A stretch of 64,000 nucleotides of DNA. It comes from a virus. The translations under genes and the position numbers were made by a program. The notes beneath the pieces were generated by a model. That model was not told the DNA's origin and did not search any database. It was given only the letters and a program-made list of their open reading frames with translations. Of this stretch, positions 1 through 64,000 are shown piece after piece. Every line of letters starts with the position of its first letter. Positions within the stretch are counted from its first letter, which is position 1. The stretch is from the IMG/VR virus record IMGVR_UViG_3300037296_000046, positions 11,870 to 75,869 of that record, one strand, 5' to 3'.

Positions 1-40
1 TTTTGCTGATGCTGAATCCCGTATTGGTAGCTGGACACAA

Positions 41-370
41 ATGATGATCCAAGAGTTATTCAGTGCAGCAAAGCAACCTGCTTACCTTGATCGTTCACCT
101 GCAAAGCCTGATACCCATAAAGCATCCGATGTTCTTGAACAGTGGGACTTGGGTGGAAGGCGACATACTGTCGAACATAAGATGCTAGGTGGACGTGCTG
201 AATACATCTGGATGAATGAATGGCACAATATTGAGTTTGAACCAGATGGCCGAGGCGACGAGAAAGACTGGGAACGTACTAAGTTTGTTTCTGGGGGTCC
301 AACTCCACCAGATAAAGCTAAGCGTGCTAAACTCAGAGCCAAGCGGAAGAAAGCCAATGGGAAAAGATAG
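41..370 (+). CDS. hypothetical early protein, basic C-terminus
   Basis: 109-aa ORF in the tightly packed plus-strand early region; K/R-rich tail. Confidence 0.6.
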   Translation: MMIQELFSAAKQPAYLDRSPAKPDTHKASDVLEQWDLGGRRHTVEHKMLGGRAEYIWMNEWHNIEFEPDGRGDEKDWERTKFVSGGPTPPDKAKRAKLRAKRKKANGKR

Positions 371-548
371 CCACATGACGCCTTACTATGAGGTAAGGCA
401 GGCTGCGATTGATAATAGTCCTGATAAGGATTCTATATTCAAGCAGCATCACAAGATAACGATGGAATACGATACCAGTCTAAAAGACGATCCTAGGTAT
501 TACTCCCTTCGTCATATCTACAAATATCAACAGGAGAACAAATCGTGA
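357..548 (+). CDS. small hypothetical protein
   Basis: ATG at 357 in frame with ORF 216..548, overlapping neighbours; start uncertain. Confidence 0.5.
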   Translation: MGKDSHMTPYYEVRQAAIDNSPDKDSIFKQHHKITMEYDTSLKDDPRYYSLRHIYKYQQENKS

Positions 549-970
549 ACAAAGACACAATCATTCGTGACGTAAATATGGTATTCGTATTTGGTTCAAA
601 TCTGTCTGGCATCCATGGCGCTGGATCAGCACGGGTAGCAGCTAAAGAGCGTAACTATCCCATGGGCAAAGGTGAAGGCTATCACCTTGATCCAAGGACA
701 GGACTGGCGACATATGCTCTGCCTACTAAGGGCTTGAACATTACTGATATGAAGATTTATCAGATTCGTCGTCATGTTCAGAAATTCATTGAGTTTGCTC
801 AGGCAAATCCAGAAATGAAATTCAAGGTCACACAAGTAGGCTGTGGATTGGCTGGTCATGTACCATCAATCATCAGTGCCATGTTTGAATCTGCTCCAAA
901 GAATTGCTACTTCGATTCTAAATGGGCCAAATACATGCGTGCTAACGTGTCGTATTGGGGAACATACTAA
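545..970 (+). CDS. macrodomain-like phage protein (A1S_2505-type family)
   Basis: VFVFGSNLSGIHGAGSA, YALPTK and FKVTQVGCGLAG motifs; AGGAG RBS before GTG. Confidence 0.7.
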   Translation: MNKDTIIRDVNMVFVFGSNLSGIHGAGSARVAAKERNYPMGKGEGYHLDPRTGLATYALPTKGLNITDMKIYQIRRHVQKFIEFAQANPEMKFKVTQVGCGLAGHVPSIISAMFESAPKNCYFDSKWAKYMRANVSYWGTY

Positions 971-1206
971 TGGTGAAACGCTTGGTTCTCAAACAGGTGG
1001 GACACACAGCTAAGATGCTGTCAGCCATGAGTATTTATGGTGCGTCAGCTAAGGCTATCAGTGAAGACACAGGCATTGTGTATGATAGCTATGGCATGGT
1101 TCCACCTGCACCACCTGAAATGCCTGACATCAAAGAGGTGAAACAAGAGTTCATTCCGAATAATCGGGCTGGACGTAGGATGATGAAATCAAAGAAAGGT
1201 AAGTAA
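970..1206 (+). CDS. hypothetical protein
   Basis: TAATG stop/start coupling with the previous gene. Confidence 0.55.
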   Translation: MVKRLVLKQVGHTAKMLSAMSIYGASAKAISEDTGIVYDSYGMVPPAPPEMPDIKEVKQEFIPNNRAGRRMMKSKKGK

Positions 1207-1207
1207 T

Positions 1208-1597
1208 ATGCAGTGCATAGCTATGACTAAGAAAGGAGAACGCTGTAAATGTGGAGCAATGCACCATAATACAGTTTGCTATACTCATAGTTATGCTAGA
1301 TTTGAGGTTGTCTCATCTCGTAGATATTACATTGGGTTTAGCTTTAAACCTGCTGAGTATACTATCGTTAATGGATACCGTAAGTATAAGAAATACGCAT
1401 ATGCTAAGGTATTTGAAACTCAGGAAGAAGCTATGGCCTTCTTGAGTGCTAACTGGGATTTGATCTTTGGTCACTTCCCTAACAAATGGACTAATTACAA
1501 GGTCCGTAAAACGATGAGAGAACAGCGTGTACTACGCTCTGCTTCAATTGAATCGTTCAACATCAACATCCCTAACCCTTTATTGGAGACACCATGA
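1208..1597 (+). CDS. hypothetical protein with N-terminal C3H zinc finger
   Basis: CIAMTKKGERC...CYTH pattern; AAGG RBS. Confidence 0.55.
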   Translation: MQCIAMTKKGERCKCGAMHHNTVCYTHSYARFEVVSSRRYYIGFSFKPAEYTIVNGYRKYKKYAYAKVFETQEEAMAFLSANWDLIFGHFPNKWTNYKVRKTMREQRVLRSASIESFNINIPNPLLETP

Positions 1598-2421
1598 CTG
1601 TTACGCCAACTGTAGATACTCAAATTGCATTTGAGAAACTGTACGATAAGAACCAAACGATGACACGTCTTCGGCGTGAGTATGACATCCCAGATGTGCG
1701 ACAGCATCTCATGAAGAATGGTATCCCTCTCAAGTTTGGTATCGCTCTGATGTCCCAAATGGTGCTGCACAAGCGTACCACGATCAATGTGCTGGTAGGT
1801 ATCCTGTACCATCACTTTAAGGACGAGGAGAACCCATTCCAAGCCTGTGCTGATATGATCCTCAAGTCGATCCATGCCAACCTGTTGGACTACAACTCAA
1901 TGGGCAACCAGTGCATCGTGCGTATCAACGTATCTCAGGATGTGTGGGATGATCTGGAACGGTATCAGTATCCATTGCCCATGCTGATTGAGCCAATGCC
2001 TATCACTGACAACACTCAGACAGGCTATGTGACACAGAAGGGCAGTGTCATCCTGCGTAACAATGCAACGGATGATGATGTATGCTTGGATACACTGAAC
2101 AGTGCCAATAAGGTAGCTCTGACCATCAATCAGAACACTGCTCGCATGGTTCAAAACTCATGGGCTGATCTGGACAAGCAAAAGTCAGATGAAACATGGG
2201 ATGAGTATCAGCAACGTGTTCGTGCATTTGAGAAGTATGATCGGTCATCCCGTGACATCATGGAGCACCTAGCCATCCATGGTAACTGCTTCTACCTGAC
2301 CCATAGCTATGACAAGCGTGGTCGTCGCTACTGCAACGGCTATCATGTTTCATATCAGGGAAACGAATGGAACAAAGCAGTTATTGAGTTTGCCAATGAG
2401 GAGGTAATCGACGTTGACTAA
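1594..2421 (+). CDS. RNA polymerase II subunit 1 (N4 gp15-like)
   Basis: DKRGRRY (DxRGR) motif and YQGNEWNKAVIEF C-terminus; size and synteny fit N4 RNAP1. Confidence 0.92.
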   Translation: MTVTPTVDTQIAFEKLYDKNQTMTRLRREYDIPDVRQHLMKNGIPLKFGIALMSQMVLHKRTTINVLVGILYHHFKDEENPFQACADMILKSIHANLLDYNSMGNQCIVRINVSQDVWDDLERYQYPLPMLIEPMPITDNTQTGYVTQKGSVILRNNATDDDVCLDTLNSANKVALTINQNTARMVQNSWADLDKQKSDETWDEYQQRVRAFEKYDRSSRDIMEHLAIHGNCFYLTHSYDKRGRRYCNGYHVSYQGNEWNKAVIEFANEEVIDVD

Positions 2422-2596
2422 ACGATTGAGAGTATGGCGTCACAATCAATACAAGGGACATGCTGCAATGACTATTAGCAACATGTACAACATTGTGCAA
2501 TCTGACACAACAACACCGGAGGCCAAGCAATTGGCCTCTGATATTATAACCAAAGCCAATCAATTGAAATTGGCGTTACAGACGAGGGTGGAATGA
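2414..2596 (+). CDS. small hypothetical protein
   Basis: GGAGGT RBS; overlaps flanking genes. Confidence 0.5.
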   Translation: MTKRLRVWRHNQYKGHAAMTISNMYNIVQSDTTTPEAKQLASDIITKANQLKLALQTRVE

Positions 2597-2802
2597 GTAA
2601 GCCTTATAAAGACTTCAGCAAGACACAGTTCTTGTTTGATAACTACGGCTATCTTCAGACATTCAAACGTCAGAAGCAACGTGCATTGTTCTCTCGTGAG
2701 ACACATGCTTTCATTAGGTTCATATCTACAGGTGAACATAATGTAGAGGTAGCTCAAGATGAATACATCAAATCAGTATGGAGGTTGATACCCAATGGGT
2801 GA
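2593..2802 (+). CDS. small hypothetical protein
   Basis: ATGA overlap coupling; GAGG RBS. Confidence 0.55.
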   Translation: MSKPYKDFSKTQFLFDNYGYLQTFKRQKQRALFSRETHAFIRFISTGEHNVEVAQDEYIKSVWRLIPNG

Positions 2803-3229
2803 TATGGCTGACAGCTATAATTACGGTAATGGATTCGATGACATGTTCGATGGCATGTTTGAAGAAGACGATTTCTATATCCGTGGTCGTAGTCGTAAGA
2901 TACGAAAGGAATTCCAATCTGAAGACCCAACTCTATGGCGGGATAAGACTGGGGTTGATCATGTAATTGCTGAGATGTCATCTAATCATCTTATCAATAC
3001 CATACGATTCTTGGATGGTAGTGATCTAAAGGTTATCCAACGTGCTAACCTTGAGGCTGCACTTGAGAAATTAGCTAATGAATCCAAGGCTGTAGAGGAT
3101 CGTGTGCGTGTACCACGTCCTCGTAAGACATCACCCAAAGGCAAACTGTTTGGTAACGATGAGCCAAAGAGTGAGTATAGCACCAAATACGCATCACACG
3201 ATGCAGACGGTAATGAAATAGATTTCTAA
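2795..3229 (+). CDS. hypothetical protein
   Basis: GGAGG RBS; W-D-G-H-I-EM-HL-N-IRFL segment resembles a recurrent phage motif. Confidence 0.6.
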   Translation: MGDMADSYNYGNGFDDMFDGMFEEDDFYIRGRSRKIRKEFQSEDPTLWRDKTGVDHVIAEMSSNHLINTIRFLDGSDLKVIQRANLEAALEKLANESKAVEDRVRVPRPRKTSPKGKLFGNDEPKSEYSTKYASHDADGNEIDF

Positions 3230-3250
3230 ATCGTCTCACATCACTATATT

Positions 3251-3278
3251 GGGGCTGGCTTAATCGCTGGCCCTTTTG
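3251..3278 (+). terminator. weak intrinsic terminator
   Basis: GGGCTGGC/GCTGGCCC stem with G-U pairs followed by TTTT. Confidence 0.45.
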
Positions 3279-3310
3279 CATATTTAATCATCAGCACAAG
3301 GGAACACACT

Positions 3311-3688
3311 ATGTCTAAGTCTCGTAGAACCGCTTTCCAATCTATCTGCCTTGGTTCAGCCAAGCATGGTAAACTTGACACCCATGATGAACGCATTGGC
3401 TCTAATGGTAAATTTGCTAATCGTTCTATTCGTCAATGGTTGAAACTCGACACCAAAGCTCGTGTTACTCAGTATCACTTGGATCATGCTGATGACATGG
3501 AACACAACTACTGGGACTTGGAGGCTGAGCGTGAAGAATATGAATTCATGCTCGAAATGGAAGCCCATCTAGATGAAACGTATGCTCGTGAATATCGTGA
3601 ATACGAACAATATCTAGCTGATTTGGATGACCCAGAAAAAGACTGGGCTGATTCATGGACTAATTACGACCTGTATGAAACTGCTTAA
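3311..3688 (+). CDS. hypothetical protein, basic N-half and very acidic C-half
   Basis: 125-aa ORF with AAGGGA RBS. Confidence 0.65.
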   Translation: MSKSRRTAFQSICLGSAKHGKLDTHDERIGSNGKFANRSIRQWLKLDTKARVTQYHLDHADDMEHNYWDLEAEREEYEFMLEMEAHLDETYAREYREYEQYLADLDDPEKDWADSWTNYDLYETA

Positions 3689-3708
3689 TTCCTGAAAGGA
3701 TTACCACA

Positions 3709-4920
3709 ATGACAATGACTATGCTTACAGCACTGCAATACCTCAAGATCGACATCGCAGGCAACTTTGATGGTGCCGTTGATAAGATGGACTGGCTCGA
3801 CAGGGTAGCGTACTTCGATAACCTCGTTGCTGCCAAAGACCATGATTACATCGTTGAGCACGCTGAGAACCCTGCTCTGACCTATGCTGGACTTCAAGCC
3901 TATCGTGCTGCACTGCGTGGCGATCCAAGTGGGTATCCCATCTCTTTGGATGCCTGTAGCTCTGGTCTACAAATCCTCTCAGTAATGGTAAACTGTGAGA
4001 AGTCTGCAAAGCTCTGTGGCGTAGTGTCTACGGGCCACCGTGAGGACGCCTACACCATCATCTATCAGGACATGATGACTGCACTGGACAAAGCCTGTAA
4101 GATCACACGGGCTGACTGTAAACGGGCTATCATGACTGCACTGTATAGCTCGACTGCTGTACCTAAGCAGGTGTTCGGTGAAGGTGAACAACTGGCAGCG
4201 TTCTATGCCTCTATGGAGAAGCTGGCACCCGGAGCATGGGAACTGAACAAGGCACTGTTAGGACTGTGGCAGCCATACGCTGACAGCCACGATTGGGTCA
4301 TGCCTGACAACTTCAATGTACATGTGAAAGTGGAAGACCATGAGCGTCACCATGTACAATTCCTGAATGTACCCATTCCTGTAGACATCACTGTGAACAA
4401 GGGAACCAAGGAAGGTCGGTCACTACCAGCTAACATCACTCACTCTGTGGATGGCATGATCGTTCGTGAGATGGATCGTCGTTGTAACTTCAACGTGGAT
4501 CGTATGCTGGTCATCATCCCTCTGCTCGGCACTGAATGTGGCAAGCGTATGGAGACTGAGGATGACCTGATGGTAGCAAAGCTGTGGGAGCACTACACCC
4601 ACTCTAAGTTCCTGTCAGCACGCATCTTGGATCACCTGAACCCACATAACATGGGTCTGGTGGACCATAAGAAGATTGCTACTCTGGTCAAATGTATGCC
4701 TGAGAAGCGGTTTGAACTGATCGCTATCCATGACTGCTTCCGTTGTTTGCCTAACTATGGCAATGACTTACGCCGTCAGTACAATCAGATCATGGCAGAG
4801 ATTGCAGCATCAGACATGCTGTACTTCCTTGCATCTCAGGTTGTCGGCTATCAGTTGCCAGTTAAGAAACTTGGTAACATAGCTCTACAGTGTCTTGACG
4901 CTGACTACATGCTTTCATAG
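3709..4920 (+). CDS. RNA polymerase II subunit 2 (N4 gp16-like)
   Basis: T7-family motifs A LDACSSGLQI, B RADCKRAIMTALY, C IHDCF. Confidence 0.95.
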   Translation: MTMTMLTALQYLKIDIAGNFDGAVDKMDWLDRVAYFDNLVAAKDHDYIVEHAENPALTYAGLQAYRAALRGDPSGYPISLDACSSGLQILSVMVNCEKSAKLCGVVSTGHREDAYTIIYQDMMTALDKACKITRADCKRAIMTALYSSTAVPKQVFGEGEQLAAFYASMEKLAPGAWELNKALLGLWQPYADSHDWVMPDNFNVHVKVEDHERHHVQFLNVPIPVDITVNKGTKEGRSLPANITHSVDGMIVREMDRRCNFNVDRMLVIIPLLGTECGKRMETEDDLMVAKLWEHYTHSKFLSARILDHLNPHNMGLVDHKKIATLVKCMPEKRFELIAIHDCFRCLPNYGNDLRRQYNQIMAEIAASDMLYFLASQVVGYQLPVKKLGNIALQCLDADYMLS

Positions 4921-4933
4921 CATTAAACCCCTT

Positions 4934-4980
4934 GGGATAGCACATTTGATTTATATCATTTGTGCTATCCCTATTTTTTT
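4934..4980 (+). terminator. intrinsic terminator
   Basis: GGGATAGCACA/TGTGCTATCCC stem plus T-tract. Confidence 0.85.
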
Positions 4981-5035
4981 CTTGGGAACACTATAGCAGG
5001 ATTTATCTGCTTTTACTCCAATGATAGGAATTACG

Positions 5036-5794
5036 ATGCCCAAATGTAAAAATGATACTTACCTGCTCACGGTCCAAAGCCTTACAGGTGAGAAAGTCCG
5101 TTTGAAAATGAAGCAGGAACAGATGATCTATTTCATCACCACCAATGTTCTGCCTGAACCAGTCGGTCAATTGTCCGATGATAACATGAAGCTGTATCTG
5201 GATGATTTCTCATCCTTCGCCATTCCTAATACAAAGTGCAATAACTGCCGTAAGATGATCACTCAATTGCGTGATGCTGCTCGTGCTCGTCTGTCTTTGG
5301 ACTTCGGTGGATATGAAGAATCTGAACCAAACTTCGTAATGAAGGATATGCCTGACTTCAGTGGCATGATGGCCGAAGTGATGAAGAACGCCTTTGGCTC
5401 TCACTTCTACACTGAGACTGCTCGTCAAGAACCAGACACAGATGGGCTGGATGAGCGTAAGGACACTGAGCAACAGGATGAGGCACCTTCGACTATGCCT
5501 ATGGACCACATCCAACGTGAACTGCGTGAGGGTGAACTGTGCTGCATGACCCAGCTATCCACTCGTGATGGACGTATCACAGGCAATGCGATCATCTTCG
5601 ACATCCGTTACAGCCACGGTATGACCATCTTTGATGTCATCACTGATGCCCGTAACATCATGTCCTTGTCTCTCGCAGAGATGACAGAGATGTTCTACTT
5701 GCCTAAGTACGTCCTTAGCTCGTATCCAAACGATGATGAGTATGCTGTCAGCAACTACATCCAAGATTGGCATGATGCTCGTGTAGCACGCTAA
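5036..5794 (+). CDS. hypothetical protein
   Basis: AGGA RBS before ATG 5036; C-terminal T-DGR-GNA segment resembles a recurrent phage domain. Confidence 0.7.
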   Translation: MPKCKNDTYLLTVQSLTGEKVRLKMKQEQMIYFITTNVLPEPVGQLSDDNMKLYLDDFSSFAIPNTKCNNCRKMITQLRDAARARLSLDFGGYEESEPNFVMKDMPDFSGMMAEVMKNAFGSHFYTETARQEPDTDGLDERKDTEQQDEAPSTMPMDHIQRELREGELCCMTQLSTRDGRITGNAIIFDIRYSHGMTIFDVITDARNIMSLSLAEMTEMFYLPKYVLSSYPNDDEYAVSNYIQDWHDARVAR

Positions 5795-5800
5795 ACTATC

Positions 5801-5834
5801 ATCCCTCACCGGTAACGGTGGGGGATATTTTTTT
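5801..5834 (+). terminator. intrinsic terminator
   Basis: ATCCCTCACCG-GTAA-CGGTGGGGGAT plus T-tract. Confidence 0.85.
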
Positions 5835-5857
5835 ATTTATAATCATAGGTGATAGCC

Positions 5858-6040
5858 ATGGAACGATACTACTACGCTAATAAGATACTCAAGGTTGCCT
5901 TTGTATTTGATGAGGCTCCAATTGAGATACCAGAGGGATATGAATTCCTTGGTTCTACTACTAATCCTAGTGCTAAGATGGCTCTATCTGCCTTCATCCC
6001 TGAAGGTTTTGGATACACCATCAATTACGACAAGGGTTGA
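5858..6040 (+). CDS. small hypothetical protein
   Basis: AGGTG RBS before ATG 5858. Confidence 0.6.
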   Translation: MERYYYANKILKVAFVFDEAPIEIPEGYEFLGSTTNPSAKMALSAFIPEGFGYTINYDKG

Positions 6041-6085
6041 CATCTACTCTCTGTTTTTTGGTTGTATATATCAGGAGTATATCCC

Positions 6086-6280
6086 ATGGACCCAGCTTGG
6101 ATGCTCATTGTGATCATCGCTGCCCACTCTGATGAGGCAAGCTGTCGAGCACAAATCCCCCACGAACAGCAATATCTGATCGAAGCTGGGGAAGATTTCA
6201 TCGTGACCTGTGCTGAAGCCTCCTTGGCTCCACGGGAAACATTACGCCCAACCCTTAGACCAGATTGGTTCGACAAATGA
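6086..6280 (+). CDS. small hypothetical protein, hydrophobic N-terminus
   Basis: AGGAG RBS before ATG 6086. Confidence 0.55.
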   Translation: MDPAWMLIVIIAAHSDEASCRAQIPHEQQYLIEAGEDFIVTCAEASLAPRETLRPTLRPDWFDK

Positions 6281-6498
6281 ACATTGGTGCAACTCGTAAT
6301 GCTACAATGGCAATTGCCATTAAGAGCTATTTCATTCAAACTCAACCTTCACCAGTTGAAGGCCCACATGCACAAGAGGTTCCTCGTGAAACATTCATGA
6401 CCTCTGCTGCTGCTAACCCTCATGTCGCAATTGAATTTGATGAACTCTATGAGTCATTGTATTTACGTTTCGACATTGATCGTTTGGATGTGGTCTGA
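6277..6498 (+). CDS. small hypothetical protein
   Basis: ATGA coupling with the upstream gene. Confidence 0.5.
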   Translation: MNIGATRNATMAIAIKSYFIQTQPSPVEGPHAQEVPRETFMTSAAANPHVAIEFDELYESLYLRFDIDRLDVV

Positions 6499-6845
6499 TG
6501 GAAGTAGGATTCTTATTCAAATGTGCGATAGGAATATGGCTCTCTGGTGCTCTACTCTATGTAATTTCCCATTACCTAATGGAAGATAAACATACAGGGG
6601 GCATCATCGCTGCCATCACTGGGGTCGTAGGCATCATCTTCATGGTCTTCGGTATCGACATCAACCCTGATGACCCACCGTACTACTGGACTTGGGACGA
6701 TGCTCGCATCGCTGATGGACTGTGCATCGCACAAGAAACAGTCGAACGATCACCCGGAATAAGCTCTAGCAAGACAGCTTTACCTGAAGAACTGATGACT
6801 CGCTACACTTGCGAAGCCACTGAATTCTGGCGTAAAACCAAGTGA
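6498..6845 (+). CDS. membrane protein (2 TM helices)
   Basis: two hydrophobic segments; TGATG coupling. Confidence 0.6.
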   Translation: MEVGFLFKCAIGIWLSGALLYVISHYLMEDKHTGGIIAAITGVVGIIFMVFGIDINPDDPPYYWTWDDARIADGLCIAQETVERSPGISSSKTALPEELMTRYTCEATEFWRKTK

Positions 6846-6991
6846 GACCTGCTCTTTAGGACACAATCCGCCTGCTCTGGTTTGACTTTTTGTGGGTTCG
6901 ATGAAACCATATTGCTAACTTCAGGCGTTAGTATAACAAGGACGGCAAGTTTGTTGCCGTCCTCAATGCAACATTTAGGGAGACAGCAACC

Positions 6992-7186
6992 ATGGCAAAC
7001 TCAGAGACATCCATCATGTATCACGCAAAACAAGCTCATGTAGTCTATCCTATGCCGAATCTACATGTGCTTCGTGCTGAACCAATGAACGGACCTGAGC
7101 GTGACGATGATTGCGTTCCTAGTTTCCAGTCTATTTGCGCAACAACCCTTGGTATGATTGTCCTCTTAGCACTGATGTCTTTCTAA
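6992..7186 (+). CDS. small protein with C-terminal hydrophobic helix
   Basis: GGGAG RBS; followed by a terminator. Confidence 0.55.
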   Translation: MANSETSIMYHAKQAHVVYPMPNLHVLRAEPMNGPERDDDCVPSFQSICATTLGMIVLLALMSF

Positions 7187-7208
7187 TTTCATAAACACTT
7201 AGTGTTTT

Positions 7209-7245
7209 ATAGGCGGTGACTCTTATAGTCATCGCCTATTTTTTT
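7209..7245 (+). terminator. intrinsic terminator
   Basis: ATAGGCGGTGAC/GTCATCGCCTAT stem plus T-tract. Confidence 0.85.
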
Positions 7246-7259
7246 GTTTGAGGTTCGAT

Positions 7260-7619
7260 ATGTCAAAATATCCTAAAGATATAGAAGTCTGGTATCGTGT
7301 AGAGGTACAAGGCTATAACGATCATGAGTTTGATATTCATTACGTTGAATACCGTGTCATAAACCATACTCCGAAAGGTGTCTGGCTAAAGGCATATGAT
7401 GGTAAGAGATTTGTAACAGGCAACTGCCGTAAGCAATTGGCTCTACCAACCAAACAGCTTGCTTTACGAGATTTCATATTCCGTAAGAAAGCACACATCC
7501 GTCATTTGGAAATTAAATACCGTATGGCTCATAATGCTATGCACTATGCGGAAACTGAATTCCAAACACTTTTTGATCCAGACAGGACATCAAGTCTTGC
7601 TGAGATAGACTACCATTAA
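7260..7619 (+). CDS. hypothetical protein
   Basis: GAGGT RBS; VINHTPKGVWL...ALPTKQLALRDF resembles a recurrent phage family. Confidence 0.65.
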   Translation: MSKYPKDIEVWYRVEVQGYNDHEFDIHYVEYRVINHTPKGVWLKAYDGKRFVTGNCRKQLALPTKQLALRDFIFRKKAHIRHLEIKYRMAHNAMHYAETEFQTLFDPDRTSSLAEIDYH

Positions 7620-7638
7620 ACCTTGAAAGGGTGCCAAC

Positions 7639-9696
7639 ATGTCTAAAGATTTTCCTAAGTTCTCCAAAGCTATCCGTGCCAACTGGGCTGACATCATCAA
7701 CCATAACGTCAACCTGTTCCGTGTGGATATTGAGCGTGATCACCTGTGGGATCACTACCTTGCCTCGTTCCCCGAAGGCACTGACCCGATGTACCGTGAG
7801 CGCACTGAGCATGACTGCTCCTGCTGCCGCCAGTTCATCAAGAATGTCGCTGGTGCTGTTGCTATCAACCACACTGGTACTGGTCTGGTCACTGTCTGGT
7901 CTAGCATGGATGACATGGTAGAACCATACCGCACTGTGGCTGCTGCCATGGATCAACTAGTTAAATCTGCAATGATTGCCAACCACTATCGCACTGCCGA
8001 AGAACAATTCGGTGTCGATTCCAATTTCGAGATGATCGCTGACAAGTCGATCACCTATCACCACTTCTCTGCCAAGATGCCTACCTATGTCCAGATGAGT
8101 AGCGATATGATCCCTACCTTCCTTGGTAAAGCTGCAACATCTATGCAGGTCTTCACTCGTGGTCTGACTGAACTGAAGCCTTCGGTTCTGGCTACAGTCT
8201 ATGACCTGTGCTCCACCAAGGATGCCCTCTATCGTGGTGACACTTACCTTCAATTGGTAAGCTCTTTCATCGAAGCACAGACAGGCTACCTGCTGCTGAA
8301 CAGCGATCAGGCCCGTAACATCTACCTGTGGCAACGGTCTGCCTCTCCTGCCCTCATGCACTTCCGTAACAGTGCCATTGGCAACCTGTGCGTGAACCTG
8401 ACTGAAGGCATGGACCTTGAAGAAGCTGTACGCATGTTTGAGGCGTCTGTGGCACCTGAGAACTACAAGCGTACTACCAAGGTCGTGACCCAAGGGATGA
8501 TCGACAAGGCTCTTGCTGACATTGATCTGCTGGGTCTACGCCCTGCTCTGGATCGTCGTCATGCAAAGCTGGATGACATCAGCATCAATAACGTGCTGTG
8601 GGCCTCTAACGAAGCTCAGACAACGATGAAGGATGGTCTGCGTGACCTACTGGTTAGCTCTGCTAAACCTGCTGCCACACCGAACTTTGACAATGCAACG
8701 GAAATCACCTTTGCAGAGTTTGAGCGTGAGGTTCTTCCCGGCGTCACATCCATGAAGACATTGATGAAATCTGAGCATCAGAGCCAATTGGTGAACGTGA
8801 CTGCACCTGTCAACACACCAGAAGAAGGCCACTTTGGCTTGTTCCCATGGGACAATGACTTTGCTTGGTCCTACAATGGTAATTTGGCAGATTCGTCCAT
8901 TGCTACCCGTGTGAAGAAAGCTGGTGGACGTGTGGATAACGCTCTGATGCGTTTCTCTCTGGCATGGTTCAACACCGATGACCTCGACATCCATGTACGG
9001 CTACCTGATCGTACCTCAGTGAGCTTTAACAATAAGCGTGGCTTGCTGGATGTGGACATGAACTGCTTCTCTAACCTGAAGCGGGATGCTGTCGAGAACG
9101 TCTCTTGGATGGATACACCTCCTGATGGTGTCTATCAGATCGTCATCAACAACTATCGTCAGCGTGAAACGATTGACGTAGGTTTTGAGGTTGAAGTCGT
9201 CTCTGGCGATAAGACCTACATGCTGACCTATCCTCGTGCTGTCCGTGGTAACGTACATGTTGCCAATGTACTGGTAAAGAAGGGTCAGATCGAAACTATT
9301 GAGACTTTGGATACTGCCATCCGTGTTGATAGCGATACCAAATCTACCAAGATTTGGAATGTTGACACCAATACGATGGTAGATGTGACAACTGTAATGT
9401 ACAGCCCTAACTTCTGGGATGGACAAGAAAGTGGTCTGCGTCACACCATGTTTATGCTGAAGGGTGCCTTTAACCCCGATGCTACTCGTGGCATCTACAA
9501 TGAGTTCTTGGCACCTAGCCTGAATGAGAACCGTCGTGTGTTCGACCTTCTGGGAGCCAAGACCATGATCCCCGCTGAGGAGGGTTTCGTTACCCAACTT
9601 GCAGGTCTAGGCTTTACTGCGGGTCGTGACTCCAAAAAACTGTCGGTAGTCGTGCAGGGTCCATCCCTTAACAAAGCCTATAACATCGTATTCTAA
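7639..9696 (+). CDS. large conserved phage protein with Cys motif and YfaP/DUF2135-like domain
   Basis: HDCSCCRQF motif; LAWFNTDDLDIHV...LDVDMN...VENVSW motif. Confidence 0.75.
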   Translation: MSKDFPKFSKAIRANWADIINHNVNLFRVDIERDHLWDHYLASFPEGTDPMYRERTEHDCSCCRQFIKNVAGAVAINHTGTGLVTVWSSMDDMVEPYRTVAAAMDQLVKSAMIANHYRTAEEQFGVDSNFEMIADKSITYHHFSAKMPTYVQMSSDMIPTFLGKAATSMQVFTRGLTELKPSVLATVYDLCSTKDALYRGDTYLQLVSSFIEAQTGYLLLNSDQARNIYLWQRSASPALMHFRNSAIGNLCVNLTEGMDLEEAVRMFEASVAPENYKRTTKVVTQGMIDKALADIDLLGLRPALDRRHAKLDDISINNVLWASNEAQTTMKDGLRDLLVSSAKPAATPNFDNATEITFAEFEREVLPGVTSMKTLMKSEHQSQLVNVTAPVNTPEEGHFGLFPWDNDFAWSYNGNLADSSIATRVKKAGGRVDNALMRFSLAWFNTDDLDIHVRLPDRTSVSFNNKRGLLDVDMNCFSNLKRDAVENVSWMDTPPDGVYQIVINNYRQRETIDVGFEVEVVSGDKTYMLTYPRAVRGNVHVANVLVKKGQIETIETLDTAIRVDSDTKSTKIWNVDTNTMVDVTTVMYSPNFWDGQESGLRHTMFMLKGAFNPDATRGIYNEFLAPSLNENRRVFDLLGAKTMIPAEEGFVTQLAGLGFTAGRDSKKLSVVVQGPSLNKAYNIVF

Positions 9697-9920
9697 TGGC
9701 ACTACTATTGCCAAGAGATGTATATCTTGATGGCATGTCACCCCAGAAAGCCATTAGGGTACTAACAGATTTGATAAACCGAGTATCTCCTAGCGATAGG
9801 AGATACTTGTTTATTGAAGAATACGAAGACAGTCTTGGCGATCCATTTTGCCAAAACCCAACGAAATGCCTTCGGCTAATACTGAAAAAACCCTCTGTTC
9901 ATCAAGGAGAAAACCCATGA
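9696..9920 (+). CDS. small hypothetical protein
   Basis: TAATG and ATGA coupling on both sides. Confidence 0.45.
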   Translation: MALLLPRDVYLDGMSPQKAIRVLTDLINRVSPSDRRYLFIEEYEDSLGDPFCQNPTKCLRLILKKPSVHQGENP

Positions 9921-10336
9921 ACATCTTTGAACGCGCATCACGCGCTAAACTCCGTCTGCAATCTGTTGCTGGTCCTCTGACCGTGGAACAACTGTGGGAT
10001 TTACCACTGGTATCTAAGGGTGGCACCACTCGTGACATCAAGGTCGATCTGGACACTGTTGCACGCTCTGCTTTCAAAGCACTGGAAGAAGTCACAAGCC
10101 AGTCTTTTGTGGACACTACACCACACCCCAAGAAGGCAGAACGTGAGCTTGCTCTTGAAGTTGTGAAGCACATCATTGCTGATAAGCAGACCCGTGCTGC
10201 TGCACAGCAAGCTGCTGCTGAGAACAGCCAGAAGAAGCAGGTCTTGCTCTCTGCACTGGCTGACAAGCAGAACCAAGCGATTGGTGCCATGTCTGAAGAA
10301 GAAATTCGCAAACAGATTGCTGCACTGGAAGGCTAA
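9917..10336 (+). CDS. conserved phage hypothetical protein (coiled coil)
   Basis: AAGGAG RBS; MNIFERASRAKLR...GPLTVEQLWDLPL motif. Confidence 0.75.
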   Translation: MNIFERASRAKLRLQSVAGPLTVEQLWDLPLVSKGGTTRDIKVDLDTVARSAFKALEEVTSQSFVDTTPHPKKAERELALEVVKHIIADKQTRAAAQQAAAENSQKKQVLLSALADKQNQAIGAMSEEEIRKQIAALEG

Positions 10337-10424
10337 TTTCTACTAGCCCTACAGATAACATCTGCTAGAACCATGGTTCACACATATGGTTCTAGCAACC
10401 TCCAAACCCCCCAAGGATAGTAGT

Positions 10425-12713
10425 ATGTCACCATTCACAGCCCCAATTGCTCAGCAAATTTGGGATAAAAAGTACCGTTTCAAACATGCTGATGGTACGC
10501 CTATCGACATGACTGTTCAGGATACATGGGGTCGAATTTCTGAAGCTCTATCTATGTCCGAACCTGAAGGTGAAATTCGTAATCGTCACCAACACGATTT
10601 CTACAAGGCTCTCGAAGACTGGAAATACCTGCCTGCTGGTCGCATCACTGCTGGTGCTGGTACTGAGCGTTCCGTGACCCTATTTAACTGCTTCGTCATG
10701 GGTACAATCCCTGACAGTATGCACGGCATCTTTGACATGCTCAAAGAGGCTGCTCTCACGATGCAACAAGGTGGGGGCATTGGTTATGATTTCAGTACCA
10801 TTCGCCCTGCTGGTTCTCCTGTTATTGGTGTGGCTGCTGATGCTAGTGGTCCTCTAACATTCATGGATGTATGGGACGCTATGTGTCGTACAGTTATGAG
10901 TGCTGGCTCTCGTCGTGGTGCCATGATGGCTACCATGCGTTGTGATCACCCTGATGTTTACGACTTCATTACAGCAAAGCAAGATGCTGCTCGTCTTCGT
11001 ATGTTCAACATGAGCGTGCTCATCACCGATCCATTCATGGATGCTGTTAAGGCTGGTGCTGATTGGGATTTGCACTTCACCGATAAGCAAGGTGTCAAGA
11101 CAGTCTATCGTACAGTTCCAGCCAATGATCTTTGGGATGCTATCATGGCGTCCACATATGATTACGCTGAGCCGGGTGTTATCTTCATTGATCGTATCAA
11201 TGACATGAACAATCTGAACTACTGCGAAACCATTGCTGCTACCAACCCCTGTGGTGAGCAACCTCTGCCTCCCTATGGTGCCTGTCTCCTTGGCTCCATC
11301 AACATGGCCAAGCTGATCGTCTACCCCTTCACAGGCGTAGCTGAGATGGACATGGCCTTGTTGGATGATCTGGTACGTACTGCTGTCCGCATGATGGACA
11401 ACGTGGTGGACGTGTCTAACTTCCCTCTGGAAGCTCAACGTCAGGAAGCTATCAACAAGCGCCGTATTGGCCTTGGTGTGACCGGTCTGGCTGACGCACT
11501 CATCATGATGGGTGAGACATATGGTTCTGAAGCTGCTGCTGCTCTTACAGATCACTGGATGCACCAGATTGCACGCTCTGCATATCTAGCCTCTGTTGAT
11601 CTGGCCAAAGAAAAAGGTGCTTTCCCTCTGTTCGATGTTGATGCTTATCTTGCATCTGGCAACATGGAAAACATGGATGATGATGTCCGTGAAGCAATCC
11701 GTGAGCATGGTATTCGTAATGCCCTGCTGACATCTATTGCTCCTACTGGCACCATTTCTATGTATGCTGGCAACGTATCCTCTGGGATCGAACCAGTGTT
11801 TGCCTATGAGTATACCCGCAAGATTCTCAACAAAGACGGTACACACCGTTATGAGGATGTCACAGATTACGCTCTGGAAGCCTATCGTCAGTTCTGTTCG
11901 GACAATGGCATGGATGTGCCTGACGTGAACAATCTGCCAGACTACTTTGTGTCTGCTCAGACCCTAGCACCTGAAGCCCATGTGCATATGCAAGCTGCTG
12001 CACAGCGTTGGGTGGATAGCTCCATCTCTAAGACTGTGAACCTACCAGAAGACATCTCCTTTGATGACTTCAAGGCTGTCTATATGATGGCTTGGGACAC
12101 AGGCTGCAAAGGCTGCACGACCTATCGTCCTAACGATGTCACAGGTTCGATCCTCTCTGTGAAGACTGAACCAAAGCCTGAGCCTATCAATGTTGGTTCT
12201 GCTTTGCCTGAGCCTCGTGGTGATGACCTTGCTGGTTCCACCTACAAGATCAAACTGGGCGACGATCACGCTACCTATATCACTCTCAACTATACTGAGA
12301 TTAATGGTGTGAAGAAGCCCTTTGAAATCTTCATCAACTCCAAGAACGTGGATCATTTCGTATGGACCATGGCTCTGACACGGACAATCTCTGCTGTATT
12401 CCGTTCTTCACCTGATTCCACATTCCTTGTGGATGAGTTGAAGTCTGTATTCGATCCTAAAGGTGGTGGCTGGATGAAAGGGCGTTATGTTCCTTCTATC
12501 ATTGCTGCGATTGGTATCACTATTGAGAAGTTTATGAAGGAAATTGGGTACATTCTACCCGATGAAACTTTAGCACTTCCAGAACTCGAAGAAACTACTG
12601 AGGTTTCTTTGGTTGGTACACCCCGTACATGCCAAAAGTGCTTTAGCACTAACCTTAAAATTGAAAGTGGTTGCCCAACCTGCCTTGATTGTGGTCATAG
12701 CAAATGCGGCTAA
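10425..12713 (+). CDS. nrdJ: class II (adenosylcobalamin-dependent) ribonucleotide reductase
   Basis: LFNCFV, TNPCGEQPL, IAPTGTIS, GCKGCTTYR motifs; C-terminal TSCPD-like domain and CxxC...CxxC ribbon; no small subunit gene in the window. Confidence 0.95.
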   Translation: MSPFTAPIAQQIWDKKYRFKHADGTPIDMTVQDTWGRISEALSMSEPEGEIRNRHQHDFYKALEDWKYLPAGRITAGAGTERSVTLFNCFVMGTIPDSMHGIFDMLKEAALTMQQGGGIGYDFSTIRPAGSPVIGVAADASGPLTFMDVWDAMCRTVMSAGSRRGAMMATMRCDHPDVYDFITAKQDAARLRMFNMSVLITDPFMDAVKAGADWDLHFTDKQGVKTVYRTVPANDLWDAIMASTYDYAEPGVIFIDRINDMNNLNYCETIAATNPCGEQPLPPYGACLLGSINMAKLIVYPFTGVAEMDMALLDDLVRTAVRMMDNVVDVSNFPLEAQRQEAINKRRIGLGVTGLADALIMMGETYGSEAAAALTDHWMHQIARSAYLASVDLAKEKGAFPLFDVDAYLASGNMENMDDDVREAIREHGIRNALLTSIAPTGTISMYAGNVSSGIEPVFAYEYTRKILNKDGTHRYEDVTDYALEAYRQFCSDNGMDVPDVNNLPDYFVSAQTLAPEAHVHMQAAAQRWVDSSISKTVNLPEDISFDDFKAVYMMAWDTGCKGCTTYRPNDVTGSILSVKTEPKPEPINVGSALPEPRGDDLAGSTYKIKLGDDHATYITLNYTEINGVKKPFEIFINSKNVDHFVWTMALTRTISAVFRSSPDSTFLVDELKSVFDPKGGGWMKGRYVPSIIAAIGITIEKFMKEIGYILPDETLALPELEETTEVSLVGTPRTCQKCFSTNLKIESGCPTCLDCGHSKCG

Positions 12714-12764
12714 GCTAACTGGTTACCCCTGTAATGGGGGGAGCCAAACCTGAAAGACACTGCC

Positions 12765-12944
12765 ATGACTGCTATTAACGATCACGACCGCTTTCTGGTG
12801 TATACTAGCAAGGATGTCCTTGTAGAGTCTGCACCTACCAAGGTAAGAGCCATGAGGGCTGTTGCACATTTAAATGACCAAGCTGAATTGAATGGTCGCC
12901 ACACTACCTATTATTGGAAGGACAAAAACGATGGCCGAAACTAA
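12765..12944 (+). CDS. 59-aa hypothetical protein (below the ORF-track cutoff)
   Basis: read by hand as MTAINDHDRFLVYTSKD...KDKNDGRN*; fills the gap and overlaps the next start. Confidence 0.5.
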   Translation: MTAINDHDRFLVYTSKDVLVESAPTKVRAMRAVAHLNDQAELNGRHTTYYWKDKNDGRN

Positions 12945-13263
12945 AACTGATAAGTTTGTTCGCCTTGCTGGTCAACGAGTTCCGAGAGCTGCTGATGCTA
13001 TTCGCCTCATTGGTCAACTTGGTTCAGCAAACTATGAAGCTCCTGAAGGTGCAGTTGATGAAATCAACACATATCTTCGTGCTTCTGTAGCTGATGCTAT
13101 GAAGTCGCTGGGCCTTAAACTCCCTAAGACTGAAAATGGTGAACCTACACCACCCGATTACGGTGGGCCTGAATGGGCATTGGTTAGCGAAGCAATTGAA
13201 ATGCTTGGCCTAGGCCATGTAGATATTGCCAAGCAAAAGCTGAAAGCTGCTATGTCGTTCTAA
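12931..13263 (+). CDS. hypothetical protein
   Basis: AAGGA RBS; ETK-DKFVRLA-RV-AIRLIG-L-NYE resembles a recurrent small-protein motif. Confidence 0.7.
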   Translation: MAETKTDKFVRLAGQRVPRAADAIRLIGQLGSANYEAPEGAVDEINTYLRASVADAMKSLGLKLPKTENGEPTPPDYGGPEWALVSEAIEMLGLGHVDIAKQKLKAAMSF

Positions 13264-13282
13264 GACGTAGTACATTCTGAAG

Positions 13283-13316
13283 AAAAGAGGTGGGATAGTA
13301 TCCTGCCTCTTTTTTT
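13283..13316 (+). terminator. intrinsic terminator
   Basis: AGAGGTGGGA/TCCTGCCTCT stem plus T-tract. Confidence 0.8.
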
Positions 13317-13337
13317 ATTTGAACTAAGGTACACCCA

Positions 13338-14366
13338 ATGAAGTATACGCTTTCACCATCCAAAATCCGAGAAGAAATTCTTGAGATGTTTTCTCTTGGT
13401 CTTGTCCCTTATGTCCGATCTTCCCCCGGACTAGGTAAGACCTCTATCTACCATCAGATTGCCAAAGACTATAATCTGAAGCTCATTGATCTGTCAGTAG
13501 GCACCGCTACACCTGAAGACTTCATGGGCTACCCACACAAGGTAGGCAACAAAGCTACGTTCCTACCCTTTGACCATTTCCCCCTAGAAGGTGATGAGAT
13601 TCCCAAGGGCTACAATGGCTGGCTCCTCTTTCTGGATGAGTTCTCCTCTGGCTCTAAAGCTGTGCAGGCTGCTGCTTATAAGCTGGTCCTGAGCCGCTTT
13701 GCAGGGTCTTACAAGCTGCATGACAACTGCCTGATTGCATGTGCTGGCAACCGTGAGATTGACAACGCTGTGGTAGTGAAACTGTCCACTGCAATGAAGT
13801 CTCGTCTGGTTCACTATGAGATGGTTGGCAATGTCCCTGACTTCGTTGAATGGGCTACTGCTGAAGCTCTGGATTTCCGTGTAATCTCATTCGCTGAATT
13901 CATGCCAAGTGTCATTGAAAAGTTTGATCCAAACCATTCTGGTGAGACTTTCCCCTGTCCTCGTACCATTGCGATGCTTGGTAAAGCCATGATTGGTAAG
14001 ACCATCAATGCTGACCTTGGACCTCGTATTGCTGGCATGGTTGGTGATGGAACGTGTGTTGAATTCTTAGGCTATGCTCGTGCTTTTGGACGTATCAAAT
14101 CTTATAATGAGATTGTTAAGAACGCAGATTCTACTAGCGTTCCTGACGAATTGAGCGTGCGTCATGCTACAATTGCTATGTTAGCAAGCCAAGCTAAGTC
14201 CGAGGACTTAGATGCCATCCTTGTTTATGTCAAGAAATTCTCTTTGGAATTCCAAATTGTCTTCATGCGTAAACTTACAATCACGCAACCTACTTACCGC
14301 TATGACCATAAGGGCTTTGGCAAATACCTGATGGACATGATGCGTTATCTATCTGGAGAACAGTAA
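13338..14366 (+). CDS. MoxR-like AAA+ ATPase (N4 gp24-like)
   Basis: Walker A SPGLGKT, Walker B LLFLDE, AGN sensor. Confidence 0.88.
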   Translation: MKYTLSPSKIREEILEMFSLGLVPYVRSSPGLGKTSIYHQIAKDYNLKLIDLSVGTATPEDFMGYPHKVGNKATFLPFDHFPLEGDEIPKGYNGWLLFLDEFSSGSKAVQAAAYKLVLSRFAGSYKLHDNCLIACAGNREIDNAVVVKLSTAMKSRLVHYEMVGNVPDFVEWATAEALDFRVISFAEFMPSVIEKFDPNHSGETFPCPRTIAMLGKAMIGKTINADLGPRIAGMVGDGTCVEFLGYARAFGRIKSYNEIVKNADSTSVPDELSVRHATIAMLASQAKSEDLDAILVYVKKFSLEFQIVFMRKLTITQPTYRYDHKGFGKYLMDMMRYLSGEQ

Positions 14367-15490
14367 TGGAAGATTTTTCTGAACATGAGAAACTGCTAGA
14401 TCGTGCCAAAGCCAGCCTCTTTGTAGGCCATGGCTCAGCGTTTCTAGGATCGCTGATGTGTGATATGGTTTTCAAATGGTCCAGAGAGATTCCTACTGCT
14501 GCTGTGGATGGTCTTACTCTATGGTGGAATCCTGATTTCTTTATGAAATTGCGTCCAACTGACCATACCACTATTCTAGCCCACGAACTCTGGCATGTGG
14601 CATTTCTCCATATGCTCCGTGGGCTAGGATTAGACCCAGACATTCACAATCAAGCTGCTGATCACGTCATCAATCTGATGCTTGAAGAAGCTGGCTACGA
14701 TATGACTGGGTTCCCCTACCTCAAGGACAATATGTTCAAAGGTTGGTCTACAGATGATGTCTACCAATACCTCATCGACAACCTTCCACCACCACCTCCC
14801 ATGGGTGGCCTAGGCTCTGACTTGGTTGAACCAAAGGATCAAAAGATAGCTGATGCTATAACTGCTGAGATTGTCACTAAGGTTGTAGCTGCGTCTGTGT
14901 CTGCACGGATGGCTGATCAAGCTGGGGATATTCCCGGTGAAATCTCGTTAGTTATCAATGAGTTTCTTAATCCTAAGCTGCCTTGGTACACGATCCTGTA
15001 TCGCTTCTTCGAGGCACTGATTGACCAAGACTACTCTATGAGCCGTCCCAATCGTCGCTTCGTAGATGAGCTAATGCTACCTAGTCTAGTTGGCACAACA
15101 GGTCTTCAGAACCTAGTCTACTTCCTTGACATATCTGGCTCTGTGTCAGATGCTCACATCCTCCGGTTCAACTCTGAAGTGGCTTACATCAAGCGTGAGT
15201 TTAACCCTGAGCTACTGACACTTGTGACCTTCGACACTAAGATTCGAGATGTTTACACCTTTGAAAAAGATGATCCATTCGAGAAGATTATTGTCACTGG
15301 TCGTGGCGGTACAAACCTTAATCCTGTCATGGAATATGCTAAGAAGCTCAATCCAGATGCGATGATTATCTTTACAGATATGTACGTCAGTATTCCTCCT
15401 GTTGATCCCCAAATTCCCCTTATTTGGATTGCTCTCAACTCCAAAGTAACAAGCGTACCTTATGGTCAGCTAATTCACCTGAAAGATTGA
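14366..15490 (+). CDS. metallopeptidase-like/vWA domain protein (N4 gp25-like)
   Basis: HELWH zinc motif; vWA MIDAS DISGS, GRGGT, FTD. Confidence 0.88.
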   Translation: MEDFSEHEKLLDRAKASLFVGHGSAFLGSLMCDMVFKWSREIPTAAVDGLTLWWNPDFFMKLRPTDHTTILAHELWHVAFLHMLRGLGLDPDIHNQAADHVINLMLEEAGYDMTGFPYLKDNMFKGWSTDDVYQYLIDNLPPPPPMGGLGSDLVEPKDQKIADAITAEIVTKVVAASVSARMADQAGDIPGEISLVINEFLNPKLPWYTILYRFFEALIDQDYSMSRPNRRFVDELMLPSLVGTTGLQNLVYFLDISGSVSDAHILRFNSEVAYIKREFNPELLTLVTFDTKIRDVYTFEKDDPFEKIIVTGRGGTNLNPVMEYAKKLNPDAMIIFTDMYVSIPPVDPQIPLIWIALNSKVTSVPYGQLIHLKD

Positions 15491-15491
15491 T

Positions 15492-15941
15492 ATGATTTGT
15501 AATGGCTCAAAACTGGCAGAGGCAGAACCTCTATCACCCATGTTCCATGAGAAGACAAAACTGTTTGGTGTTTCCTACGGTATGTCTGAAGCAGGCTATG
15601 ATATTCGTATCAAACAAGATGTCCTGTTGATGCCATTCAAACGCTTCTCTCTGGCAAGCTCCATTGAGAAGTTTCGTATGCCTACAAACCTCGTTGGTAT
15701 TGTCCATGACAAGTCCACATGGGCGCGTAAGCGACTGAGTGTCTTCAACACGGTCATTGAGCCGGGATGGACAGGCTTCCTCACTCTTGAGCTAGTCTAC
15801 CATGGCTATATGCCCCTACTCATCCGTGCTGGCTCTGGGATTGCCCAAGTCATCTTCCACGAAACCTCAACAAATATGCAGTATTCAGGTAAGTATCAGA
15901 ACCAAGATGATCGCCCTGTTGCTGGCATTATGGAAAGCTAA
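15492..15941 (+). CDS. dcd: dCTP deaminase
   Basis: GYDIRI, DKSTWAR, IEPGWTGFLTLEL, YSGKYQNQ motifs. Confidence 0.9.
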   Translation: MICNGSKLAEAEPLSPMFHEKTKLFGVSYGMSEAGYDIRIKQDVLLMPFKRFSLASSIEKFRMPTNLVGIVHDKSTWARKRLSVFNTVIEPGWTGFLTLELVYHGYMPLLIRAGSGIAQVIFHETSTNMQYSGKYQNQDDRPVAGIMES

Positions 15942-15945
15942 AACG

Positions 15946-16953
15946 ATGTCAAAGAAACAAATGTTTGCTAGAGTTGTCCTTGGCTCTACAAGTCCAGAAG
16001 GTATTACAGCATGGTCGATCCATGCTCGTTACCCTCGTCCTATCCATGGCGAAATGATGACGCATAAAGACTTCAGCCGTAACGCTGGTAGCTCTCGTGC
16101 AAAGCCTGTCCGATTCCTTTTGGATGAGGTCCGTAAAACCCCATATGTGCCTTGGCACTGGGGTGCTAATCAAAGCGGTATGCAGGCTGATCTTGAGTGC
16201 AATGAGCAGGTTGCTACAGTTACGCCGCTCTGGAATGAAACTTATGGTGAATATGATTCCATTGAAACCAATTTTGAGTCTCGTGAAACAGCTTGGGTTC
16301 AAGCAAGTATAAATGCTTGTAATAGTGCTGAAGCCTTTATGAACGCAGGCTACCACAAGCAAAACGTGAACCGTCTGCTTGAGCCATTCTCTTGGATCGA
16401 CGTTCTGATTACATCTACGAACTGGGCCAACTTCTTCAACCTGCGTGATCATCCTGATGCTGAGCCTCACATCCGTGATCTAGCCATTATGATCAAGAAA
16501 GCTATGGCAGGTTATCTGCCTCAGAAACTTGGTCGTGGTGAGTGGCACATGCCTTATGTAGGTGAAGCTGATCACTATGCTCTGGATAACGCAGACGATG
16601 ACACACTGCGGATCATTGATGATCTTGGATGTGATCATCAGGAGCTTCTGAACATGCTCTCAGCGGCTCGCTGTGCGCGTATCAGCTATAAGCCTCACTC
16701 TGGGGAAGCACTCATCAGTCGTGACCTTGCTCTGTGCCAACAACTGATTGGTAATGGAGCCATCCACGCAAGCCCCTTCGAACATCAGGCTACACCTGAC
16801 AAGCGTTCCTACACACCCGTCTATAACAAAGAAGGGCAATGTGGTTTCAAACGCGATTGGGAGAAGCCTGAGCTACACCGTAACCTTACTGGCTGGATTC
16901 AGAACCGTGCTCTGCTCCCCGGTGAATATGTAAAGGATGTCTGGGATGTCTGA
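15946..16953 (+). CDS. thyX: FAD-dependent thymidylate synthase
   Basis: THKDFSRNAGSSRA signature variant, HKQNVNRLLEP, NFFNLRDH, HASPFEH. Confidence 0.88.
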   Translation: MSKKQMFARVVLGSTSPEGITAWSIHARYPRPIHGEMMTHKDFSRNAGSSRAKPVRFLLDEVRKTPYVPWHWGANQSGMQADLECNEQVATVTPLWNETYGEYDSIETNFESRETAWVQASINACNSAEAFMNAGYHKQNVNRLLEPFSWIDVLITSTNWANFFNLRDHPDAEPHIRDLAIMIKKAMAGYLPQKLGRGEWHMPYVGEADHYALDNADDDTLRIIDDLGCDHQELLNMLSAARCARISYKPHSGEALISRDLALCQQLIGNGAIHASPFEHQATPDKRSYTPVYNKEGQCGFKRDWEKPELHRNLTGWIQNRALLPGEYVKDVWDV

Positions 16954-17509
16954 AATCACAGTTATTTTCGTCAATGGTAAACCTAAAGCTGGTAAAGATT
17001 CCTTTATCAATTTGATGGGATTCCATCTTGATGAGTTGAATATTCCTCATCGGTCTTTCAGTAGTATTGATCCTATTCGTGATATGTTAGCGAATGTTGG
17101 TGCAAATGTTACCCAAAAAACAACTGCTGATCGCGATCTGATGAGTGTCATTGGTGATCTTCTTGAAGATCATTCTAATATTCGTAGCAAAAGTTGCTTA
17201 AAAGCCATTATTTCTACAGCAAGTAATGGTATTCTCACTGATCGTAATATTGTCTTGTTCCTTCATGTACGGGAGCCAAAGATTATCAATAAAATCAAGG
17301 CTCTAACTGCGGAAGAATTCAAGGATACAAATACTGTAGTTAATTTTGTATCTATCTTGATCCAATCCTATCGCCAAGAAAAAGGTGATAGTAATACATC
17401 TGACGCTGGTGTATTGGGTATGAGCTATGATTATAGCATCAACAATAGTGGCACTCGTGGTGAACTATATGATGCTGCAATTCATATGGTTGAACAACTG
17501 CAACTCTAA
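16946..17509 (+). CDS. P-loop nucleotide kinase (dNMP kinase-like)
   Basis: GKPKAGKDS P-loop, HVREP, YDYSINNSG; located in the dNTP gene cluster. Confidence 0.7.
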   Translation: MSEITVIFVNGKPKAGKDSFINLMGFHLDELNIPHRSFSSIDPIRDMLANVGANVTQKTTADRDLMSVIGDLLEDHSNIRSKSCLKAIISTASNGILTDRNIVLFLHVREPKIINKIKALTAEEFKDTNTVVNFVSILIQSYRQEKGDSNTSDAGVLGMSYDYSINNSGTRGELYDAAIHMVEQLQL

Positions 17510-17566
17510 CTGTTCGTTTTTTGGGTTTTAATAATTCAGAAATATCAACTTGAAAAGGAATTGGCT

Positions 17567-18370
17567 ATGCGCCTTTCATTCATCTCCTACGCTACTGTCG
17601 CTATCTTTGCGATTGCAAGCTCTGCCTTCGCTGCTGATCTGTCCATTGCTACTGGTAAGGAGGGCGGTGGATATGACGCTGCTGCCCGTACTGCTGCTAC
17701 CAAGCTGGCTCAACGTGGTAATGTCGTGGAAGTCATCAACCTGAATGGCTCTGACGAAATCACTCTGGCTGTCTGCTCTGGTCGTGCCACTGCTGGTTAC
17801 ACCCAGATTGATGCTATGGATGCTCGTGCCAAAGAAGGCTGCAACCTGCGTCCACTGTCGAACTATGGTAACGGCGAATATGCTGTGATCCTGTTTCCAC
17901 CTGACAGTGATCTTGATGCTCTGGATGACCTGACATCTGCGAACTCTGTGCTGGTCGATACAATCGGCTCTGGTACTTCCCTGTTCTGGGACACCATTGT
18001 GCGTATCGAAAAGACTGAAGGCTCTGGTGATCCATGGTCTGAAGCCTCTGCTATCAACGATCCCTTGTCTATGGCTGAGCCATTGGCTAACTTCGGTGAC
18101 ATCGACGCTGTGATCATGGTCCGTACAGAGACAAGCCCTGACATCGCCAATCTGGTTAGCCGTGGTTGGAAGATGGGTGAACTCTGGGACCGTCAGATTG
18201 ACGATTACGAATTCAATGGCAAGCCGTTGTATGAAGTCAGCAAGAAGGCTTTCACCATCAACAGCCGCAAGACAACTGCCTACACCTACAAGGTGCTCAG
18301 CTTTGCTGTGACCACCGAAGCCACGTCCCGTGACCGCGAACTATTCGCTATGCTCGCAGGGGCCATGTAA
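17567..18370 (+). CDS. secreted TAXI-family (TRAP) solute-binding protein
   Basis: signal peptide ending AFA; IATG..GGGY and NGS.E...G...TQ.DA motifs. Confidence 0.75.
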   Translation: MRLSFISYATVAIFAIASSAFAADLSIATGKEGGGYDAAARTAATKLAQRGNVVEVINLNGSDEITLAVCSGRATAGYTQIDAMDARAKEGCNLRPLSNYGNGEYAVILFPPDSDLDALDDLTSANSVLVDTIGSGTSLFWDTIVRIEKTEGSGDPWSEASAINDPLSMAEPLANFGDIDAVIMVRTETSPDIANLVSRGWKMGELWDRQIDDYEFNGKPLYEVSKKAFTINSRKTTAYTYKVLSFAVTTEATSRDRELFAMLAGAM

Positions 18371-18408
18371 CTGCCAGAAGATCATACTGCCCTTTGATCT
18401 TCCACCTG

Positions 18409-18442
18409 AACCCCTTGGCTCTAGTAGCTAAGGGGTTTTTTT
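18409..18442 (+). terminator. intrinsic terminator
   Basis: AACCCCTTGGCT/AGCTAAGGGGTT stem plus T-tract. Confidence 0.85.
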
Positions 18443-18463
18443 ATTTGAAAAAGGAGTAGACCC

Positions 18464-20830
18464 ATGGAGGTCATTCACCACGAACAGTCAGATACCCATG
18501 TTGTTATGGGTGGCAAGAAAGTCCGTTCCTTCGGTATTTCCAACAACTCGACATTCATTACAATGTTGTCTGAGGGTCTATACTCTGACAAAGAATTAGC
18601 CGTTGTCCGTGAGGTCATGTGTAACGGTTGGGATATTCACATCAATACAAAGCGTGAAGCTACACCTATGAAGGTGACTGTTGATGAAAAAAAGATGGTC
18701 TTCCGTGATTACGGTACAGGCATCCACGACAACATGATGGAACAGGTCTACTGTATCTATGGTAACTCTACCAAAGCTCACAACGGTGAGGAAAACGGTG
18801 GATTTGGCCTAGGTTCTAAGGCTCCATTCGCCTATTCCACACACTTTACTGTCACCTCATTCCATGAAGGTGTGAAGACTGTGTACGGTATCTCTCGTGG
18901 CTCCTTGGAGACAGAGAATAAGCCTGACATCCGAACCATGGTGTCTGTGCCTACCACTGAGACTGGCCTTGAGGTTTCTATCCCTCTAAAGACACCTCGT
19001 GATTCCCACCAATTCGTCCAACTGATCCGTGCTATTGCATTTCTGGGTCAGATGAATGTCGAAGTAAACGGTATCATTGCTGATAAGCTGGATGCAGATT
19101 TTGATAAGAACCATGTCAAAATGCTCACCCAGAATGAAGATAACATCCGTCGTCTTCAGATGCGTGAGGACATGTATATTCGTTATGGAACAGTGGTTTA
19201 CCCTCTGGTTTCCCATGAGGAATATCAGGATGAGTACGATCAACTTCGTCGTATCCTACCCAACCGTAACTACAGTGATTCTAAGTGCTTTATCATCCAA
19301 GCACAGCCTAACACCATTGCTGTGACACCTACACGAGAGACGCTCTCTTATACGAACCAGACCAAGGCCAGCATTAAAGGTCTTCTTCAGAAGGCTATTG
19401 ATGGTTTCAATGCTGTTGCACCTGAAGCATACAAGGCATTGGTCAATGGTATTATCTCAGAGTATTCTGATCTGCAAATGCCTGACGATGATCTATTTGA
19501 AATGATTGGTCGTAGTGAGCCTGTTGGTGATTCAGGTACTATTCGTAGTTATTTGGATGCTCTGAGTTCTTCACCTGTAGATATTATGCAGAACTACTTG
19601 TACTACAACAAAAAGTACAAAGAGATTTCTCATGCCAGCTATCAGAGTGTAGAAGAACGGAATAAAATCCATAAAGATGCTATCTACAAATTCTTTCCCA
19701 ATCACAAAGTGTTCTGGGACATGCTCTTTGCAGACGAGATTACTCTCCGTAGTAAACGTGATTGTATTCTTTGCTGGAACTGGAAGATGTACTACGATCT
19801 GGAAGGTGCTATCGGACCTGACAATATGAAATTCCTTCATCGCTTTAGCGGTGGATACCACAATACGTTTGATCCGATGCAAACCCCTGATCAAATCAAA
19901 AAAGAATTCATGAATCATGTTCTGAATTTCACTCAGTTTGAAGTAGGTTTCAGTCAGAAAGCTATTTCTGAAAATTCTGGTCGATATGAAAACAAGTCTG
20001 ACTTCTGCTTTATTCCTAATCGGAAAAAAGATGTTGGTGCTGATCTTGTTAGTAAACTACGTTTCGTAGGATTGGATGTTAAAGACCACCTTCAGTACAC
20101 AACCTATGTACCGAAAGACCCCAATGCTAAGAAGCGACCCAAGGGCTACACCTTGCTCACTGAGGTCGTCCGTGGTGGTGATTATTGCCAAGGAAACCTA
20201 GGAAACTATGACCTAAAACGGTCTGAGACTGCCCCTGCTATCTTCAACGAAGCCACCTACAGTCATGAACGGATTATAGACAGCCTACGGGGTATTGATC
20301 TGAAGCATGTGACCCAATTGGTTCCAGATGCAGTCATTGTTTCTAGTCCTACTACTGCCCAAAATGCTATTGAAAAAAGCAATGGCACAATGCGTAGTGG
20401 TCAAGAGGTTCTCTGGGAGCGTATTGCTAATTTGTATGTTAAGTATCCAGTTCTTGCTGAGCACTTTGCATATAAGGAATTGTCTGGTAGCATCATGTTC
20501 GATAGACTTCAGCGAATTGCTGAGTTCGATCCAGTGATTGCTGCCTACATTGGCTCTAAGTTCCCCGATGACAAAGACTATAATGCAGCCCTGTATCTAA
20601 TTTGCCACTTTGTTAATCGGTACTCTATGGATATACCCCATAGTGCTGCTCTGTTCCTTCGTGAATTCAAACGTGATTCTGGTAAAGCTGCTAGTGATAA
20701 TCAGGTTATCAAGAAGGTATCAGGCAACATTCTTCTTGGCTCGTTGGATTTGTCTAAAATCTACACTGCTGTTCGTAACCAAAGTGAGCAATGTGACGAC
20801 ATGTTAGCAATGCTTCACCTCACCCTCTAA
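18464..20830 (+). CDS. rIIA: rIIA-like protein
   Basis: GHKL ATPase N-terminus (REVMCNGWD, DYGTGI, GGFGLGSKAPF); adjacent to rIIB. Confidence 0.88.
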   Translation: MEVIHHEQSDTHVVMGGKKVRSFGISNNSTFITMLSEGLYSDKELAVVREVMCNGWDIHINTKREATPMKVTVDEKKMVFRDYGTGIHDNMMEQVYCIYGNSTKAHNGEENGGFGLGSKAPFAYSTHFTVTSFHEGVKTVYGISRGSLETENKPDIRTMVSVPTTETGLEVSIPLKTPRDSHQFVQLIRAIAFLGQMNVEVNGIIADKLDADFDKNHVKMLTQNEDNIRRLQMREDMYIRYGTVVYPLVSHEEYQDEYDQLRRILPNRNYSDSKCFIIQAQPNTIAVTPTRETLSYTNQTKASIKGLLQKAIDGFNAVAPEAYKALVNGIISEYSDLQMPDDDLFEMIGRSEPVGDSGTIRSYLDALSSSPVDIMQNYLYYNKKYKEISHASYQSVEERNKIHKDAIYKFFPNHKVFWDMLFADEITLRSKRDCILCWNWKMYYDLEGAIGPDNMKFLHRFSGGYHNTFDPMQTPDQIKKEFMNHVLNFTQFEVGFSQKAISENSGRYENKSDFCFIPNRKKDVGADLVSKLRFVGLDVKDHLQYTTYVPKDPNAKKRPKGYTLLTEVVRGGDYCQGNLGNYDLKRSETAPAIFNEATYSHERIIDSLRGIDLKHVTQLVPDAVIVSSPTTAQNAIEKSNGTMRSGQEVLWERIANLYVKYPVLAEHFAYKELSGSIMFDRLQRIAEFDPVIAAYIGSKFPDDKDYNAALYLICHFVNRYSMDIPHSAALFLREFKRDSGKAASDNQVIKKVSGNILLGSLDLSKIYTAVRNQSEQCDDMLAMLHLTL

Positions 20831-20841
20831 GGAAAGACACT

Positions 20842-22368
20842 ATGCCAAAACTAATAATCGTTGCTGCAATTGCCGATGTGGATAACATCGTGCTGTATTG
20901 CAAAGACGGTGAAACGCATACTATCAACTCTGCGGATTACCGTACAAAGGCAATCATGGACAAAGTGATGCCTGCGATCAATAACAACAAATCTGTTGAG
21001 ATTGAGATTGATGACTACAACCTTCACAACGAGTTCTCGGAACGTACTGGTGGCCTCATCAAGTTCTACCGTGTGCTCAAGAAGGCAGTCCTTGGTATCT
21101 TCGACAAGACACAACCTACTATGTCTGTCGAGGAAATCGAATCCACTGGAACCACCAAAGATGTCTCTCCTCTCAAGGAAGATGAAACGGTGGTTGCTGT
21201 CGTATCTGGTAAGGCTATTCCTAACATGGAAGCCATGGATCGTCAGATTAACCATGTGGTTAAGAACAACGCCAATCCTGCTGGTATGGTACGTTTCTTG
21301 GAACGTGTTGCCTCTGTCATTGATGAACGTGGTCACTCTGTTGAAGACCTGTTGAAGTTCATCAAAGACGCTGATCTGCCGATTGCAGATGATGGAACCA
21401 TGGTGGCCTACAAGTCCCTCTCGTCTACGGATTCAGACGGTGTCTATGTGGACCTTCATTCCCATAAGGTGAAGCAAGGCGTTGGTACACGGGTCTTTAT
21501 GAGCGCCAAGCTCGTTGACCCTGATCGCCGCAATGACTGCTCCAATGGTCTGCACATCGCTCGTCGTGACTACATCCGTACCTTTAGCGGTAATGTCATG
21601 GTGATCTGTAAGATTGCACCAGAAGACATCATTGCTGTACCTAAGTACAGCCCGTCTAAGATTCGTGTATGTGGTTATGACATCGTGGCACTCTTGGACA
21701 AGAAGTCTGAGGGTATTCTGCGTAGCAGCAATAAAGCTATGACAGATAACCCTGATGCTGCACAGCTTCTTGGTGAAATCATCGCTGGTCGTCATGCAGC
21801 TATCACTAAGACAACTGAGATTACTGCTGCTTGTGGTGGTGGTCTGATCTACAATGAGATTAAGGGTGAAAGCCAAGTCAAATTTGTGGATGACAAAGCA
21901 GAAGTTCAGGAATTGAATGAAGCTAAAAGTAATCGTCGCTTTGCTGATATTCCTGAGCCAGAGCCATTGCCTCCTGTAGCTCCTGTGAAGGCGCTCACAG
22001 CACTTGAGGTTGACCTGATGGAGAAAGACCCAACTCTTTCACCGAAGGCTCTCCGTGAGCAGGCTGACGCTATCTTGCTGCAACGCAAAGCAGACAAGGA
22101 AGCCAAAGCTAAGGCTAAGAAGGATGCAAACCTTCCCAAGCTGGCAAAGACTGAGCCTACCAAGAAAGCAAAGAAGGGTAAGCAAGCTGCTACGACACCT
22201 TCCAAGCCTACTGCTGCTACCAAGACGATCCCTGAACAGGCTCGTGAGTTGTTCATGGCTCAGAAATTCACTGAGTTGAACGACTTCAAAAAGAAGAAAA
22301 AGAAAAGCTGGGATTCCCTTGGCTTCTCTGTCACCGAAGAAAATCAGATCAAAGCCAAGCTCGTCTGA
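20842..22368 (+). CDS. rIIB: rIIB-like protein
   Basis: DG..VAYK, DPDRRNDCSNGLH, P.D..AVP...K.RVC.Y motifs; Lys-rich tail. Confidence 0.88.
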   Translation: MPKLIIVAAIADVDNIVLYCKDGETHTINSADYRTKAIMDKVMPAINNNKSVEIEIDDYNLHNEFSERTGGLIKFYRVLKKAVLGIFDKTQPTMSVEEIESTGTTKDVSPLKEDETVVAVVSGKAIPNMEAMDRQINHVVKNNANPAGMVRFLERVASVIDERGHSVEDLLKFIKDADLPIADDGTMVAYKSLSSTDSDGVYVDLHSHKVKQGVGTRVFMSAKLVDPDRRNDCSNGLHIARRDYIRTFSGNVMVICKIAPEDIIAVPKYSPSKIRVCGYDIVALLDKKSEGILRSSNKAMTDNPDAAQLLGEIIAGRHAAITKTTEITAACGGGLIYNEIKGESQVKFVDDKAEVQELNEAKSNRRFADIPEPEPLPPVAPVKALTALEVDLMEKDPTLSPKALREQADAILLQRKADKEAKAKAKKDANLPKLAKTEPTKKAKKGKQAATTPSKPTAATKTIPEQARELFMAQKFTELNDFKKKKKKSWDSLGFSVTEENQIKAKLV

Positions 22369-22462
22369 TTAGATACCCCATTGCATATTCTGTGCGATGG
22401 GGTATTCAACAATTCCCAATTAGTGTTGGCAATCATGTCTAACACAATTCAAGGAGAGAACC

Positions 22463-22816
22463 ATGAACGATGTCACTACTGCACCTGCTGCTTCGCCTGT
22501 CAGCCTGTCTGACCTGAAAGCTGCTCGTGACAAACTGAACGCACGCATTGCTGAAGAAACCAAGACCAACCGCAAGAACACCGTTGCGGAAATCAAAGCT
22601 CTGGTCGAAGCCTACGACATCCCACAAGATGAACTGGTTGCTTCTGTTTTCGGCAAAGCTCGCAAAGCTAAGGGTACGGCTACCAAAGCTGAACCTAAGT
22701 ATCAGAACCCTGCGGACACTGACCAGACATGGACCGGTAAGGGCCGTCAACCTGAGTGGTACAAGACTGCCATCGAAGGTGGTCAATCCCCAGAGACGAT
22801 GCTGATTAGCAAGTAA
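22463..22816 (+). CDS. hns: H-NS family nucleoid-associated protein
   Basis: PKYQNP...TWTGKGRQPEW DNA-binding signature; N-terminal coiled coil; AAGGAG RBS. Confidence 0.9.
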   Translation: MNDVTTAPAASPVSLSDLKAARDKLNARIAEETKTNRKNTVAEIKALVEAYDIPQDELVASVFGKARKAKGTATKAEPKYQNPADTDQTWTGKGRQPEWYKTAIEGGQSPETMLISK

Positions 22817-22834
22817 GCTGATCACATTACATTT

Positions 22835-22868
22835 AAGCCCTCTAGTATTCGTACTAGGGGGCTTTTTT
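22835..22868 (+). terminator. intrinsic terminator
   Basis: AAGCCCTCTAGTA-TTCG-TACTAGGGGGCTT plus T-tract. Confidence 0.88.
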
Positions 22869-22920
22869 CGTCTGAGGGTATGGGGTAGGCACTAGCATCC
22901 TCCCATATATCGAGAAAAAC

Positions 22921-23112
22921 ATGCCGATAGACTTTGCAGACTCAGCCCAAGACCTACAAGAGCTTCTGCTGAAACGGACCCTAGAGAACCAAAGTCAGAA
23001 GACCTCTGCTGCCTTTTCTGGCTTCTGCTTATCTTGTGAAGAACCAATTGAGAATCGTCGCTTTTGTGATTCAGATTGTCGGGAGGACTTCGAGAATAAG
23101 CACAAAAAATAA
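22921..23112 (+). CDS. TraR/DksA-like C4 zinc-finger protein
   Basis: N-terminal DFADSA (DxxDxA); CLSC...CDSDC. Confidence 0.75.
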   Translation: MPIDFADSAQDLQELLLKRTLENQSQKTSAAFSGFCLSCEEPIENRRFCDSDCREDFENKHKK

Positions 23113-24426
23113 TTGATTGGAAAACACATGCCACTGAACTTAGGGCAGAAAAATGCCTCGACAGAGTGTCTCCAATTCCTACTGTCACCAGATAAAGAGT
23201 TTCGTATCGCTGGGCCAGCAGGAGTTGGTAAGACATTCATGTTGAAATACATCATGAATACATTGATCAAGCAGTACGAACAGACATGTAAACTTCTGGG
23301 CATCAAGCCTACTGAGTTTGACATTGCTCTTACTGCTACGACCAACAAAGCTGCTGAGGTGCTTGCCACTTCTACAGGATACCCAACCCAAACGATCCAT
23401 AGCTTTATGAATCTACGGGTATACGACGATTACTCTAGCGGAGTATCGAAGTGCAATAAGACCCGTTCATGGCATGTCCATCGTGAGACTATCATCTTCA
23501 TTGATGAAGCCTCTATGGTAGATGAGAACCTGTACAAGTTCCTCATGGAAGGTACTGATAAGACATGTAAAATCATCTACATCGGTGATCGTCACCAGTT
23601 GGCACCTGTCTTTGAGAAGGTGTCCAAGGTCTATGCTACTGATCATAACTTGGTCGAATTGACTGAGCCAGTACGCAATGCTGACCAGCCTGCGTTGATG
23701 AATCTGTGTGAGCAGTTCCGTGATACGGTTAAGACAGGGGTGTTTAAACCTATTGTCGAAGTTCCCGGAGTCATTGACTTCATTGATGATACCAAATTGG
23801 CTCAAATGTTGGATGTCACTCTGAAGCCTGAAGATGTGGATGCTCGTATCCTCATGTTCACCAATCAGCGTGTCCATGACTATAACGAATATCTTCGTGA
23901 AGTTCGTGGACATGGTAAGATGTTTGCCAAAGGTGAAATCTTGGTAAACAATGCCTCTGTGGAAATCAGTGACAAGATTCAATTGTCAGTAGAACAGCAA
24001 TTCTTAGTGCTACAAGCTGACACTGATGTTCGTGAGATTGTAGTATGCCGTAACGATAGTTCTATCGTAATGGACATCTACAAGATGCGGATCACCCATG
24101 CTACAAATCCAAATGGTGAAGGCTTTGATGTCCGTATCCCATACGACATGGAACACTACAAAAAGCTGATGAACTATTTCAGCAACAACAAGATGTGGCC
24201 AGATTTCTACAACCTTAAAAACAACTTTCCTGATCTACGGATGAAGGATGCCTCGACTGTCTATAAGGCTCAAGGCTCCACCTATGAATTCGTGATCCTA
24301 GACCTAACTAACATCGGTCTATGTAAGGATGCTGAACAAACAGCACGGATGCTCTACGTTGGCGTTTCTCGTCCAACCACACGCATTTTCCTTTACGGCA
24401 AGCTACCCCCTAAGTACGCTGGCTGA
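23113..24426 (+). CDS. SF1 (Dda/RecD-like) DNA helicase
   Basis: GPAGVGKT, IDEASM, GDRHQLAPV, TVYKAQGST, YVGVSR. Confidence 0.92.
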   Translation: MIGKHMPLNLGQKNASTECLQFLLSPDKEFRIAGPAGVGKTFMLKYIMNTLIKQYEQTCKLLGIKPTEFDIALTATTNKAAEVLATSTGYPTQTIHSFMNLRVYDDYSSGVSKCNKTRSWHVHRETIIFIDEASMVDENLYKFLMEGTDKTCKIIYIGDRHQLAPVFEKVSKVYATDHNLVELTEPVRNADQPALMNLCEQFRDTVKTGVFKPIVEVPGVIDFIDDTKLAQMLDVTLKPEDVDARILMFTNQRVHDYNEYLREVRGHGKMFAKGEILVNNASVEISDKIQLSVEQQFLVLQADTDVREIVVCRNDSSIVMDIYKMRITHATNPNGEGFDVRIPYDMEHYKKLMNYFSNNKMWPDFYNLKNNFPDLRMKDASTVYKAQGSTYEFVILDLTNIGLCKDAEQTARMLYVGVSRPTTRIFLYGKLPPKYAG

Positions 24427-24434
24427 ACAAGTTT

Positions 24435-24508
24435 GGTTCTATAGCTCAATTGGATAGAGCTTCCGCCTCCTAAGCGGGTCTGTGTGGGTTCGAGTCCTAC
24501 TAGAACCA
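24435..24508 (+). tRNA. tRNA-Arg (anticodon CCT), CCA not encoded
   Basis: cloverleaf folded by hand: GGTTCTA/TAGAACC acceptor, GCTC/GAGC D stem with A20, loop CT-CCT-AA, GGTTCGAGTCC T arm. Confidence 0.93.
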
Positions 24509-24510
24509 CC

Positions 24511-24714
24511 GGAGTACGCAGTGGACCTAAGTTGCCACTGTGTAAGGTCAGGAGCCACCCCCACGGGGCTTCCTGATTACACCCTGCTGTGACCCTTAGA
24601 AAAGGTTACAGCGTGGTGGGTAGAGCCTAGCTCAAGCCCACTGTAGGTGGCTGAGAAGCCGCAGAGAAGGATGAAAGACCTTCGCATCTAGGTGGAAACC
24701 CTAGAACCAACTCA
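24511..24714 (+). ncRNA. putative structured ncRNA (seven consecutive hairpins)
   Basis: no ORF in the track; stems with G-U pairs and GNRA/T-loop-like loops tile the interval. Confidence 0.65.
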
Positions 24715-24727
24715 TTAGGAGAGACAT

Positions 24728-25219
24728 ATGCGGACTTACATCGGCACTAAAATCATCAAAGCCAAACCCATGACACGGGCTGAATACAACACCTATCGTG
24801 GGTGGGATTTACCGGAGAATGAAAACGGCGATGATGGTGGTTATCTCGTTGAGTACGAAGCAGCACCAAATGTTGAGACAAATCATGTCGATCATGCGGG
24901 CTATATTTCGTGGTCCCCAGATTCCGTATTTGAGGAATCTTATCGTGGTCCGGGAACCATGAACTTCGGCCATGCTTTAGAGATTCTAAAGTCTGGTGGA
25001 CGCGTCAGCCGTCAAGGTTGGAACGGCAAGAACATGTTTATCTTCTTGGTAAACGGTTCAACTTTCACCGTAAATCGTGAGCCACTGCTTTCGATCCTAG
25101 GTGAAGGAACAGAGGTCAATTACCACGGCCATGTGGATATGAAGACCGCTGACGGCATGATCGTTCCATGGCTCTGCTCGCAAACTGATATGCTTGCAGA
25201 AGATTGGGGCATTGCCTGA
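24728..25219 (+). CDS. two-domain protein: YIGTK...YISWSP domain fused to DUF2829 (Tad2-like) domain
   Basis: C-terminal MNFGHALEILKSG.RVSR.GWNGK.MFIFLV...WLCSQTDMLAEDW; AGGAG RBS. Confidence 0.82.
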   Translation: MRTYIGTKIIKAKPMTRAEYNTYRGWDLPENENGDDGGYLVEYEAAPNVETNHVDHAGYISWSPDSVFEESYRGPGTMNFGHALEILKSGGRVSRQGWNGKNMFIFLVNGSTFTVNREPLLSILGEGTEVNYHGHVDMKTADGMIVPWLCSQTDMLAEDWGIA

Positions 25220-25223
25220 TCAA

Positions 25224-25257
25224 TGGGGCAGCGTGTTTACACGTTGTCCCAACCTTT
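25224..25257 (+). terminator. hairpin after the DUF2829 gene (terminator or processing stem)
   Basis: TGGGGCAGCGTG-TTTA-CACGTTGTCCCA 12-bp stem; weak T-tract. Confidence 0.5.
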
Positions 25258-25337
25258 GTCGGTGTCACTGTAAGTGATGAGTGGGGTTTGATCACCCTTG
25301 ATCAACTCAGCAGGTGGGAACCCTGCCACCGGCTCCA
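25258..25337 (+). ncRNA. tRNA-like RNA with encoded 3' CCA, non-canonical
   Basis: 7-bp GTCGGTG/CACCGGC acceptor plus T-CCA; 5-bp GCAGG/CCTGC T stem with 7-nt loop; two further arms. Confidence 0.7.
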
Positions 25338-25356
25338 TATTACAAATGAGGATGTT

Positions 25357-25854
25357 ATGAGACTTGATTATCTCAAGCTCATCCCCTCCCTGATCGCTTC
25401 GGTCATGGGACCGGAGAAAGCTCGTTTCAAAAAGCTACGCAGCAAATTAGTTGAGGATAACATGAAGTTAGGCGGTAACGTCCTTGGCTTCAGGCACCTT
25501 GGCTTGCGCTATAGCAACAACCATCCCCGCGATACCAAAGGTGTTCACTTGCCTGCTGTGGAACCATCCTTTAAGGGTGAGGTCCAGCGATTCGAGGCTC
25601 TTGTCCTACGGGCAGAACGTGATGAGCAGCGTCTTCGCCAGTCTCTCACAGTTGTTCTACCGATGTGTGAAAGCCTACAAGACATCCGTGATGTTTTGCC
25701 AGAGGTATTCGTAACCGAAATTACACAGCTAAGCTCTCTCGTAAGAACCAGAGAGGCAGGCTACATACTGAGGGAGCATCCAGTGTTAAAGACCCAATAC
25801 GATCAAGCTGTAGAGATTGCTCTATTCTACACCGTCAATCGTCTGGTATTTTAA
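25357..25854 (+). CDS. N4 gp38-like protein (Nmad5-like)
   Basis: GAGGA RBS before ATG 25357; size and position between helicase and polymerase; SLQDIRDVLPE motif. Confidence 0.7.
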   Translation: MRLDYLKLIPSLIASVMGPEKARFKKLRSKLVEDNMKLGGNVLGFRHLGLRYSNNHPRDTKGVHLPAVEPSFKGEVQRFEALVLRAERDEQRLRQSLTVVLPMCESLQDIRDVLPEVFVTEITQLSSLVRTREAGYILREHPVLKTQYDQAVEIALFYTVNRLVF

Positions 25855-28490
25855 TGAAGTATCTGACCTTTGGTAAGACTGAGGCTACTCAGTACAAGAT
25901 TGCGATCTTGGCATCATCCCTGAACACCGCACAGTTCAATACCCACTACATTGAACCATACATGGAAGACTTTCGGGATGATGTAATTGCATACAGTCTT
26001 CACAAGTCAGGTAAGAAAACCTCTGTGGCAACACAGAAGGAATACCTAGAAGACCTATTGCCTGTCCTCATGGACCTTGGTGTCAAATATCTAGTCGTCA
26101 CAGATGGCGAGTACTTTAAGACACTCACAAAATCCTCCACAATTGATGCTTCCATTGGCTACGTCATGGATTGCATCGTGGGGGATTTTAAAATCGTTTA
26201 TGCTCCTAACTATGCTCAGGTCTTCTACGATCCTGACAAAGTTAAAGTCAAAATGGAACGTGGTTTCTCTGCTCTCAAGGATCATATGGCTGGCACCTAT
26301 GTCGATCCCGGAGATAGCATCATCCACTATGCTGATTATCCCAAGACACCTACTGAGATTAAAGCATGGCTGGACAAGCTCTTAGAGCTAAACCTACCCC
26401 TCACTGCTGACATCGAAGGCTTCTCCCTGAAGCACTATGATAGTGGCATTGGTTCCATTACATTCTGCTGGGGTAAGAATGAGGGTATCGCCTTCCCTAT
26501 TGATATTCGTGAAGCCTATGGACCTCTGAAACAGGGTCAAAAGCTAGAGCGATTTCATAACACAGAAGTGCGAGCACTTCTCAAGGATTTCTTTTTGAAA
26601 TTCAAGAACAAACTGATCTGGCATAACATTTCCTTTGACGTATACATTCTGGTTTACCAGTTGTTTATGGATCACCTTCTGGACACCGAAGGTCTACTAG
26701 AGGGAATGGATGTACTTCTTAACAATTGGGAATGTACTAAGCTAATCACCTACTTAGCTACGAATTCCTGTGCAGGAAACAAGCTGGGCCTCAAGTCTCA
26801 GTCACATGAATATGCAGGCAATTACGCAGTTGAAGACATCAAAGACATCACCAAGATACCCATTGATGAGTTGCTAGAATACAACTTGATCGACGGTCTA
26901 TCCACATGGTTCACCTACGATAAGCACTACGATACGATGATCGCTGACCAGCAAGAATCTATCTATGTGGACATCTTCAAGAAGTCGATCTTGGAGATTA
27001 TCCAGATGCAGCTAACAGGCTTGCCTGTTGATATGGCTCAGGTGATTAAGACATCTGACATTCTGGATGGTGAGAATAACATCGTCAAATCTAAGATGAT
27101 GAATTCGATGGTCGTCCAAGGGTTCACTCCCTACCTTCGTCAGAAGTGGATGGACACCATGCACTCTAAGTGGAAGGTGAAACGGATCACATTGGCTGAG
27201 GTTCCTGTTCGTAAGGAAACCACCTTCAATCCCGGCAGTCCTGTACAGCTTCAGAAGCTCCTCTTTGATGAGGACTTTATGGGTCTACCTGTTCTTGAAC
27301 TTACCGACTCCAAACAACCAGCTACAGGTGGTGATGTCTTAGAGAAGCTCAAGAACCATACGACCAACCCAGAATACCTAGCTTTTCTAGATTATCTGAT
27401 TGAGTACAAGACCCTCGCAATCATCATCAGCACCTTCATTCCAGCCCTCAAGAACGCCTCTCTGGCTCCTGATGGGTGGCACTACATGTTTGGCAGCTTC
27501 AACCTAGGAGGCACGCTCTCAGCCCGTCTGAGCAGCAGTAATCCTAACCTGCAAAACATTCCTGCCTCTGGTGCAACCAAGGCTAAGCAACGCTTGGCCA
27601 AGATGATCAAGAAGTGCATCAAAGCCCCTCCGGGCTGGCTTTTCGTGGGTTTAGATTTCTCGTCACTGGAAGACAGAATATCTGCCGTTACAACCCGTGA
27701 TCCAATGAAGCTGAAGGTCTACACCGATGGCTTCGATGGTCACTGTCTTCGGGCATATGCTTACTTCAGTGATCAGATGCCTGACATCATTGGGGATAGT
27801 GTCAAATCTATCAACTCTATTTCCAAGATGTATAAGCACCTTCGTCAGATCAGCAAGGCTCCAACTTTTGCCCTGACATACCAAGGCACCTATCACACGC
27901 TCATGGCTAACTGTGGGTTCAGTGAGGAACTGGCTAAGGCAATCGAGGCTAGTTACCACAAGCTGTACGTTGTCTCTGACGAGTGGGTGGCTGACAAGCT
28001 GAAGCAGGCAAGCAAAGACGGTTATATCACGGCAGCATTTGGTCTGCGTGTTCGTACCCCCTTGCTCAAGCAGGTGATTCTTGGCACCAAGTCCACTCCG
28101 TTCGAGGCAGCAGCCGAGGGACGGACAGCAGGTAACGCTCTGGGGCAGTCATGGGGTTTGCTCAACAACCGAGCAGCTTCAGAGTTTATGGCTAAGGTCC
28201 GTAAGAGCAAATACCGTCTGACAATACGTCCCTGTGCTCATATCCATGATGCTCAGTATTATATCATCAAGGATGATCTAGAGCATGTAGAATGGATGAA
28301 TACTCATCTCGTAAAAGCAGTCCAATGGCAGGAGCATCCTGACATTGCTAACGATGATGTGAAATTGGGTGGAGAACTTTCGATCTTCTATCCAGACTGG
28401 TCAGTAGAATTGGAAATTCCCAATGGTGCAGATCAGAATAAAATATCTGAAATGGCTGAACAGCATTACTTAGAGAAATGCGCAGCTTAA
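25854..28490 (+). CDS. family A DNA polymerase (N4 gp39-like)
   Basis: exonuclease DIE; RLSSSNPNLQN; motif A DFSSLEDR, B RQISKAPTFALTY, C IHDA. Confidence 0.96.
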   Translation: MKYLTFGKTEATQYKIAILASSLNTAQFNTHYIEPYMEDFRDDVIAYSLHKSGKKTSVATQKEYLEDLLPVLMDLGVKYLVVTDGEYFKTLTKSSTIDASIGYVMDCIVGDFKIVYAPNYAQVFYDPDKVKVKMERGFSALKDHMAGTYVDPGDSIIHYADYPKTPTEIKAWLDKLLELNLPLTADIEGFSLKHYDSGIGSITFCWGKNEGIAFPIDIREAYGPLKQGQKLERFHNTEVRALLKDFFLKFKNKLIWHNISFDVYILVYQLFMDHLLDTEGLLEGMDVLLNNWECTKLITYLATNSCAGNKLGLKSQSHEYAGNYAVEDIKDITKIPIDELLEYNLIDGLSTWFTYDKHYDTMIADQQESIYVDIFKKSILEIIQMQLTGLPVDMAQVIKTSDILDGENNIVKSKMMNSMVVQGFTPYLRQKWMDTMHSKWKVKRITLAEVPVRKETTFNPGSPVQLQKLLFDEDFMGLPVLELTDSKQPATGGDVLEKLKNHTTNPEYLAFLDYLIEYKTLAIIISTFIPALKNASLAPDGWHYMFGSFNLGGTLSARLSSSNPNLQNIPASGATKAKQRLAKMIKKCIKAPPGWLFVGLDFSSLEDRISAVTTRDPMKLKVYTDGFDGHCLRAYAYFSDQMPDIIGDSVKSINSISKMYKHLRQISKAPTFALTYQGTYHTLMANCGFSEELAKAIEASYHKLYVVSDEWVADKLKQASKDGYITAAFGLRVRTPLLKQVILGTKSTPFEAAAEGRTAGNALGQSWGLLNNRAASEFMAKVRKSKYRLTIRPCAHIHDAQYYIIKDDLEHVEWMNTHLVKAVQWQEHPDIANDDVKLGGELSIFYPDWSVELEIPNGADQNKISEMAEQHYLEKCAA

Positions 28491-28504
28491 AACGAGGAAA
28501 TACG

Positions 28505-28837
28505 ATGTCTACAGATAATAAACTGCACTACTTTATGGTAGCTGCCGATGTGGTCTATTCGCGCAAAGATAAGAACGATGTTGCTACCACCAAGAAGAAA
28601 ACCCTGAACTGTGTTGTGACCCACAACAAAAAGCTCATCACCTTCTCTCTGATGGAAGAAGCTCGCAAGGCTATCCTTCAGCGTTGCTTTGAGGAACTGA
28701 ACATTGAAGTCACTGACGTTGCTGACTTCATTTTCCTCAACTGGGTCTACATGGGCGTCATGTCTGATGCTGAATTCAATGACCACAAGCAGCATACGGG
28801 TGTGAAGAAGATCAAAGCAAACCCTTACGATAGCTAG
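28505..28837 (+). CDS. hypothetical protein (N4-like conserved)
   Basis: GAGGA RBS; synteny. Confidence 0.65.
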   Translation: MSTDNKLHYFMVAADVVYSRKDKNDVATTKKKTLNCVVTHNKKLITFSLMEEARKAILQRCFEELNIEVTDVADFIFLNWVYMGVMSDAEFNDHKQHTGVKKIKANPYDS

Positions 28838-28846
28838 GATTTAGTC

Positions 28847-29839
28847 ATGAAAGCCACCATCAAGAATCAAAATGGTATGAGCCTAGCTGCCGCTGTGTGG
28901 TTGGCTCATGACACCTACGACAATGGGGCTAGTGCAGCACCGGAACAGGATACTATTTCGGTCACTACCCTGTTGAAGCCTACTCGTGCTTTCATTCTGG
29001 CACAGCAGGTTGATCCAAACGATGAGAGCCAAATGCTCGATGTCACGGACATGATCCCTTCACGTCTAGGCCATGCTATCCACGATTCCATTGAGGATGC
29101 TTGGCGTAATGGGTATCGGAATTCTATGGCTAAACTGGGGTATCCTCAGAAAGCTATTGATGCTGTCCGTATCAATCCTGAAACAGATGATGGGACTATC
29201 TTTCCTGTCTATCTGGAACAACGGTTCTTCCGTGAGATTGATGGGGTAATCATCTCAGGTAAGTTTGACCAAATTATCAATGGTGATCTGGTCGATACCA
29301 AATCCACTTCGGTTTGGGCTTACATGAATGGTTCTAAACTTGAGGATTATATCCTTCAGTTGTCCATCTATCGTTGGATCAATCCTGATAAGGTCACATC
29401 TGATGTTGCCTATATTCAGCACGTCTTTACTGATTGGCAACGGAATCAAGTTGGAACCAATCCCAACTATCCCAAGTATCGTGTGACTGAAATCAAAGTC
29501 GAATTGATGACCATTGGTCAGACAGAGCGTTGGATTCGTACCAAGCTGGCTGACATCCGTAAGAATGGTCCACTCAAGCAAGAGTTCATGGTTCGTTGTA
29601 CTGACAAAGAGCTTTGGAAATCTGAACCTCAATACAAATACTATGCTGATCCTGCAAAGGCTGAGCTTGGGGGTCGATCCACCAAGAACTTTGATAGTTT
29701 TCATGCCGCCGATAAGCACCGAAAGGATGCGGGCAAAGGTGTTGTTGTAACCAAGCCCGGAGAAGTCAAAGCATGTCCATATTGCAAAGCCTTCTCTGTG
29801 TGTGAACAGAAAGATGAGTATTTCGATGTCGCTGCCTGA
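28847..29839 (+). CDS. PD-(D/E)xK/Cas4-like exonuclease (N4 gp42-like)
   Basis: GHAIH, E...SGKFD...DTK, QLSIY, C-terminal CPYC...C. Confidence 0.85.
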   Translation: MKATIKNQNGMSLAAAVWLAHDTYDNGASAAPEQDTISVTTLLKPTRAFILAQQVDPNDESQMLDVTDMIPSRLGHAIHDSIEDAWRNGYRNSMAKLGYPQKAIDAVRINPETDDGTIFPVYLEQRFFREIDGVIISGKFDQIINGDLVDTKSTSVWAYMNGSKLEDYILQLSIYRWINPDKVTSDVAYIQHVFTDWQRNQVGTNPNYPKYRVTEIKVELMTIGQTERWIRTKLADIRKNGPLKQEFMVRCTDKELWKSEPQYKYYADPAKAELGGRSTKNFDSFHAADKHRKDAGKGVVVTKPGEVKACPYCKAFSVCEQKDEYFDVAA

Positions 29840-31970
29840 TCTAGAAACGATTGACCATCACCCTGCGATTGAGGAAATCGTGGACGTGATGTGCAACAAG
29901 ACCCAGAACACTGATCGGGGTTTCTTCCGTGTAGAGGTGGCCTATTTTCTTGCGAAGATGGCCGCTTCTATGCGTTCTGAGATTCTGACTAAGGATCGGG
30001 GCAACATCCCTGTGAACGTCTATGCTCTTGCCATGGCTACATCTGGCTTTGGTAAGGGTCACAGTGTTCACATCATGGAAGAACAATTCATGAAGGGTTT
30101 CAAACGCCGTTTCATGGAGGATACATTTCCAACTATTGCTGACACTCATCTGTGGAAGCTGGCATTTCAACGTGCTGGCACAAACGGTACTGAGGAGCAG
30201 GAAGAACGGGATAAGCTAGAGAAAGAGTTTATCCAAGCTGGTGCATTGCCCTTCACTTTTGATAGTGGCACTGGTCCTGCCGTGAAGCAGCTTCGTCAGA
30301 AGTTGATGCTGGCAGACTGTGGGGCTGTGAACCTACAGATTGACGAGATTGGCTCTAACCTTGTCGGTAACGTCGAGGTTCTGACCATGTTCTTGGAGCT
30401 ATACGATCAAGGCTTGGTCAAACAGAAGCTCGTCAAGAACACCCATGACAACCAACGTGGGCAAGAGATGGATGGTAAGACACCAACCAACGCATTGCTC
30501 TTTGGCACCCCTTCTAAGCTCTTGGATGGGGGTCAGACTGAAGACCAGTTCTACTCCTTCCTTGAGACAGGCTACGCTCGTCGTTGTCTCTTTGGGTGGG
30601 GTGAGCATATCCCCTCTGAAATCGAACTGACACCCAAGGAGGTCTACGAACGCCTGATTGACACAGGTAACGTGACCACTGTGGACCGTTGGTCAGATCA
30701 CTTCGCTTTACTTGCTGACAGCACCAAATTTGGCTGGCAGATGAGTGTGAGCGATGAGGTAGGTGTTGCTCTCATCACCTATAAAATCCAGTGTGAGAAG
30801 CTGGCTGCCACCTACGCAGAGCATGAGGACATTCGTAAAGCTGAGATGTCACACCGATATTTCAAATGCCTTAAACTAGCAGGTGCGTTTGCCTTCGTGG
30901 ATCAATCATCTGACATTACGCTAGACCATCTCTACTCGTCCATGAAACTGGTCGAGGAGTCTGGCATAAGTTTCCAGCGATTGCTGACACGGGAAAAGAC
31001 CTACGTTAAATTGGCTAAGTTTATCGCATCCTCTACGGATGAATTGACCCATGCTGATCTACACGAAGCTCTGCCTTTCTATAAGTCCAGTCAATCTGCT
31101 CGTAATGAGATGATGACCATGGCTACTGCATGGGGCTACAAACAGCATATCGTCATCAAGAAGACATTCTTGGATGGTATCGAATTCTTCACAGGGGAAA
31201 CCCTTGAGGAAACTAATCTGGATGAGATGCTTATCAGTTACTCTGATAACTTCGCGTTCAACTATTCATTCGAGCGTCAGCCAATGAGTAGTATGCACCT
31301 ATTGACCCAATCCGTTGGGAACCATTGGTGTAATCACGGTTTCTCTAACAACCACCGTTCCGAGGAAAATGTAGTTCCCGGCTTTAACATAGTGGTTATT
31401 GACTGTGATGGTGGTGTCCAATTGTCGTTGGTCCATGAGCTTCTCAAAGAGTATGAGTTCATGACATACACCACTAAGAGCCATACTGAGGCAGAGAATC
31501 GGTTCCGACTGATGATCCCTATTAGCTATGTCCTTGAGTTGGATCGTGATGACTATAAAGAATTCATGAACAACATTATGGATTGGCTACCATTTCCTTC
31601 TGATGAAGCCGCTAACCAGCGATCTAAGAAATGGGAAACCTATTCAGGTGGCAAATACTCCGTGAACCATGGTGAGCTACTCGACCCTTTGAAGTTTGTA
31701 CCAAAGACCTCAAAGAACGAGCAGCACCGTACATCCATGACCAAGCTGGAAAGCCTAGACAACTTCGAGCGTTGGTTCGCATCACGGATTGCTAACGGCA
31801 ACCGTAACAACCAGATGATCAAGTTTGCATTAGCCCTTGTAGATCAAGGACTTAACTACAACGATGTCGAGAGTTGTGTCGTCAGTTTCAACAATAAGTT
31901 GGCCGATGGGCTGACTGAGACTGAGCTACGGAGCACCATCCTACAGACTGTTGCCAAGAAGTTTAGCTAG
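29826..31970 (+). CDS. DNA primase (N4 gp43-like)
   Basis: SGFGKG P-loop, DCD and YTTKSH...RFR motifs, C-terminal GNRNN (PriCT-like). Confidence 0.85.
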   Translation: MSLPDLETIDHHPAIEEIVDVMCNKTQNTDRGFFRVEVAYFLAKMAASMRSEILTKDRGNIPVNVYALAMATSGFGKGHSVHIMEEQFMKGFKRRFMEDTFPTIADTHLWKLAFQRAGTNGTEEQEERDKLEKEFIQAGALPFTFDSGTGPAVKQLRQKLMLADCGAVNLQIDEIGSNLVGNVEVLTMFLELYDQGLVKQKLVKNTHDNQRGQEMDGKTPTNALLFGTPSKLLDGGQTEDQFYSFLETGYARRCLFGWGEHIPSEIELTPKEVYERLIDTGNVTTVDRWSDHFALLADSTKFGWQMSVSDEVGVALITYKIQCEKLAATYAEHEDIRKAEMSHRYFKCLKLAGAFAFVDQSSDITLDHLYSSMKLVEESGISFQRLLTREKTYVKLAKFIASSTDELTHADLHEALPFYKSSQSARNEMMTMATAWGYKQHIVIKKTFLDGIEFFTGETLEETNLDEMLISYSDNFAFNYSFERQPMSSMHLLTQSVGNHWCNHGFSNNHRSEENVVPGFNIVVIDCDGGVQLSLVHELLKEYEFMTYTTKSHTEAENRFRLMIPISYVLELDRDDYKEFMNNIMDWLPFPSDEAANQRSKKWETYSGGKYSVNHGELLDPLKFVPKTSKNEQHRTSMTKLESLDNFERWFASRIANGNRNNQMIKFALALVDQGLNYNDVESCVVSFNNKLADGLTETELRSTILQTVAKKFS

Positions 31971-32101
31971 TATCTAACTAGCAAAACTGGTAGTATCTGT
32001 GGACTATCTTAGGGCTATTTGATTCGGTTTTTCGGGTATTACAATTCCCGTTTAAATCGGATTTGATAGCCCTTTCACACCCTGTCGAGAGAGCACACCA
32101 T

Positions 32102-32848
32102 ATGAGTGAAGATTCTGATACACTACCAGAGGTGAACATCAACGATCAGCTTGCTCTGATTTCTGGTGAATCTGCTTCTGGTAAGTCTGCATCACTCCGC
32201 GATCTACAAGATCAAGAAGGCGTAATGTATTTGAATTGTGAAGCTGGTAAACGGCTTCCATTCAAAAACGGTTTTCAAACTGCTGTCGTTACTGACCCTT
32301 ATCAGGTCTATTCGTCCATCGAATACGCAACTGGTAATCCTGACTTTCATACTATCGTTATTGATACGATCACATTCCTCATGGATATGTATGAGTCGAT
32401 GTATATCGTTGGTTCTTCCAACACTATGCAAGGTTGGGGTGACTACAATCAGTATTTCAAAAATCTGATGCAGGACTACGTTGCCAAGACAGATAAGAAC
32501 GTATTGATCCTTGGTCATACACGTTCTGAGACTGAAGGCATCGAAACAAAAACCTCTGTCCCCATCAAGGGTGCATTGAAGAACAATGGTATTGAAGCCT
32601 ACTTCTCTACTGTTGTCTCTGCGAAGAAGATCAAGATTAAAGATTTGGGTGAATACGACCCAGAGCTTTTACATGTGACTGAGGACGACACCGACCTTGG
32701 TTACAAGCACGTCTTCCAGACACGGCTTACCAAAGCTACTGTCGGGGAACGTATTCGTTCACCCATGGGCCTGTTCAACAAGCGTCAGACCTTTATGGAT
32801 AACGATGCCCAACTGCTGCTGAATCACCTTAAAGCCTACTACGGCTAA
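32102..32848 (+). CDS. Sak4-like ssDNA annealing ATPase (N4 gp44-like)
   Basis: GESASGKS, IVIDT, IRSPMGLF; synteny. Confidence 0.85.
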   Translation: MSEDSDTLPEVNINDQLALISGESASGKSASLRDLQDQEGVMYLNCEAGKRLPFKNGFQTAVVTDPYQVYSSIEYATGNPDFHTIVIDTITFLMDMYESMYIVGSSNTMQGWGDYNQYFKNLMQDYVAKTDKNVLILGHTRSETEGIETKTSVPIKGALKNNGIEAYFSTVVSAKKIKIKDLGEYDPELLHVTEDDTDLGYKHVFQTRLTKATVGERIRSPMGLFNKRQTFMDNDAQLLLNHLKAYYG

Positions 32849-32885
32849 TCGGCAGACAATTCAAAAAACTATACAGGAGTCCAAC

Positions 32886-33650
32886 ATGGACAATGTTTTC
32901 GGAAATATGAGCACTGAAGGCTACGGTACTGAGGAGGATCGCCTTGGTGGCGGTGGCACCGTAGAAACCGATTTCTACATCGGCAAGATCAAGATGGCCT
33001 ACGTTGGCAAATCCAAGGCTGAAGGCTCGAATTCGAGTGCTGTGGTTCTTGAGATTGACCTGCCACAAGGCAAAGGCGTCTTCAACTACCGTGAGTCGAT
33101 CTATGTGACCAACCGTGATGGTGTGAACACATACGACGACAAGAACCAAGCTGGTGTGAAGCACCTTCTTCCCGGCTGGCAGTCCATTGATGCTCTCTGC
33201 ATGATCGTCACTGGCTCTGACCTGAAGAACCAGACGATGGAAACCAAGTCCGTGGGTATCTACGACTTTGAATCCAAGAAGGACGTTGCCACAGAGGTTC
33301 CTGTGCTGACTGATCTGATCGGTCAGGAAATCGGTCTGGGTATCCTCAAGATTCTGGAAGACGTTCAGAAGAAAGAGAATGGCAAATACGTCAACACTGG
33401 TGAAACCCGTGAGAAGAACGAGATTGATAAGTTCTTCCACCCTGAATTGCTGATCACTCTGTCTGAGGGTCTTGCAGGTCAGGAAACCCCAACCTTCCAG
33501 CCAGCATGGCTTGAGAAGAACAAGGGTAAGACCAAGGACAAAACCGACAAAAAGGGCGGTGCCAAGAAAGGTGCTCCCGGAAAGCCAGATGCAGGCGATA
33601 AGTCTGCACCCGGAAAAGCTGCTGGTGCAGCACTGTTCGGCAAGAAGTAA
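32886..33650 (+). CDS. single-stranded DNA-binding protein (N4 gp45-like)
   Basis: DRLGGG N-terminus, LPGW, NEIDKFFH, terminal LFGKK; synteny. Confidence 0.85.
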   Translation: MDNVFGNMSTEGYGTEEDRLGGGGTVETDFYIGKIKMAYVGKSKAEGSNSSAVVLEIDLPQGKGVFNYRESIYVTNRDGVNTYDDKNQAGVKHLLPGWQSIDALCMIVTGSDLKNQTMETKSVGIYDFESKKDVATEVPVLTDLIGQEIGLGILKILEDVQKKENGKYVNTGETREKNEIDKFFHPELLITLSEGLAGQETPTFQPAWLEKNKGKTKDKTDKKGGAKKGAPGKPDAGDKSAPGKAAGAALFGKK

Positions 33651-33656
33651 ACACTA

Positions 33657-33690
33657 TAGAGAGGCTCTCAGAACGCTGGGAGCCTCTCTA
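33657..33690 (+). terminator. hairpin after SSB
   Basis: TAGAGAGGCTCTCAG/CTGGGAGCCTCTCTA stem abutting the next ATG; no T-tract. Confidence 0.55.
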
Positions 33691-34733
33691 TGATTCTGGA
33701 CCTACCTACCTCTGTTATGGTGTCAAAGAAGAAGAAATTCTATCTTAACCTTAACCAGTATCGTAATACTCACTTCACTGTATTGAATAATGCTAAGATT
33801 GCTTTCAGCAATATAGTGATTAAAAGAGTGCAAGCTCTGCCATCATATGATGTGATTAAACTTACCTATACACTGTTCCCCAAAACAAGAGCACTCTGTG
33901 ACGTAGCGAATGTATGTAGTATAGTTGATAAGTTCTTTTCTGATGTGATGACACACTGTGGTAGAATCCAAGATGACAACTACCTCTTTCTCCCTGAAGT
34001 AACCTATCGCTTTGGGGAGATTGATAAAGAGAACCCTCGTGTCGAAGTTCTAATTGAAAGTTTCAATACCACTATGACACAAATCACCGAAACACCCAAG
34101 GAGCCTGATCCAATGCGTACTACGCTTAATGATCAAGAAATCAAACTGGCAATTGCCGAGTTTGTTCAGAACCGTTTCAAAGGCACCATCAATGAAGCAG
34201 TAGAAATGATCGTCACATCTGACGAGAATGGCCTGTCTGCTACGATGGAGCTTACCCCTAATGCCATGGAGGGTAATGTAGCTGCCCCTTTGGCTCAATC
34301 GGTAGAGTCTGTGGTGCAAACTTCAGCCCCTACCCCAAACCCCGTAAAGGCAGAGAAGGCGGATACGAAGCCTACTTCTTCCCCGAAAGCTGAACCAAAG
34401 AAGCAGGAGGCTAAACCTACTGTGAAAAGCCTCTTTGGTAATCAGAAGAACAAGGCAGAAATCAGCGAAAGCAATGATGCTGCCAAGGCTGAAAACGCTG
34501 CTGCAAACATCTCTGCTGGGGATGACGTAGAGCGTGAAGACCCTAAGCAGGTTGAGGCTGAGGCACCTGAGACAGTAGCAGAGGAAGTCACTGAGACATC
34601 TGGTGCAACTGCTCAACAGCCCTACGCTGAAGACGATAACGAGCAAGAGGTGGACCCTGAAGCAGTGATGCAACAGGAAGAAGCCAAAGCTGAACAGCCA
34701 CGTCCATCCATTTTCGGCTTCGGTAAGAAGTAA
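33690..34733 (+). CDS. RusA-like Holliday junction resolvase fused to an acidic low-complexity domain
   Basis: NLNQYRN, DVANVCSIVDKFFSD, DDN motifs in the first ~125 aa. Confidence 0.75.
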   Translation: MILDLPTSVMVSKKKKFYLNLNQYRNTHFTVLNNAKIAFSNIVIKRVQALPSYDVIKLTYTLFPKTRALCDVANVCSIVDKFFSDVMTHCGRIQDDNYLFLPEVTYRFGEIDKENPRVEVLIESFNTTMTQITETPKEPDPMRTTLNDQEIKLAIAEFVQNRFKGTINEAVEMIVTSDENGLSATMELTPNAMEGNVAAPLAQSVESVVQTSAPTPNPVKAEKADTKPTSSPKAEPKKQEAKPTVKSLFGNQKNKAEISESNDAAKAENAAANISAGDDVEREDPKQVEAEAPETVAEEVTETSGATAQQPYAEDDNEQEVDPEAVMQQEEAKAEQPRPSIFGFGKK

Positions 34734-34735
34734 GA

Positions 34736-34921
34736 ATGGGGAACGCCAAGGCGATAATTCAAGCTGTAGTGGCATTGGTTATCATCTTGGCGATAGGGGT
34801 GGCTATATCTTTTGCAGCTACACTTATCGCTATTTTGGTAGTCCCTGCATTGATATTTGGAGCACTGTTCCTCATATTCAAATTGATGAACGACGACACA
34901 GAAACGAAGCCTCCAGAGTAA
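34736..34921 (+). CDS. small membrane protein
   Basis: two hydrophobic segments. Confidence 0.6.
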   Translation: MGNAKAIIQAVVALVIILAIGVAISFAATLIAILVVPALIFGALFLIFKLMNDDTETKPPE

Positions 34922-34936
34922 TCTGGGGGCTTTTTT
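34907..34936 (+). terminator. intrinsic terminator
   Basis: AAGCCTCCAGA-GTAA-TCTGGGGGCTT plus T-tract. Confidence 0.82.
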
Positions 34937-34950
34937 ATTAGGAGAATATC

Positions 34951-35409
34951 TTGAATAGACCAGTAACAAGGTTCATTTCATATGGTCAGCCTATCATGGA
35001 TTATGAAGGACAAAACATGATAGCCTTCTGGGCTATGAATAAACAAACAGAAAATCAACGATTAGCCTTTATGTCTTCTGATTCTATATTAGGAGCCAAG
35101 ACCTACAGTGCCTCAATAGATGAAGCAGAGCTAAACTCTACTTCACGAATCCTGACTGTAGAGGAACGAAATGGTATTTGGTATGCTGGATACCAGACAG
35201 TGCAGAAAGACTTTGAACAGCATCCATGGTTCATAGTCTCACCATTGACCGGACCACATTCCCTACATGATGCTGCTATGATGATCCTGAATGATCACCA
35301 TTTCAAAAACTTCTTTGGTGCATCTTCAGGTATGCCCCAAATAGATAATGTCTATGCTCGCTTTGAACATTACACCAAGCATTTGGATGCTAGAAAACGT
35401 GGACGTTAA
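34951..35409 (+). CDS. hypothetical protein
   Basis: AGGAG RBS before TTG. Confidence 0.6.
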   Translation: MNRPVTRFISYGQPIMDYEGQNMIAFWAMNKQTENQRLAFMSSDSILGAKTYSASIDEAELNSTSRILTVEERNGIWYAGYQTVQKDFEQHPWFIVSPLTGPHSLHDAAMMILNDHHFKNFFGASSGMPQIDNVYARFEHYTKHLDARKRGR

Positions 35410-35449
35410 AAACAAAAACCCTACCAGCATCACCACACTGGTAGGGTTT
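35408..35449 (-). terminator. terminator at the convergence point
   Basis: AAACCCTACCAG/CTGGTAGGGTTT stem; U-tract on the minus strand. Confidence 0.8.
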
Positions 35450-35491
35450 CAGGAAAGATATGCACGATGCCAACTGCATGGCTCATGTATA

Positions 35492-38400
35492 TCAGCTTGA
35501 CAGGTTAATCCAAGGGTTAAGTGATGGGAACGACCACAACATGTCCCAGCCCACAGAGTAGCCCAGACGATCACTCAGCCACACAGCCATGAAGTTATCC
35601 GTCACTGGGGAGCCAAGGTCCAGACCAGCCATGCCAACGCCTGTTGTGAGCATCATGGTACGCAGTGGGTTCTCACGAGCCATAGCCAGAGCAGTCTTCA
35701 TTATCCGAAGTTTAAAGTTCCAGAACCAAGTGAGGCCAATGCTCTCAGAGTAGGAACGGGTACGGCCCGGATTGATGTTAAAGTTCACAAACTCATTGGA
35801 AACCTTATCCATTGCATCCTGTGGTGACAGCTTATCCGTATCTAGGATATGCTGATACATGATCGCTTTACCCAAGAAGTCACCATACTGAACAGCACGG
35901 CTCATACCCTGATACAATGACGTGTTTGGTTCAACCAAAGCGTTATCATAGATGGCTTTACCAGTGTCATTCAGTTCCACTTTGAACTTCTTGCTGACCT
36001 TTTCTACCTGATCCTTGATCCAATCCACATACCCACCATTGGTTAGGCTCTCATCAAGCTCAGTCATACCCTCAGAGATGGTCGAGAACTCACCAGCGGC
36101 AAGCAGTGGTGCAATGCTCAGACGACGCTCAGCGTCGAGCACAGCCTCTCTACGGGCATTGAGCTTACGCAGCTTGTTGGTGTCACCACCAGCAGCGTTA
36201 ATCTCTGTGTCGATCAGCTTTAGTTTCTTCTGGTTACGAATGTGGGCAGTGATTTCCACAATCACCTTACGCATACCTTTGAAGATGTCACGATATGGGA
36301 CACCACGGCTGGCAAGCTGTTGGATGTTCGATGCGATGTTGATCGAAGGAACCACCACAGACCGGATCACGATCCAATCCTTAGCTGTACTGACAGCAGT
36401 TTGCAGTGCTTTCTCACCAGTCACGATGTACCGGAAGCTATCCATACCGAAGAAGTCAGAGATTTCCTTAGAAAACTTCTCAGACCATTCCTTTGGCACA
36501 CGGGTTGCACCAGTCCACAGATCACCAACACTAGGATTACGATACCCTAGAGCGTTGTTGATAAGGTCTTCACGGACCATGAAGCCACCATTCTCACCAT
36601 ACACTTTGGCGATATAAGCCTTAGTAGCAGGTGGGATTGTACCCCAAGTGTCCTTCCAAACCTTGTCACTGGAAGCTGAGATGTCGATATACTCCCGTTC
36701 ACGATTGGTCTTCTTGTCTTCAATCCAACGCTCATGCAGGCGATCTACAAGAGCCTGATTGAATTGCTGAGCCATGGATTCCTCTGACTGACGACCAGCC
36801 CAAGCACCCATCATTTCGATGAGGTTCTCTTTACGGTTCAAAGTGGTAGCCACTTCTGGATCAACAGAACGCTCATAACCAATCACATCACCCTTGTCAT
36901 TGAAGATTGGCAAGAGGCTCTCATTAGGGTTGTTCTCAGCATTATTGCCAAGACCCTGACGCTTGCTGATCCATTTGGTCACAGCACCGACTGTATCACC
37001 ACCATATGAGCCAGACACGAGGATGCCACTGGTTGTACGACCCGTCATAGGATCGACACCAAAGTAGCTATCCTGAACCGTTTGCATCACGCCTTGAAGG
37101 TAGGAAGATTTCCCCGATACCGTGGAAAAATAGTACCCTTTACGAGTGCGATCAATGCTACGACCTTCCCCCACATAATCCTTTACCCGAATGAAGCCCT
37201 GACGGATCATCTTTTCGTGGTCCGAATCATCTGCAATTGTCAGCTTCACACCGTCCTGTGCCTCATGTGGAATGAAGCCATGGTAAGCATTGAGCTTAGC
37301 AGTCAGCATCTTGCCATTCTCTTTCTTGCTTTCAGCAAGGCTTTGAGCAGCAACAGTAAGCATCATGAAGCTAAGAGCATCATAATCTTCTTCTGCCAGA
37401 CGCTTCATGGTGTCTTTAGCAACTTGCTCTTGGCCTTCCATACCATAGAGAGTGACCAATTCACGGATGGCTTTCACCATGTCAGCTTTAGGAACACCGA
37501 TCTTATCAGTGGTATTCAGCAGACGGGCAATTGCATCAGCGTTGCGAAGCAGGTTGTCACCAGCAATGCCAGTCACGTTGAACTTAGCTAACTGCTTGGA
37601 TTTGCTGATATATTGAGCACCTTTAGGGTGCTTACCAATCTCAGTTTCCAGCTTCTTAATACGATCTAGCAGCTTGCTCTCATCAGTGAACATGTCAATG
37701 ATCTGAGAAACCTTCAAAGAACCTACGTTTGCAATGCCAGTCTTACCAATAGCTTGGAACAAGTGCTTGTGCTCTTGCTCAGTCAGCTTAGTCTTAAACT
37801 TGCTATTCAGGATCACTGGCAGGTCAATACGATAGTGTTGACGCTGAGCAGACACCTTAGCTTTCACGATATTAAGCATACGCAGGACTGCTTTATTCTC
37901 ATCAGTCATACCAATAACTTCGATGAGGATTTCCTTCATCGGAATTACATGGGTGTTCTTATTCTGGTTAGCAAAAGCAATGGCAGCATCAGCCAATGCA
38001 GCACCACGAGTTTGGCTCATGATACCAGACATTAAGTTCATGCTCTGGAAAGCAGCACGCTTCAGCTTGTTCGTTTCACCCTTCAGGCTCTTGTCAGCAA
38101 AGCTACCCAGACGCTCACCATTACGGTCCATGAACTTAGAGATGCGTGCATCTCCTGCTTCAGCAAGCCCCTGTACGGTGTTCTCAAGCAGAGTGTTGGT
38201 ATCAACCTCAATGGCACCCAGTGTCTCTGTCAGGTTGTCCAGAGCCTCTTGTACGTTGCTGTTCTTGGCTCCTTCATTCTTGATGCTGACACTCAGCAGA
38301 TCGACAAAGGAGTTACCCAAAGAGTCCACAGCTTTATCCATAGAGGAGAAATCTAGCTGGGCAGCTTTAGGTATAGCCTTACGAGCCAAGACCTCACGGA

Positions 38401-41400
38401 AGCCTTCATCCGTTTGGTTCAGAGCCAAGAACGAGGACAGCAGCGACGAGTTACCCTGTGCATCCTTGAAGATACCATTGCCACCAGTGAGGGTTTGAAA
38501 CTTCTTGTTAGCCTCAACCCACTCGCTAGGAGCGTTGTTCTGAGGGTCTTCCATCTCAGGGTTCTCTAGGAAGTCAGCAGGTGTCAGGTCTTCCATGACC
38601 AGATCGTAGAGCTTCTGAGCACGAACCAGAGCCAAGCTATCCATCTTCATCACTGTGGCCATAGCCGTGGTGACGCTCATGAAGGTTTGACGCTGCAAGG
38701 CATCCATAGGGAAGCCATTGCTGGCAAATGCAGCAGCAGTGTTTGAAGCCAGAATGGCACCCTTCACATCAGCAAATTCTGTGTTCTCATAGATGAATGG
38801 ATCAACGATGCTCTCACGGGTCAGGATACTGGCCACCTTCTCATCAAAGCGTTGTGCCACAGCCTTCAGGCGTGACTTGCTAGATGGGAAAGACTGGTTC
38901 AACCGAACCACAGCAGGGACATTGTAGGTATACCCATTGTCATCATTCAGCACCAATTGAGTGTTGAACAGGACGTTGGAGAAGATGTCACCCTTATTGG
39001 AGCCAAACAAACGAGCCATCAGGGTTTTAACCTTCTTGGTCAGTTGGGTCAGCACGTTCATATTACGCGATTCTTTAGCCAGCTTGATGAGGTTCTGGTT
39101 GGTCAGTGTCCAAGCCATGTACTCATTCAATGCACCAGCTTGAGCCAGAGCACCAAGTTTGCTTTCCTTAGATTTCCATTTCTGGATTTGAGCCTTAGCG
39201 TTATCAGCCACTTCCTGCATCTGAGGAGTGTCATATGTCATATCCGAATTCATGAAGTCATTCATGAAAGCCTCAAGACGCTTCACAGCATCCTGTGCAG
39301 CAGGCTTCAAGGTATTCTGGTTCATGTAGTAGGAATAGATTTTCTGGAACGTAGCAGCGTGAACAGCTTCGTGCATGGCAGTCTCAGCAGACTGGTTTGC
39401 TACATAGACGATGTTGTTGTCAAAGTCGATTTGTCCCTTAGAAATCCGGGACTTAGCAGCACCTTTGATCGGCATAAGATCACGATACTCAGTCAAATCC
39501 TTGGCAGAACCAAAGGCAAAGGTCATCCCCTTTGGCATGTTGCCCTTCATAGTGGACAGCAGGATTTTAAGATCATCGCTTAGGTTTGGATCATTCTCCA
39601 TCATAGTGATGTAGGTTTCACCATCCATAACAGTCATGCCCATGCCTTCAATCTCTTGGCCATACTTTTTGACCAATGCTTTGAAAGGCTTATTCTGCTT
39701 TTCTACTTTATCACCTTCATCTGTAATACGCTCATACGCCTCACGAGTACGCTTATTAAGCTCATCAACGATGTCACCCTCAATAAGATCACCTTCATGG
39801 GTATAGGCAGATTCAGCAGAAGCCATGTGGTCAGTAGAAGACAGAATTGAACTCATAGCCTCAATGCGTGCATCACGCTTATTGGACATAGTATTCAGGT
39901 TCTTATGAACCGATTTCATCATGATACCCAAGGTGGTACGAGCATCAAGAGTATCCTCATATGGACTAACCAGCTTGAAGATTTCATGCACTACATCATC
40001 ACTGAATTCGGCCAGTGGGTCCAACCGCATGAAGGCATTGAAGCTGTTCGACACAGGACGGATAGCATTGATCTGCCAGCCCTCAAACGAGGCTTGGTTC
40101 ATGTCCTGAGACACCTTGTCCATCTCATCGGCAGCAGCTTCCTGACCGTCAAAGACAGGCAGTGTACGGATGCTATAATCAATCATCTGGTAGTAGATGT
40201 TCATCATGTTCGCATCACCACGAGAGATGGTCAGAGAAGGCGAAATACGGACACCAGCAATGGATGGAGACTGGATGCTAGAGGCACCAGCCAGCTTGTC
40301 ATCCATTGTCGTAGCCAGTGTGTATTCGCTCTCACCCTTACGGGCTGAACCAACGTCGATGGGTTGGAAGTCATCACCAATCACTGCACCGTAGGGCATC
40401 AATTCACGATAGATGGCACCCAATTCTGCATCACTAAGGAAGTCAGCATTAGCATTGCCTTCTTCCTGACGGATTTCTTCCAGACGTTCAGCTACACGAG
40501 CATTGAACATTTTGATCATCACAGCAGACTGGATTTGAGTAGCCTTCTGAAGCATCTCAGTTGTCAGACTGGTTTCACCCATCAGCTTATCAATAGAGTT
40601 ACCCATTGGATCAACCAACAAAATGCGGATGTTGTTCTTAGCATTTTCAAACTGCTTACCAGAGAAGGTAAAACCTACTTTATCACTGAAAGCTAAGTCA
40701 CCTACTGGGGCATCATCTAACCAGTATTTGCCTTTCTTAGTGATACGGATTTTACCATCGAACAACAACCGGATGTCATCTTCAAACTTGGTTTCACCTT
40801 CAGCGTATTCATCCTCGAATACAGCATCTTCATCCAGCTTGATAAAGTAATCACTGATATTGGACTGATTACCCTGCATGTCATTAGTCATGGATTCGTA
40901 GATCATTTCCATCATGGCATTGGTGACGTTAGAAGCAATACCATCCTGACCAGAACCATATACGGTAATGGTAAGTGGGTTCTTCAGAACACCCCGGCCA
41001 ATCTCATATTCACCACTATCTTCGTTAAACTTCAGTTCACCGAATTTGCTCAGAAGACGCATCATAGCATCAAAGCGATCAATGACTTCTTCATTGCCTT
41101 GCTGACGTAGCTTAATGCTTAGGTCACTCAATTCACGCTTCAGGTCTTGTGCAGCTTCGTCATACAGGTCTTCTGATTCACCCTCTGCACGGTTTTGGTA
41201 ATGATCATTCAGCGTCTTATCACGGACGTTTGCAAACCAACCACCTTTAGCCAACAGACGCAATTGCTCTGCGGTAAAGGCACCAGTCACATAGTGCATC
41301 ATAGCGTTGATTGGACCGTCAGTTTTACCGTCAGCCTCCAAGGAAAGCATGTGCTCAAACTCAGTGATTTCAGTGAAGTCCTGAGAAGCCAGTGCATAGT

Positions 41401-44400
41401 TCAGCTTGGCTACAGCCAGCAGGGAGTGCATCAGTTTGGCAGAGCCACCCTGACCAATCTCAGCCTTCATTGCCTCAATCTCACTAGGCAGCATTTGCTC
41501 ATCTGCACGGCCAGTCTCACGGCTACGAGCATACCATTGAACCATGGCTTCTAGGGATTCCCCATATTTCTTATTCAACTTATCCTGTACTGTTTCAATG
41601 CTAACAGAACGGAATTGATATTCTGTTTTTACAATCCCAGAGGATTGAGCAACAGTCATCCAGAACAATTGCTGATCTTCAGGCTTGCTCATATCCAGTT
41701 TGGATACAGTAGCAATGAAAGCCTCACGAGCAATCTTATCGGACTGAGGACCAAAGCCTTCCATATGGTGACGGCCAACCTTGGTGATGTACCAGTTGTA
41801 ATAGCTAGGTGTCTGATTTGCATCAGCACCATTTTCCAAAGCCCATTCCTTAACTCGTGCATCATGATCCATGACACCATCAAAACCATTACGCAGGGAA
41901 GTATTCTTACCTACGATGGATTCCAAATGGTTCTTGTTAGTCAGGGTATCATCTTCAGATTTAGAGCCAAGAAGGAATTCAAATTCCTGCTTACCAATAG
42001 CCTGCATCATCCCCAAGAATGGGGAGTTACGCATAAAGGCAATGTTCTGCAAAGCCTTCAGGGTCTTTTGCTCATAGTCTGTGATGTCGATGTACTTGTT
42101 ATTCTTCTGGGTCTTAGGCAGAGCAGTATGCTTGGAGCCAATACGAACCTTAGTATCAGACTTCTCCTCGAAGCTCATATCCTCAAACATAGAGATTGCA
42201 GGACCAACCTCCTCTTTGATGTTAGCCACCAAAGGAGTTTTGCCAGAGATACTCAGCATCTCAATGGTGACATCCTTGCCACCAATCTCACGGACGATCT
42301 GGAATTTCTTACGAGTAAAGAAGCCAGATTTAGAATCCTTCTCTACATACCCACTGTCATTGTAGTTACCGTCTTTATCTTTGCTACGCTTGTTAGCAAG
42401 AATTTCCTGATCATTGGTCATCACCATGAACAGTTCAGCACCTAGGGCTTCTGCAAGACCCTGAGTGTTGGACAGCGATTGCTTGCTATCAACCTTAACA
42501 CCCCAGAAGCGCATGATTTCACGACCCATTTCCTCACGGATTTGCTCGCTAGGTTTACCGAAGTTGAAAGCATTGACCTCATTCTGTGTGATGTTACCTT
42601 CCTCTAAGCCCATGATTTCAGCGATGTCTTTCCGTGATTTGAACGGAGCATCGAATGTAGTCATGGCATAGTGCATGGCAGCAATCACAGCAGTCTCAAC
42701 CAACCGCTTGTCGTATTTCTGGGTCTTCATATCTACCAGAGACAGAGCCAGACCACGGCGCATATCTAGGACCGAAGCACCAGCTTTGGACTTCTGACCC
42801 TCAAGATCATTGAGGGCATCCAGCATAGATACACCCTTAGTAAACATGACTGTTTTCAGACGCTCGTTCACGTTCTTAACAATCTCAGGTGCAGAGATTT
42901 CCATCAGTTCTTGGAAAGCCATAGTACGCTTACGGTTGATCCGATATTCCGTAGGATTACGCATGAAGTCCTTGATAGCATCATCACCTTTATTGATGAC
43001 AGCCATCAGATCAGTCAGTGGAGACAGCAGATCAGCGATCTTAGATTTGTCTTTCACACGGGTCAGAGCAGAGACAAAGCGGTTCAGCTTACCCGGAACA
43101 GCAGCCAGATTTGGGTTCATTTCCGTAGCTGGATCGACTGGCTCAACAGCTTCCTCTACCTCTGCTTCCACAGGAGCATTAGCAGCCTTCTCAGCAGCTT
43201 CCATGGCATCAGCTTCACTCAGGTTCAGCAGAGCATCCTCAGCCTCAATCTGAGCGTCCTTGAGGCCAGTACCAGCCTTAACGGGTCGAGCAGGAGCCAC
43301 AGGTTCAGCAACAGTTTCCACAGCCTCTACAGGCTTCTTGGCAGCTTCTTCAAAGGCAGTAGCCTCAGACATCTCAGCAATACGCTTTTCTTCAGCGATC
43401 ACATCGGCTTCTGCTTTAGCTTTACGAGCAGCTTCCTCAGCAATGTCAGCCTCTAAGGCAGCAGTCTCTAGAGCCTGTTCAGCAAGACGAGCATCTTCAG
43501 CTTCGATCAAGACATCCTTCATAGATGCTTTGCCCGTAGGTGCAGCAGGAGCTTCAGGTGTCTTAGGCTTAGGTGGAACCACCACAGCTTCAGGTGCAGC
43601 CTCATCCGACTTGGTACGCTTGCCAAATACAGGAGCCAAGGCAACCTTCTCAATCTTGGTCCCACCCAATTCAGGGTAGGTTTCGACCACATCATTATAC
43701 AGGTCGATTGCCAAGTTTGTATCACTCTCAACCAGACGAGCAGTGCTCACATGGTTAGGATTGGTAGGCTGACTATATGCTTCACCATACAGTTCTTTAT
43801 CTTCATTCATTTCCAATGGCTTGAAGATGTTCACAGTCTGGTAGAATTGCTTGTTGTCCTTGCTACGATCACTGGACGAGATACCAGCAGATTCGTTGTA
43901 GGCGTTCAGCTTGTTGATCTGGTGCTGTACGAAATTGCCAAGGATTTGTAGTTGCTCAGGAGCAGTACGGTCTTCACCGTTTTGATCTACAGATGTACCC
44001 TTGTTCACAGCATTTGTGATGTTGATCAGGTGCTTGCTCAAGGATGGCAGGGTAATAGATGTACCATTGCTAAGACGTAGCTTGTAGTCTTTGGCGATGA
44101 TTTCTTGACGTACATCCTTGAAATTCTTACCATTTTTGAGTTTGGTTTCTTCCTCACGGCCTTGGTTCTGAGACTCGATACGTTCTTCTTCGATGTCTAC
44201 ACGATCCTGAGCAGCCTTGCTGGCGTTCTCTGAGAAGTTGGCAGCAGTCTTCAGCTTCTTCTTACGAGGCTCATTGTAGGTTGCGTCACCATCGTCTTCT
44301 TGATCCAGAACCACACGAGCAAACTCAGGGTTCACACCACCGGGATTTACATCTGCTACGGCATCAACACGAGCTACGGAGCTAGGAGTGACTTCAGGTG

Positions 44401-46462
44401 CAGGGGCAGCACTGTCATCAATCTGAGCCAAGCTCTTGATGGAGTTTACAATAGACGGGTTACTGGCAATGACAGTCAGAGCACTGTCCATCGTACCCAG
44501 CAGTTCACGGACCATCTCAGAGTTTTCATTCTCTGGTAGGTTCGCATTATTTACAGTCTGGGTGACAGAGGCAAAACGATCCAGTTCATTCCGAAGGTAG
44601 ACATACATGTCAACTTTCTGGTCTTCAGTGGTAGCTTTGTCTTCCAGCTTTTGAAGCACCTTGTTGAACACCTGCATACGGTGAACAGCTTCGACAGGAG
44701 CACCAGTCTCATCCGTGATGTCTAGGATCAAATCCTGCATCGTACCGGACTGTTGATCCAAGATGTCTAGGTTTACAAAGCTCTGGTCCTTGATCAGAGC
44801 AGCAGTATCCAAGTCTTCAGGTGTCTCAGAGGCTTCCAGTGCAGTGATCGTAGCAGCAGTAGCAGCTACCGTCCCGTCAATCGTTTCCAGAGTAGCCTTC
44901 TTACCCGATGGGTTAGAGGCATCCATATTGGCACGGTTCGTCTCTTTGACTGCTTCAATCTCTTTCTTAGCGAAGTCACGAGCACCATTCACACCTTTAG
45001 CAATGGTATTTCCGATACCATCACCAAGATCATTTACAGCTTTGACACCTTCAACAGCAGTGTTGATAGCACCTGTAGCCAGCAATTGTGGACCCTGAGT
45101 ACCAGCCACCATACCGATACCACCAGCGGCACCCTGTGCAGTGTTCTCACCCACACCTTCCATGATGTCCTGAGTAGTATCAGCACCCGTAGAGATGGCG
45201 TAGTTCGTAGCCATTTGGCCCGTACCACCTTGGTATGCTTCTTCAGCAGTCTCACGGAACAGGTTGCCAATGATTTCAGCACGGCCAGCTTTAGCCAGTG
45301 GGTTAGCTTCAAAGTTTTTGACAGCGAAACCAGCCAACATAGCAACAGGCAATTGGATCGCAGCAGCCTTGATACCAGTCATGTTTGCAACACGGCTCTT
45401 GGCAGCATCAGGCTCCATGCCTTGTTCAATCAGTTCGTTATAATCTGGGGAGTTAGCTACCAGTTCCTCAGTTGTCATATCCATGACAGCAGTGACGGTC
45501 TGAGAGTGGACACCAGCAGCTTCAGTACCAGCAATGGAGGCAGGCACAGCAACACGAGCCAAGGTGTTAGCCATGGTTTCTTTGGCACTCATACCACCAA
45601 GCTGATTGATCAGAGCACGCTCAGTCTTCGTTACGAGGAATGGAGCAGCAGCTTTAGCTACCGTACCAGCAATCTTTGCCGATGGACCCAGAGAGCCAAG
45701 ACCTTGAGCAGCTACAGATGCAAATTCTGTAGGGTTTTCAAGCAGCAGGCCACCAGAGTCCATGATGTCCAAACCAAAGCGGTGCAGTCCAGCAGTAAAC
45801 TCACCAACTGTAGGATTAGATTTAGCCCATTCTTTCGTCTCACGAGCATTGTCAGCAGCATCACCTTGACGCTGGATACCCAAAATTTCTTGACGATCCT
45901 GATCTTCTTGGCTCTTACTCTTATTGGCCAACTCGCTGAAATCATTGACACCTTCAATGACAGCGTTACCCCATTTGCTGAGGTAGTTGTCTTCAGAACC
46001 CATAGCTTCCAGAGCCATGCCCTCAAGGCTCAGACCAGCACCTAGGATTGAACCAGCAATGCCAACCGTACCATTGACTACATCTACGGAGAGGTCAGCA
46101 GCAGTGTCATACAAGCCACGATCTACTTCGAGCTTCTTAGCTACATTCTGACGAGCTTCATTTCCTTTGAAAGCACCATAGGCCACTTCTTCCCCATACT
46201 TCTGAACCAATCCACCAAAGGATTCGTTCTCGAAGTCAGCCATAACCTGAGCACCAATAGCTTCGTTGTTGTTATCACGAAGGGCATATTGCTGTTCAGC
46301 AAACGCAGGATCACCCAACATACGTTGAGCAATCTCTTGGTTTGTAGGCATGTTAGGGACAGGGTTCAGTGGTGTCTCAGTGACAGCAGCTACGGCACCG
46401 AAGGTATTCAGTCCTTGGGAGAGGCTAGTTGTAGAAACTTTATTGCCTGCATCAGCGACCAT
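35492..46462 (-). CDS. virion-encapsidated RNA polymerase (N4 gp50-like), ~3656 aa
   Basis: giant ORF, no Cys seen by eye; TKVGR, EADGKTDG, R..LKNPLTITVYG, VFDG motifs; AAGGA RBS before ATG 46462. Confidence 0.97.
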   Translation of the reverse strand: MVADAGNKVSTTSLSQGLNTFGAVAAVTETPLNPVPNMPTNQEIAQRMLGDPAFAEQQYALRDNNNEAIGAQVMADFENESFGGLVQKYGEEVAYGAFKGNEARQNVAKKLEVDRGLYDTAADLSVDVVNGTVGIAGSILGAGLSLEGMALEAMGSEDNYLSKWGNAVIEGVNDFSELANKSKSQEDQDRQEILGIQRQGDAADNARETKEWAKSNPTVGEFTAGLHRFGLDIMDSGGLLLENPTEFASVAAQGLGSLGPSAKIAGTVAKAAAPFLVTKTERALINQLGGMSAKETMANTLARVAVPASIAGTEAAGVHSQTVTAVMDMTTEELVANSPDYNELIEQGMEPDAAKSRVANMTGIKAAAIQLPVAMLAGFAVKNFEANPLAKAGRAEIIGNLFRETAEEAYQGGTGQMATNYAISTGADTTQDIMEGVGENTAQGAAGGIGMVAGTQGPQLLATGAINTAVEGVKAVNDLGDGIGNTIAKGVNGARDFAKKEIEAVKETNRANMDASNPSGKKATLETIDGTVAATAATITALEASETPEDLDTAALIKDQSFVNLDILDQQSGTMQDLILDITDETGAPVEAVHRMQVFNKVLQKLEDKATTEDQKVDMYVYLRNELDRFASVTQTVNNANLPENENSEMVRELLGTMDSALTVIASNPSIVNSIKSLAQIDDSAAPAPEVTPSSVARVDAVADVNPGGVNPEFARVVLDQEDDGDATYNEPRKKKLKTAANFSENASKAAQDRVDIEEERIESQNQGREEETKLKNGKNFKDVRQEIIAKDYKLRLSNGTSITLPSLSKHLINITNAVNKGTSVDQNGEDRTAPEQLQILGNFVQHQINKLNAYNESAGISSSDRSKDNKQFYQTVNIFKPLEMNEDKELYGEAYSQPTNPNHVSTARLVESDTNLAIDLYNDVVETYPELGGTKIEKVALAPVFGKRTKSDEAAPEAVVVPPKPKTPEAPAAPTGKASMKDVLIEAEDARLAEQALETAALEADIAEEAARKAKAEADVIAEEKRIAEMSEATAFEEAAKKPVEAVETVAEPVAPARPVKAGTGLKDAQIEAEDALLNLSEADAMEAAEKAANAPVEAEVEEAVEPVDPATEMNPNLAAVPGKLNRFVSALTRVKDKSKIADLLSPLTDLMAVINKGDDAIKDFMRNPTEYRINRKRTMAFQELMEISAPEIVKNVNERLKTVMFTKGVSMLDALNDLEGQKSKAGASVLDMRRGLALSLVDMKTQKYDKRLVETAVIAAMHYAMTTFDAPFKSRKDIAEIMGLEEGNITQNEVNAFNFGKPSEQIREEMGREIMRFWGVKVDSKQSLSNTQGLAEALGAELFMVMTNDQEILANKRSKDKDGNYNDSGYVEKDSKSGFFTRKKFQIVREIGGKDVTIEMLSISGKTPLVANIKEEVGPAISMFEDMSFEEKSDTKVRIGSKHTALPKTQKNNKYIDITDYEQKTLKALQNIAFMRNSPFLGMMQAIGKQEFEFLLGSKSEDDTLTNKNHLESIVGKNTSLRNGFDGVMDHDARVKEWALENGADANQTPSYYNWYITKVGRHHMEGFGPQSDKIAREAFIATVSKLDMSKPEDQQLFWMTVAQSSGIVKTEYQFRSVSIETVQDKLNKKYGESLEAMVQWYARSRETGRADEQMLPSEIEAMKAEIGQGGSAKLMHSLLAVAKLNYALASQDFTEITEFEHMLSLEADGKTDGPINAMMHYVTGAFTAEQLRLLAKGGWFANVRDKTLNDHYQNRAEGESEDLYDEAAQDLKRELSDLSIKLRQQGNEEVIDRFDAMMRLLSKFGELKFNEDSGEYEIGRGVLKNPLTITVYGSGQDGIASNVTNAMMEMIYESMTNDMQGNQSNISDYFIKLDEDAVFEDEYAEGETKFEDDIRLLFDGKIRITKKGKYWLDDAPVGDLAFSDKVGFTFSGKQFENAKNNIRILLVDPMGNSIDKLMGETSLTTEMLQKATQIQSAVMIKMFNARVAERLEEIRQEEGNANADFLSDAELGAIYRELMPYGAVIGDDFQPIDVGSARKGESEYTLATTMDDKLAGASSIQSPSIAGVRISPSLTISRGDANMMNIYYQMIDYSIRTLPVFDGQEAAADEMDKVSQDMNQASFEGWQINAIRPVSNSFNAFMRLDPLAEFSDDVVHEIFKLVSPYEDTLDARTTLGIMMKSVHKNLNTMSNKRDARIEAMSSILSSTDHMASAESAYTHEGDLIEGDIVDELNKRTREAYERITDEGDKVEKQNKPFKALVKKYGQEIEGMGMTVMDGETYITMMENDPNLSDDLKILLSTMKGNMPKGMTFAFGSAKDLTEYRDLMPIKGAAKSRISKGQIDFDNNIVYVANQSAETAMHEAVHAATFQKIYSYYMNQNTLKPAAQDAVKRLEAFMNDFMNSDMTYDTPQMQEVADNAKAQIQKWKSKESKLGALAQAGALNEYMAWTLTNQNLIKLAKESRNMNVLTQLTKKVKTLMARLFGSNKGDIFSNVLFNTQLVLNDDNGYTYNVPAVVRLNQSFPSSKSRLKAVAQRFDEKVASILTRESIVDPFIYENTEFADVKGAILASNTAAAFASNGFPMDALQRQTFMSVTTAMATVMKMDSLALVRAQKLYDLVMEDLTPADFLENPEMEDPQNNAPSEWVEANKKFQTLTGGNGIFKDAQGNSSLLSSFLALNQTDEGFREVLARKAIPKAAQLDFSSMDKAVDSLGNSFVDLLSVSIKNEGAKNSNVQEALDNLTETLGAIEVDTNTLLENTVQGLAEAGDARISKFMDRNGERLGSFADKSLKGETNKLKRAAFQSMNLMSGIMSQTRGAALADAAIAFANQNKNTHVIPMKEILIEVIGMTDENKAVLRMLNIVKAKVSAQRQHYRIDLPVILNSKFKTKLTEQEHKHLFQAIGKTGIANVGSLKVSQIIDMFTDESKLLDRIKKLETEIGKHPKGAQYISKSKQLAKFNVTGIAGDNLLRNADAIARLLNTTDKIGVPKADMVKAIRELVTLYGMEGQEQVAKDTMKRLAEEDYDALSFMMLTVAAQSLAESKKENGKMLTAKLNAYHGFIPHEAQDGVKLTIADDSDHEKMIRQGFIRVKDYVGEGRSIDRTRKGYYFSTVSGKSSYLQGVMQTVQDSYFGVDPMTGRTTSGILVSGSYGGDTVGAVTKWISKRQGLGNNAENNPNESLLPIFNDKGDVIGYERSVDPEVATTLNRKENLIEMMGAWAGRQSEESMAQQFNQALVDRLHERWIEDKKTNREREYIDISASSDKVWKDTWGTIPPATKAYIAKVYGENGGFMVREDLINNALGYRNPSVGDLWTGATRVPKEWSEKFSKEISDFFGMDSFRYIVTGEKALQTAVSTAKDWIVIRSVVVPSINIASNIQQLASRGVPYRDIFKGMRKVIVEITAHIRNQKKLKLIDTEINAAGGDTNKLRKLNARREAVLDAERRLSIAPLLAAGEFSTISEGMTELDESLTNGGYVDWIKDQVEKVSKKFKVELNDTGKAIYDNALVEPNTSLYQGMSRAVQYGDFLGKAIMYQHILDTDKLSPQDAMDKVSNEFVNFNINPGRTRSYSESIGLTWFWNFKLRIMKTALAMARENPLRTMMLTTGVGMAGLDLGSPVTDNFMAVWLSDRLGYSVGWDMLWSFPSLNPWINLSS

Positions 46463-46481
46463 GGTGAATTCCTTGAATGGC

Positions 46482-46510
46482 AAAAAGGGGAGAAACTTGT
46501 TCCCCCCCTT
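46482..46510 (-). terminator. possible terminator upstream of vRNAP
   Basis: G/C stem with U-tract on the minus strand. Confidence 0.5.
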
Positions 46511-46550
46511 CTAACAGTAGTGTTCAATCTAAGGCCAGAGGATTGTGACC

Positions 46551-48923
46551 TTAGCTTTGGTTCGTTTGCTGCAAGATAAGAGCCAAGTCTTGCATGATCT
46601 GGGCCTTCTGTGGACTAGGAACCATTTGGTTCTCATTCACTTCAGCCATAGCCTGTTGAACAGCAGCAGACCGTTCAGCAGCAGGCATATCAGCAGACAT
46701 GATTGCCCCACCAAGACCGGTCAGTTTCTCAACCATATTCATGGATTCGTTCATGGTTTCAGTAATACCCGGACGACCATCAAGACCAACCGTAGTATTA
46801 TTACGGTTTACAGCAGCACTGATACCATCTGCACCTGCATTTGGGTTATCCCCATTAGCAACGTCTTTTTGACCTTGGTTAAGAGCCTGACTATTACCCT
46901 GAGCAGACATCATCTGTTGAATCAGATCATCACGAGTTTTGATCATCTCATCAGTTGGGCCTTTACCAGTGCCATTTTTCAGACGTTCTTCTTCCAATTG
47001 GATCGCATTAGATTTCAATTGGATGCTGTTATTGATTTGATCCAATTGAGCACGTTCATTGTCCAACTGGCTGGAACGAGTAGCAGCATCACGCTGTGCT
47101 TGTGGTGTCCAACGCTCTTTGATCAGCTTGTTAGCAACCTGAATGTCGATCTGACGTTCACCTACGTTGGCTGCATCACGATAACCTGCACCAGTACCAG
47201 CCCACTGAAAGTCGAGAGGGTTTGAACCACGAACAGATTCGACCAAGAATTCTTTAGCTACTGCGGGAGAAAGATTTGGGTTTTCTTTCAACAGGTAATT
47301 AATTGCATCAACGATCTGAGTTTCAGTGTTACCTACACTTGGCAAATCTGTAAGCAGTTCAGCAGCAACAGCAGTAGCATCCATACCATCTTCGGCACGG
47401 CGAACCGAACGAAGAACAGGATCACCATCCTCAGCAATGTTAAGAGCACTCAGGGTAGTATCGTAAGCTGTCTTCAGTGCGCCTGCCTGTGGAATAACAG
47501 GTGCATTAAGTGGGGTCTGGAAGTCAGCAGCAGCTACACCACCTTCAGCACCAAACTGGCCTAGAGCAGCCTTTAGCAGATCAGGAGCCAAGCCTAGACC
47601 TTGAAGCTGTGCCTTAGCCTCTGCTTCAGTAGTAGTCGTCATGGCAGCCTTTTGAGCAAGGCTCAAGGAGTCAGTAGCTACCTGTGAATCACTACGACGA
47701 ATGTTCTCATTGTAGACATCGTTTGCAAAAGTGAAATCACTTGTGCGATCTGCCTGACGCTGTTCTTGACCAATACCAAATGCGTCTTGGTTTCCTTTAG
47801 TGAATTCAAGCCACTTCTCAGGAGATACAGCATTACCTTCAATACCAGCTAGACCAGCCAAGCTACTTTGGAAGTCAGCATTACTAGCCCGACCAGTACC
47901 AGTACCGCCAGTCATACGAAGCATGTTTGCTTCTTCTTGACGACGACCAGCATTGACGCCTTCGTTATGCCCCTTCAAGCCTTCGATACCTTTAGCAGCA
48001 CCTTCAAAGTCACCATTACGGAGAGCAGCAGCAATTGGTTTAGCGTAATCTTTATCCCAGAACCCTGTACCATAGTTATAAGTAATAGAGTCTACAGCAG
48101 CTTGCTGAGTAGAGTTCATACCACTGTAAACACTATCACCAACAGCAGCTACAACAGCAGGACGGAATTCAGTATCAATACGGCGTTGAAGATCACGAGA
48201 AGCATCTTCACGAGTTACCGTAGTACCTTTGTTCACACGCTCAATGCTACCATCTGGACGTGTTACCGTATCAGAACCAAAGCCTGTACGTTGAGCCGTG
48301 ACATCAAAGTAGGCACCTTCACTAAAGCCTTCTTTGGAAGCGATGTAGTCGAACGAGTTGGTTCCCCCACCAGAATTGGGAGCACCAGAGTTCTGATGAC
48401 CAATGCCAAAGTTACCACCAATAGCACCTTCACGAGCACCAACGATGTCACCAGCTTGGCTCATAAGCTGATCTTCAGAGGCAATACGACGAGTGAAGTC
48501 GATACCTGTACGACCTTCAGCACCACGTTCACTGTCAGCCTGAGCATTGTAGAGATTGCCCTGAGCATCATACAGACCACTCTTGGAGCCTTCTGTACCA
48601 GCTTGGGAACGAGTGAGAGCGTTGCCTGTGGCATCCTTACGAAGCCCAAGCATAGCTTCACGCAGAGCAGGAGACATGTTCTCAGGGGCTACGTTCTTGC
48701 TAACGTAGTCCAAGAAGCCGGGAATTTCAGCCTCATTTTTGACACCGACCAGTTCAGGGATCGCCCCGTTACTGACACGTTCCTGAGTACGCAAACGGCT
48801 GCTCTCTAGGGTTTGACCCAGAGCATCGAACCCATTGTTGAAGCTCGAATTAGCATTACGTAGGATGTCAGATGCACCAGTCAGGTTAGGTGCAGCAATT
48901 TGATCCCATTTTAGATCAGCCAT
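46551..48923 (-). CDS. ejection/internal virion protein (gp51-like) with GH24 lysozyme domain
   Basis: position upstream of vRNAP; E-x8-D-x5-T (EGFSEGAYFDVTAQRT), QQAAVDSITYNYG, RRQEEA. Confidence 0.82.
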   Translation of the reverse strand: MADLKWDQIAAPNLTGASDILRNANSSFNNGFDALGQTLESSRLRTQERVSNGAIPELVGVKNEAEIPGFLDYVSKNVAPENMSPALREAMLGLRKDATGNALTRSQAGTEGSKSGLYDAQGNLYNAQADSERGAEGRTGIDFTRRIASEDQLMSQAGDIVGAREGAIGGNFGIGHQNSGAPNSGGGTNSFDYIASKEGFSEGAYFDVTAQRTGFGSDTVTRPDGSIERVNKGTTVTREDASRDLQRRIDTEFRPAVVAAVGDSVYSGMNSTQQAAVDSITYNYGTGFWDKDYAKPIAAALRNGDFEGAAKGIEGLKGHNEGVNAGRRQEEANMLRMTGGTGTGRASNADFQSSLAGLAGIEGNAVSPEKWLEFTKGNQDAFGIGQEQRQADRTSDFTFANDVYNENIRRSDSQVATDSLSLAQKAAMTTTTEAEAKAQLQGLGLAPDLLKAALGQFGAEGGVAAADFQTPLNAPVIPQAGALKTAYDTTLSALNIAEDGDPVLRSVRRAEDGMDATAVAAELLTDLPSVGNTETQIVDAINYLLKENPNLSPAVAKEFLVESVRGSNPLDFQWAGTGAGYRDAANVGERQIDIQVANKLIKERWTPQAQRDAATRSSQLDNERAQLDQINNSIQLKSNAIQLEEERLKNGTGKGPTDEMIKTRDDLIQQMMSAQGNSQALNQGQKDVANGDNPNAGADGISAAVNRNNTTVGLDGRPGITETMNESMNMVEKLTGLGGAIMSADMPAAERSAAVQQAMAEVNENQMVPSPQKAQIMQDLALILQQTNQS

Positions 48924-48945
48924 GATGTTTTCCTATACCTTGAAA

Positions 48946-49497
48946 TTACAGTTTGTGTTCATCAAGGTACGAATTAGCTTCGTCACTGGACTTGCCCTCG
49001 AATTTATACCGAGACTTAATACGATCTTCTAATGTCGTATTATAGTTCTGGGTAGTATTTTCAAGGTTAGTTTGGTAAGCCTCTTTCTGGAAGCTCAGTT
49101 GCTCACGAGCCATCTTGGTTTGCTGATACGAGTTGTACAAGTTGCCAAATGCCTGAAGGCCACCCACCAAGGTCTGAGCCGTACCCATGTTCCAACCGAA
49201 ACCAGAGCCACCATCTGCACCAGCAATGGCCGTTTTGCCAAGACCAGCTTGAGGATCACCGTTCAGAATGTTCGCTGTCACAGCACTGATGTCAGTAGCA
49301 GGAGCACCCACAGTTGCACCTACACCACCCATGACACCAGTTGGTGCAGCAATAGCAGGTGCAGAGATAGCAGGAGGTGCCACTTGTGGCATCATCGCAT
49401 TACCCATGCCCCATTGACCCATGGCGTTAGGATCGGCTGCCCCTACTCCGGGATAGCTATAGCCACCAGTAGCCACCCCCATATCTGTATAATTCAT
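48946..49497 (-). CDS. internal virion protein (gp52-like)
   Basis: Gly/Ala-rich N-terminus, Q..AREQL.FQK...YN..LEDR; synteny. Confidence 0.75.
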   Translation of the reverse strand: MNYTDMGVATGGYSYPGVGAADPNAMGQWGMGNAMMPQVAPPAISAPAIAAPTGVMGGVGATVGAPATDISAVTANILNGDPQAGLGKTAIAGADGGSGFGWNMGTAQTLVGGLQAFGNLYNSYQQTKMAREQLSFQKEAYQTNLENTTQNYNTTLEDRIKSRYKFEGKSSDEANSYLDEHKL

Positions 49498-49510
49498 ATC
49501 CAGTCCTCAC

Positions 49511-52246
49511 TTAGCTGTCTGGTAGTTGAAGGTTAATAGCCACATAATCATAGATCATAGAGTAGCTTAGGTCGATCAGGTCAGTACCAACCATCGTAGT
49601 TCGTCCAATAAACTCACTAGATGTTTCATCTGTATAGACATCCTCAAATGCGTTTGTGAACATCATTGGATTGATAACTGCACCGGAGGAGGTCAAATCC
49701 TGCATCTTCTCATTGAGAGCAGCAGATTCAGTCTCGTACTCTTTTTGTGCCGCTTCCATCTCTGCATAGGTTTCAAGAATGTCTGCCCGTGCCCAACCAC
49801 TATAGGCGTTTACGCCCACGTTGGTAAGCTGCAAAAGGTTATCCATTCGCATCATGTTACCCCAGTTCATGCCAATCTGACCGTCAGTCATATAACTGGT
49901 CATGCCCTGCATCGCTACAAAGCCAGCAATAGCACCAATAACAGCACCCCATTTGGCACCGAATAGCTTCACACTGACTTCACTGATGAGGCTTGTAAGG
50001 ATCATTGCTGCAATGGCATTAACGGCAGCACCCACAAGCAAGGCCGAGGTTCCTGACAGTCCCAGCAAGCCTCCTACGGCTGCGTTGGTTCCAAGGATAC
50101 CACCCGTCACAGCACCAGCAGGAGCAAAATAGACAGTGATTACAGCAATGGCGATCACGAAGATGACCTTAAAGATACCCTTCTGATACCACTTCTGTTT
50201 AGTCACCTTGTAGCAATTGAAGATCAGAAACGTATTACAAGTTGTAAGCTGTGTAGAATCAACAATGCTAAGCTCACGCATAGTCGGGTTGTGCATTGGG
50301 ATAAGCAATGCAGATTCATCTAGATCAGCCAAAGCATCTTTAGAATGAGTATCTACAGAACGACCATCGTATACGAAATTTTGATGAACCAAGCCACGAA
50401 CTGTCAGACGGCGATATGAATCATCCGTGTCCTGCCAGTCGATATATAGGTTATGAATTTCAGATACGTCATACTGTTTGTTGTCACCACTCTCAGTGAG
50501 AGTACCGATTTCTTCTTCCCAGACATCTGATGGCCCATGGCTCATACGGATGTCATTGTATTTAATATTGGAAGCAATCTTACCCTGAATGATTTCCTCT
50601 TTAATAGTGACCCAATTGAGTCGCATATCATAGGATTCCACACGCTCATCATTAGATTTGATATTGATCGTGGTGAACTGTGGTGTCGTTAAAGTAGACT
50701 TTGCAGGTGCAGGTGTACCGTACCGAGCAGATTCGGTATTCTGTTGCTGAGTGTACCAGTCTTCATAATTGGAGATAGCACCTTGGTGTAAGTCTTTCTC
50801 CAATAAGAAATTCTCATAGTCAGTACCACTGGTTCCTTGAAATGGAATCAGGTTACGGAAGAACTGATAGAGATACCGTTTACCAGCACGATCTTTAGCA
50901 TTGAGTGGAACACCAAAAACCATGAAACAATAGTCGATGTCGTCAATGGATTCATTGTCATTAACACTATCCAAGATTTTACTGATGTTATCACCAGTAA
51001 GTTTACGGTAGGCAGCATTACAGGCAGGATAAAAATCCTCACCATACTCTGTGCCACCAAGATCAAAACCTAGAATACCCCCACCAAACTTGTCTTCATC
51101 AATGCTGGAATTCTTGATCCGCAAAGGAATGAATGGAAAGAACTCTTGAAGGTCTTCAGCACTCTCAGTCTGCAAGCCATTGAGTGCAGTACGAGCACCA
51201 CCAAGACGGTAGACCATGATCTTATATTCACCCACTCGTTCATCAGGGTAGTTGTAATACACGTCATCACGATACTTCCAACGAGGAGCCAAGAACTCAA
51301 CCGTCTCAGTTGTCGTTGTGGTTTTGGTTACACCACCACCCATATCTTCTTCAACGACTGTGACAGTATCAGTGCTATCTACAAACGCATATCGCCACAC
51401 ACGGTGAGTATCAATTCGACTACGAGGACGGATGCTATTCTGAATACCTTCATATTCTTCAAATGTGTAAGACAACCGTTCTTCGTATTTGGTATCTGTA
51501 TAGGGCTGAACCGTAGTAGTGGATTCAGGAGGTGTGGCATCCGAATAGGTTACGTCTACAACAGTTGTTTCATTCAAAGAGACAGCTTCATTGGTCAGAA
51601 CCAATGTCTCATCCAGAACGTAATTATCAAAGGTAGGCAGCAGAGTTTCATCATAGAAGAACTCGCTTGGATCACCTAGCTCAAGAGCACTGCTCTCTTC
51701 TGGCTTAGAGAAGTAGTAATATGCAATGACGTAATCCTTGAACTTATCATAGCCTGTGGCATCAATGATTTCTACTGAGGTATCCTCATACTGAATGATA
51801 ATCTCATTATCTTCAGAATTGTAATCACAGGTCCAGTTGCTATCAATCAACTCAGGATATGTGGCAAAGATATACTTCTCAGCAAGGTAAAAGTAGTTTG
51901 CAGCTTCTACAAATGCACGTTGTACAACAGTCACCAACCCTTCAGGTGGAGGGAACTCATCAATGATGAGTTGTTTGTCTACAGGGAAACTGGATGTAAT
52001 AGAACTGGTTGGCATACCCAGAGCATAGTTATTCTTCGCCCATGTGAAGAAGCGGCGTTGCTTCATTCCCGGACCATTCAAGTGAGCATTAACGAGTGTC
52101 TCACCTAGTCCCTTGTCTAGATCATTAGCAAACACAGCACCAATGAGAGTAGTCTTCAGGAAGTTAGGACGGTTATCAATATCACCTGCAAGGTTGTACA
52201 AAACCGAGGAGATTGAGGTAGTTTTCTTACTGCTGAACAAGCCCAT
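49511..52246 (-). CDS. virion structural protein (gp53-like)
   Basis: MGLFSSKK start, KQKWYQ plus hydrophobic C-terminal stretch; synteny. Confidence 0.78.
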   Translation of the reverse strand: MGLFSSKKTTSISSVLYNLAGDIDNRPNFLKTTLIGAVFANDLDKGLGETLVNAHLNGPGMKQRRFFTWAKNNYALGMPTSSITSSFPVDKQLIIDEFPPPEGLVTVVQRAFVEAANYFYLAEKYIFATYPELIDSNWTCDYNSEDNEIIIQYEDTSVEIIDATGYDKFKDYVIAYYYFSKPEESSALELGDPSEFFYDETLLPTFDNYVLDETLVLTNEAVSLNETTVVDVTYSDATPPESTTTVQPYTDTKYEERLSYTFEEYEGIQNSIRPRSRIDTHRVWRYAFVDSTDTVTVVEEDMGGGVTKTTTTTETVEFLAPRWKYRDDVYYNYPDERVGEYKIMVYRLGGARTALNGLQTESAEDLQEFFPFIPLRIKNSSIDEDKFGGGILGFDLGGTEYGEDFYPACNAAYRKLTGDNISKILDSVNDNESIDDIDYCFMVFGVPLNAKDRAGKRYLYQFFRNLIPFQGTSGTDYENFLLEKDLHQGAISNYEDWYTQQQNTESARYGTPAPAKSTLTTPQFTTINIKSNDERVESYDMRLNWVTIKEEIIQGKIASNIKYNDIRMSHGPSDVWEEEIGTLTESGDNKQYDVSEIHNLYIDWQDTDDSYRRLTVRGLVHQNFVYDGRSVDTHSKDALADLDESALLIPMHNPTMRELSIVDSTQLTTCNTFLIFNCYKVTKQKWYQKGIFKVIFVIAIAVITVYFAPAGAVTGGILGTNAAVGGLLGLSGTSALLVGAAVNAIAAMILTSLISEVSVKLFGAKWGAVIGAIAGFVAMQGMTSYMTDGQIGMNWGNMMRMDNLLQLTNVGVNAYSGWARADILETYAEMEAAQKEYETESAALNEKMQDLTSSGAVINPMMFTNAFEDVYTDETSSEFIGRTTMVGTDLIDLSYSMIYDYVAINLQLPDS

Positions 52247-52266
52247 CTTGGTTCCATCCGTAGATT

Positions 52267-52291
52267 AAAGGGAGAGGTTTCCCCCTCCCTA
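52267..52291 (-). terminator. possible terminator
   Basis: AGGGAGGGG/CCTCTCCCT stem on the minus strand. Confidence 0.45.
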
Positions 52292-52297
52292 TAGTCG

Positions 52298-53437
52298 TTA
52301 TCCTAGATTGTTGTTAGTACGCAAACTTTGCAGAACATCACTGATCTTGTTCAATGAAAATTCAGCAGGTGGGTCCGTACCTTCGTCAATCGTCTTTTGT
52401 GTGATCCAAGCATCCGAGTACACCTTGGCTGCCTTATACTGAGCATCCTTGATGTAGGAGTCGATCTGTTGATCGTATAGCTGTTTCTGCTTGCCCACAG
52501 AGCCAGTCACAGGGGTCACACCGTTGAGGCGTGTGTCAGAGGTCTGAGAGTGAGCAACCTCAGTTTGTTCCTCTGAGAGAGCCACAGCAGCAGGCAGAAC
52601 ATCACTTAGCTGGTAGGCTTTGATTAGGATGTCTTTATCCAAGCTGGATTTCTGAACAGGCATCATTTGTGTGAAGGTATAGTTACCCTGATCGTATTGG
52701 GTCTTCATCACATAGTCTGTCTGATAAGCAAGCTGACGCTTCTGTTCAGGTAGGATGTTACCTGTTTGGTAGGTAGTCTGTGCCACTTGAGCAGGCAACA
52801 CACTGTTTGTCTGGTAGGTCAGTTGAGCCAGTTGTGCTGGCATCAGAGAATTTACCGTAAAGTCAGATTGAGCCAATTGGCTCAGCTTCAGTTCAAACTC
52901 TACATCAGCATTAGCCAAGCCCATCTTGGACATAGCATAATCAGCTTCAGAGCGTTGAGCCTCGAAGAAAGCAATGGCCAGTTGAGCCTTAGAAATTTCC
53001 AGTTGAACAGCAGAATTAACGGCATCAATCTCAGCACGACGAGCTTGCATCTGAGCAAGAATAGCAGCCCAATAGGCTTGATCACGACCCAATAGATATT
53101 GGACGCTTGAGCTTAGACCAGCAGTCGTTAGCTCAATATATGCACGAGCATATTGATCCCCAGTAATGCGGTTTAACTCAAACTGCTCACTGAGATGTTC
53201 CTTCATGGACGACATAATTATGTCGAATGTACCAGAACCACCAACGACACCCGTAGTGAGGTCTTCATTGGTCAGTTTAGATACGCTGTTGTATAGAACC
53301 CCTGTTTGATCTGGCAGGCTATATTCAGCCGTATTCAGATCAACCGTAGGGAGATTGAAGTCGTCACCCAGAATGTCAAAAACATTCTGGGCTAGTTCTA
53401 CTGCACCTGAATCAGAAAGTGGATTAGGTGTAGGCAT
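52298..53437 (-). CDS. virion structural protein (gp54-like)
   Basis: GSGTFD, RITGDQYA, GKQKQLYDQQI; synteny. Confidence 0.78.
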   Translation of the reverse strand: MPTPNPLSDSGAVELAQNVFDILGDDFNLPTVDLNTAEYSLPDQTGVLYNSVSKLTNEDLTTGVVGGSGTFDIIMSSMKEHLSEQFELNRITGDQYARAYIELTTAGLSSSVQYLLGRDQAYWAAILAQMQARRAEIDAVNSAVQLEISKAQLAIAFFEAQRSEADYAMSKMGLANADVEFELKLSQLAQSDFTVNSLMPAQLAQLTYQTNSVLPAQVAQTTYQTGNILPEQKRQLAYQTDYVMKTQYDQGNYTFTQMMPVQKSSLDKDILIKAYQLSDVLPAAVALSEEQTEVAHSQTSDTRLNGVTPVTGSVGKQKQLYDQQIDSYIKDAQYKAAKVYSDAWITQKTIDEGTDPPAEFSLNKISDVLQSLRTNNNLG

Positions 53438-53442
53438 TGGCC

Positions 53443-54045
53443 TTAGCCTCCCATACGTTCAGCAGCACCTTGTTTATCGGCAAGCTCTTTAAGCTCAGCG
53501 GTAGTCAGTGCAGGCAAGATTTCAATGTTGTATTCAGGAACCATACGAACGGAGCCAATCGAATGGTCCTTCTTCGTGCTAACCTGTTGGAAACGCTTCG
53601 TTTTCAGAGCATCATACAAGATTTGCTCAAGGTGGTAGCCACCATCCGAATCCTCACCGAACGGAATGAATTTCCGAACAGTACCAACGAAACGGTTATG
53701 AACAGTGAGAAGCTCACCTTTCAGATCACGCTTGCTAGGATTCAGGTTGTAGATACGACAACGAATCAGCTTCATTGCATGAAGGCGGAGACGTTTGCGG
53801 GTTTGCTGTACAGACTCTTTCTTTGGAATGTCAGCTTCGCCTTCGTCTTCAGCATTTAGAGTGGGGTCATCCATGACACCATTCATATGATCTGAAACCT
53901 TCTTGCGTAAAGCGTCCAAGCCAATGTTGCCTGAAACGCGCAGATTCAAAAGTTTGGCGCGTTCTTTCAGCATTGTAAACTCGTCTGGGCCACTAGCCGG
54001 AACGAAGTCATCTTCGGTTTGGGTTGTGTTGTCGTCGGAAGCCAT
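53443..54045 (-). CDS. N4 gp55-like protein
   Basis: LKERA.LL, KLIRCRI.NLNP.K, LP.LT..EL..LA; synteny. Confidence 0.75.
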   Translation of the reverse strand: MASDDNTTQTEDDFVPASGPDEFTMLKERAKLLNLRVSGNIGLDALRKKVSDHMNGVMDDPTLNAEDEGEADIPKKESVQQTRKRLRLHAMKLIRCRIYNLNPSKRDLKGELLTVHNRFVGTVRKFIPFGEDSDGGYHLEQILYDALKTKRFQQVSTKKDHSIGSVRMVPEYNIEILPALTTAELKELADKQGAAERMGG

Positions 54046-54065
54046 TTTGGATGTTCCTAAAGGTT

Positions 54066-54100
54066 AAAAGAAGAAAGGGGTAAGGAAAACCTTACCCCTC
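54066..54100 (-). terminator. terminator after the major capsid gene
   Basis: AGGGGTAAGG-TTTT-CCTTACCCCT plus U-tract on the minus strand. Confidence 0.85.
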
Positions 54101-54123
54101 TCAATTTGCTTAGATCAGTAGAA

Positions 54124-55317
54124 TTACTGAGGAGCAAGTGTCTTGACGAGAGCCAGACGCTCAGGACGAAGGATCATAGTACCGTAGTACCATTTGATCG
54201 AACTGAAGCCCATTTCACCGAATGGATCGGCACGGTCAGCAGTCTCTTTACCCGGCATCTTGGTCAGGACTTTGAACTTCGTGGTCTTACCATCGGTTTG
54301 GAAACCAATAGTAGTGAAGCTCTCAGCACCAACGACGAGCATTGGGAAGACATCGTAGAAGCCACCAGTCTCACGGTAGCCGGGGTTTGCGCCAGTAGCA
54401 GCAGCACCGCCACCAGTAGAACCACCTGCCCAATGCAGCATCTCAGGAACAACGATGATACGGAATTGGTCCAGAGTACCAATTTCACCATTCATCAATG
54501 TACCAGCATCAGCATACTGGTGAGCGTGGATGAACGCCTGATTGCCGAACGAATCGACCATCTTATTGACGAGCATCTGAAGCTCAGTACCGATGTACAG
54601 AACACGGCCAGAGCTAATGGTACGGGTATCAATCATACGCGAACCAGAAATGTACTTCGACTGCTTCGGAGTACGGTTCTCATCCAAGATGATCGACAGA
54701 CGCATCAGGTCGTCATACTCAACCACAGAAGCCGTAGCAGCTTCACCACTCATGGTGGCATCGCTAGTAGCTTCGCCTGTGTACATGATCGTACCAGCAC
54801 CAGCCAACAGATCAGCCTGAAGAACAGCTTCAGTCAGTTGGGTAGCACCAATGGTAAGCTCACGGGACATGTGGCTGTACAGGTCTTCGTCAGTGTCGAA
54901 GTCCATCATTTCCTGAGTGAACTCAGTGAAGATACCGAACTTTTGGATCGTACCTTCACGCTGGATACGAGTGAAGCCAACGCGGTTCACACGGCCACCA
55001 GTTTCAGTCAGGGTAGGCAGTTTGCCGATGATCGTACCGATGTCCTTGGACGAACCGTACAAGTTACCATCAACGGTAGTAGCACCAGAGGCGTCAATAC
55101 CTTGGTCGTTGATGTTCCGGTCATCCAGCAGTGGGATGTAGTGGTAGACTTTGATGGTCTTACCGAAGTGCTTCGGCATGTTCGTAACGTCAGCCATCGG
55201 CATGAAATACATTTCACGCTTAGCTTCGATCAGAGCTTTCTTCAGGTGGAAGAAAGTCTCGAACTGAGTGCCGATGCTAGACGGCGTACCGCCAGCGGGA
55301 TCATTATACTGTTGCAT
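54124..55317 (-). CDS. major capsid protein (N4 gp56 family)
   Basis: [52 protein letters not shown]. Confidence 0.96.
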
Positions 55318-55332
55318 GGCTTTGGTTCTTCC

Positions 55333-56592
55333 TTACAGCCGTTGTGCCAAATTGGCAGTTTTCTCGAAATCCTCATCCGACATGGAGAGAGGGTTATAAT
55401 CCCGCTTTGGAGCAGGAGCAGGAGCATTTCGTGTAGGCAATGCTGCCTTAGCTTTGTCACCATTGCCGGAGACTGCTTTTTGGGGGGCTGGACGTGTTGC
55501 AACGACTCGCTTGGCTGGTGCAGGTTCCTCAGTGGTAGGCTGAGCCTGTGGTGCAGCGGCAGGTGGTTTTAGCAGACCATTCTTGTTCATAATGCCACCA
55601 ACTTCGTAGTAGGCATCAATGCGACGTTTACCCTTGAGATTCCCCAGAGTTTCTTGGCGTTCCACTTCACTCATAATCTGGTCATAGAAACCAGCTTGCT
55701 TGTGTTTGGTGAGAACTTCCAGAATCGTAGGGTCATCAAAGATAACCTTCTTAGATTCTTTATCCCATTCTTTATTGATATGTACAAGCAATTCTTGACC
55801 TTTAGGATCAGAAGATGCTTCAGTCAGTGCATTATCGAAATGCATCTGCTTATCGGACACAGCATGGTTCTTGGGTTGGTAGGTAGATTTCTCACTGGTA
55901 TCAATATCCATAGGATCAATACCAGAATCAGCAATCAGCTTTTTGATCGCTTCAGGGTCTTTTTTACTCAGGTCGATCAGGTAGTTGATCTTCTCAGAAT
56001 TCAGCAAGCCATTGTTTTCCAACGACTTAACCATCTTCAGCGTAGGCTGAAGGCTCTGTAGCTTCTTGGTATAGTTAGCACCAAGCTGCATAAGCTGAAT
56101 AGCTTCTTGAGGAGACTGTACTTGGACATCCTTACCGTTAGCACGGAAGGGAGCCATGATGAGTTCGTACCCAGCCTTATAGTCTACAGGAGCTACCGCT
56201 TCTGCATCAGGTTTGGGTTTGTCATCCGGCTTCGCTGGTTTGGCTTTGTCATCTTCAGCTTTAGCTTCAGGTGCTTTTGGCTTTTCAGCGGGCTTAGGTT
56301 TGACGAAATCATCATCGGATTCATCAAGGGGATTTGTTGTACCTGATACATCGTCTTCAGGTACATCAGTTGTACCATCAGCATTTGCATCTGGATCAGC
56401 ATTTTCATCTTCCTCTGTGGTGCCAGTGCCTTCATCCTCTGGGTCAGTAACCTCAGTGACAGGCTCCTCTAGAACCACAGGCTCCTCTACAACGGGTTGT
56501 TCTTCTGGGACTGGTACGATGTCAGAGGCAGCAGGCGCATTGGCCATGCTCATGATTTCCTCATCGCTCATGTCTTCAATAGATTTAGACAT
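55333..56592 (-). CDS. N4 gp57-like protein (probable scaffolding; often labelled tape measure)
   Basis: acidic N-terminus, PFRANGK, LMQLGANYTKK; immediately upstream of the capsid gene. Confidence 0.75.
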   Translation of the reverse strand: MSKSIEDMSDEEIMSMANAPAASDIVPVPEEQPVVEEPVVLEEPVTEVTDPEDEGTGTTEEDENADPDANADGTTDVPEDDVSGTTNPLDESDDDFVKPKPAEKPKAPEAKAEDDKAKPAKPDDKPKPDAEAVAPVDYKAGYELIMAPFRANGKDVQVQSPQEAIQLMQLGANYTKKLQSLQPTLKMVKSLENNGLLNSEKINYLIDLSKKDPEAIKKLIADSGIDPMDIDTSEKSTYQPKNHAVSDKQMHFDNALTEASSDPKGQELLVHINKEWDKESKKVIFDDPTILEVLTKHKQAGFYDQIMSEVERQETLGNLKGKRRIDAYYEVGGIMNKNGLLKPPAAAPQAQPTTEEPAPAKRVVATRPAPQKAVSGNGDKAKAALPTRNAPAPAPKRDYNPLSMSDEDFEKTANLAQRL

Positions 56593-56954
56593 TATTGCAC
56601 CTCACCATCGGCATCTTCTTGACGAAGTTCTTCAATGGTTTCACCCATCTCAACCAAGTCATTCTCTGCTTGGCGACCCATCTGGATCACAGCACTAAGG
56701 TGTTGCTTCAGACCACCCACACCAATCAATGCGTTCATCACCATCTCTTTGCGATGAGGCGTAGTAACAGTGGTGGGGTCAGTCAGCAGGAGAGCCAAAC
56801 GAGCAGCTTCTTCAACGAAATAGCCTTCCATCACCAGCTTCTTAAAGTCTGGGTTCTGGGAGAGCCGTTCAGCAGTTTGTGCGTTCACAACCAGCTTCTT
56901 GGCCTGTTCCATTGAGAGTTCGATGGATTCGATTTGTTGTTCAAGTTGAGACAT
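56592..56954 (-). CDS. N4 gp58-like protein
   Basis: RL..NPDFKKL..EGY...EAARL; synteny. Confidence 0.75.
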   Translation of the reverse strand: MSQLEQQIESIELSMEQAKKLVVNAQTAERLSQNPDFKKLVMEGYFVEEAARLALLLTDPTTVTTPHRKEMVMNALIGVGGLKQHLSAVIQMGRQAENDLVEMGETIEELRQEDADGEVQ

Positions 56955-56970
56955 GGTTATACCAGTTTCC

Positions 56971-59220
56971 TCAGAAGTTCATTGCAGGGTTCATTGCGGG
57001 GTCTTGTCGAGGGTCAAACGTAGACGATCCAATTGGGTTAGGATTTGGACTACGCTTGGGAGCATCAAGCATCTTGCTTAGTTCGTTGTAACCAACGGCA
57101 GATGCAATATCAGGGTTAGATTCACCTTCCTTACGGGCTTTAAGCATTGCCTTCGTAACCTCTAGGCTTTGGTTGCCTTTGGCTTGTCCGGTTTGCTTTT
57201 CCATATCCCGATCATGGGACACACCAGATGCTTCATTCTCAGCTTCTACTTTTGCCTTACCAGCTTTAGCAATAGTCTCTTGAGCTTTTGCCTCATTTAG
57301 TTGGATGTTGGAAGCAATAAGTTGAATATCCATTTCTAGCTTCTTCATCTCAAGCTCTTTCATCTTCTCTGCCATAGGGTCAGGCTGAGGTTCAAAACGC
57401 AAGATTTTCTCAGCCAGAGTAGGCATACGCTTGAGGGTAGCAATATCAGAAAGGATCAATTTGCTCATATTAGGGTCCATATTTGGACCCATAGTTTGCA
57501 GCATGAAACCGAGGTCTTGAGCCTTTTGCTCATCAACTTCAGCAGTAGAGATGTCTACCAGAAGGTCGAATTTACCTTTGAGGTCTTCACGACGAACAGT
57601 GACAAACTTCTTATTGGTAACACGAACAACTTCTTCTTCATCCAAGAACAAGGCGTTCATAGCCATCAGCTTAACACCGATGTCCTGCATACCTTTAGCC
57701 AGACGACGAAGGATGTTCATCTCACGCTTAGCAGAGGCGTCCAGTACAGCACGGGTGTTTGCAGCAACCTTCCCATACCCATCACCAGACACACCACCAG
57801 CGAAGCTCTTAACGCCGCTGAGAGCCTCTGCTTCTTGGTTCTGTAACTGGTTGATCGTCAGAGCAGAGTTAGGAATCTCTGGGTAGGTGTGCTGATAGAT
57901 GCTTTGCTGTGGAGCACTGCCCGGATTAAACTCATAGTCTAGACCGTTCTCATAACGACGACGGTTGGTTACATCCAAGAATCCCTTGGCATAACCAGTC
58001 TGAGAGTTTGCAGAACGACCCAAGAGGTCAATCATACCACGAGTAGTAGCACCAAGGATCGCTTGGTTATCCTCTAGGATTTCAGCATCAGGTTCACCGA
58101 ACACTTCACGCTTCTTAGGCAGGTAGTTCACCACAACGAATGGTGGCTTACCATCTGGGAATGGATTTTCTTCCATACGAATCAGAGTGTTACCGATCCA
58201 TGTGGCAACAATAGGTTTCAGAACCTTGTCACCATCAATGTCATGGTAGCCCCAGTATTCGTAGGCAACGATCTTCTTCTTCAGTTCATCCTTACGCTCG
58301 AAGTCATTAGGCGTAGTTGTAGCATGATCAGGCTCAGACAGGACGTTAGACGTGGACCAGTTCACCTTGTCCAAGTTCTTGTAACGACCATCTTTACGAA
58401 GCTCTGCCTGAGTGGTTTCAAACGATACCGTAATGAAACCTGCCTTCTCATAATCACCCTCACAGGATGGATCAATGAAGACGTTATCAGGGTGCATGAT
58501 CTGAACAGTAGGCTTGTTCTCGTCAATAACTTCCTTTTCCTGCTCAATCATACCGACGATTGTAGCTACGGTAGGAACACCAGATTCCTCCATATAATCA
58601 ACGGCAGCACGCAGTTCTTCAGGGAGATTGAGATACTCGTTAGGGTTCTCCTCCTTGATCTGCATGGCTTGCTGAAGGAATTGCATATCCTCCTCAGTCT
58701 GAACTTCTACATGTTCAAACTCTGGGACTTCTTCCATCTCAGTATGGGTGTAGCGAATCCAGCCAAGACGAACGATACTTGTACCTTCATCGACAGTAGT
58801 ACGGACGTACTCATCAATGAATTTCACTTTGTTCAGCTTGGTATCAAACTGCCAGTTCAACAGCAGTTCGTTTTGGTTCGCAGACAGGTCATCTTCAAAG
58901 GTACGAGGGTTCACTTCAAACAGCTTCTCTGAACCAAGGAACGGCTCAGACAATGCTGAATAGCGCCACTCAGCCTGACGGCGGATCAGCTTGGGTTGTA
59001 CCGAGGAACGACCTTTGACCTTCTTAGGACGAGCAGAACCATCCACGTTACGCAGGTCATTCCAGCGTTTGATCTTACCAGTCTGAGCATCGTGGGAAGG
59101 CTTACAAGCCTCAAGGTCTTCCTTGAGGTCACGCAAGTTGGGTTCTTTCTTCCAGTCGGTTAGCTTGGGGTCTTCGCCCATATCAATCCGCTGTTTAGGC
59201 TCGTCCAAAACTTCGACCAT
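56971..59220 (-). CDS. portal protein (N4 gp59-like)
   Basis: GRSSVQPKLIRRQAEWRY, RGMIDLLGRSAN; size and synteny. Confidence 0.93.
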   Translation of the reverse strand: MVEVLDEPKQRIDMGEDPKLTDWKKEPNLRDLKEDLEACKPSHDAQTGKIKRWNDLRNVDGSARPKKVKGRSSVQPKLIRRQAEWRYSALSEPFLGSEKLFEVNPRTFEDDLSANQNELLLNWQFDTKLNKVKFIDEYVRTTVDEGTSIVRLGWIRYTHTEMEEVPEFEHVEVQTEEDMQFLQQAMQIKEENPNEYLNLPEELRAAVDYMEESGVPTVATIVGMIEQEKEVIDENKPTVQIMHPDNVFIDPSCEGDYEKAGFITVSFETTQAELRKDGRYKNLDKVNWSTSNVLSEPDHATTTPNDFERKDELKKKIVAYEYWGYHDIDGDKVLKPIVATWIGNTLIRMEENPFPDGKPPFVVVNYLPKKREVFGEPDAEILEDNQAILGATTRGMIDLLGRSANSQTGYAKGFLDVTNRRRYENGLDYEFNPGSAPQQSIYQHTYPEIPNSALTINQLQNQEAEALSGVKSFAGGVSGDGYGKVAANTRAVLDASAKREMNILRRLAKGMQDIGVKLMAMNALFLDEEEVVRVTNKKFVTVRREDLKGKFDLLVDISTAEVDEQKAQDLGFMLQTMGPNMDPNMSKLILSDIATLKRMPTLAEKILRFEPQPDPMAEKMKELEMKKLEMDIQLIASNIQLNEAKAQETIAKAGKAKVEAENEASGVSHDRDMEKQTGQAKGNQSLEVTKAMLKARKEGESNPDIASAVGYNELSKMLDAPKRSPNPNPIGSSTFDPRQDPAMNPAMNF

Positions 59221-59486
59221 TATTCATTTCCCTCAGAATTTACGACCATGCAGCGTTTCGCAGCAATGCAGATCGTAGCCAGTTTATTATGAGCAGCCAG
59301 CAAACTTGTTGTATTCTCTAGGTAGCCATTACCTAAATCACCAACCGTATTCAATGCTCCTGCGTAGACTGGTTCAGGTTCAAAGACGCTATCGGGTAGC
59401 CCCTCCAACACTGGTGTCTCCATCCCGCAGGCGGATAACAGTATCACGAAAGACATCAGAGAGAGGCGTGTTGTACTCGACCGCAT
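59220..59486 (-). CDS. o-spanin (Rz1-like lipoprotein)
   Basis: lipobox LSAC; overlaps the 3' end of the i-spanin in another frame. Confidence 0.75.
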   Translation of the reverse strand: MRSSTTRLSLMSFVILLSACGMETPVLEGLPDSVFEPEPVYAGALNTVGDLGNGYLENTTSLLAAHNKLATICIAAKRCMVVNSEGNE

Positions 59487-59706
59487 TTTTCAGTTCCTCT
59501 TGAAGCTCACGCTGCTTCACAACTAGATTTTCATTTTGCTCTTGTAGCACTGCTACCAGCTTTGCAGCTTCTTGGTAGGCTTCGATACGGTTTTCTAGGC
59601 TAGTAACAACAATAGAAAGCCCAGAGGCTTTCTGTTTGTAGAAGGCTGCTGACCCACCTAGGGCCAACAATCCTACAGTGCCTATCAAATACACATATTT
59701 GAGCAT
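59389..59706 (-). CDS. i-spanin (Rz-like)
   Basis: N-terminal TM plus coiled coil, downstream of the endolysin. Confidence 0.75.
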   Translation of the reverse strand: MLKYVYLIGTVGLLALGGSAAFYKQKASGLSIVVTSLENRIEAYQEAAKLVAVLQEQNENLVVKQRELQEELKNAVEYNTPLSDVFRDTVIRLRDGDTSVGGATR

Positions 59707-60356
59707 TACATGAACTGCTTTTTCATCCGTTCACGGAGAATATCCCCGACGACAATGGCACTAGAAACTTTATCCATTTCCGGTAGGACAGAGAAATCCC
59801 ATTTACCATTCTGAGTGATGCCCAACGTAGGCTGGATTTCAGCATGGCTCAAGGTGGAATAGCGGCTCACTGGGATGTCGAAGTCACGGCAGTGCTGGGC
59901 AGTACGACACAGCATAGCGTCGATCATCTCCCAGTTCAGTGGGGAATCTCCCCAGCTAAATGGATAATCTTTAGCGCCACGCATAGCAGCCACAGCTTCA
60001 CCAATAGCCCCTGTATTGGCGTTGAGCGTGTGAGAAACACCGACAGAGCCAGCACGATAATCAGCTTGGTGTTCAGGACGAGCGCCACCATCGTATGAGA
60101 TACCTTGGAAGTCACTAACACCATTGTAATGCGAAGCAATTTCAGTCGAAACCACATAGCCTGAAGCAGTCCAATGCCAGTGGACACGGTGCAGACCAGA
60201 GACGTGGAAAAGCTGACTCTCATACTTTACGCCTTTAAACGCACAGGCAGACGCTACAGCAGCGTTGGTGTTACGTCCACGGATACCGTCGATGCCCTTG
60301 GGATCGAACCCTAGAGCAGCACAGCGAGCTTGTAGGTCACGAACAGTGTAGCCCAT
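59706..60356 (-). CDS. endolysin: peptidoglycan-binding domain plus Amidase_2 domain
   Basis: LQ....LG...IDGIRG.NT; HWTA, SHT..N...IG, HAEI...K.D zinc-amidase pattern. Confidence 0.85.
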   Translation of the reverse strand: MGYTVRDLQARCAALGFDPKGIDGIRGRNTNAAVASACAFKGVKYESQLFHVSGLHRVHWHWTASGYVVSTEIASHYNGVSDFQGISYDGGARPEHQADYRAGSVGVSHTLNANTGAIGEAVAAMRGAKDYPFSWGDSPLNWEMIDAMLCRTAQHCRDFDIPVSRYSTLSHAEIQPTLGITQNGKWDFSVLPEMDKVSSAIVVGDILRERMKKQFM

Positions 60357-60856
60357 TAGATTAAGTCCTTCTCATTGATAATTAGGAACGTGTTACTCTG
60401 TACGCAGCGACGAGCAATAGGAATCTCCCAAATACCCAGAACGACTGTATGGCAGGTGTCGATGTAATAGCTACCGATTCCAAACCCACGAGCCTTAGCT
60501 TGTGCCATCTCTTTTTGACCACCCAACCACCATGTCAGATACAAAGGGTCAGGTAGTTCCTTGCTTGGACTATAAATGAACGAACCCTCAGACTTTGCAG
60601 GGTAGATCAGTTCACCATTGGTACGGCGAATGTCTACTGTGAAGTATCCCCGGAAATCCCGGAGTACCTCCCGTTTTACCACCATGGTAACACCTTCACC
60701 CTCTATATTTATAGGGCTTACATCTACAGATTCTAGATGAATCCAAATCTTGTCCATCAATAGAGATGGTACAAAATAGAAGAAACACACTAGTAGAACC
60801 ATCCATGTCATAGGTGTGTTCCGGTTAGATAATGTCTGACGGGTTATAGTATTCAT
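60356..60856 (-). CDS. single-TM membrane protein of the lysis region (gp62-like)
   Basis: one TM helix, C-terminal Cys pair; position. Confidence 0.55.
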   Translation of the reverse strand: MNTITRQTLSNRNTPMTWMVLLVCFFYFVPSLLMDKIWIHLESVDVSPINIEGEGVTMVVKREVLRDFRGYFTVDIRRTNGELIYPAKSEGSFIYSPSKELPDPLYLTWWLGGQKEMAQAKARGFGIGSYYIDTCHTVVLGIWEIPIARRCVQSNTFLIINEKDLI

Positions 60857-61140
60857 TGTCCAAATTTCTTCTGAATAAGACCCTTAACAAAGGGTACATC
60901 TGAAACCATTGCAGATACAGTTTCCAACGCCAGAAACCCTAGTGCTGTGACTAGGATTCCTGTGATGGTTAGGCTCCAACCGATATAGGCGGTCAGGTCT
61001 GGTGCGATGCTGAAGCCAAAGCCAGCAGAAGCCATAGTAATCAGAAAGCGCGACTTGAAGGGTTTATCTTCGTTGCTCTGAAAGACGTATAAAGCTGCTG
61101 CCGCAATAGCGACATAGAATTCTAAAGGTTTACCGTTCAT
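60853..61140 (-). CDS. putative holin
   Basis: 95 aa with 2-3 TM segments and basic C-terminus, upstream of the endolysin. Confidence 0.7.
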   Translation of the reverse strand: MNGKPLEFYVAIAAAALYVFQSNEDKPFKSRFLITMASAGFGFSIAPDLTAYIGWSLTITGILVTALGFLALETVSAMVSDVPFVKGLIQKKFGQ

Positions 61141-61163
61141 AGTCTTTCCTAGCCACTACGATA

Positions 61164-62162
61164 TTAGATATATGCTAATGAGCGCACACCCCCATTTACC
61201 GTTTCTAGATCACCTACCTGCCAGTCGTCATTGGTGTAGGGGTTACTATCCCAGATTGTGAGGACACGGCTCTCGTCTTGAGTGGTTTGGTCAACTGTGT
61301 CGATGTTGACGCCATTCTTACGAAGATAACCACGGACACGAAGTCCAGAGTTGTTATCTACATATCGCATAGACTGAACCAAAGCGCGAATACCAATTGG
61401 GGAGTTTGCACCCTCATAATCAGAAAAGTTACCTGCAATCCGTGCATTTAGCATATCCGTAGAGATACCAGAGCCAGTATCCTCATCTGCAAGGGACTGC
61501 CATGTACCGTTCCATGTGTTCTCTACAGCATCATCCACTGGGGACATCGTAGCCAGACGAGCACCCAACAGTGGTTCACCGTCAGACATCATCATCTCAG
61601 ATATAGCAAATTCACAAACACCACTATAATGGAATGGGTGTGAGAAGCTAACTTTACCGATGTTCTTTTGGCGAGTGTCTGGATAACTAAAGACATATTG
61701 CAGAATACCATTAACGTAGAATTTCAGATAGTGGTTTACACCATCTTGTTTCACATTAATCGTATAAGTAACCATTTCACCTTCTGGGAAGAATCCCATG
61801 ATGTTACCACCGGTCAAGTAGCTCTGATCACTGATCTGCATCAATACGTTTGAGAAGTTTGTAGTGACGAAGAACGAAGCTAGACGACCACCATTAACAT
61901 CGTCAATTCGCATCATGTGTCCACCACCGACACCTGCCGATTGGTAGAATGGTCCCACCCGAACCTGCTTAAACTGGACCCATACATCATAGGTAGGCGC
62001 AGGTGGGATGATTGGGGTGTAGGTCATATTCACACCAGCGCCTCCGTATGGGAACGGCTTTAAAGCATAAGGCGCATACTTTGGATCAAACTTTCCGGCT
62101 CTCTCATCTTTCAAAGCTAGGGTAGCTTCGTAGACTAATGCTCCTGCATATGTGATGGCCAT
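61164..62162 (-). CDS. putative tail/receptor-binding protein (lectin-like beta sandwich)
   Basis: aromatic beta-rich sequence, LKFYVNG strand, NPYT..W...D C-terminus. Confidence 0.55.
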   Translation of the reverse strand: MAITYAGALVYEATLALKDERAGKFDPKYAPYALKPFPYGGAGVNMTYTPIIPPAPTYDVWVQFKQVRVGPFYQSAGVGGGHMMRIDDVNGGRLASFFVTTNFSNVLMQISDQSYLTGGNIMGFFPEGEMVTYTINVKQDGVNHYLKFYVNGILQYVFSYPDTRQKNIGKVSFSHPFHYSGVCEFAISEMMMSDGEPLLGARLATMSPVDDAVENTWNGTWQSLADEDTGSGISTDMLNARIAGNFSDYEGANSPIGIRALVQSMRYVDNNSGLRVRGYLRKNGVNIDTVDQTTQDESRVLTIWDSNPYTNDDWQVGDLETVNGGVRSLAYI

Positions 62163-62163
62163 G

Positions 62164-63375
62164 TTAAACTTCCTTCTTCAATTCTAGGGTCAGCAACACT
62201 GATCCCCCCTTAATTCGTGGGTCTGTTATTGTGCTGTATACAGGAGCTAGACCATCATGGCCCCCTACAAATTGCACGGTTGAAAGGTTACTCAGCGATT
62301 CCTGATTTTGAAAACCCAAGTTGGATTCAATAGGTAAGTTCAAATACAGATTTAGTAGCACGAGCACGTTGAGGATTAGGGAATCAGGTTCTTGTGGGGT
62401 TATCACTGTCTCCAATGTAGTATTCCCCGTGACATTAACAGTCGAAGCAGCAGCACCAGCTACCGTGTAATCATGATCCAACTCGTACACAAAGATGTCA
62501 CTGTTATAAACGAAATATGATTGAACGGTTCGGAATTGCACTGGTGTAGCATCTGGTGCTTTCCATATAGCCAACATGCTTTTCAGTTGAGTCGATGACA
62601 CGTTCTGAGCATTGCCTGTGCTTACGTCTGCCAGCGTCACTCTGGTTGCTTCATCAGCACCAGTGTTCTTTACTGATAAAACAGTAGTCTGGTTATTAGT
62701 AGCATACTGCCGCGTGGCTGTTTGTATCAGATATGTCTTACCAGCTACAGGAACAAAACTGTCTGTATCGTTTGTGGTATTGTAGGTTCTAGCTTTGGTA
62801 GCAACCGTCTTCATAAACAAGCTGGCTTTACCTGTATCCTTACCTGAAGTTAAACCATCATTCACTAATCGGAATGAGATGTTCTGATATACAGAATCAG
62901 GCACGGTAAAGGTAGCAGGCAAGCTCGTTATACCTGCTGACACCCATGGACCCTGATTCACAGAATACTCAAGGTCATCAAAACCAGATTTCTCATAGGT
63001 GAATTCCACGAGCATATCTCGCGTTCCAGCTACGTTCTCGGTTGTGTAATCCAACTGATTGAACGTCTCTTTTACGATGAGCGATTGGACCACTTCCTGC
63101 GTGCTGAAATACGTTGGATTAACCATATTCAAGGTATGTCGCACTGCACGAATGGAGCCAATGAAAGCAGGGTTCAGCATGACTACACCATGACGAGCGA
63201 TCTGGCTGTCACCGATGTTGTTTACCTTGGTGGGCATGATGACGCCATGCCGTGCTAGTTCACCGTTATTGGCAGAGCCATCAGTGACAGCCTCCATAGG
63301 TGGGACACCAATATCAATGAGTCCAAACTTAGCACCCTTAAACAAAGCACCTGTGATCATGTGAAACGTAGGCAT
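62164..63375 (-). CDS. putative tail protein
   Basis: Thr/Val-rich, FN3/Ig-like LEYSVNQGPW segment; tail module position. Confidence 0.5.
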   Translation of the reverse strand: MPTFHMITGALFKGAKFGLIDIGVPPMEAVTDGSANNGELARHGVIMPTKVNNIGDSQIARHGVVMLNPAFIGSIRAVRHTLNMVNPTYFSTQEVVQSLIVKETFNQLDYTTENVAGTRDMLVEFTYEKSGFDDLEYSVNQGPWVSAGITSLPATFTVPDSVYQNISFRLVNDGLTSGKDTGKASLFMKTVATKARTYNTTNDTDSFVPVAGKTYLIQTATRQYATNNQTTVLSVKNTGADEATRVTLADVSTGNAQNVSSTQLKSMLAIWKAPDATPVQFRTVQSYFVYNSDIFVYELDHDYTVAGAAASTVNVTGNTTLETVITPQEPDSLILNVLVLLNLYLNLPIESNLGFQNQESLSNLSTVQFVGGHDGLAPVYSTITDPRIKGGSVLLTLELKKEV

Positions 63376-63836
63376 TAGCCGTTATTCCCTATACCATCAT
63401 CTACTTCAATAGGGATCAGATCACCTAAGCCTAGCCACTTGTTGTCACCGATCTTCTTCATCATCACACCATCACTCAGCGGTCCTGTGTAGAACAACTG
63501 AGGGCCGGGATAATTGTTGATCGTCACACCTGCCTCTGCATAAGTAAAGAACCGTTGAGAGCTTACAATCGTAGTCTCTTGTAGGTCTAACGTAGGTGCA
63601 TTGTAAGGGTAAGTTATATATCCCTCCCGTGTACCACGAAGCTCAATGATATAGTTGAAGTCTATAGATGTCAGGAAGTAATCCGTGTCACTGGACACTA
63701 CCTTGTAAGGGATCGGTGAACAGATGAATTGGTTAGGATTACCTACGCCTAGACCCCATACATCAGGGCAGACCTTATCCCCTTCCACATCCATGGACCA
63801 TTGAGAACTGGCATTGTTTACGAAGTCTTCAGCCAT
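63375..63836 (-). CDS. putative tail-associated protein
   Basis: C-terminal GVTIN...KKIGDNKWLGLGDL resembles tail-fibre-associated beta domains. Confidence 0.5.
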   Translation of the reverse strand: MAEDFVNNASSQWSMDVEGDKVCPDVWGLGVGNPNQFICSPIPYKVVSSDTDYFLTSIDFNYIIELRGTREGYITYPYNAPTLDLQETTIVSSQRFFTYAEAGVTINNYPGPQLFYTGPLSDGVMMKKIGDNKWLGLGDLIPIEVDDGIGNNG

Positions 63837-63849
63837 GGCTGTATTCCTT

Positions 63850-63999
63850 TTAGATAATGATCAGAGACGTTATACGCCGTGGCTTCTTACCACCAAGTAA
63901 GGCATCATCTGTCACGTATACCACCTCAAATTGATCCACTGCTAATTTCGTCAACGGTGAACCATACACAGCCACGACCTCTAGCTGATCTACAGCTAG
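63850..63999 (-). CDS. partial CDS (3' end), probable tail protein
   Basis: read by hand as LAVDQLEVVAVYGSPLTKLAVDQFEVVYVTDDALLGGKKPRRITSLIII*; runs off the window. Confidence 0.55.
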   Translation of the reverse strand, partial: LAVDQLEVVAVYGSPLTKLAVDQFEVVYVTDDALLGGKKPRRITSLIII

Positions 64000-64000
64000 G

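What the first reader, a model, noticed from the sequence alone, without database searches (positions are those of the whole stretch)
24511..24714. About 200-nt RNA tiled by seven hairpins directly behind the tRNA
Seen, folded by hand: H1 TACGCAGTGG/CCACTGTGTA (24515-24544); H2 TCAGGAGCC/GGCTTCCTGA (24548-24576); H3 GCTGTGACC/GGTTACAGC (24586-24612); H4 GTGGG..GAGC/GCTC..CCCAC (24616-24641); H5 GTGGCT-GAGA-AGCCGC (24647-24662); H6 GAAGG-ATGAAAGA-CCTTC (24666-24683); H7 TCTAGG-TGGAAAC-CCTAGA (24687-24705). A possible closing pair is GAGT/ACTC (24512/24713). G-U pairs favour the plus-strand RNA, and the last three loops are GNRA or T-loop-like, which suggests tertiary packing. It is a long ORF-free stretch in an otherwise tightly packed genome. 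Known: large phage ncRNAs such as GOLLD and ROOL often lie beside tRNAs; I do not recognise this one as either.
Basis: partly seen in the sequence, partly recalled or inferred. Interest (0 to 1): 0.8.

Follow-up and report, generated by a model that had tools for sequence, protein, structure and literature searches.

The report
Orphan hairpin RNA behind phage tRNA-Arg
A 200-base gene-free stretch behind the only tRNA gene of an uncultured N4-like phage really does fold into seven tight hairpins, but it looks like a string of modules (four hairpins plus a worn tRNA look-alike) leading into an anti-defence gene, and it has no relative anywhere, so its role is unproven.

Summary
All seven hairpins sit at the stated coordinates. 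The plus-strand RNA folds far better than shuffles (-90.4 kcal/mol, z -6.2, 0 of 200) and better than the minus strand (z -3.0). The stretch is the longest ORF-free gap, the most densely folded one and the second most structured 200-nt window of the 64 kb. Rfam gives only the tRNA.

The single compact RNA reading is not supported. The closing helix vanishes when flanks are included. A model of the tRNA-like element downstream of the next gene picks out H5-H7 as its best non-self match, so the last three hairpins read best as arms of a degenerate tRNA look-alike.

The stretch belongs to a ~930-bp island: tRNA-Arg(CCU), hairpin RNA, Tad2-like gene, hairpin, tRNA-like RNA. Cultured relatives and most N4-like loci lack it.

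No homologue was found, so covariation cannot be tested. The phage is a singleton (nearest helicase 60% identical).

Best reading (about 0.4): a co-transcribed, tRNA-punctuated processing and stability leader that may also yield small stable RNAs. The closest analogue is phage T4 tRNA-Arg followed by rnaD and rnaC.

First-stage readers flagged this same stretch twice. The scan also noted similar tRNA-linked structured RNAs in other N4-like phages, none alike in sequence.

The parts
24435..24510 (+). tRNA-Arg, anticodon CCU; ends ...A-C-C then G, so the CCA is not fully encoded
   Evidence: ARAGORN; Rfam RF00005 62 bits
24511..24642 (+). 5' block of four hairpins: H1 24515-44 (10 bp), H2 24548-76, H3 24586-612 (9 bp), H4 24616-41 (two-tier). 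No U-tracts and no repeats. The H4 core resembles a permuted D-arm of the neighbouring tRNA.
   Evidence: H1-H3 pair probabilities near 1 in context; D-arm likeness, post hoc
24643..24715 (+). Degenerate tRNA-like module. Acceptor-like helix 24643-48 / 24706-11 (5 pairs plus one A-A). H5 sits at the D-arm place (GAGA loop), H6 at the anticodon-arm place (8-nt loop), H7 at the T-arm place (6 bp, loop UGGAAAC). It is followed by U-CAU instead of N-CCA.
   Evidence: Model R2 of the 25258-25337 element: 16.3 bits, E 0.009 in 10 kb and 0.059 in 64 kb, best non-self match. Cloverleaf -21.0 to -22.7 against MFE -23.8 kcal/mol. Shared AGGTGGRAACCCT.
24717..24730 (+). Shine-Dalgarno AGGAGA and the ATG of the Tad2-like gene. 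The 204-nt fold ends before it, and in the wider fold it is mostly unpaired.
24728..25219 (+). Two-domain Tad2-like (DUF2829) protein, 163 aa; the cargo gene of the island
   Evidence: Pfam PF11195 E 2.8e-25 on residues 78-162; phrog_872; about 1900 homologues, best 76% identity
25224..25251 (+). 12-bp hairpin right after the Tad2-like stop codon, without a proper U-tract
   Evidence: z -6.2; not called as a terminator
25258..25337 (+). Non-canonical tRNA-like RNA: 7-bp acceptor, T-arm with loop UGGGAAC, U-CCA end. It is a paralogue of 24643-24715.
   Evidence: cloverleaf is the MFE; missed by ARAGORN and Rfam tRNA; model R2
25357..25854 (+). N4 gp38-position gene; marks the downstream end of the inserted island. 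The listed TTG start at 25204 is probably too far upstream.
   Evidence: 30% identity to ort11 gp056 from residue 71 of the long ORF; phrog_4881

Best explanation
The stretch is a plus-strand RNA element made of modules: a block of four very stable hairpins (24511-24642) followed by a worn, non-decoding tRNA-like module (24643-24715). It is transcribed with the helicase, tRNA-Arg(CCU) and the Tad2-like gene as part of the phage's replication-gene (middle) transcript. Together with the genuine tRNA in front, and with the hairpin plus tRNA-like RNA behind the Tad2-like gene, it punctuates that transcript. In this model host tRNA-processing enzymes (RNase P, RNase Z or E) cut at the tRNA and tRNA-like shapes. 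That would free the tRNA and leave the Tad2-like message, and possibly one or two small stable RNAs of about 130 and 75 nt, with ends buried in nuclease-resistant hairpins. The Shine-Dalgarno sequence stays unpaired. Shown: the fold, the strand preference, the modular make-up, the island context, and the lack of terminator or repeat features. Inferred: co-transcription, cleavage at the tRNA-like shapes, and stabilisation of the message.
For: The structure is far above chance and better on the transcribed strand. GC is raised as in structural RNA genes. All neighbouring genes lie on the + strand and no terminator or promoter-like site separates the tRNA, the RNA and the Tad2-like gene. H1 begins 4 nt after the last base called as tRNA (24510) and 6 nt after its discriminator. 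The SD and ATG lie just outside the fold. tRNA-shaped modules flank the cargo gene on both sides, and the two are each other's best match. Two T-stem pairs differ between them on both sides (G-C to C-G, C-G to U-A). A 12-bp hairpin caps the 3' side. The whole 24427-25356 block is absent from ort11 and RHph_I1_6 and from most of 79 N4-like loci, where helicase to polymerase is about 500-620 nt against 1428 here. That points to a self-contained cassette. Other intergenic hairpins of this phage are mostly U-tract terminators, a different class. Precedent: in T4, tRNA-Arg is followed within 1 nt by the stable RNAs rnaD (119 nt) and rnaC (139 nt, with a T-arm-like 3' hairpin).
Against: There is no homologue, so no covariation and no proof of selection on the pairs. 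One 5' hairpin would be enough for stabilisation, so seven is unexplained excess. The acceptor-like helix of the 24643-24715 module has a mismatch and no CCA, so RNase P or Z recognition is uncertain. The R2 match is modest (16.3 bits, rough E-values). A coding stretch in the primase gene folds just as strongly (z -6.9), so z-scores alone do not prove an RNA gene.
Confidence: 0.4

Rival explanations
1. A stand-alone, trans-acting stable small RNA (or two), released from the tRNA precursor like T4 rnaC and rnaD. Its function is unrelated to expression of the next gene. It could be a counter-defence decoy or sponge working beside the Tad2-like protein.
For: It occupies the same position as T4 rnaD and rnaC behind tRNA-Arg, whose roles are still unknown (PMC3014915, PMC9697503). 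It has far more structure than a leader needs. The H1 loop carries CCUAAG, identical to the anticodon-loop 3' part of the adjacent tRNA, and the H1 and H3 loops hold complementary pentamers (direct reading). It sits in an island whose cargo is an anti-Thoeris-type sponge.
Against: No terminator or processing site is demonstrated between it and the Tad2-like gene. It is conserved nowhere, unlike trans-acting phage RNAs such as GOLLD and ROOL. Loop-motif scans of IMG/VR returned only chance matches. The loop complementarities are short and not significant.
Confidence: 0.27
2. An evolutionary relic: scrambled and decaying tRNA or tRNA-like copies left by duplication and recombination in a tRNA islet. 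The arms still pair, but the RNA has no specific function beyond being tolerated.
For: H5-H7 look like a degraded copy of the tRNA-like element, with a broken acceptor pair and a lost CCA. The H4 core matches a permuted D-arm of the tRNA-Arg. CTAGAACCA occurs at the tRNA 3' end and again at 24701-09. The element is unique to one phage.
Against: Stems of 9-10 bp with only G-U wobbles, z -6.2 and raised GC are not what neutral decay leaves. H1-H3 have no tRNA likeness. Sequence similarities to the tRNA are weak (p 0.07) or post hoc.
Confidence: 0.18
3. A DNA-level element that uses the inverted repeats, such as a replication origin, a recombination or packaging site, or a hairpin promoter for the virion RNA polymerase.
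For: It lies between the helicase and the DNA polymerase genes. As single-stranded DNA both strands fold above chance (z -4.3 and -3.6).
Against: A family-wide origin should be conserved in place, yet 79 N4-like loci and two cultured relatives have no non-coding DNA here. The RNA-specific G-U pairs give the + strand a 10 kcal/mol advantage. N4 virion-polymerase promoters are 5-7-bp stems with 3-nt loops near the genome's left end (from memory), unlike these hairpins.
Confidence: 0.05
4. A chance accumulation of hairpins with no selected structure.
For: Only one sequence exists. Another window inside a coding gene reaches z -6.9.
Against: 0 of 200 shuffles fold as well. All seven local hairpins are individually better than shuffles. 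The stretch is the longest ORF-free gap, has the highest folding density and a GC peak.
Confidence: 0.03

Closest known systems
Phage T4 tRNA-Arg / rnaD (species 2) / rnaC (species 1) stable RNAs
   Same: These are structured non-coding RNAs butt-joined to the 3' side of a phage tRNA-Arg. In T4 the gap is 1 nt, then come 119 and 139 nt of RNA. rnaC ends in a T-arm-like hairpin inside a closing stem, so it is tRNA-shaped. Their function is unknown after decades (PMC3014915, PMC9697503). Neither T4 RNA matched any Rfam family in my scan of that stretch.
   Different: There is no sequence or covariance-model similarity. The T4 RNAs are not followed directly by a protein gene with its SD. T4's tRNA-Arg sits in an eight-tRNA region with a homing endonuclease, whereas here there is a single tRNA inside an anti-defence cassette.
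tRNA-punctuated transcripts (mitochondrial punctuation model; E. coli thrU-tyrU-glyT-thrT-tufB operon)
   Same: tRNA shapes embedded in a polycistronic RNA direct RNase P and 3' endonuclease cuts that release neighbouring messages (from memory, established knowledge).
   Different: Here two of the three shapes are non-decoding look-alikes, and a 130-nt hairpin block is added. No cleavage has been shown.
GOLLD (RF01998) and ROOL (RF03087) phage RNAs
   Same: They are phage-encoded, lie near tRNA genes and have unknown function (PMC12286853).
   Different: There is no Rfam match at E <= 10. This RNA is 3-4 times smaller and has simple tandem hairpins, not the multi-pseudoknotted, conserved architecture.
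5' stem-loop mRNA stabilisers and intercistronic hairpins (ompA leader, T7 RNase III sites)
   Same: Local hairpins at processed ends protect messages (from memory).
   Different: Those are one or two hairpins. The T7 RNase III sites are longer irregular duplexes. Nothing known uses seven hairpins plus a tRNA look-alike.

Membership tests
Any Rfam 15 family (including GOLLD, ROOL, T-box, tmRNA, Y RNA-like, ribozymes) | Covariance-model score at or near the family's gathering threshold | tested here: not met
   cmscan at E <= 10 over 23800-25400 and at gathering threshold over the whole window returns only the tRNA.
Canonical tRNA (for the H5-H7 module) | Cloverleaf recognised by tRNA detectors, 7-bp acceptor, 7-nt anticodon loop, UUC-type T-loop | tested here: not met
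   There is no RF00005 match at E <= 10. ARAGORN finds nothing sensible here even at a 70% threshold (its one overlapping call is a minus-strand, intron-bearing artefact). The acceptor has one A-A mismatch, the loop is 8 nt, and the T-loop is UGGAAAC.
tRNA-like element of this phage (25258-25337) | Match to a covariance model of that element with arms in the same order | tested here: inconclusive
   The match is 16.3 bits, E 0.009 (10 kb) and 0.059 (64 kb). It is the best non-self hit, the next being 9.5 bits. Real tRNAs score 15-24 bits with the same model. The model rests on a single sequence and its E-values are rough.
T4 rnaC / rnaD | Sequence or structure homology to the T4 RNAs | tested here: not met
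   Model R1 run over the T4 tRNA region with filters off finds only short chance hits.
T4 rnaC / rnaD | Position directly 3' of a phage tRNA-Arg, structured, non-coding | tested here: met
Intrinsic terminator | GC-rich hairpin followed by a U-tract | tested here: not met
   The scan finds none in 24427-25357. The phage's real terminators at 22835, 4934 and 18408 have U-tracts.
Type III antitoxin or CRISPR-like repeat array | Tandem direct repeats of one unit | tested here: not met
   The repeat search finds no direct repeat unit within 24511-24714, only scattered two-copy matches of 8-24 nt.
N4-type virion RNA polymerase hairpin promoter | 5-7-bp stem with a 3-nt loop, in the early region at the genome end (from memory) | tested here: not met
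   The outer stems are 5-10 bp with loops of 4-10 nt. The only 3-nt loop caps a 4-bp inner stem in H4. The region lies mid-genome among replication genes.
Conserved structured RNA family (any) | Homologues with covarying base pairs | tested here: not met
   No homologue was found in about 250 fetched loci, 15 whole N4-like genomes, 50,697 GenBank phage records or IMG/VR motif scans. A full covariance-model scan of the collections was not possible.

The most novel reading that the evidence does not exclude
The hairpin block and the two non-decoding tRNA look-alikes are an RNA arm of the counter-defence island. They would be processed, stable RNAs that mimic tRNA parts: the H1 loop repeats the CCUAAG of the tRNA-Arg anticodon loop, and T-loop-type loops sit in H6, H7 and the downstream element. 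They could then decoy or titrate a host tRNA-directed defence nuclease or a tRNA-binding sensor, complementing the Tad2-like signal sponge encoded between them.
Probability: 0.08. Interest if true: 0.8.

Novelty: new variant of a known kind. Interest (0 to 1): 0.4.

Why it matters
Phage tRNA regions repeatedly carry structured RNAs that nobody can explain, from T4 rnaC and rnaD to GOLLD and ROOL. This one is small and sits in a compact, clearly bounded cassette with a single cargo gene of known type (a Tad2-like sponge). It is also flanked by tRNA shapes. That makes the question 'processing signal, message stabiliser or trans-acting RNA?' testable on a 1-kb cloned fragment. If the tRNA look-alikes do direct cleavage, it would show that phages package accessory genes as self-processing RNA cassettes. 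Its weakness is that it is a one-off: without relatives it cannot define a family.

Tried and rejected
**Homologue hunts, all negative.**
- nhmmer and blastn of the RNA against 80 IMG/VR loci with Tad2-like genes, 80 N4-like helicase loci and all other fetched loci.
- Single-sequence covariance model R1 against the same loci, 80 metagenome Tad2-like loci, six phage loci with near-identical tRNA-Arg(CCU) arms, the T4 tRNA region and 15 whole N4-like genomes.
- blastn against GenBank phages at E <= 1.
- Two loop-motif scans of IMG/VR, which gave only chance hits without stems.
- Downstream regions of related tRNA-Arg(CCU) genes are unrelated.
- Upstream spacers of the closest Tad2-like genes are unstructured or coding, and flanks cluster only by synteny.

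**The phage is a singleton.** Its helicase and Tad2-like proteins were each seen on one contig only, and the best relatives are 60% and 76% identical.

**Readings rejected.**
- CsrA/Rsm-type sponge: about six GGA motifs by my own reading and estimate, near chance.
- boxA leader: no motif present.
- MITE or IS insertion with a 9-bp duplication: no terminal inverted repeats.
- T-box: no Rfam hit.
- Small peptide: the longest + strand ORFs (30 and 36 aa) start inside the tRNA, and there is no start with a usable SD.
- Terminator array: no U-tracts.

**Tools unavailable.** One search of earlier findings failed. The genome-contig scan was not used because no pattern promised more than chance hits.

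Full report
**Context**

The window is most of a 75,869-bp virus record with direct terminal repeats. Its replication genes resemble N4-like phages (Schitoviridae), nearest among cultured ones Sinorhizobium phage ort11 and Rhizobium phage RHph_I1_6.

The local order, all on the + strand, is:
- Dda-like helicase, 23113-24426
- tRNA-Arg(CCU), 24435-24510
- the flagged stretch
- a two-domain Tad2-like/DUF2829 gene, 24728-25219
- a 137-nt spacer
- a gp38-position gene whose real start is probably ATG 25357
- DNA polymerase, from 25854

Yes. All seven hairpins fold on their own at the stated coordinates, and each beats dinucleotide shuffles.

| Fold of 24511-24714 | Energy (kcal/mol) | z-score |
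|---|---|---|
| RNA, + strand | -90.4 | -6.18 (0 of 200 shuffles as good) |
| RNA, - strand | -80.4 | -3.04 |
| DNA, + strand | -41.4 | -4.3 |
| DNA, - strand | -38.6 | -3.6 |

With DNA parameters the strand difference nearly vanishes, so the asymmetry comes from the G-U pairs in H1, H2, H3 and H5.

Other measures agree:
- In a sliding scan of both strands the region ranks second of 2560 windows.
- It is the longest gap without an ORF of 50 aa or more.
- It has the highest folding density of 15 gaps.
- It is a GC peak, 0.555 against about 0.43-0.46.

Two cautions apply. The top-ranked window lies inside the primase gene (z -6.9), so a z-score alone does not prove an RNA gene. The proposed closing helix GAGU/ACUC disappears once flanks are included.

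**What it is not**

- Rfam returns only the tRNA, even at E <= 10.
- None of the hairpins is followed by a U-tract, whereas several of this phage's other intergenic hairpins are classical terminators.
- There is no repeated unit.
- There is no credible ORF.
- It cannot be a family-wide replication origin. In ort11 and RHph_I1_6 the helicase gene runs straight into the gp38-position gene. In 79 N4-like loci the helicase-to-polymerase distance is mostly about 500-620 nt against 1428 here, and the dozen longer cases are filled with small ORFs.

So 24427-25356 is an inserted accessory island at an occasional hot spot.

**Relatives**

None was found. The searches that came back empty were:
- nhmmer, blastn and a single-sequence covariance model (R1) against about 250 loci: Tad2-like loci from IMG/VR and metagenomes, N4-like helicase loci, and phage loci with near-identical tRNA-Arg(CCU) arms
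- 15 whole N4-like genomes
- the T4 tRNA region
- GenBank phages
- loop-motif scans of IMG/VR

The phage itself is a singleton. Its helicase and Tad2-like proteins each occur on one contig in the 15-billion-protein collection, with best relatives at 60% and 76% identity. Covariation, the usual proof of a structured RNA, therefore cannot be obtained with these data. Expression data could not be obtained either.

**Internal anatomy**

A lead from an earlier first-stage note was the tRNA-like element at 25258-25337. I checked it:
- Its minimum-energy fold is a cloverleaf with a 7-bp acceptor, a T-arm with loop UGGGAAC and a U-CCA end.
- ARAGORN and the Rfam tRNA model miss it.

The repeat search showed AGGTGGRAACCCT shared by that T-arm and H7 (local alignment p 0.025). 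I then built model R2 from the element:
- It hits 24643-24715 with 16.3 bits, E 0.009 in 10 kb and 0.059 in the whole window. This is the best non-self match, the next being 9.5 bits.
- The same model scores genuine tRNAs at 15-24 bits elsewhere.
- In the alignment H5, H6 and H7 take the D-, anticodon- and T-arm places.
- GUAGGU (24643-48) pairs with ACCAAC (24706-11), five pairs and one A-A.
- Two T-stem pairs differ on both sides between the copies.

The cloverleaf costs -21.0 to -22.7 kcal/mol against -23.8 for the open three-hairpin form.

So the last third of the finding reads best as a degenerate, non-decoding tRNA look-alike. It is a paralogue of the element on the other side of the Tad2-like gene.

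Weaker signs of tRNA ancestry:
- CTAGAACCA occurs at the tRNA 3' end and again at 24701-09.
- The H4 core resembles a permuted D-arm of the tRNA-Arg. This is post hoc, and its p-value is inflated because the stems are self-complementary.

H1-H3 resemble nothing.

**How it most likely works**

The island reads as tRNA, four-hairpin block, tRNA look-alike, SD with the Tad2-like gene, 12-bp hairpin, then tRNA look-alike with CCA.

The simplest mechanism is a tRNA-punctuated, self-contained expression cassette:
- It is co-transcribed with the replication genes.
- tRNA-processing enzymes cut at the tRNA shapes.
- The resulting ends are buried in hairpins while the SD stays free.

This would release the tRNA and a protected Tad2-like message, and perhaps small stable by-products. 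None of the cleavage steps is shown, and seven hairpins exceed what stabilisation needs, so I give this about 0.4.

The main rival (about 0.27) is a trans-acting stable RNA. Phage T4 has the same layout, with tRNA-Arg followed after 1 nt by rnaD and then rnaC. rnaC is itself tRNA-shaped at its 3' end. The roles of both remain unknown (PMC3014915, PMC9697503).

The remaining rivals are a relic of scrambled tRNA copies (about 0.18), a DNA-level element (0.05) and chance (0.03).

**Comparison with the known, and novelty**

- It is not a member of any catalogued RNA family.
- It is not homologous to T4 rnaC or rnaD.
- It is far smaller and simpler than GOLLD or ROOL, which share only the habit of lying near phage tRNAs (PMC12286853).
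- It belongs to a known kind, structured RNAs attached to phage tRNA genes, in a new setting: a single-tRNA anti-defence cassette with flanking tRNA look-alikes.

Earlier notes of this scan report comparable tRNA-linked RNA modules in other N4-like phages and structured RNAs beside other Tad2-like genes. None shares sequence with this one, and I treat them as context, not evidence.

**Verdict**

This is a real, strongly folded, plus-strand RNA element. It is modular and partly tRNA-derived, and it is not one ornate RNA. Function is unproven and no relatives exist. Interest is moderate (0.4).

Noticed in passing
window 29901-30100 (+): This is the most strongly folded 200-nt window of the whole 64 kb (-87 kcal/mol, z -6.9), with long near-perfect hairpins. 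It lies inside the 5' part of the DNA primase gene (29802-31970, phrog_2135). It could be a regulatory or processing structure within coding sequence.
   Followed up: partly
window 25220-25356: The second spacer of the island holds a 12-bp hairpin (25224-51, z -6.2) right after the Tad2-like stop. It is followed by a non-canonical tRNA-like RNA (25258-25337) with a 7-bp acceptor, T-loop UGGGAAC and an encoded U-CCA. ARAGORN and Rfam both miss it.
   Followed up: yes
window 25204-25854: The mechanical ORF list starts this gene at TTG 25204, which overlaps the tRNA-like RNA. Homology to ort11 gp056 begins at residue 71, so ATG 25357 is the likely start.
   Followed up: partly
L035, L036, L038, L316 (about 2387-2991 in L035): Another phage lineage has a tRNA-Tyr followed by a 518-nt ORF-poor spacer with internal direct repeats (for example GUCCUCAGUCGUGUUGGU twice) leading into a Tad2-like gene. 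It is not specially folded (z -1.5) and has no Rfam hit. Tad2-like genes also sit beside tRNA genes in L039, L042, L324 and L331.
   Followed up: partly
N4-like loci L084-L163, helicase to DNA polymerase junction: About 12 of 79 N4-like loci carry extra small ORFs between the helicase and the gp38-position gene (gaps of 690-1480 nt against the usual 500-620). The site is a recurrent insertion spot for accessory genes.
   Followed up: partly
window 22463-22864: An H-NS-type gene (Pfam Histone_HNS C-terminal domain, E 2e-14) with its own strong terminator (13-bp stem plus U-tract at 22835-64) lies in a lytic N4-like phage.
   Followed up: no
window 9697-9810 (+): An intergenic gap folds with z -5.5, much better on the + strand. 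It includes a 13-bp perfect hairpin without a U-tract.
   Followed up: no
window 24433-24441 vs 24702-24710 and 24620-24627: The 5' acceptor strand of the tRNA-Arg can also pair with two downstream sites in the structured RNA (9 bp with TAGAACCAA; about 7-8 bp with GUAGAGCC in H4). In a plain thermodynamic fold of the precursor these compete with the true acceptor stem.
   Followed up: partly

Follow-up and report, generated by a model that had tools for sequence, protein, structure and literature searches.

Phages encode RNase P substrates that are not tRNAs, among them the C4 antisense RNA of P1 and P7, the M3 RNA of phi80 and the stable RNAs beside the tRNA cluster of T4, all of them small and matured by host RNase P via an acceptor-like helix with a 3' CCA-type end. 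RNase P binds the stack formed by the T stem-loop and the acceptor stem and measures a fixed distance from the elbow (PMC4919913), and in plant mitochondria non-canonical tRNA-like t-elements direct mRNA end formation (PMC1920247). In M. smegmatis, YrlA is an RNase P substrate with a CCA and an acceptor stem of 7 bp, and RNAs resembling YrlA are encoded by 22 phages (PMC4201824). RNase E cuts after encoded CCA (PMC2190699).

Here we describe a tRNA-shaped element (25258-25337) with an encoded CCA and no anticodon arm, which lies between an anti-defence-type gene and the replication genes of a phage. We argue that it is probably a small RNA module and tentatively propose that it serves as an RNA-processing signal. 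The window analysed, 64,000 nt in full, spans 11870-75869 in a virus record that is 75,869 bp long and has direct terminal repeats; positions are counted from its first base.

Results

Genomic context of the element

We assign the phage to the N4-like phages (Schitoviridae) on the strength of protein similarity, because its family-A DNA polymerase is 58% identical to the polymerases of Sinorhizobium phage ort11 and Escherichia phage N4. Among the public runs checked for the region, the sole carrier was one salt-lake DNA metagenome, with no RNA run listed, and this metagenome is probably the source run of the phage. In ort11, RHph_X2_28B and two IMG/VR relatives (L002 and L004), the gp38-like gene follows the helicase after ~10 nt and the insertion is absent. 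Because the two genes nearly abut in these relatives, the tRNA-Arg gene, the U spacer, the Tad2-like gene and the element together form a lineage-specific insertion of ~930 nt (24427-25356), and since the relatives carry none at the same locus, there is no orthologous spacer to align. The helicase/gp38 junction is a hot spot.

Table 1 Features of the locus and of the tRNA-shaped element; positions refer to the window unless a contig is named
Feature	Position	Strand	Evidence or remark
Dda-like helicase	23113-24426		
tRNA-Arg(CCU)	24435-24510	+	ARAGORN; Rfam RF00005, 62 bits; first element of the cassette and the only tRNA of the genome
U spacer, non-coding, seven hairpins, 5' UTR of the Tad2-like gene	24511-24727 (217 nt)	+	
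hpA partial paralog	24638-24650	+	within the U spacer
hpB partial paralog	24688-24704	+	within the U spacer
Two-domain Tad2-like (DUF2829) gene	24728-25219	+	Pfam PF11195, E 2.8e-25; phrog_872
Spacer with the tRNA-shaped element	25220-25356 (137 nt)		
H0, 12-bp hairpin, UUUA loop, two G-U pairs	25224-25251	+	-20.4 kcal/mol, z -6.2
Acceptor-like 5' strand GTCGGTG	25258-25264	+	sequence, MFE; second-contig homology begins exactly at 25258
hpA, D-position hairpin TCAC-TGTAA-GTGA	25265-25277	+	or 5 bp with a 3-nt loop
Central domain replacing the anticodon arm, TGAGT/ACTCA (25278-25282/25305-25309)	25278-25309	+	variable part of the element
hpB, T-like arm GCAGG-TGGGAAC-CCTGC	25310-25326	+	flush with the acceptor
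Acceptor-like 3' strand CACCGGC, discriminator U25334, CCA 25335-25337, UAU trailer	25327-25340	+	second-contig homology stops at 25340
gp38-like gene (phrog_4881)	25357-25854	+	stop codon overlaps the DNA polymerase start
DNA polymerase, family A	25854-28490		
tRNAs beside Tad2-like genes in other contigs	L141 88-173 (behind the Tad2-like gene); L148; L045 1363-1437; L042 2165-2426; L038/L039/L041 887-973		

The GC3 of the Tad2-like gene (0.49) matches that of its neighbours (0.49-0.53) in a genome that is 94% coding, and the insertion is therefore not very recent, its spacers having been retained for some time. Its Tad2-like protein has 2,392 homologs with up to 76% identity. A search of 5.8 billion proteins gave a single homolog (43%) of the gp38-like protein, and there is therefore no close relative of the phage at hand. 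The Tad2-like protein carries an extra N-terminal domain of ~75 aa, phrog_872 spans both domains, and the two-domain form is common. The phage genome holds no gene for a CCA-adding enzyme or for tRNA repair, and the Ro60/TROVE gene (PF05731) is absent from its 75.9 kb.

A stop-free frame starting at 25204 runs through the element into the gp38-like gene. We rejected a coding extension of this gene because the PHROG profile phrog_4881 aligns from residue 57 of the longer frame, the gp38-like relatives are 162-163 aa long, and the ATG at 25357, which we take as the true start, is preceded by a GAGGA box (25348-25352). On this comparative evidence the 5' extension is an artefact of the stop-free frame, and because the gp38-like gene begins at 25357 the element lies in a true non-coding spacer. 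The preliminary description, drawn from the sequence alone, had held that the element is concealed within a falsely extended reading frame, and the profile alignment, the length of the relatives and the ribosome-binding-site-backed ATG all agree with it. Extended reading-frame calls can thus conceal tRNA-shaped elements of this kind.

Anatomy and predicted fold

The minimum-free-energy (MFE) structure of the 80-mer computed by RNAfold is exactly a four-way tRNA-like fold (-31.1 kcal/mol), which persists in a 161-nt context. Its acceptor-like stem joins 25258-25264 to 25327-25333 by 7 bp (G-C, U-G, C-G, G-C, G-C, U-A and G-C), and the base preceding G25258 is a U (U-1). The D-position hairpin hpA joins the acceptor directly, with no U8/N9 linker and no GG in its loop. 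The loop of the T-like arm, UGGGAAC, retains G53-C61, U54, R57 and A58 and has GG at positions 55/56. Because of this GG, and because the D-position loop lacks its own, the elbow at which RNase P docks is not predicted. In the central domain, the inner helices are alternatives, GGGGT/ACCCT or TTGATCA/TGATCAA.

Most of this architecture had been anticipated: the top-half geometry of a tRNA with an encoded CCA was borne out, every pair described being present in the sequence and in agreement with the MFE structure, and the sequence likewise confirms inner arms that are non-canonical (no linker, no D-loop GG, no 7-nt anticodon loop). The proposal that TGAGT/ACTCA encloses TTGATCA/TGATCAA stood in part; the pairs are present, but the two arms overlap, the TGAGT/ACTCA stem and the TGATCAA arm having one A in common. 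In a 400-nt context the pairing probability was ~0.4 for the acceptor, ~0.35 for the T-like arm and ~0.6 for hpA; the TTGATCA/TGATCAA hairpin was dominant (p ~0.8), the TGAGT/ACTCA stem was weak (p ~0.1), and the four-way fold as a whole had a probability of about 0.35-0.45.

Hairpin H0 sits directly behind the stop codon of the Tad2-like gene and ends 6 nt upstream of the element, with no U-run behind it. At the other end, the spacer MFE structure pairs the UCC of the UCCA tail (from 25334) with the GGA of the gp38-like Shine-Dalgarno box (to 25352), and on this model an uncut transcript might partly mask the gp38-like ribosome-binding site. The motif TGATCA occurs three times in 90 nt (25218, 25289 and 25299; range 25217-25305), with a TTGATTA inside the gp38-like gene (25364-25370); such repeats might offer alternative pairings in the RNA, serve as Dam-type GATC sites or bind a protein.

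Folding statistics and chance expectation

We scanned both strands for a 7-bp stem (at most one G-U pair), a flush hairpin of 5 bp with a 7-nt loop, and NCCA, in a total of 66-95 nt. This combination is expected 0.1 times per shuffled genome (both strands), and the real genome contains two matches. The second (minus strand, 998-1083) lies opposite an open reading frame (955-1206) in antisense orientation, is AT-rich and unstructured (fold z -0.3), and we attribute it to chance. The 80-mer alone folds with an MFE z of -1.8 to -2.1 against shuffles. Considered alone, then, the tRNA resemblance of the element is suggestive at best, and these figures are what speaks for a chance resemblance in a hairpin-rich spacer: one in ten shuffled genomes yields a match, the other match in this genome is clearly fortuitous, and the z-score is near -2. 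The non-coding location of the element speaks against such a coincidence, as do the homologies described below, and we regard it as very improbable.

The 137-nt spacer containing the element folds with a z of -3.75 on the + strand vs -1.07 on the - strand. The U spacer has an MFE of -90.5 kcal/mol (z -5.7 by the tool's own shuffles; + strand -5.5 vs - strand -2.7). Among 2,164 genome windows, the U spacer ranked 11th and the element's spacer 17th, and the windows that fold better than both are mostly terminators, with a long G+C hairpin and a T run; the intergenic ones among them are of this kind. Textbook intrinsic terminators are numerous in the genome and mostly on the + strand (22834-22870, 13280-13312, 4933-4975, 9782-9812, 31940-32075 and others). 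No intrinsic terminator, defined by a G+C-rich hairpin and a T run, was called at 24300-25600, and a terminator reading of the element was discarded because there is no T run here. A scan for sigma-70-like promoters gave none in the element's spacer. We also rejected a DNA hairpin promoter of the N4 virion-polymerase type, because the G-U pairs and the strand asymmetry indicate RNA and the region is not early.

Tests against tRNA and other RNA families

ARAGORN, run with default settings, with -ps or with -i, made no call on the element and found only the tRNA-Arg gene. The element was called only at -ps60 (five calls in 350 nt) or with -mt -ps (three calls in 350 nt), and we set these relaxed calls aside as tRNA evidence because they come amid several noise calls within the same 350 nt. 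Rfam searches at E<=10 of a 1.2-kb region, of 146 nt and of the whole genome gave no tRNA, tmRNA, Y RNA or other plausible family for the element; it falls short of the RF00005 gathering score of 29 bits, the weakest matches listed in the 146-nt search having ~11 bits and tRNA-Arg 62 bits. That ARAGORN would pass over the element had been foreseen in the preliminary description. With tRNA it shares the 7-bp acceptor, the discriminator, the CCA and a flush 5-bp T stem with a 7-nt loop; it lacks U8, G18G19 (the D-position loop is UGUAA), psi55 C56 and a 7-nt anticodon loop with U33, its central arm having a 22-nt interior instead. The element is not a tRNA.

Other families fit no better. Neither ARAGORN nor Rfam points to a tmRNA, with its tRNA-like domain and tag reading frame, and a YrlA model match and a nearby TROVE gene, the marks of a Y RNA, are both absent. 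The T-arm motif of t-elements, GGTTCRANYCC, is replaced by GCAGGTGGGAACCCTGC. Of the three functions suggested in the preliminary description, that of an aminoacyl carrier is the least likely and we consider it unlikely, because there are no recognisable identity elements (no G3-U70, no anticodon, no long variable arm); the lack of elbow pairs between the D and T loops also counts against it.

A decaying tRNA pseudogene from a former phage tRNA cluster would retain a four-arm layout and CCA, as the element does, and a real tRNA lies 750 nt away; elsewhere, tRNAs stand directly downstream of Tad2-like genes (L141, L148). Decay, however, predicts broken stems with surviving loop bases, and the element shows the opposite: every stem is perfect, whereas U8, G18G19, U33, psi55 and C56, all universal in tRNA, are lost. 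There is, moreover, no tRNA match at E<=10 and no similarity to tRNA-Arg beyond the T-like arm, which makes a pseudogene highly implausible.

A partial paralog in the U spacer

Two hairpin cores of the element recur upstream of the Tad2-like gene. The core CACTGTARGTG has exact matches in the genome only at 24639-24649 and 25266, and the core AGGTGGRAACCCT only at 24690-24702 and 25312. Both keep one order in the U spacer and in the element, and such a collinear pair arose in 0 of 400 shuffles. The outer pairs of hpA change from C-CAC...GUG-G in the U spacer to U-CAC...GUG-A in the element (C-G to U-A), and those of hpB from CU-AGG...CCU-AG to GC-AGG...CCU-GC (C-G/U-A to G-C/C-G), differences that, as judged from two sequences, appear compensatory. 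The U-spacer copies have no in-register acceptor closure and no CCA, and the hairpins can therefore exist outside the tRNA-like frame. The U spacer as a whole had no Rfam match and no homolog in the collections searched, and a group I intron or a HEARO/omega-type RNA was dismissed for want of an Rfam match. Once the tRNA is excised, its hairpin array could protect the Tad2-like mRNA at the 5' end.

The same recurrence can be read as a pair of protein-binding hairpins, with hpA and hpB acting as loop-specific operators for an RNA-binding regulator, or as decay barriers, in the 5' UTRs of the Tad2-like and gp38-like/polymerase genes and the tRNA likeness incidental. Conserved loops and inner stems with covarying outer pairs are consistent with this, as are the position of hpB 24 nt (Tad2-like) and 31 nt (gp38-like) upstream of the start codons, the U copy without acceptor closure, and the MFE pairing of the NCCA tail with the Shine-Dalgarno box. 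We nevertheless think it quite unlikely, since it leaves unexplained why the homologous block in a second contig (below) spans the acceptor 5' end to just past the CCA, as well as a closing stem with NCCA that is rarely expected by chance, and no candidate binding protein presents itself.

The U spacer also holds traces of the neighbouring tRNA gene. The 9-mer CTAGAACCA near the 3' end of tRNA-Arg (24500-24508) recurs at the end of the U spacer (24701-24709), and in our own alignment, which needs a single 3-nt gap, the U-spacer hpB agrees with the T arm and 3' end of tRNA-Arg at 14 positions out of 20; the distal U-spacer hairpin could be a diverged copy of the tRNA-Arg T arm, left by duplication or as an att-like scar. 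The heptamer CCACCGG is common to the tRNA-Arg trailer and the element's 3' strand. Owing to the recurrence of the 9-mer, the tRNA leader with the 5' acceptor strand (24430-24441) can pair with the distal copy (24702-24712) over 11 bp with one bulged U, a pairing that would enclose tRNA-Arg and the hairpin array.

These repeats speak for a recombination relic or the border of a mobile cassette, in which a duplication derived from the tRNA 3' end arose at cassette assembly and is now a crossover site without RNA function, comparable to att-type repeats or to the repeated regulatory cassettes of T4-type phages. That the Tad2-like gene lies between direct repeats of the hairpin cores, that a second copy lies in different flanks and that the relatives lack the whole insertion would all accord with such an origin. 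Cassettes of that repeated regulatory kind (promoter plus stem-loop) would be present in many copies, each with a promoter; here the genome shows two partial copies. A relic leaves unexplained, however, the perfect 7-bp closing stem (~0.01 by chance given the 3' half, by our own estimate), the four uninterrupted helices, the compensatory outer pairs, the strand asymmetry, and the unrelated hairpin that the second copy has at an equal offset. In addition, this is an N4-like phage, the region showed no integrase, and the composition of the cassette has ameliorated. We judge a relic unlikely.

A second copy in the source metagenome

When contigs of the source run were compared with 23900-25900 of the window at a likeness of at least 80%, a 539-nt contig matched 25258-25340 only, with eight substitutions and three one-nucleotide insertions (~87% identity; E far below 1e-10 by our own estimate) and a depth of 51.5 vs 55.8 for the phage. 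The match extends from the first base of the predicted acceptor stem to 3 nt past the CCA, delimiting a discrete unit of ~83 nt, and the flanks are unalignable. An unrelated hairpin (-14.1 kcal/mol, z -4.2) occupies the 30 nt before the copy and ends 5 nt upstream of it. Five of the six located changes (three one-nucleotide insertions and two substitutions) fall within 25282-25298 in the central domain, where, on reading by hand, both alternative inner helices can still pair. The sixth, G25310>A, hits the first T-stem pair and would break it unless compensated. The remaining five substitutions lie, without a given position, in the terminal 30 nt on either side, so that this reading of the pairing covers the inner helices.

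The N-terminus of a Tad2-like protein, similar to those of the phage and of P0005, is encoded on a 976-nt contig of identical depth. A second genome therefore probably carries the same pair of Tad2-like gene and element, which may be adjacent. The recurrence of the hairpin cores in the U spacer, together with a second contig that matches the element and nothing else, raises its standing, and on this comparative evidence the element is probably a real small RNA module. A homology that ends at the predicted ends and compensatory differences from the paralog give substance to its original portrayal as a non-canonical, tRNA-shaped, CCA-ended unit. Chance, by contrast, accounts neither for homology confined to the element nor for the significant partial paralogy, nor for a layout of hairpin followed by element in both copies.

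Searches at other Tad2-like loci and in other collections

Across 160 Tad2-like loci from viral and metagenome collections, there was no blastn or nhmmer match to either spacer and no hairpin with a TGGRAAC loop. Downstream of 112 other Tad2-like genes we found no such element, the tRNA-shaped matches being real tRNAs (Leu in L141, Met in L148). Pattern scans of IMG/VR, the JGI metagenome collection and GTDB genomes, using T-arm plus acceptor, two-core and stem-tolerant T-arm plus NCCA patterns as well as the flank and the central segment of the second copy, returned no copy save two chance coding matches, and GenBank phages gave only chance matches of 23-26 nt to the element. The closest Tad2-like gene within reach (L087, 72%) is tightly packed, without spacers. 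The known copies of the element number two, both in one sample.

Several phage contigs, unrelated to one another, have real tRNA genes (for Leu, Met, Thr and Tyr, and a Leu-Leu-Cys cluster) directly adjoining Tad2-like genes, and Tad2-like genes tend towards tRNA or accessory regions.

Proposed mechanism

We tentatively favour a model, although we would stop short of calling it probable, in which the element is a discrete tRNA-shaped processing module whose cleavage by RNase P between U25257 and G25258 would separate the tRNA-Arg/Tad2-like cassette from the gp38-like and polymerase genes. Among the three functions originally suggested, an RNase P/Z processing signal fits the anatomy best, because the element combines a 7+5-bp stack with U-1, G1-C72 and NCCA, and both copies have a protective hairpin upstream. 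Several features weaken this reading: the elbow pairs are missing, the four-way fold is not dominant in the ensemble, the 80-mer alone folds only ~2 sd better than shuffles, the U-spacer hairpins have no acceptor closure, and the copies are two, with no such element at the other Tad2-like loci examined.

The element lies at the 3' border of the insertion and, on this model, would be part of a polycistronic + strand transcript. Host RNase P would read the acceptor-like stem stacked on the T-like arm, along with U-1, G1-C72 and UCCA, and cut 5' of G25258. This would place the 3' end of the Tad2-like mRNA 6 nt past H0, which could shield it against 3' exonucleases. The AU-rich trailer behind the CCA would be cut and trimmed as in a tRNA; it resembles the places where RNase E cuts after an encoded CCA (PMC2190699). 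Trailer cleavage would separate off a gp38-like/polymerase mRNA that still has its complete Shine-Dalgarno box, and release an 80-nt CCA-ended RNA that may have a role of its own.

Such a role underlies the third suggestion, a decoy. In the form considered here, the released CCA-ended acceptor-arm mimic would sequester a protein that recognises the 3' ends or acceptor stems of tRNAs, be it a nuclease or nucleotidyltransferase of a defence system or a tRNA enzyme of the host, and together with the Tad2-like sponge it would make up a mobile, two-part counter-defence cassette. The element is a discrete unit, ~87% conserved in unrelated flanks and probably again beside a Tad2-like gene; it lacks anticodon and elbow but has an intact acceptor, T-like arm and CCA, and the accessory insertion that contains it also contains tRNA-Arg and a gene of anti-defence type. 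Set against this, no other Tad2-like locus carries the element, the copies are two, no target is known, the structure is thermodynamically modest, and the phage has no tRNA-repair or CCA-adding gene that would hint at tRNA warfare. We find a decoy rather unlikely, and a shade more doubtful is the specific proposal that an anticodon-less, CCA-ended acceptor-arm mimic and a Tad2-like sponge form a protein-plus-RNA counter-defence cassette against enzymes that attack tRNA 3' ends or acceptor stems.

Discussion

The element defines a small RNA family, with two members at present, that is invisible to tRNA finders and to Rfam. If RNase P cuts it, a lytic phage would be insulating an acquired accessory cassette from an essential replication operon by means of a tRNA-shaped element that is not a tRNA, a form of insulation known from organelles and hardly described in phages. 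If the released RNA has a target of its own, it would be an RNA partner for a Tad2-like anti-defence gene.

Compared with canonical tRNA (RF00005), the element has the same 7-bp acceptor, discriminator, CCA and 5-bp T stem with 7-nt loop, retains G53-C61, U54 and A58, and arranges four helices around one junction, but it lacks the linkers, the D-loop GG and the 7-nt anticodon loop and has G55 G56. The tRNA-like domain of tmRNA likewise lacks an anticodon arm and has a CCA, a T arm and an acceptor stem; the present element, in contrast, shows neither a tag reading frame nor pseudoknots nor G3-U70, its T loop is non-canonical, and ARAGORN and Rfam are negative. YrlA and the bacterial Y RNAs (PMC4201824) are tRNA mimics without an anticodon arm, as the element is; YrlA, however, has canonical D- and T-loop bases and a Ro60 (TROVE) gene no more than 4 kb away, whereas the element has no Rfam match, TROVE gene or Ro-binding stem. 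To the C4, M3 and T4 stable RNAs it shows no sequence or Rfam relationship, and their function in antisense repression has no visible counterpart here.

The t-elements (PMC1920247), like the present element, are non-canonical, cloverleaf-like and located in mRNA precursors beside coding regions, often next to stem-loops; RNase P and RNase Z cut at their ends and so liberate a small tRNA-like RNA. They have the canonical GGTTCRANYCC and receive CCA later, whereas the phage element has a TGGGAAC loop and an encoded CCA, and its predicted ends are supported by the limits of homology. In its proposed mode of action it would come closest to t-elements and to the tRNA-like domains of YrlA and tmRNA, yet it departs from each on defining features. 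We therefore place it as an orphan family of two members from one sample, of the tRNA-like processing or mimic kind.
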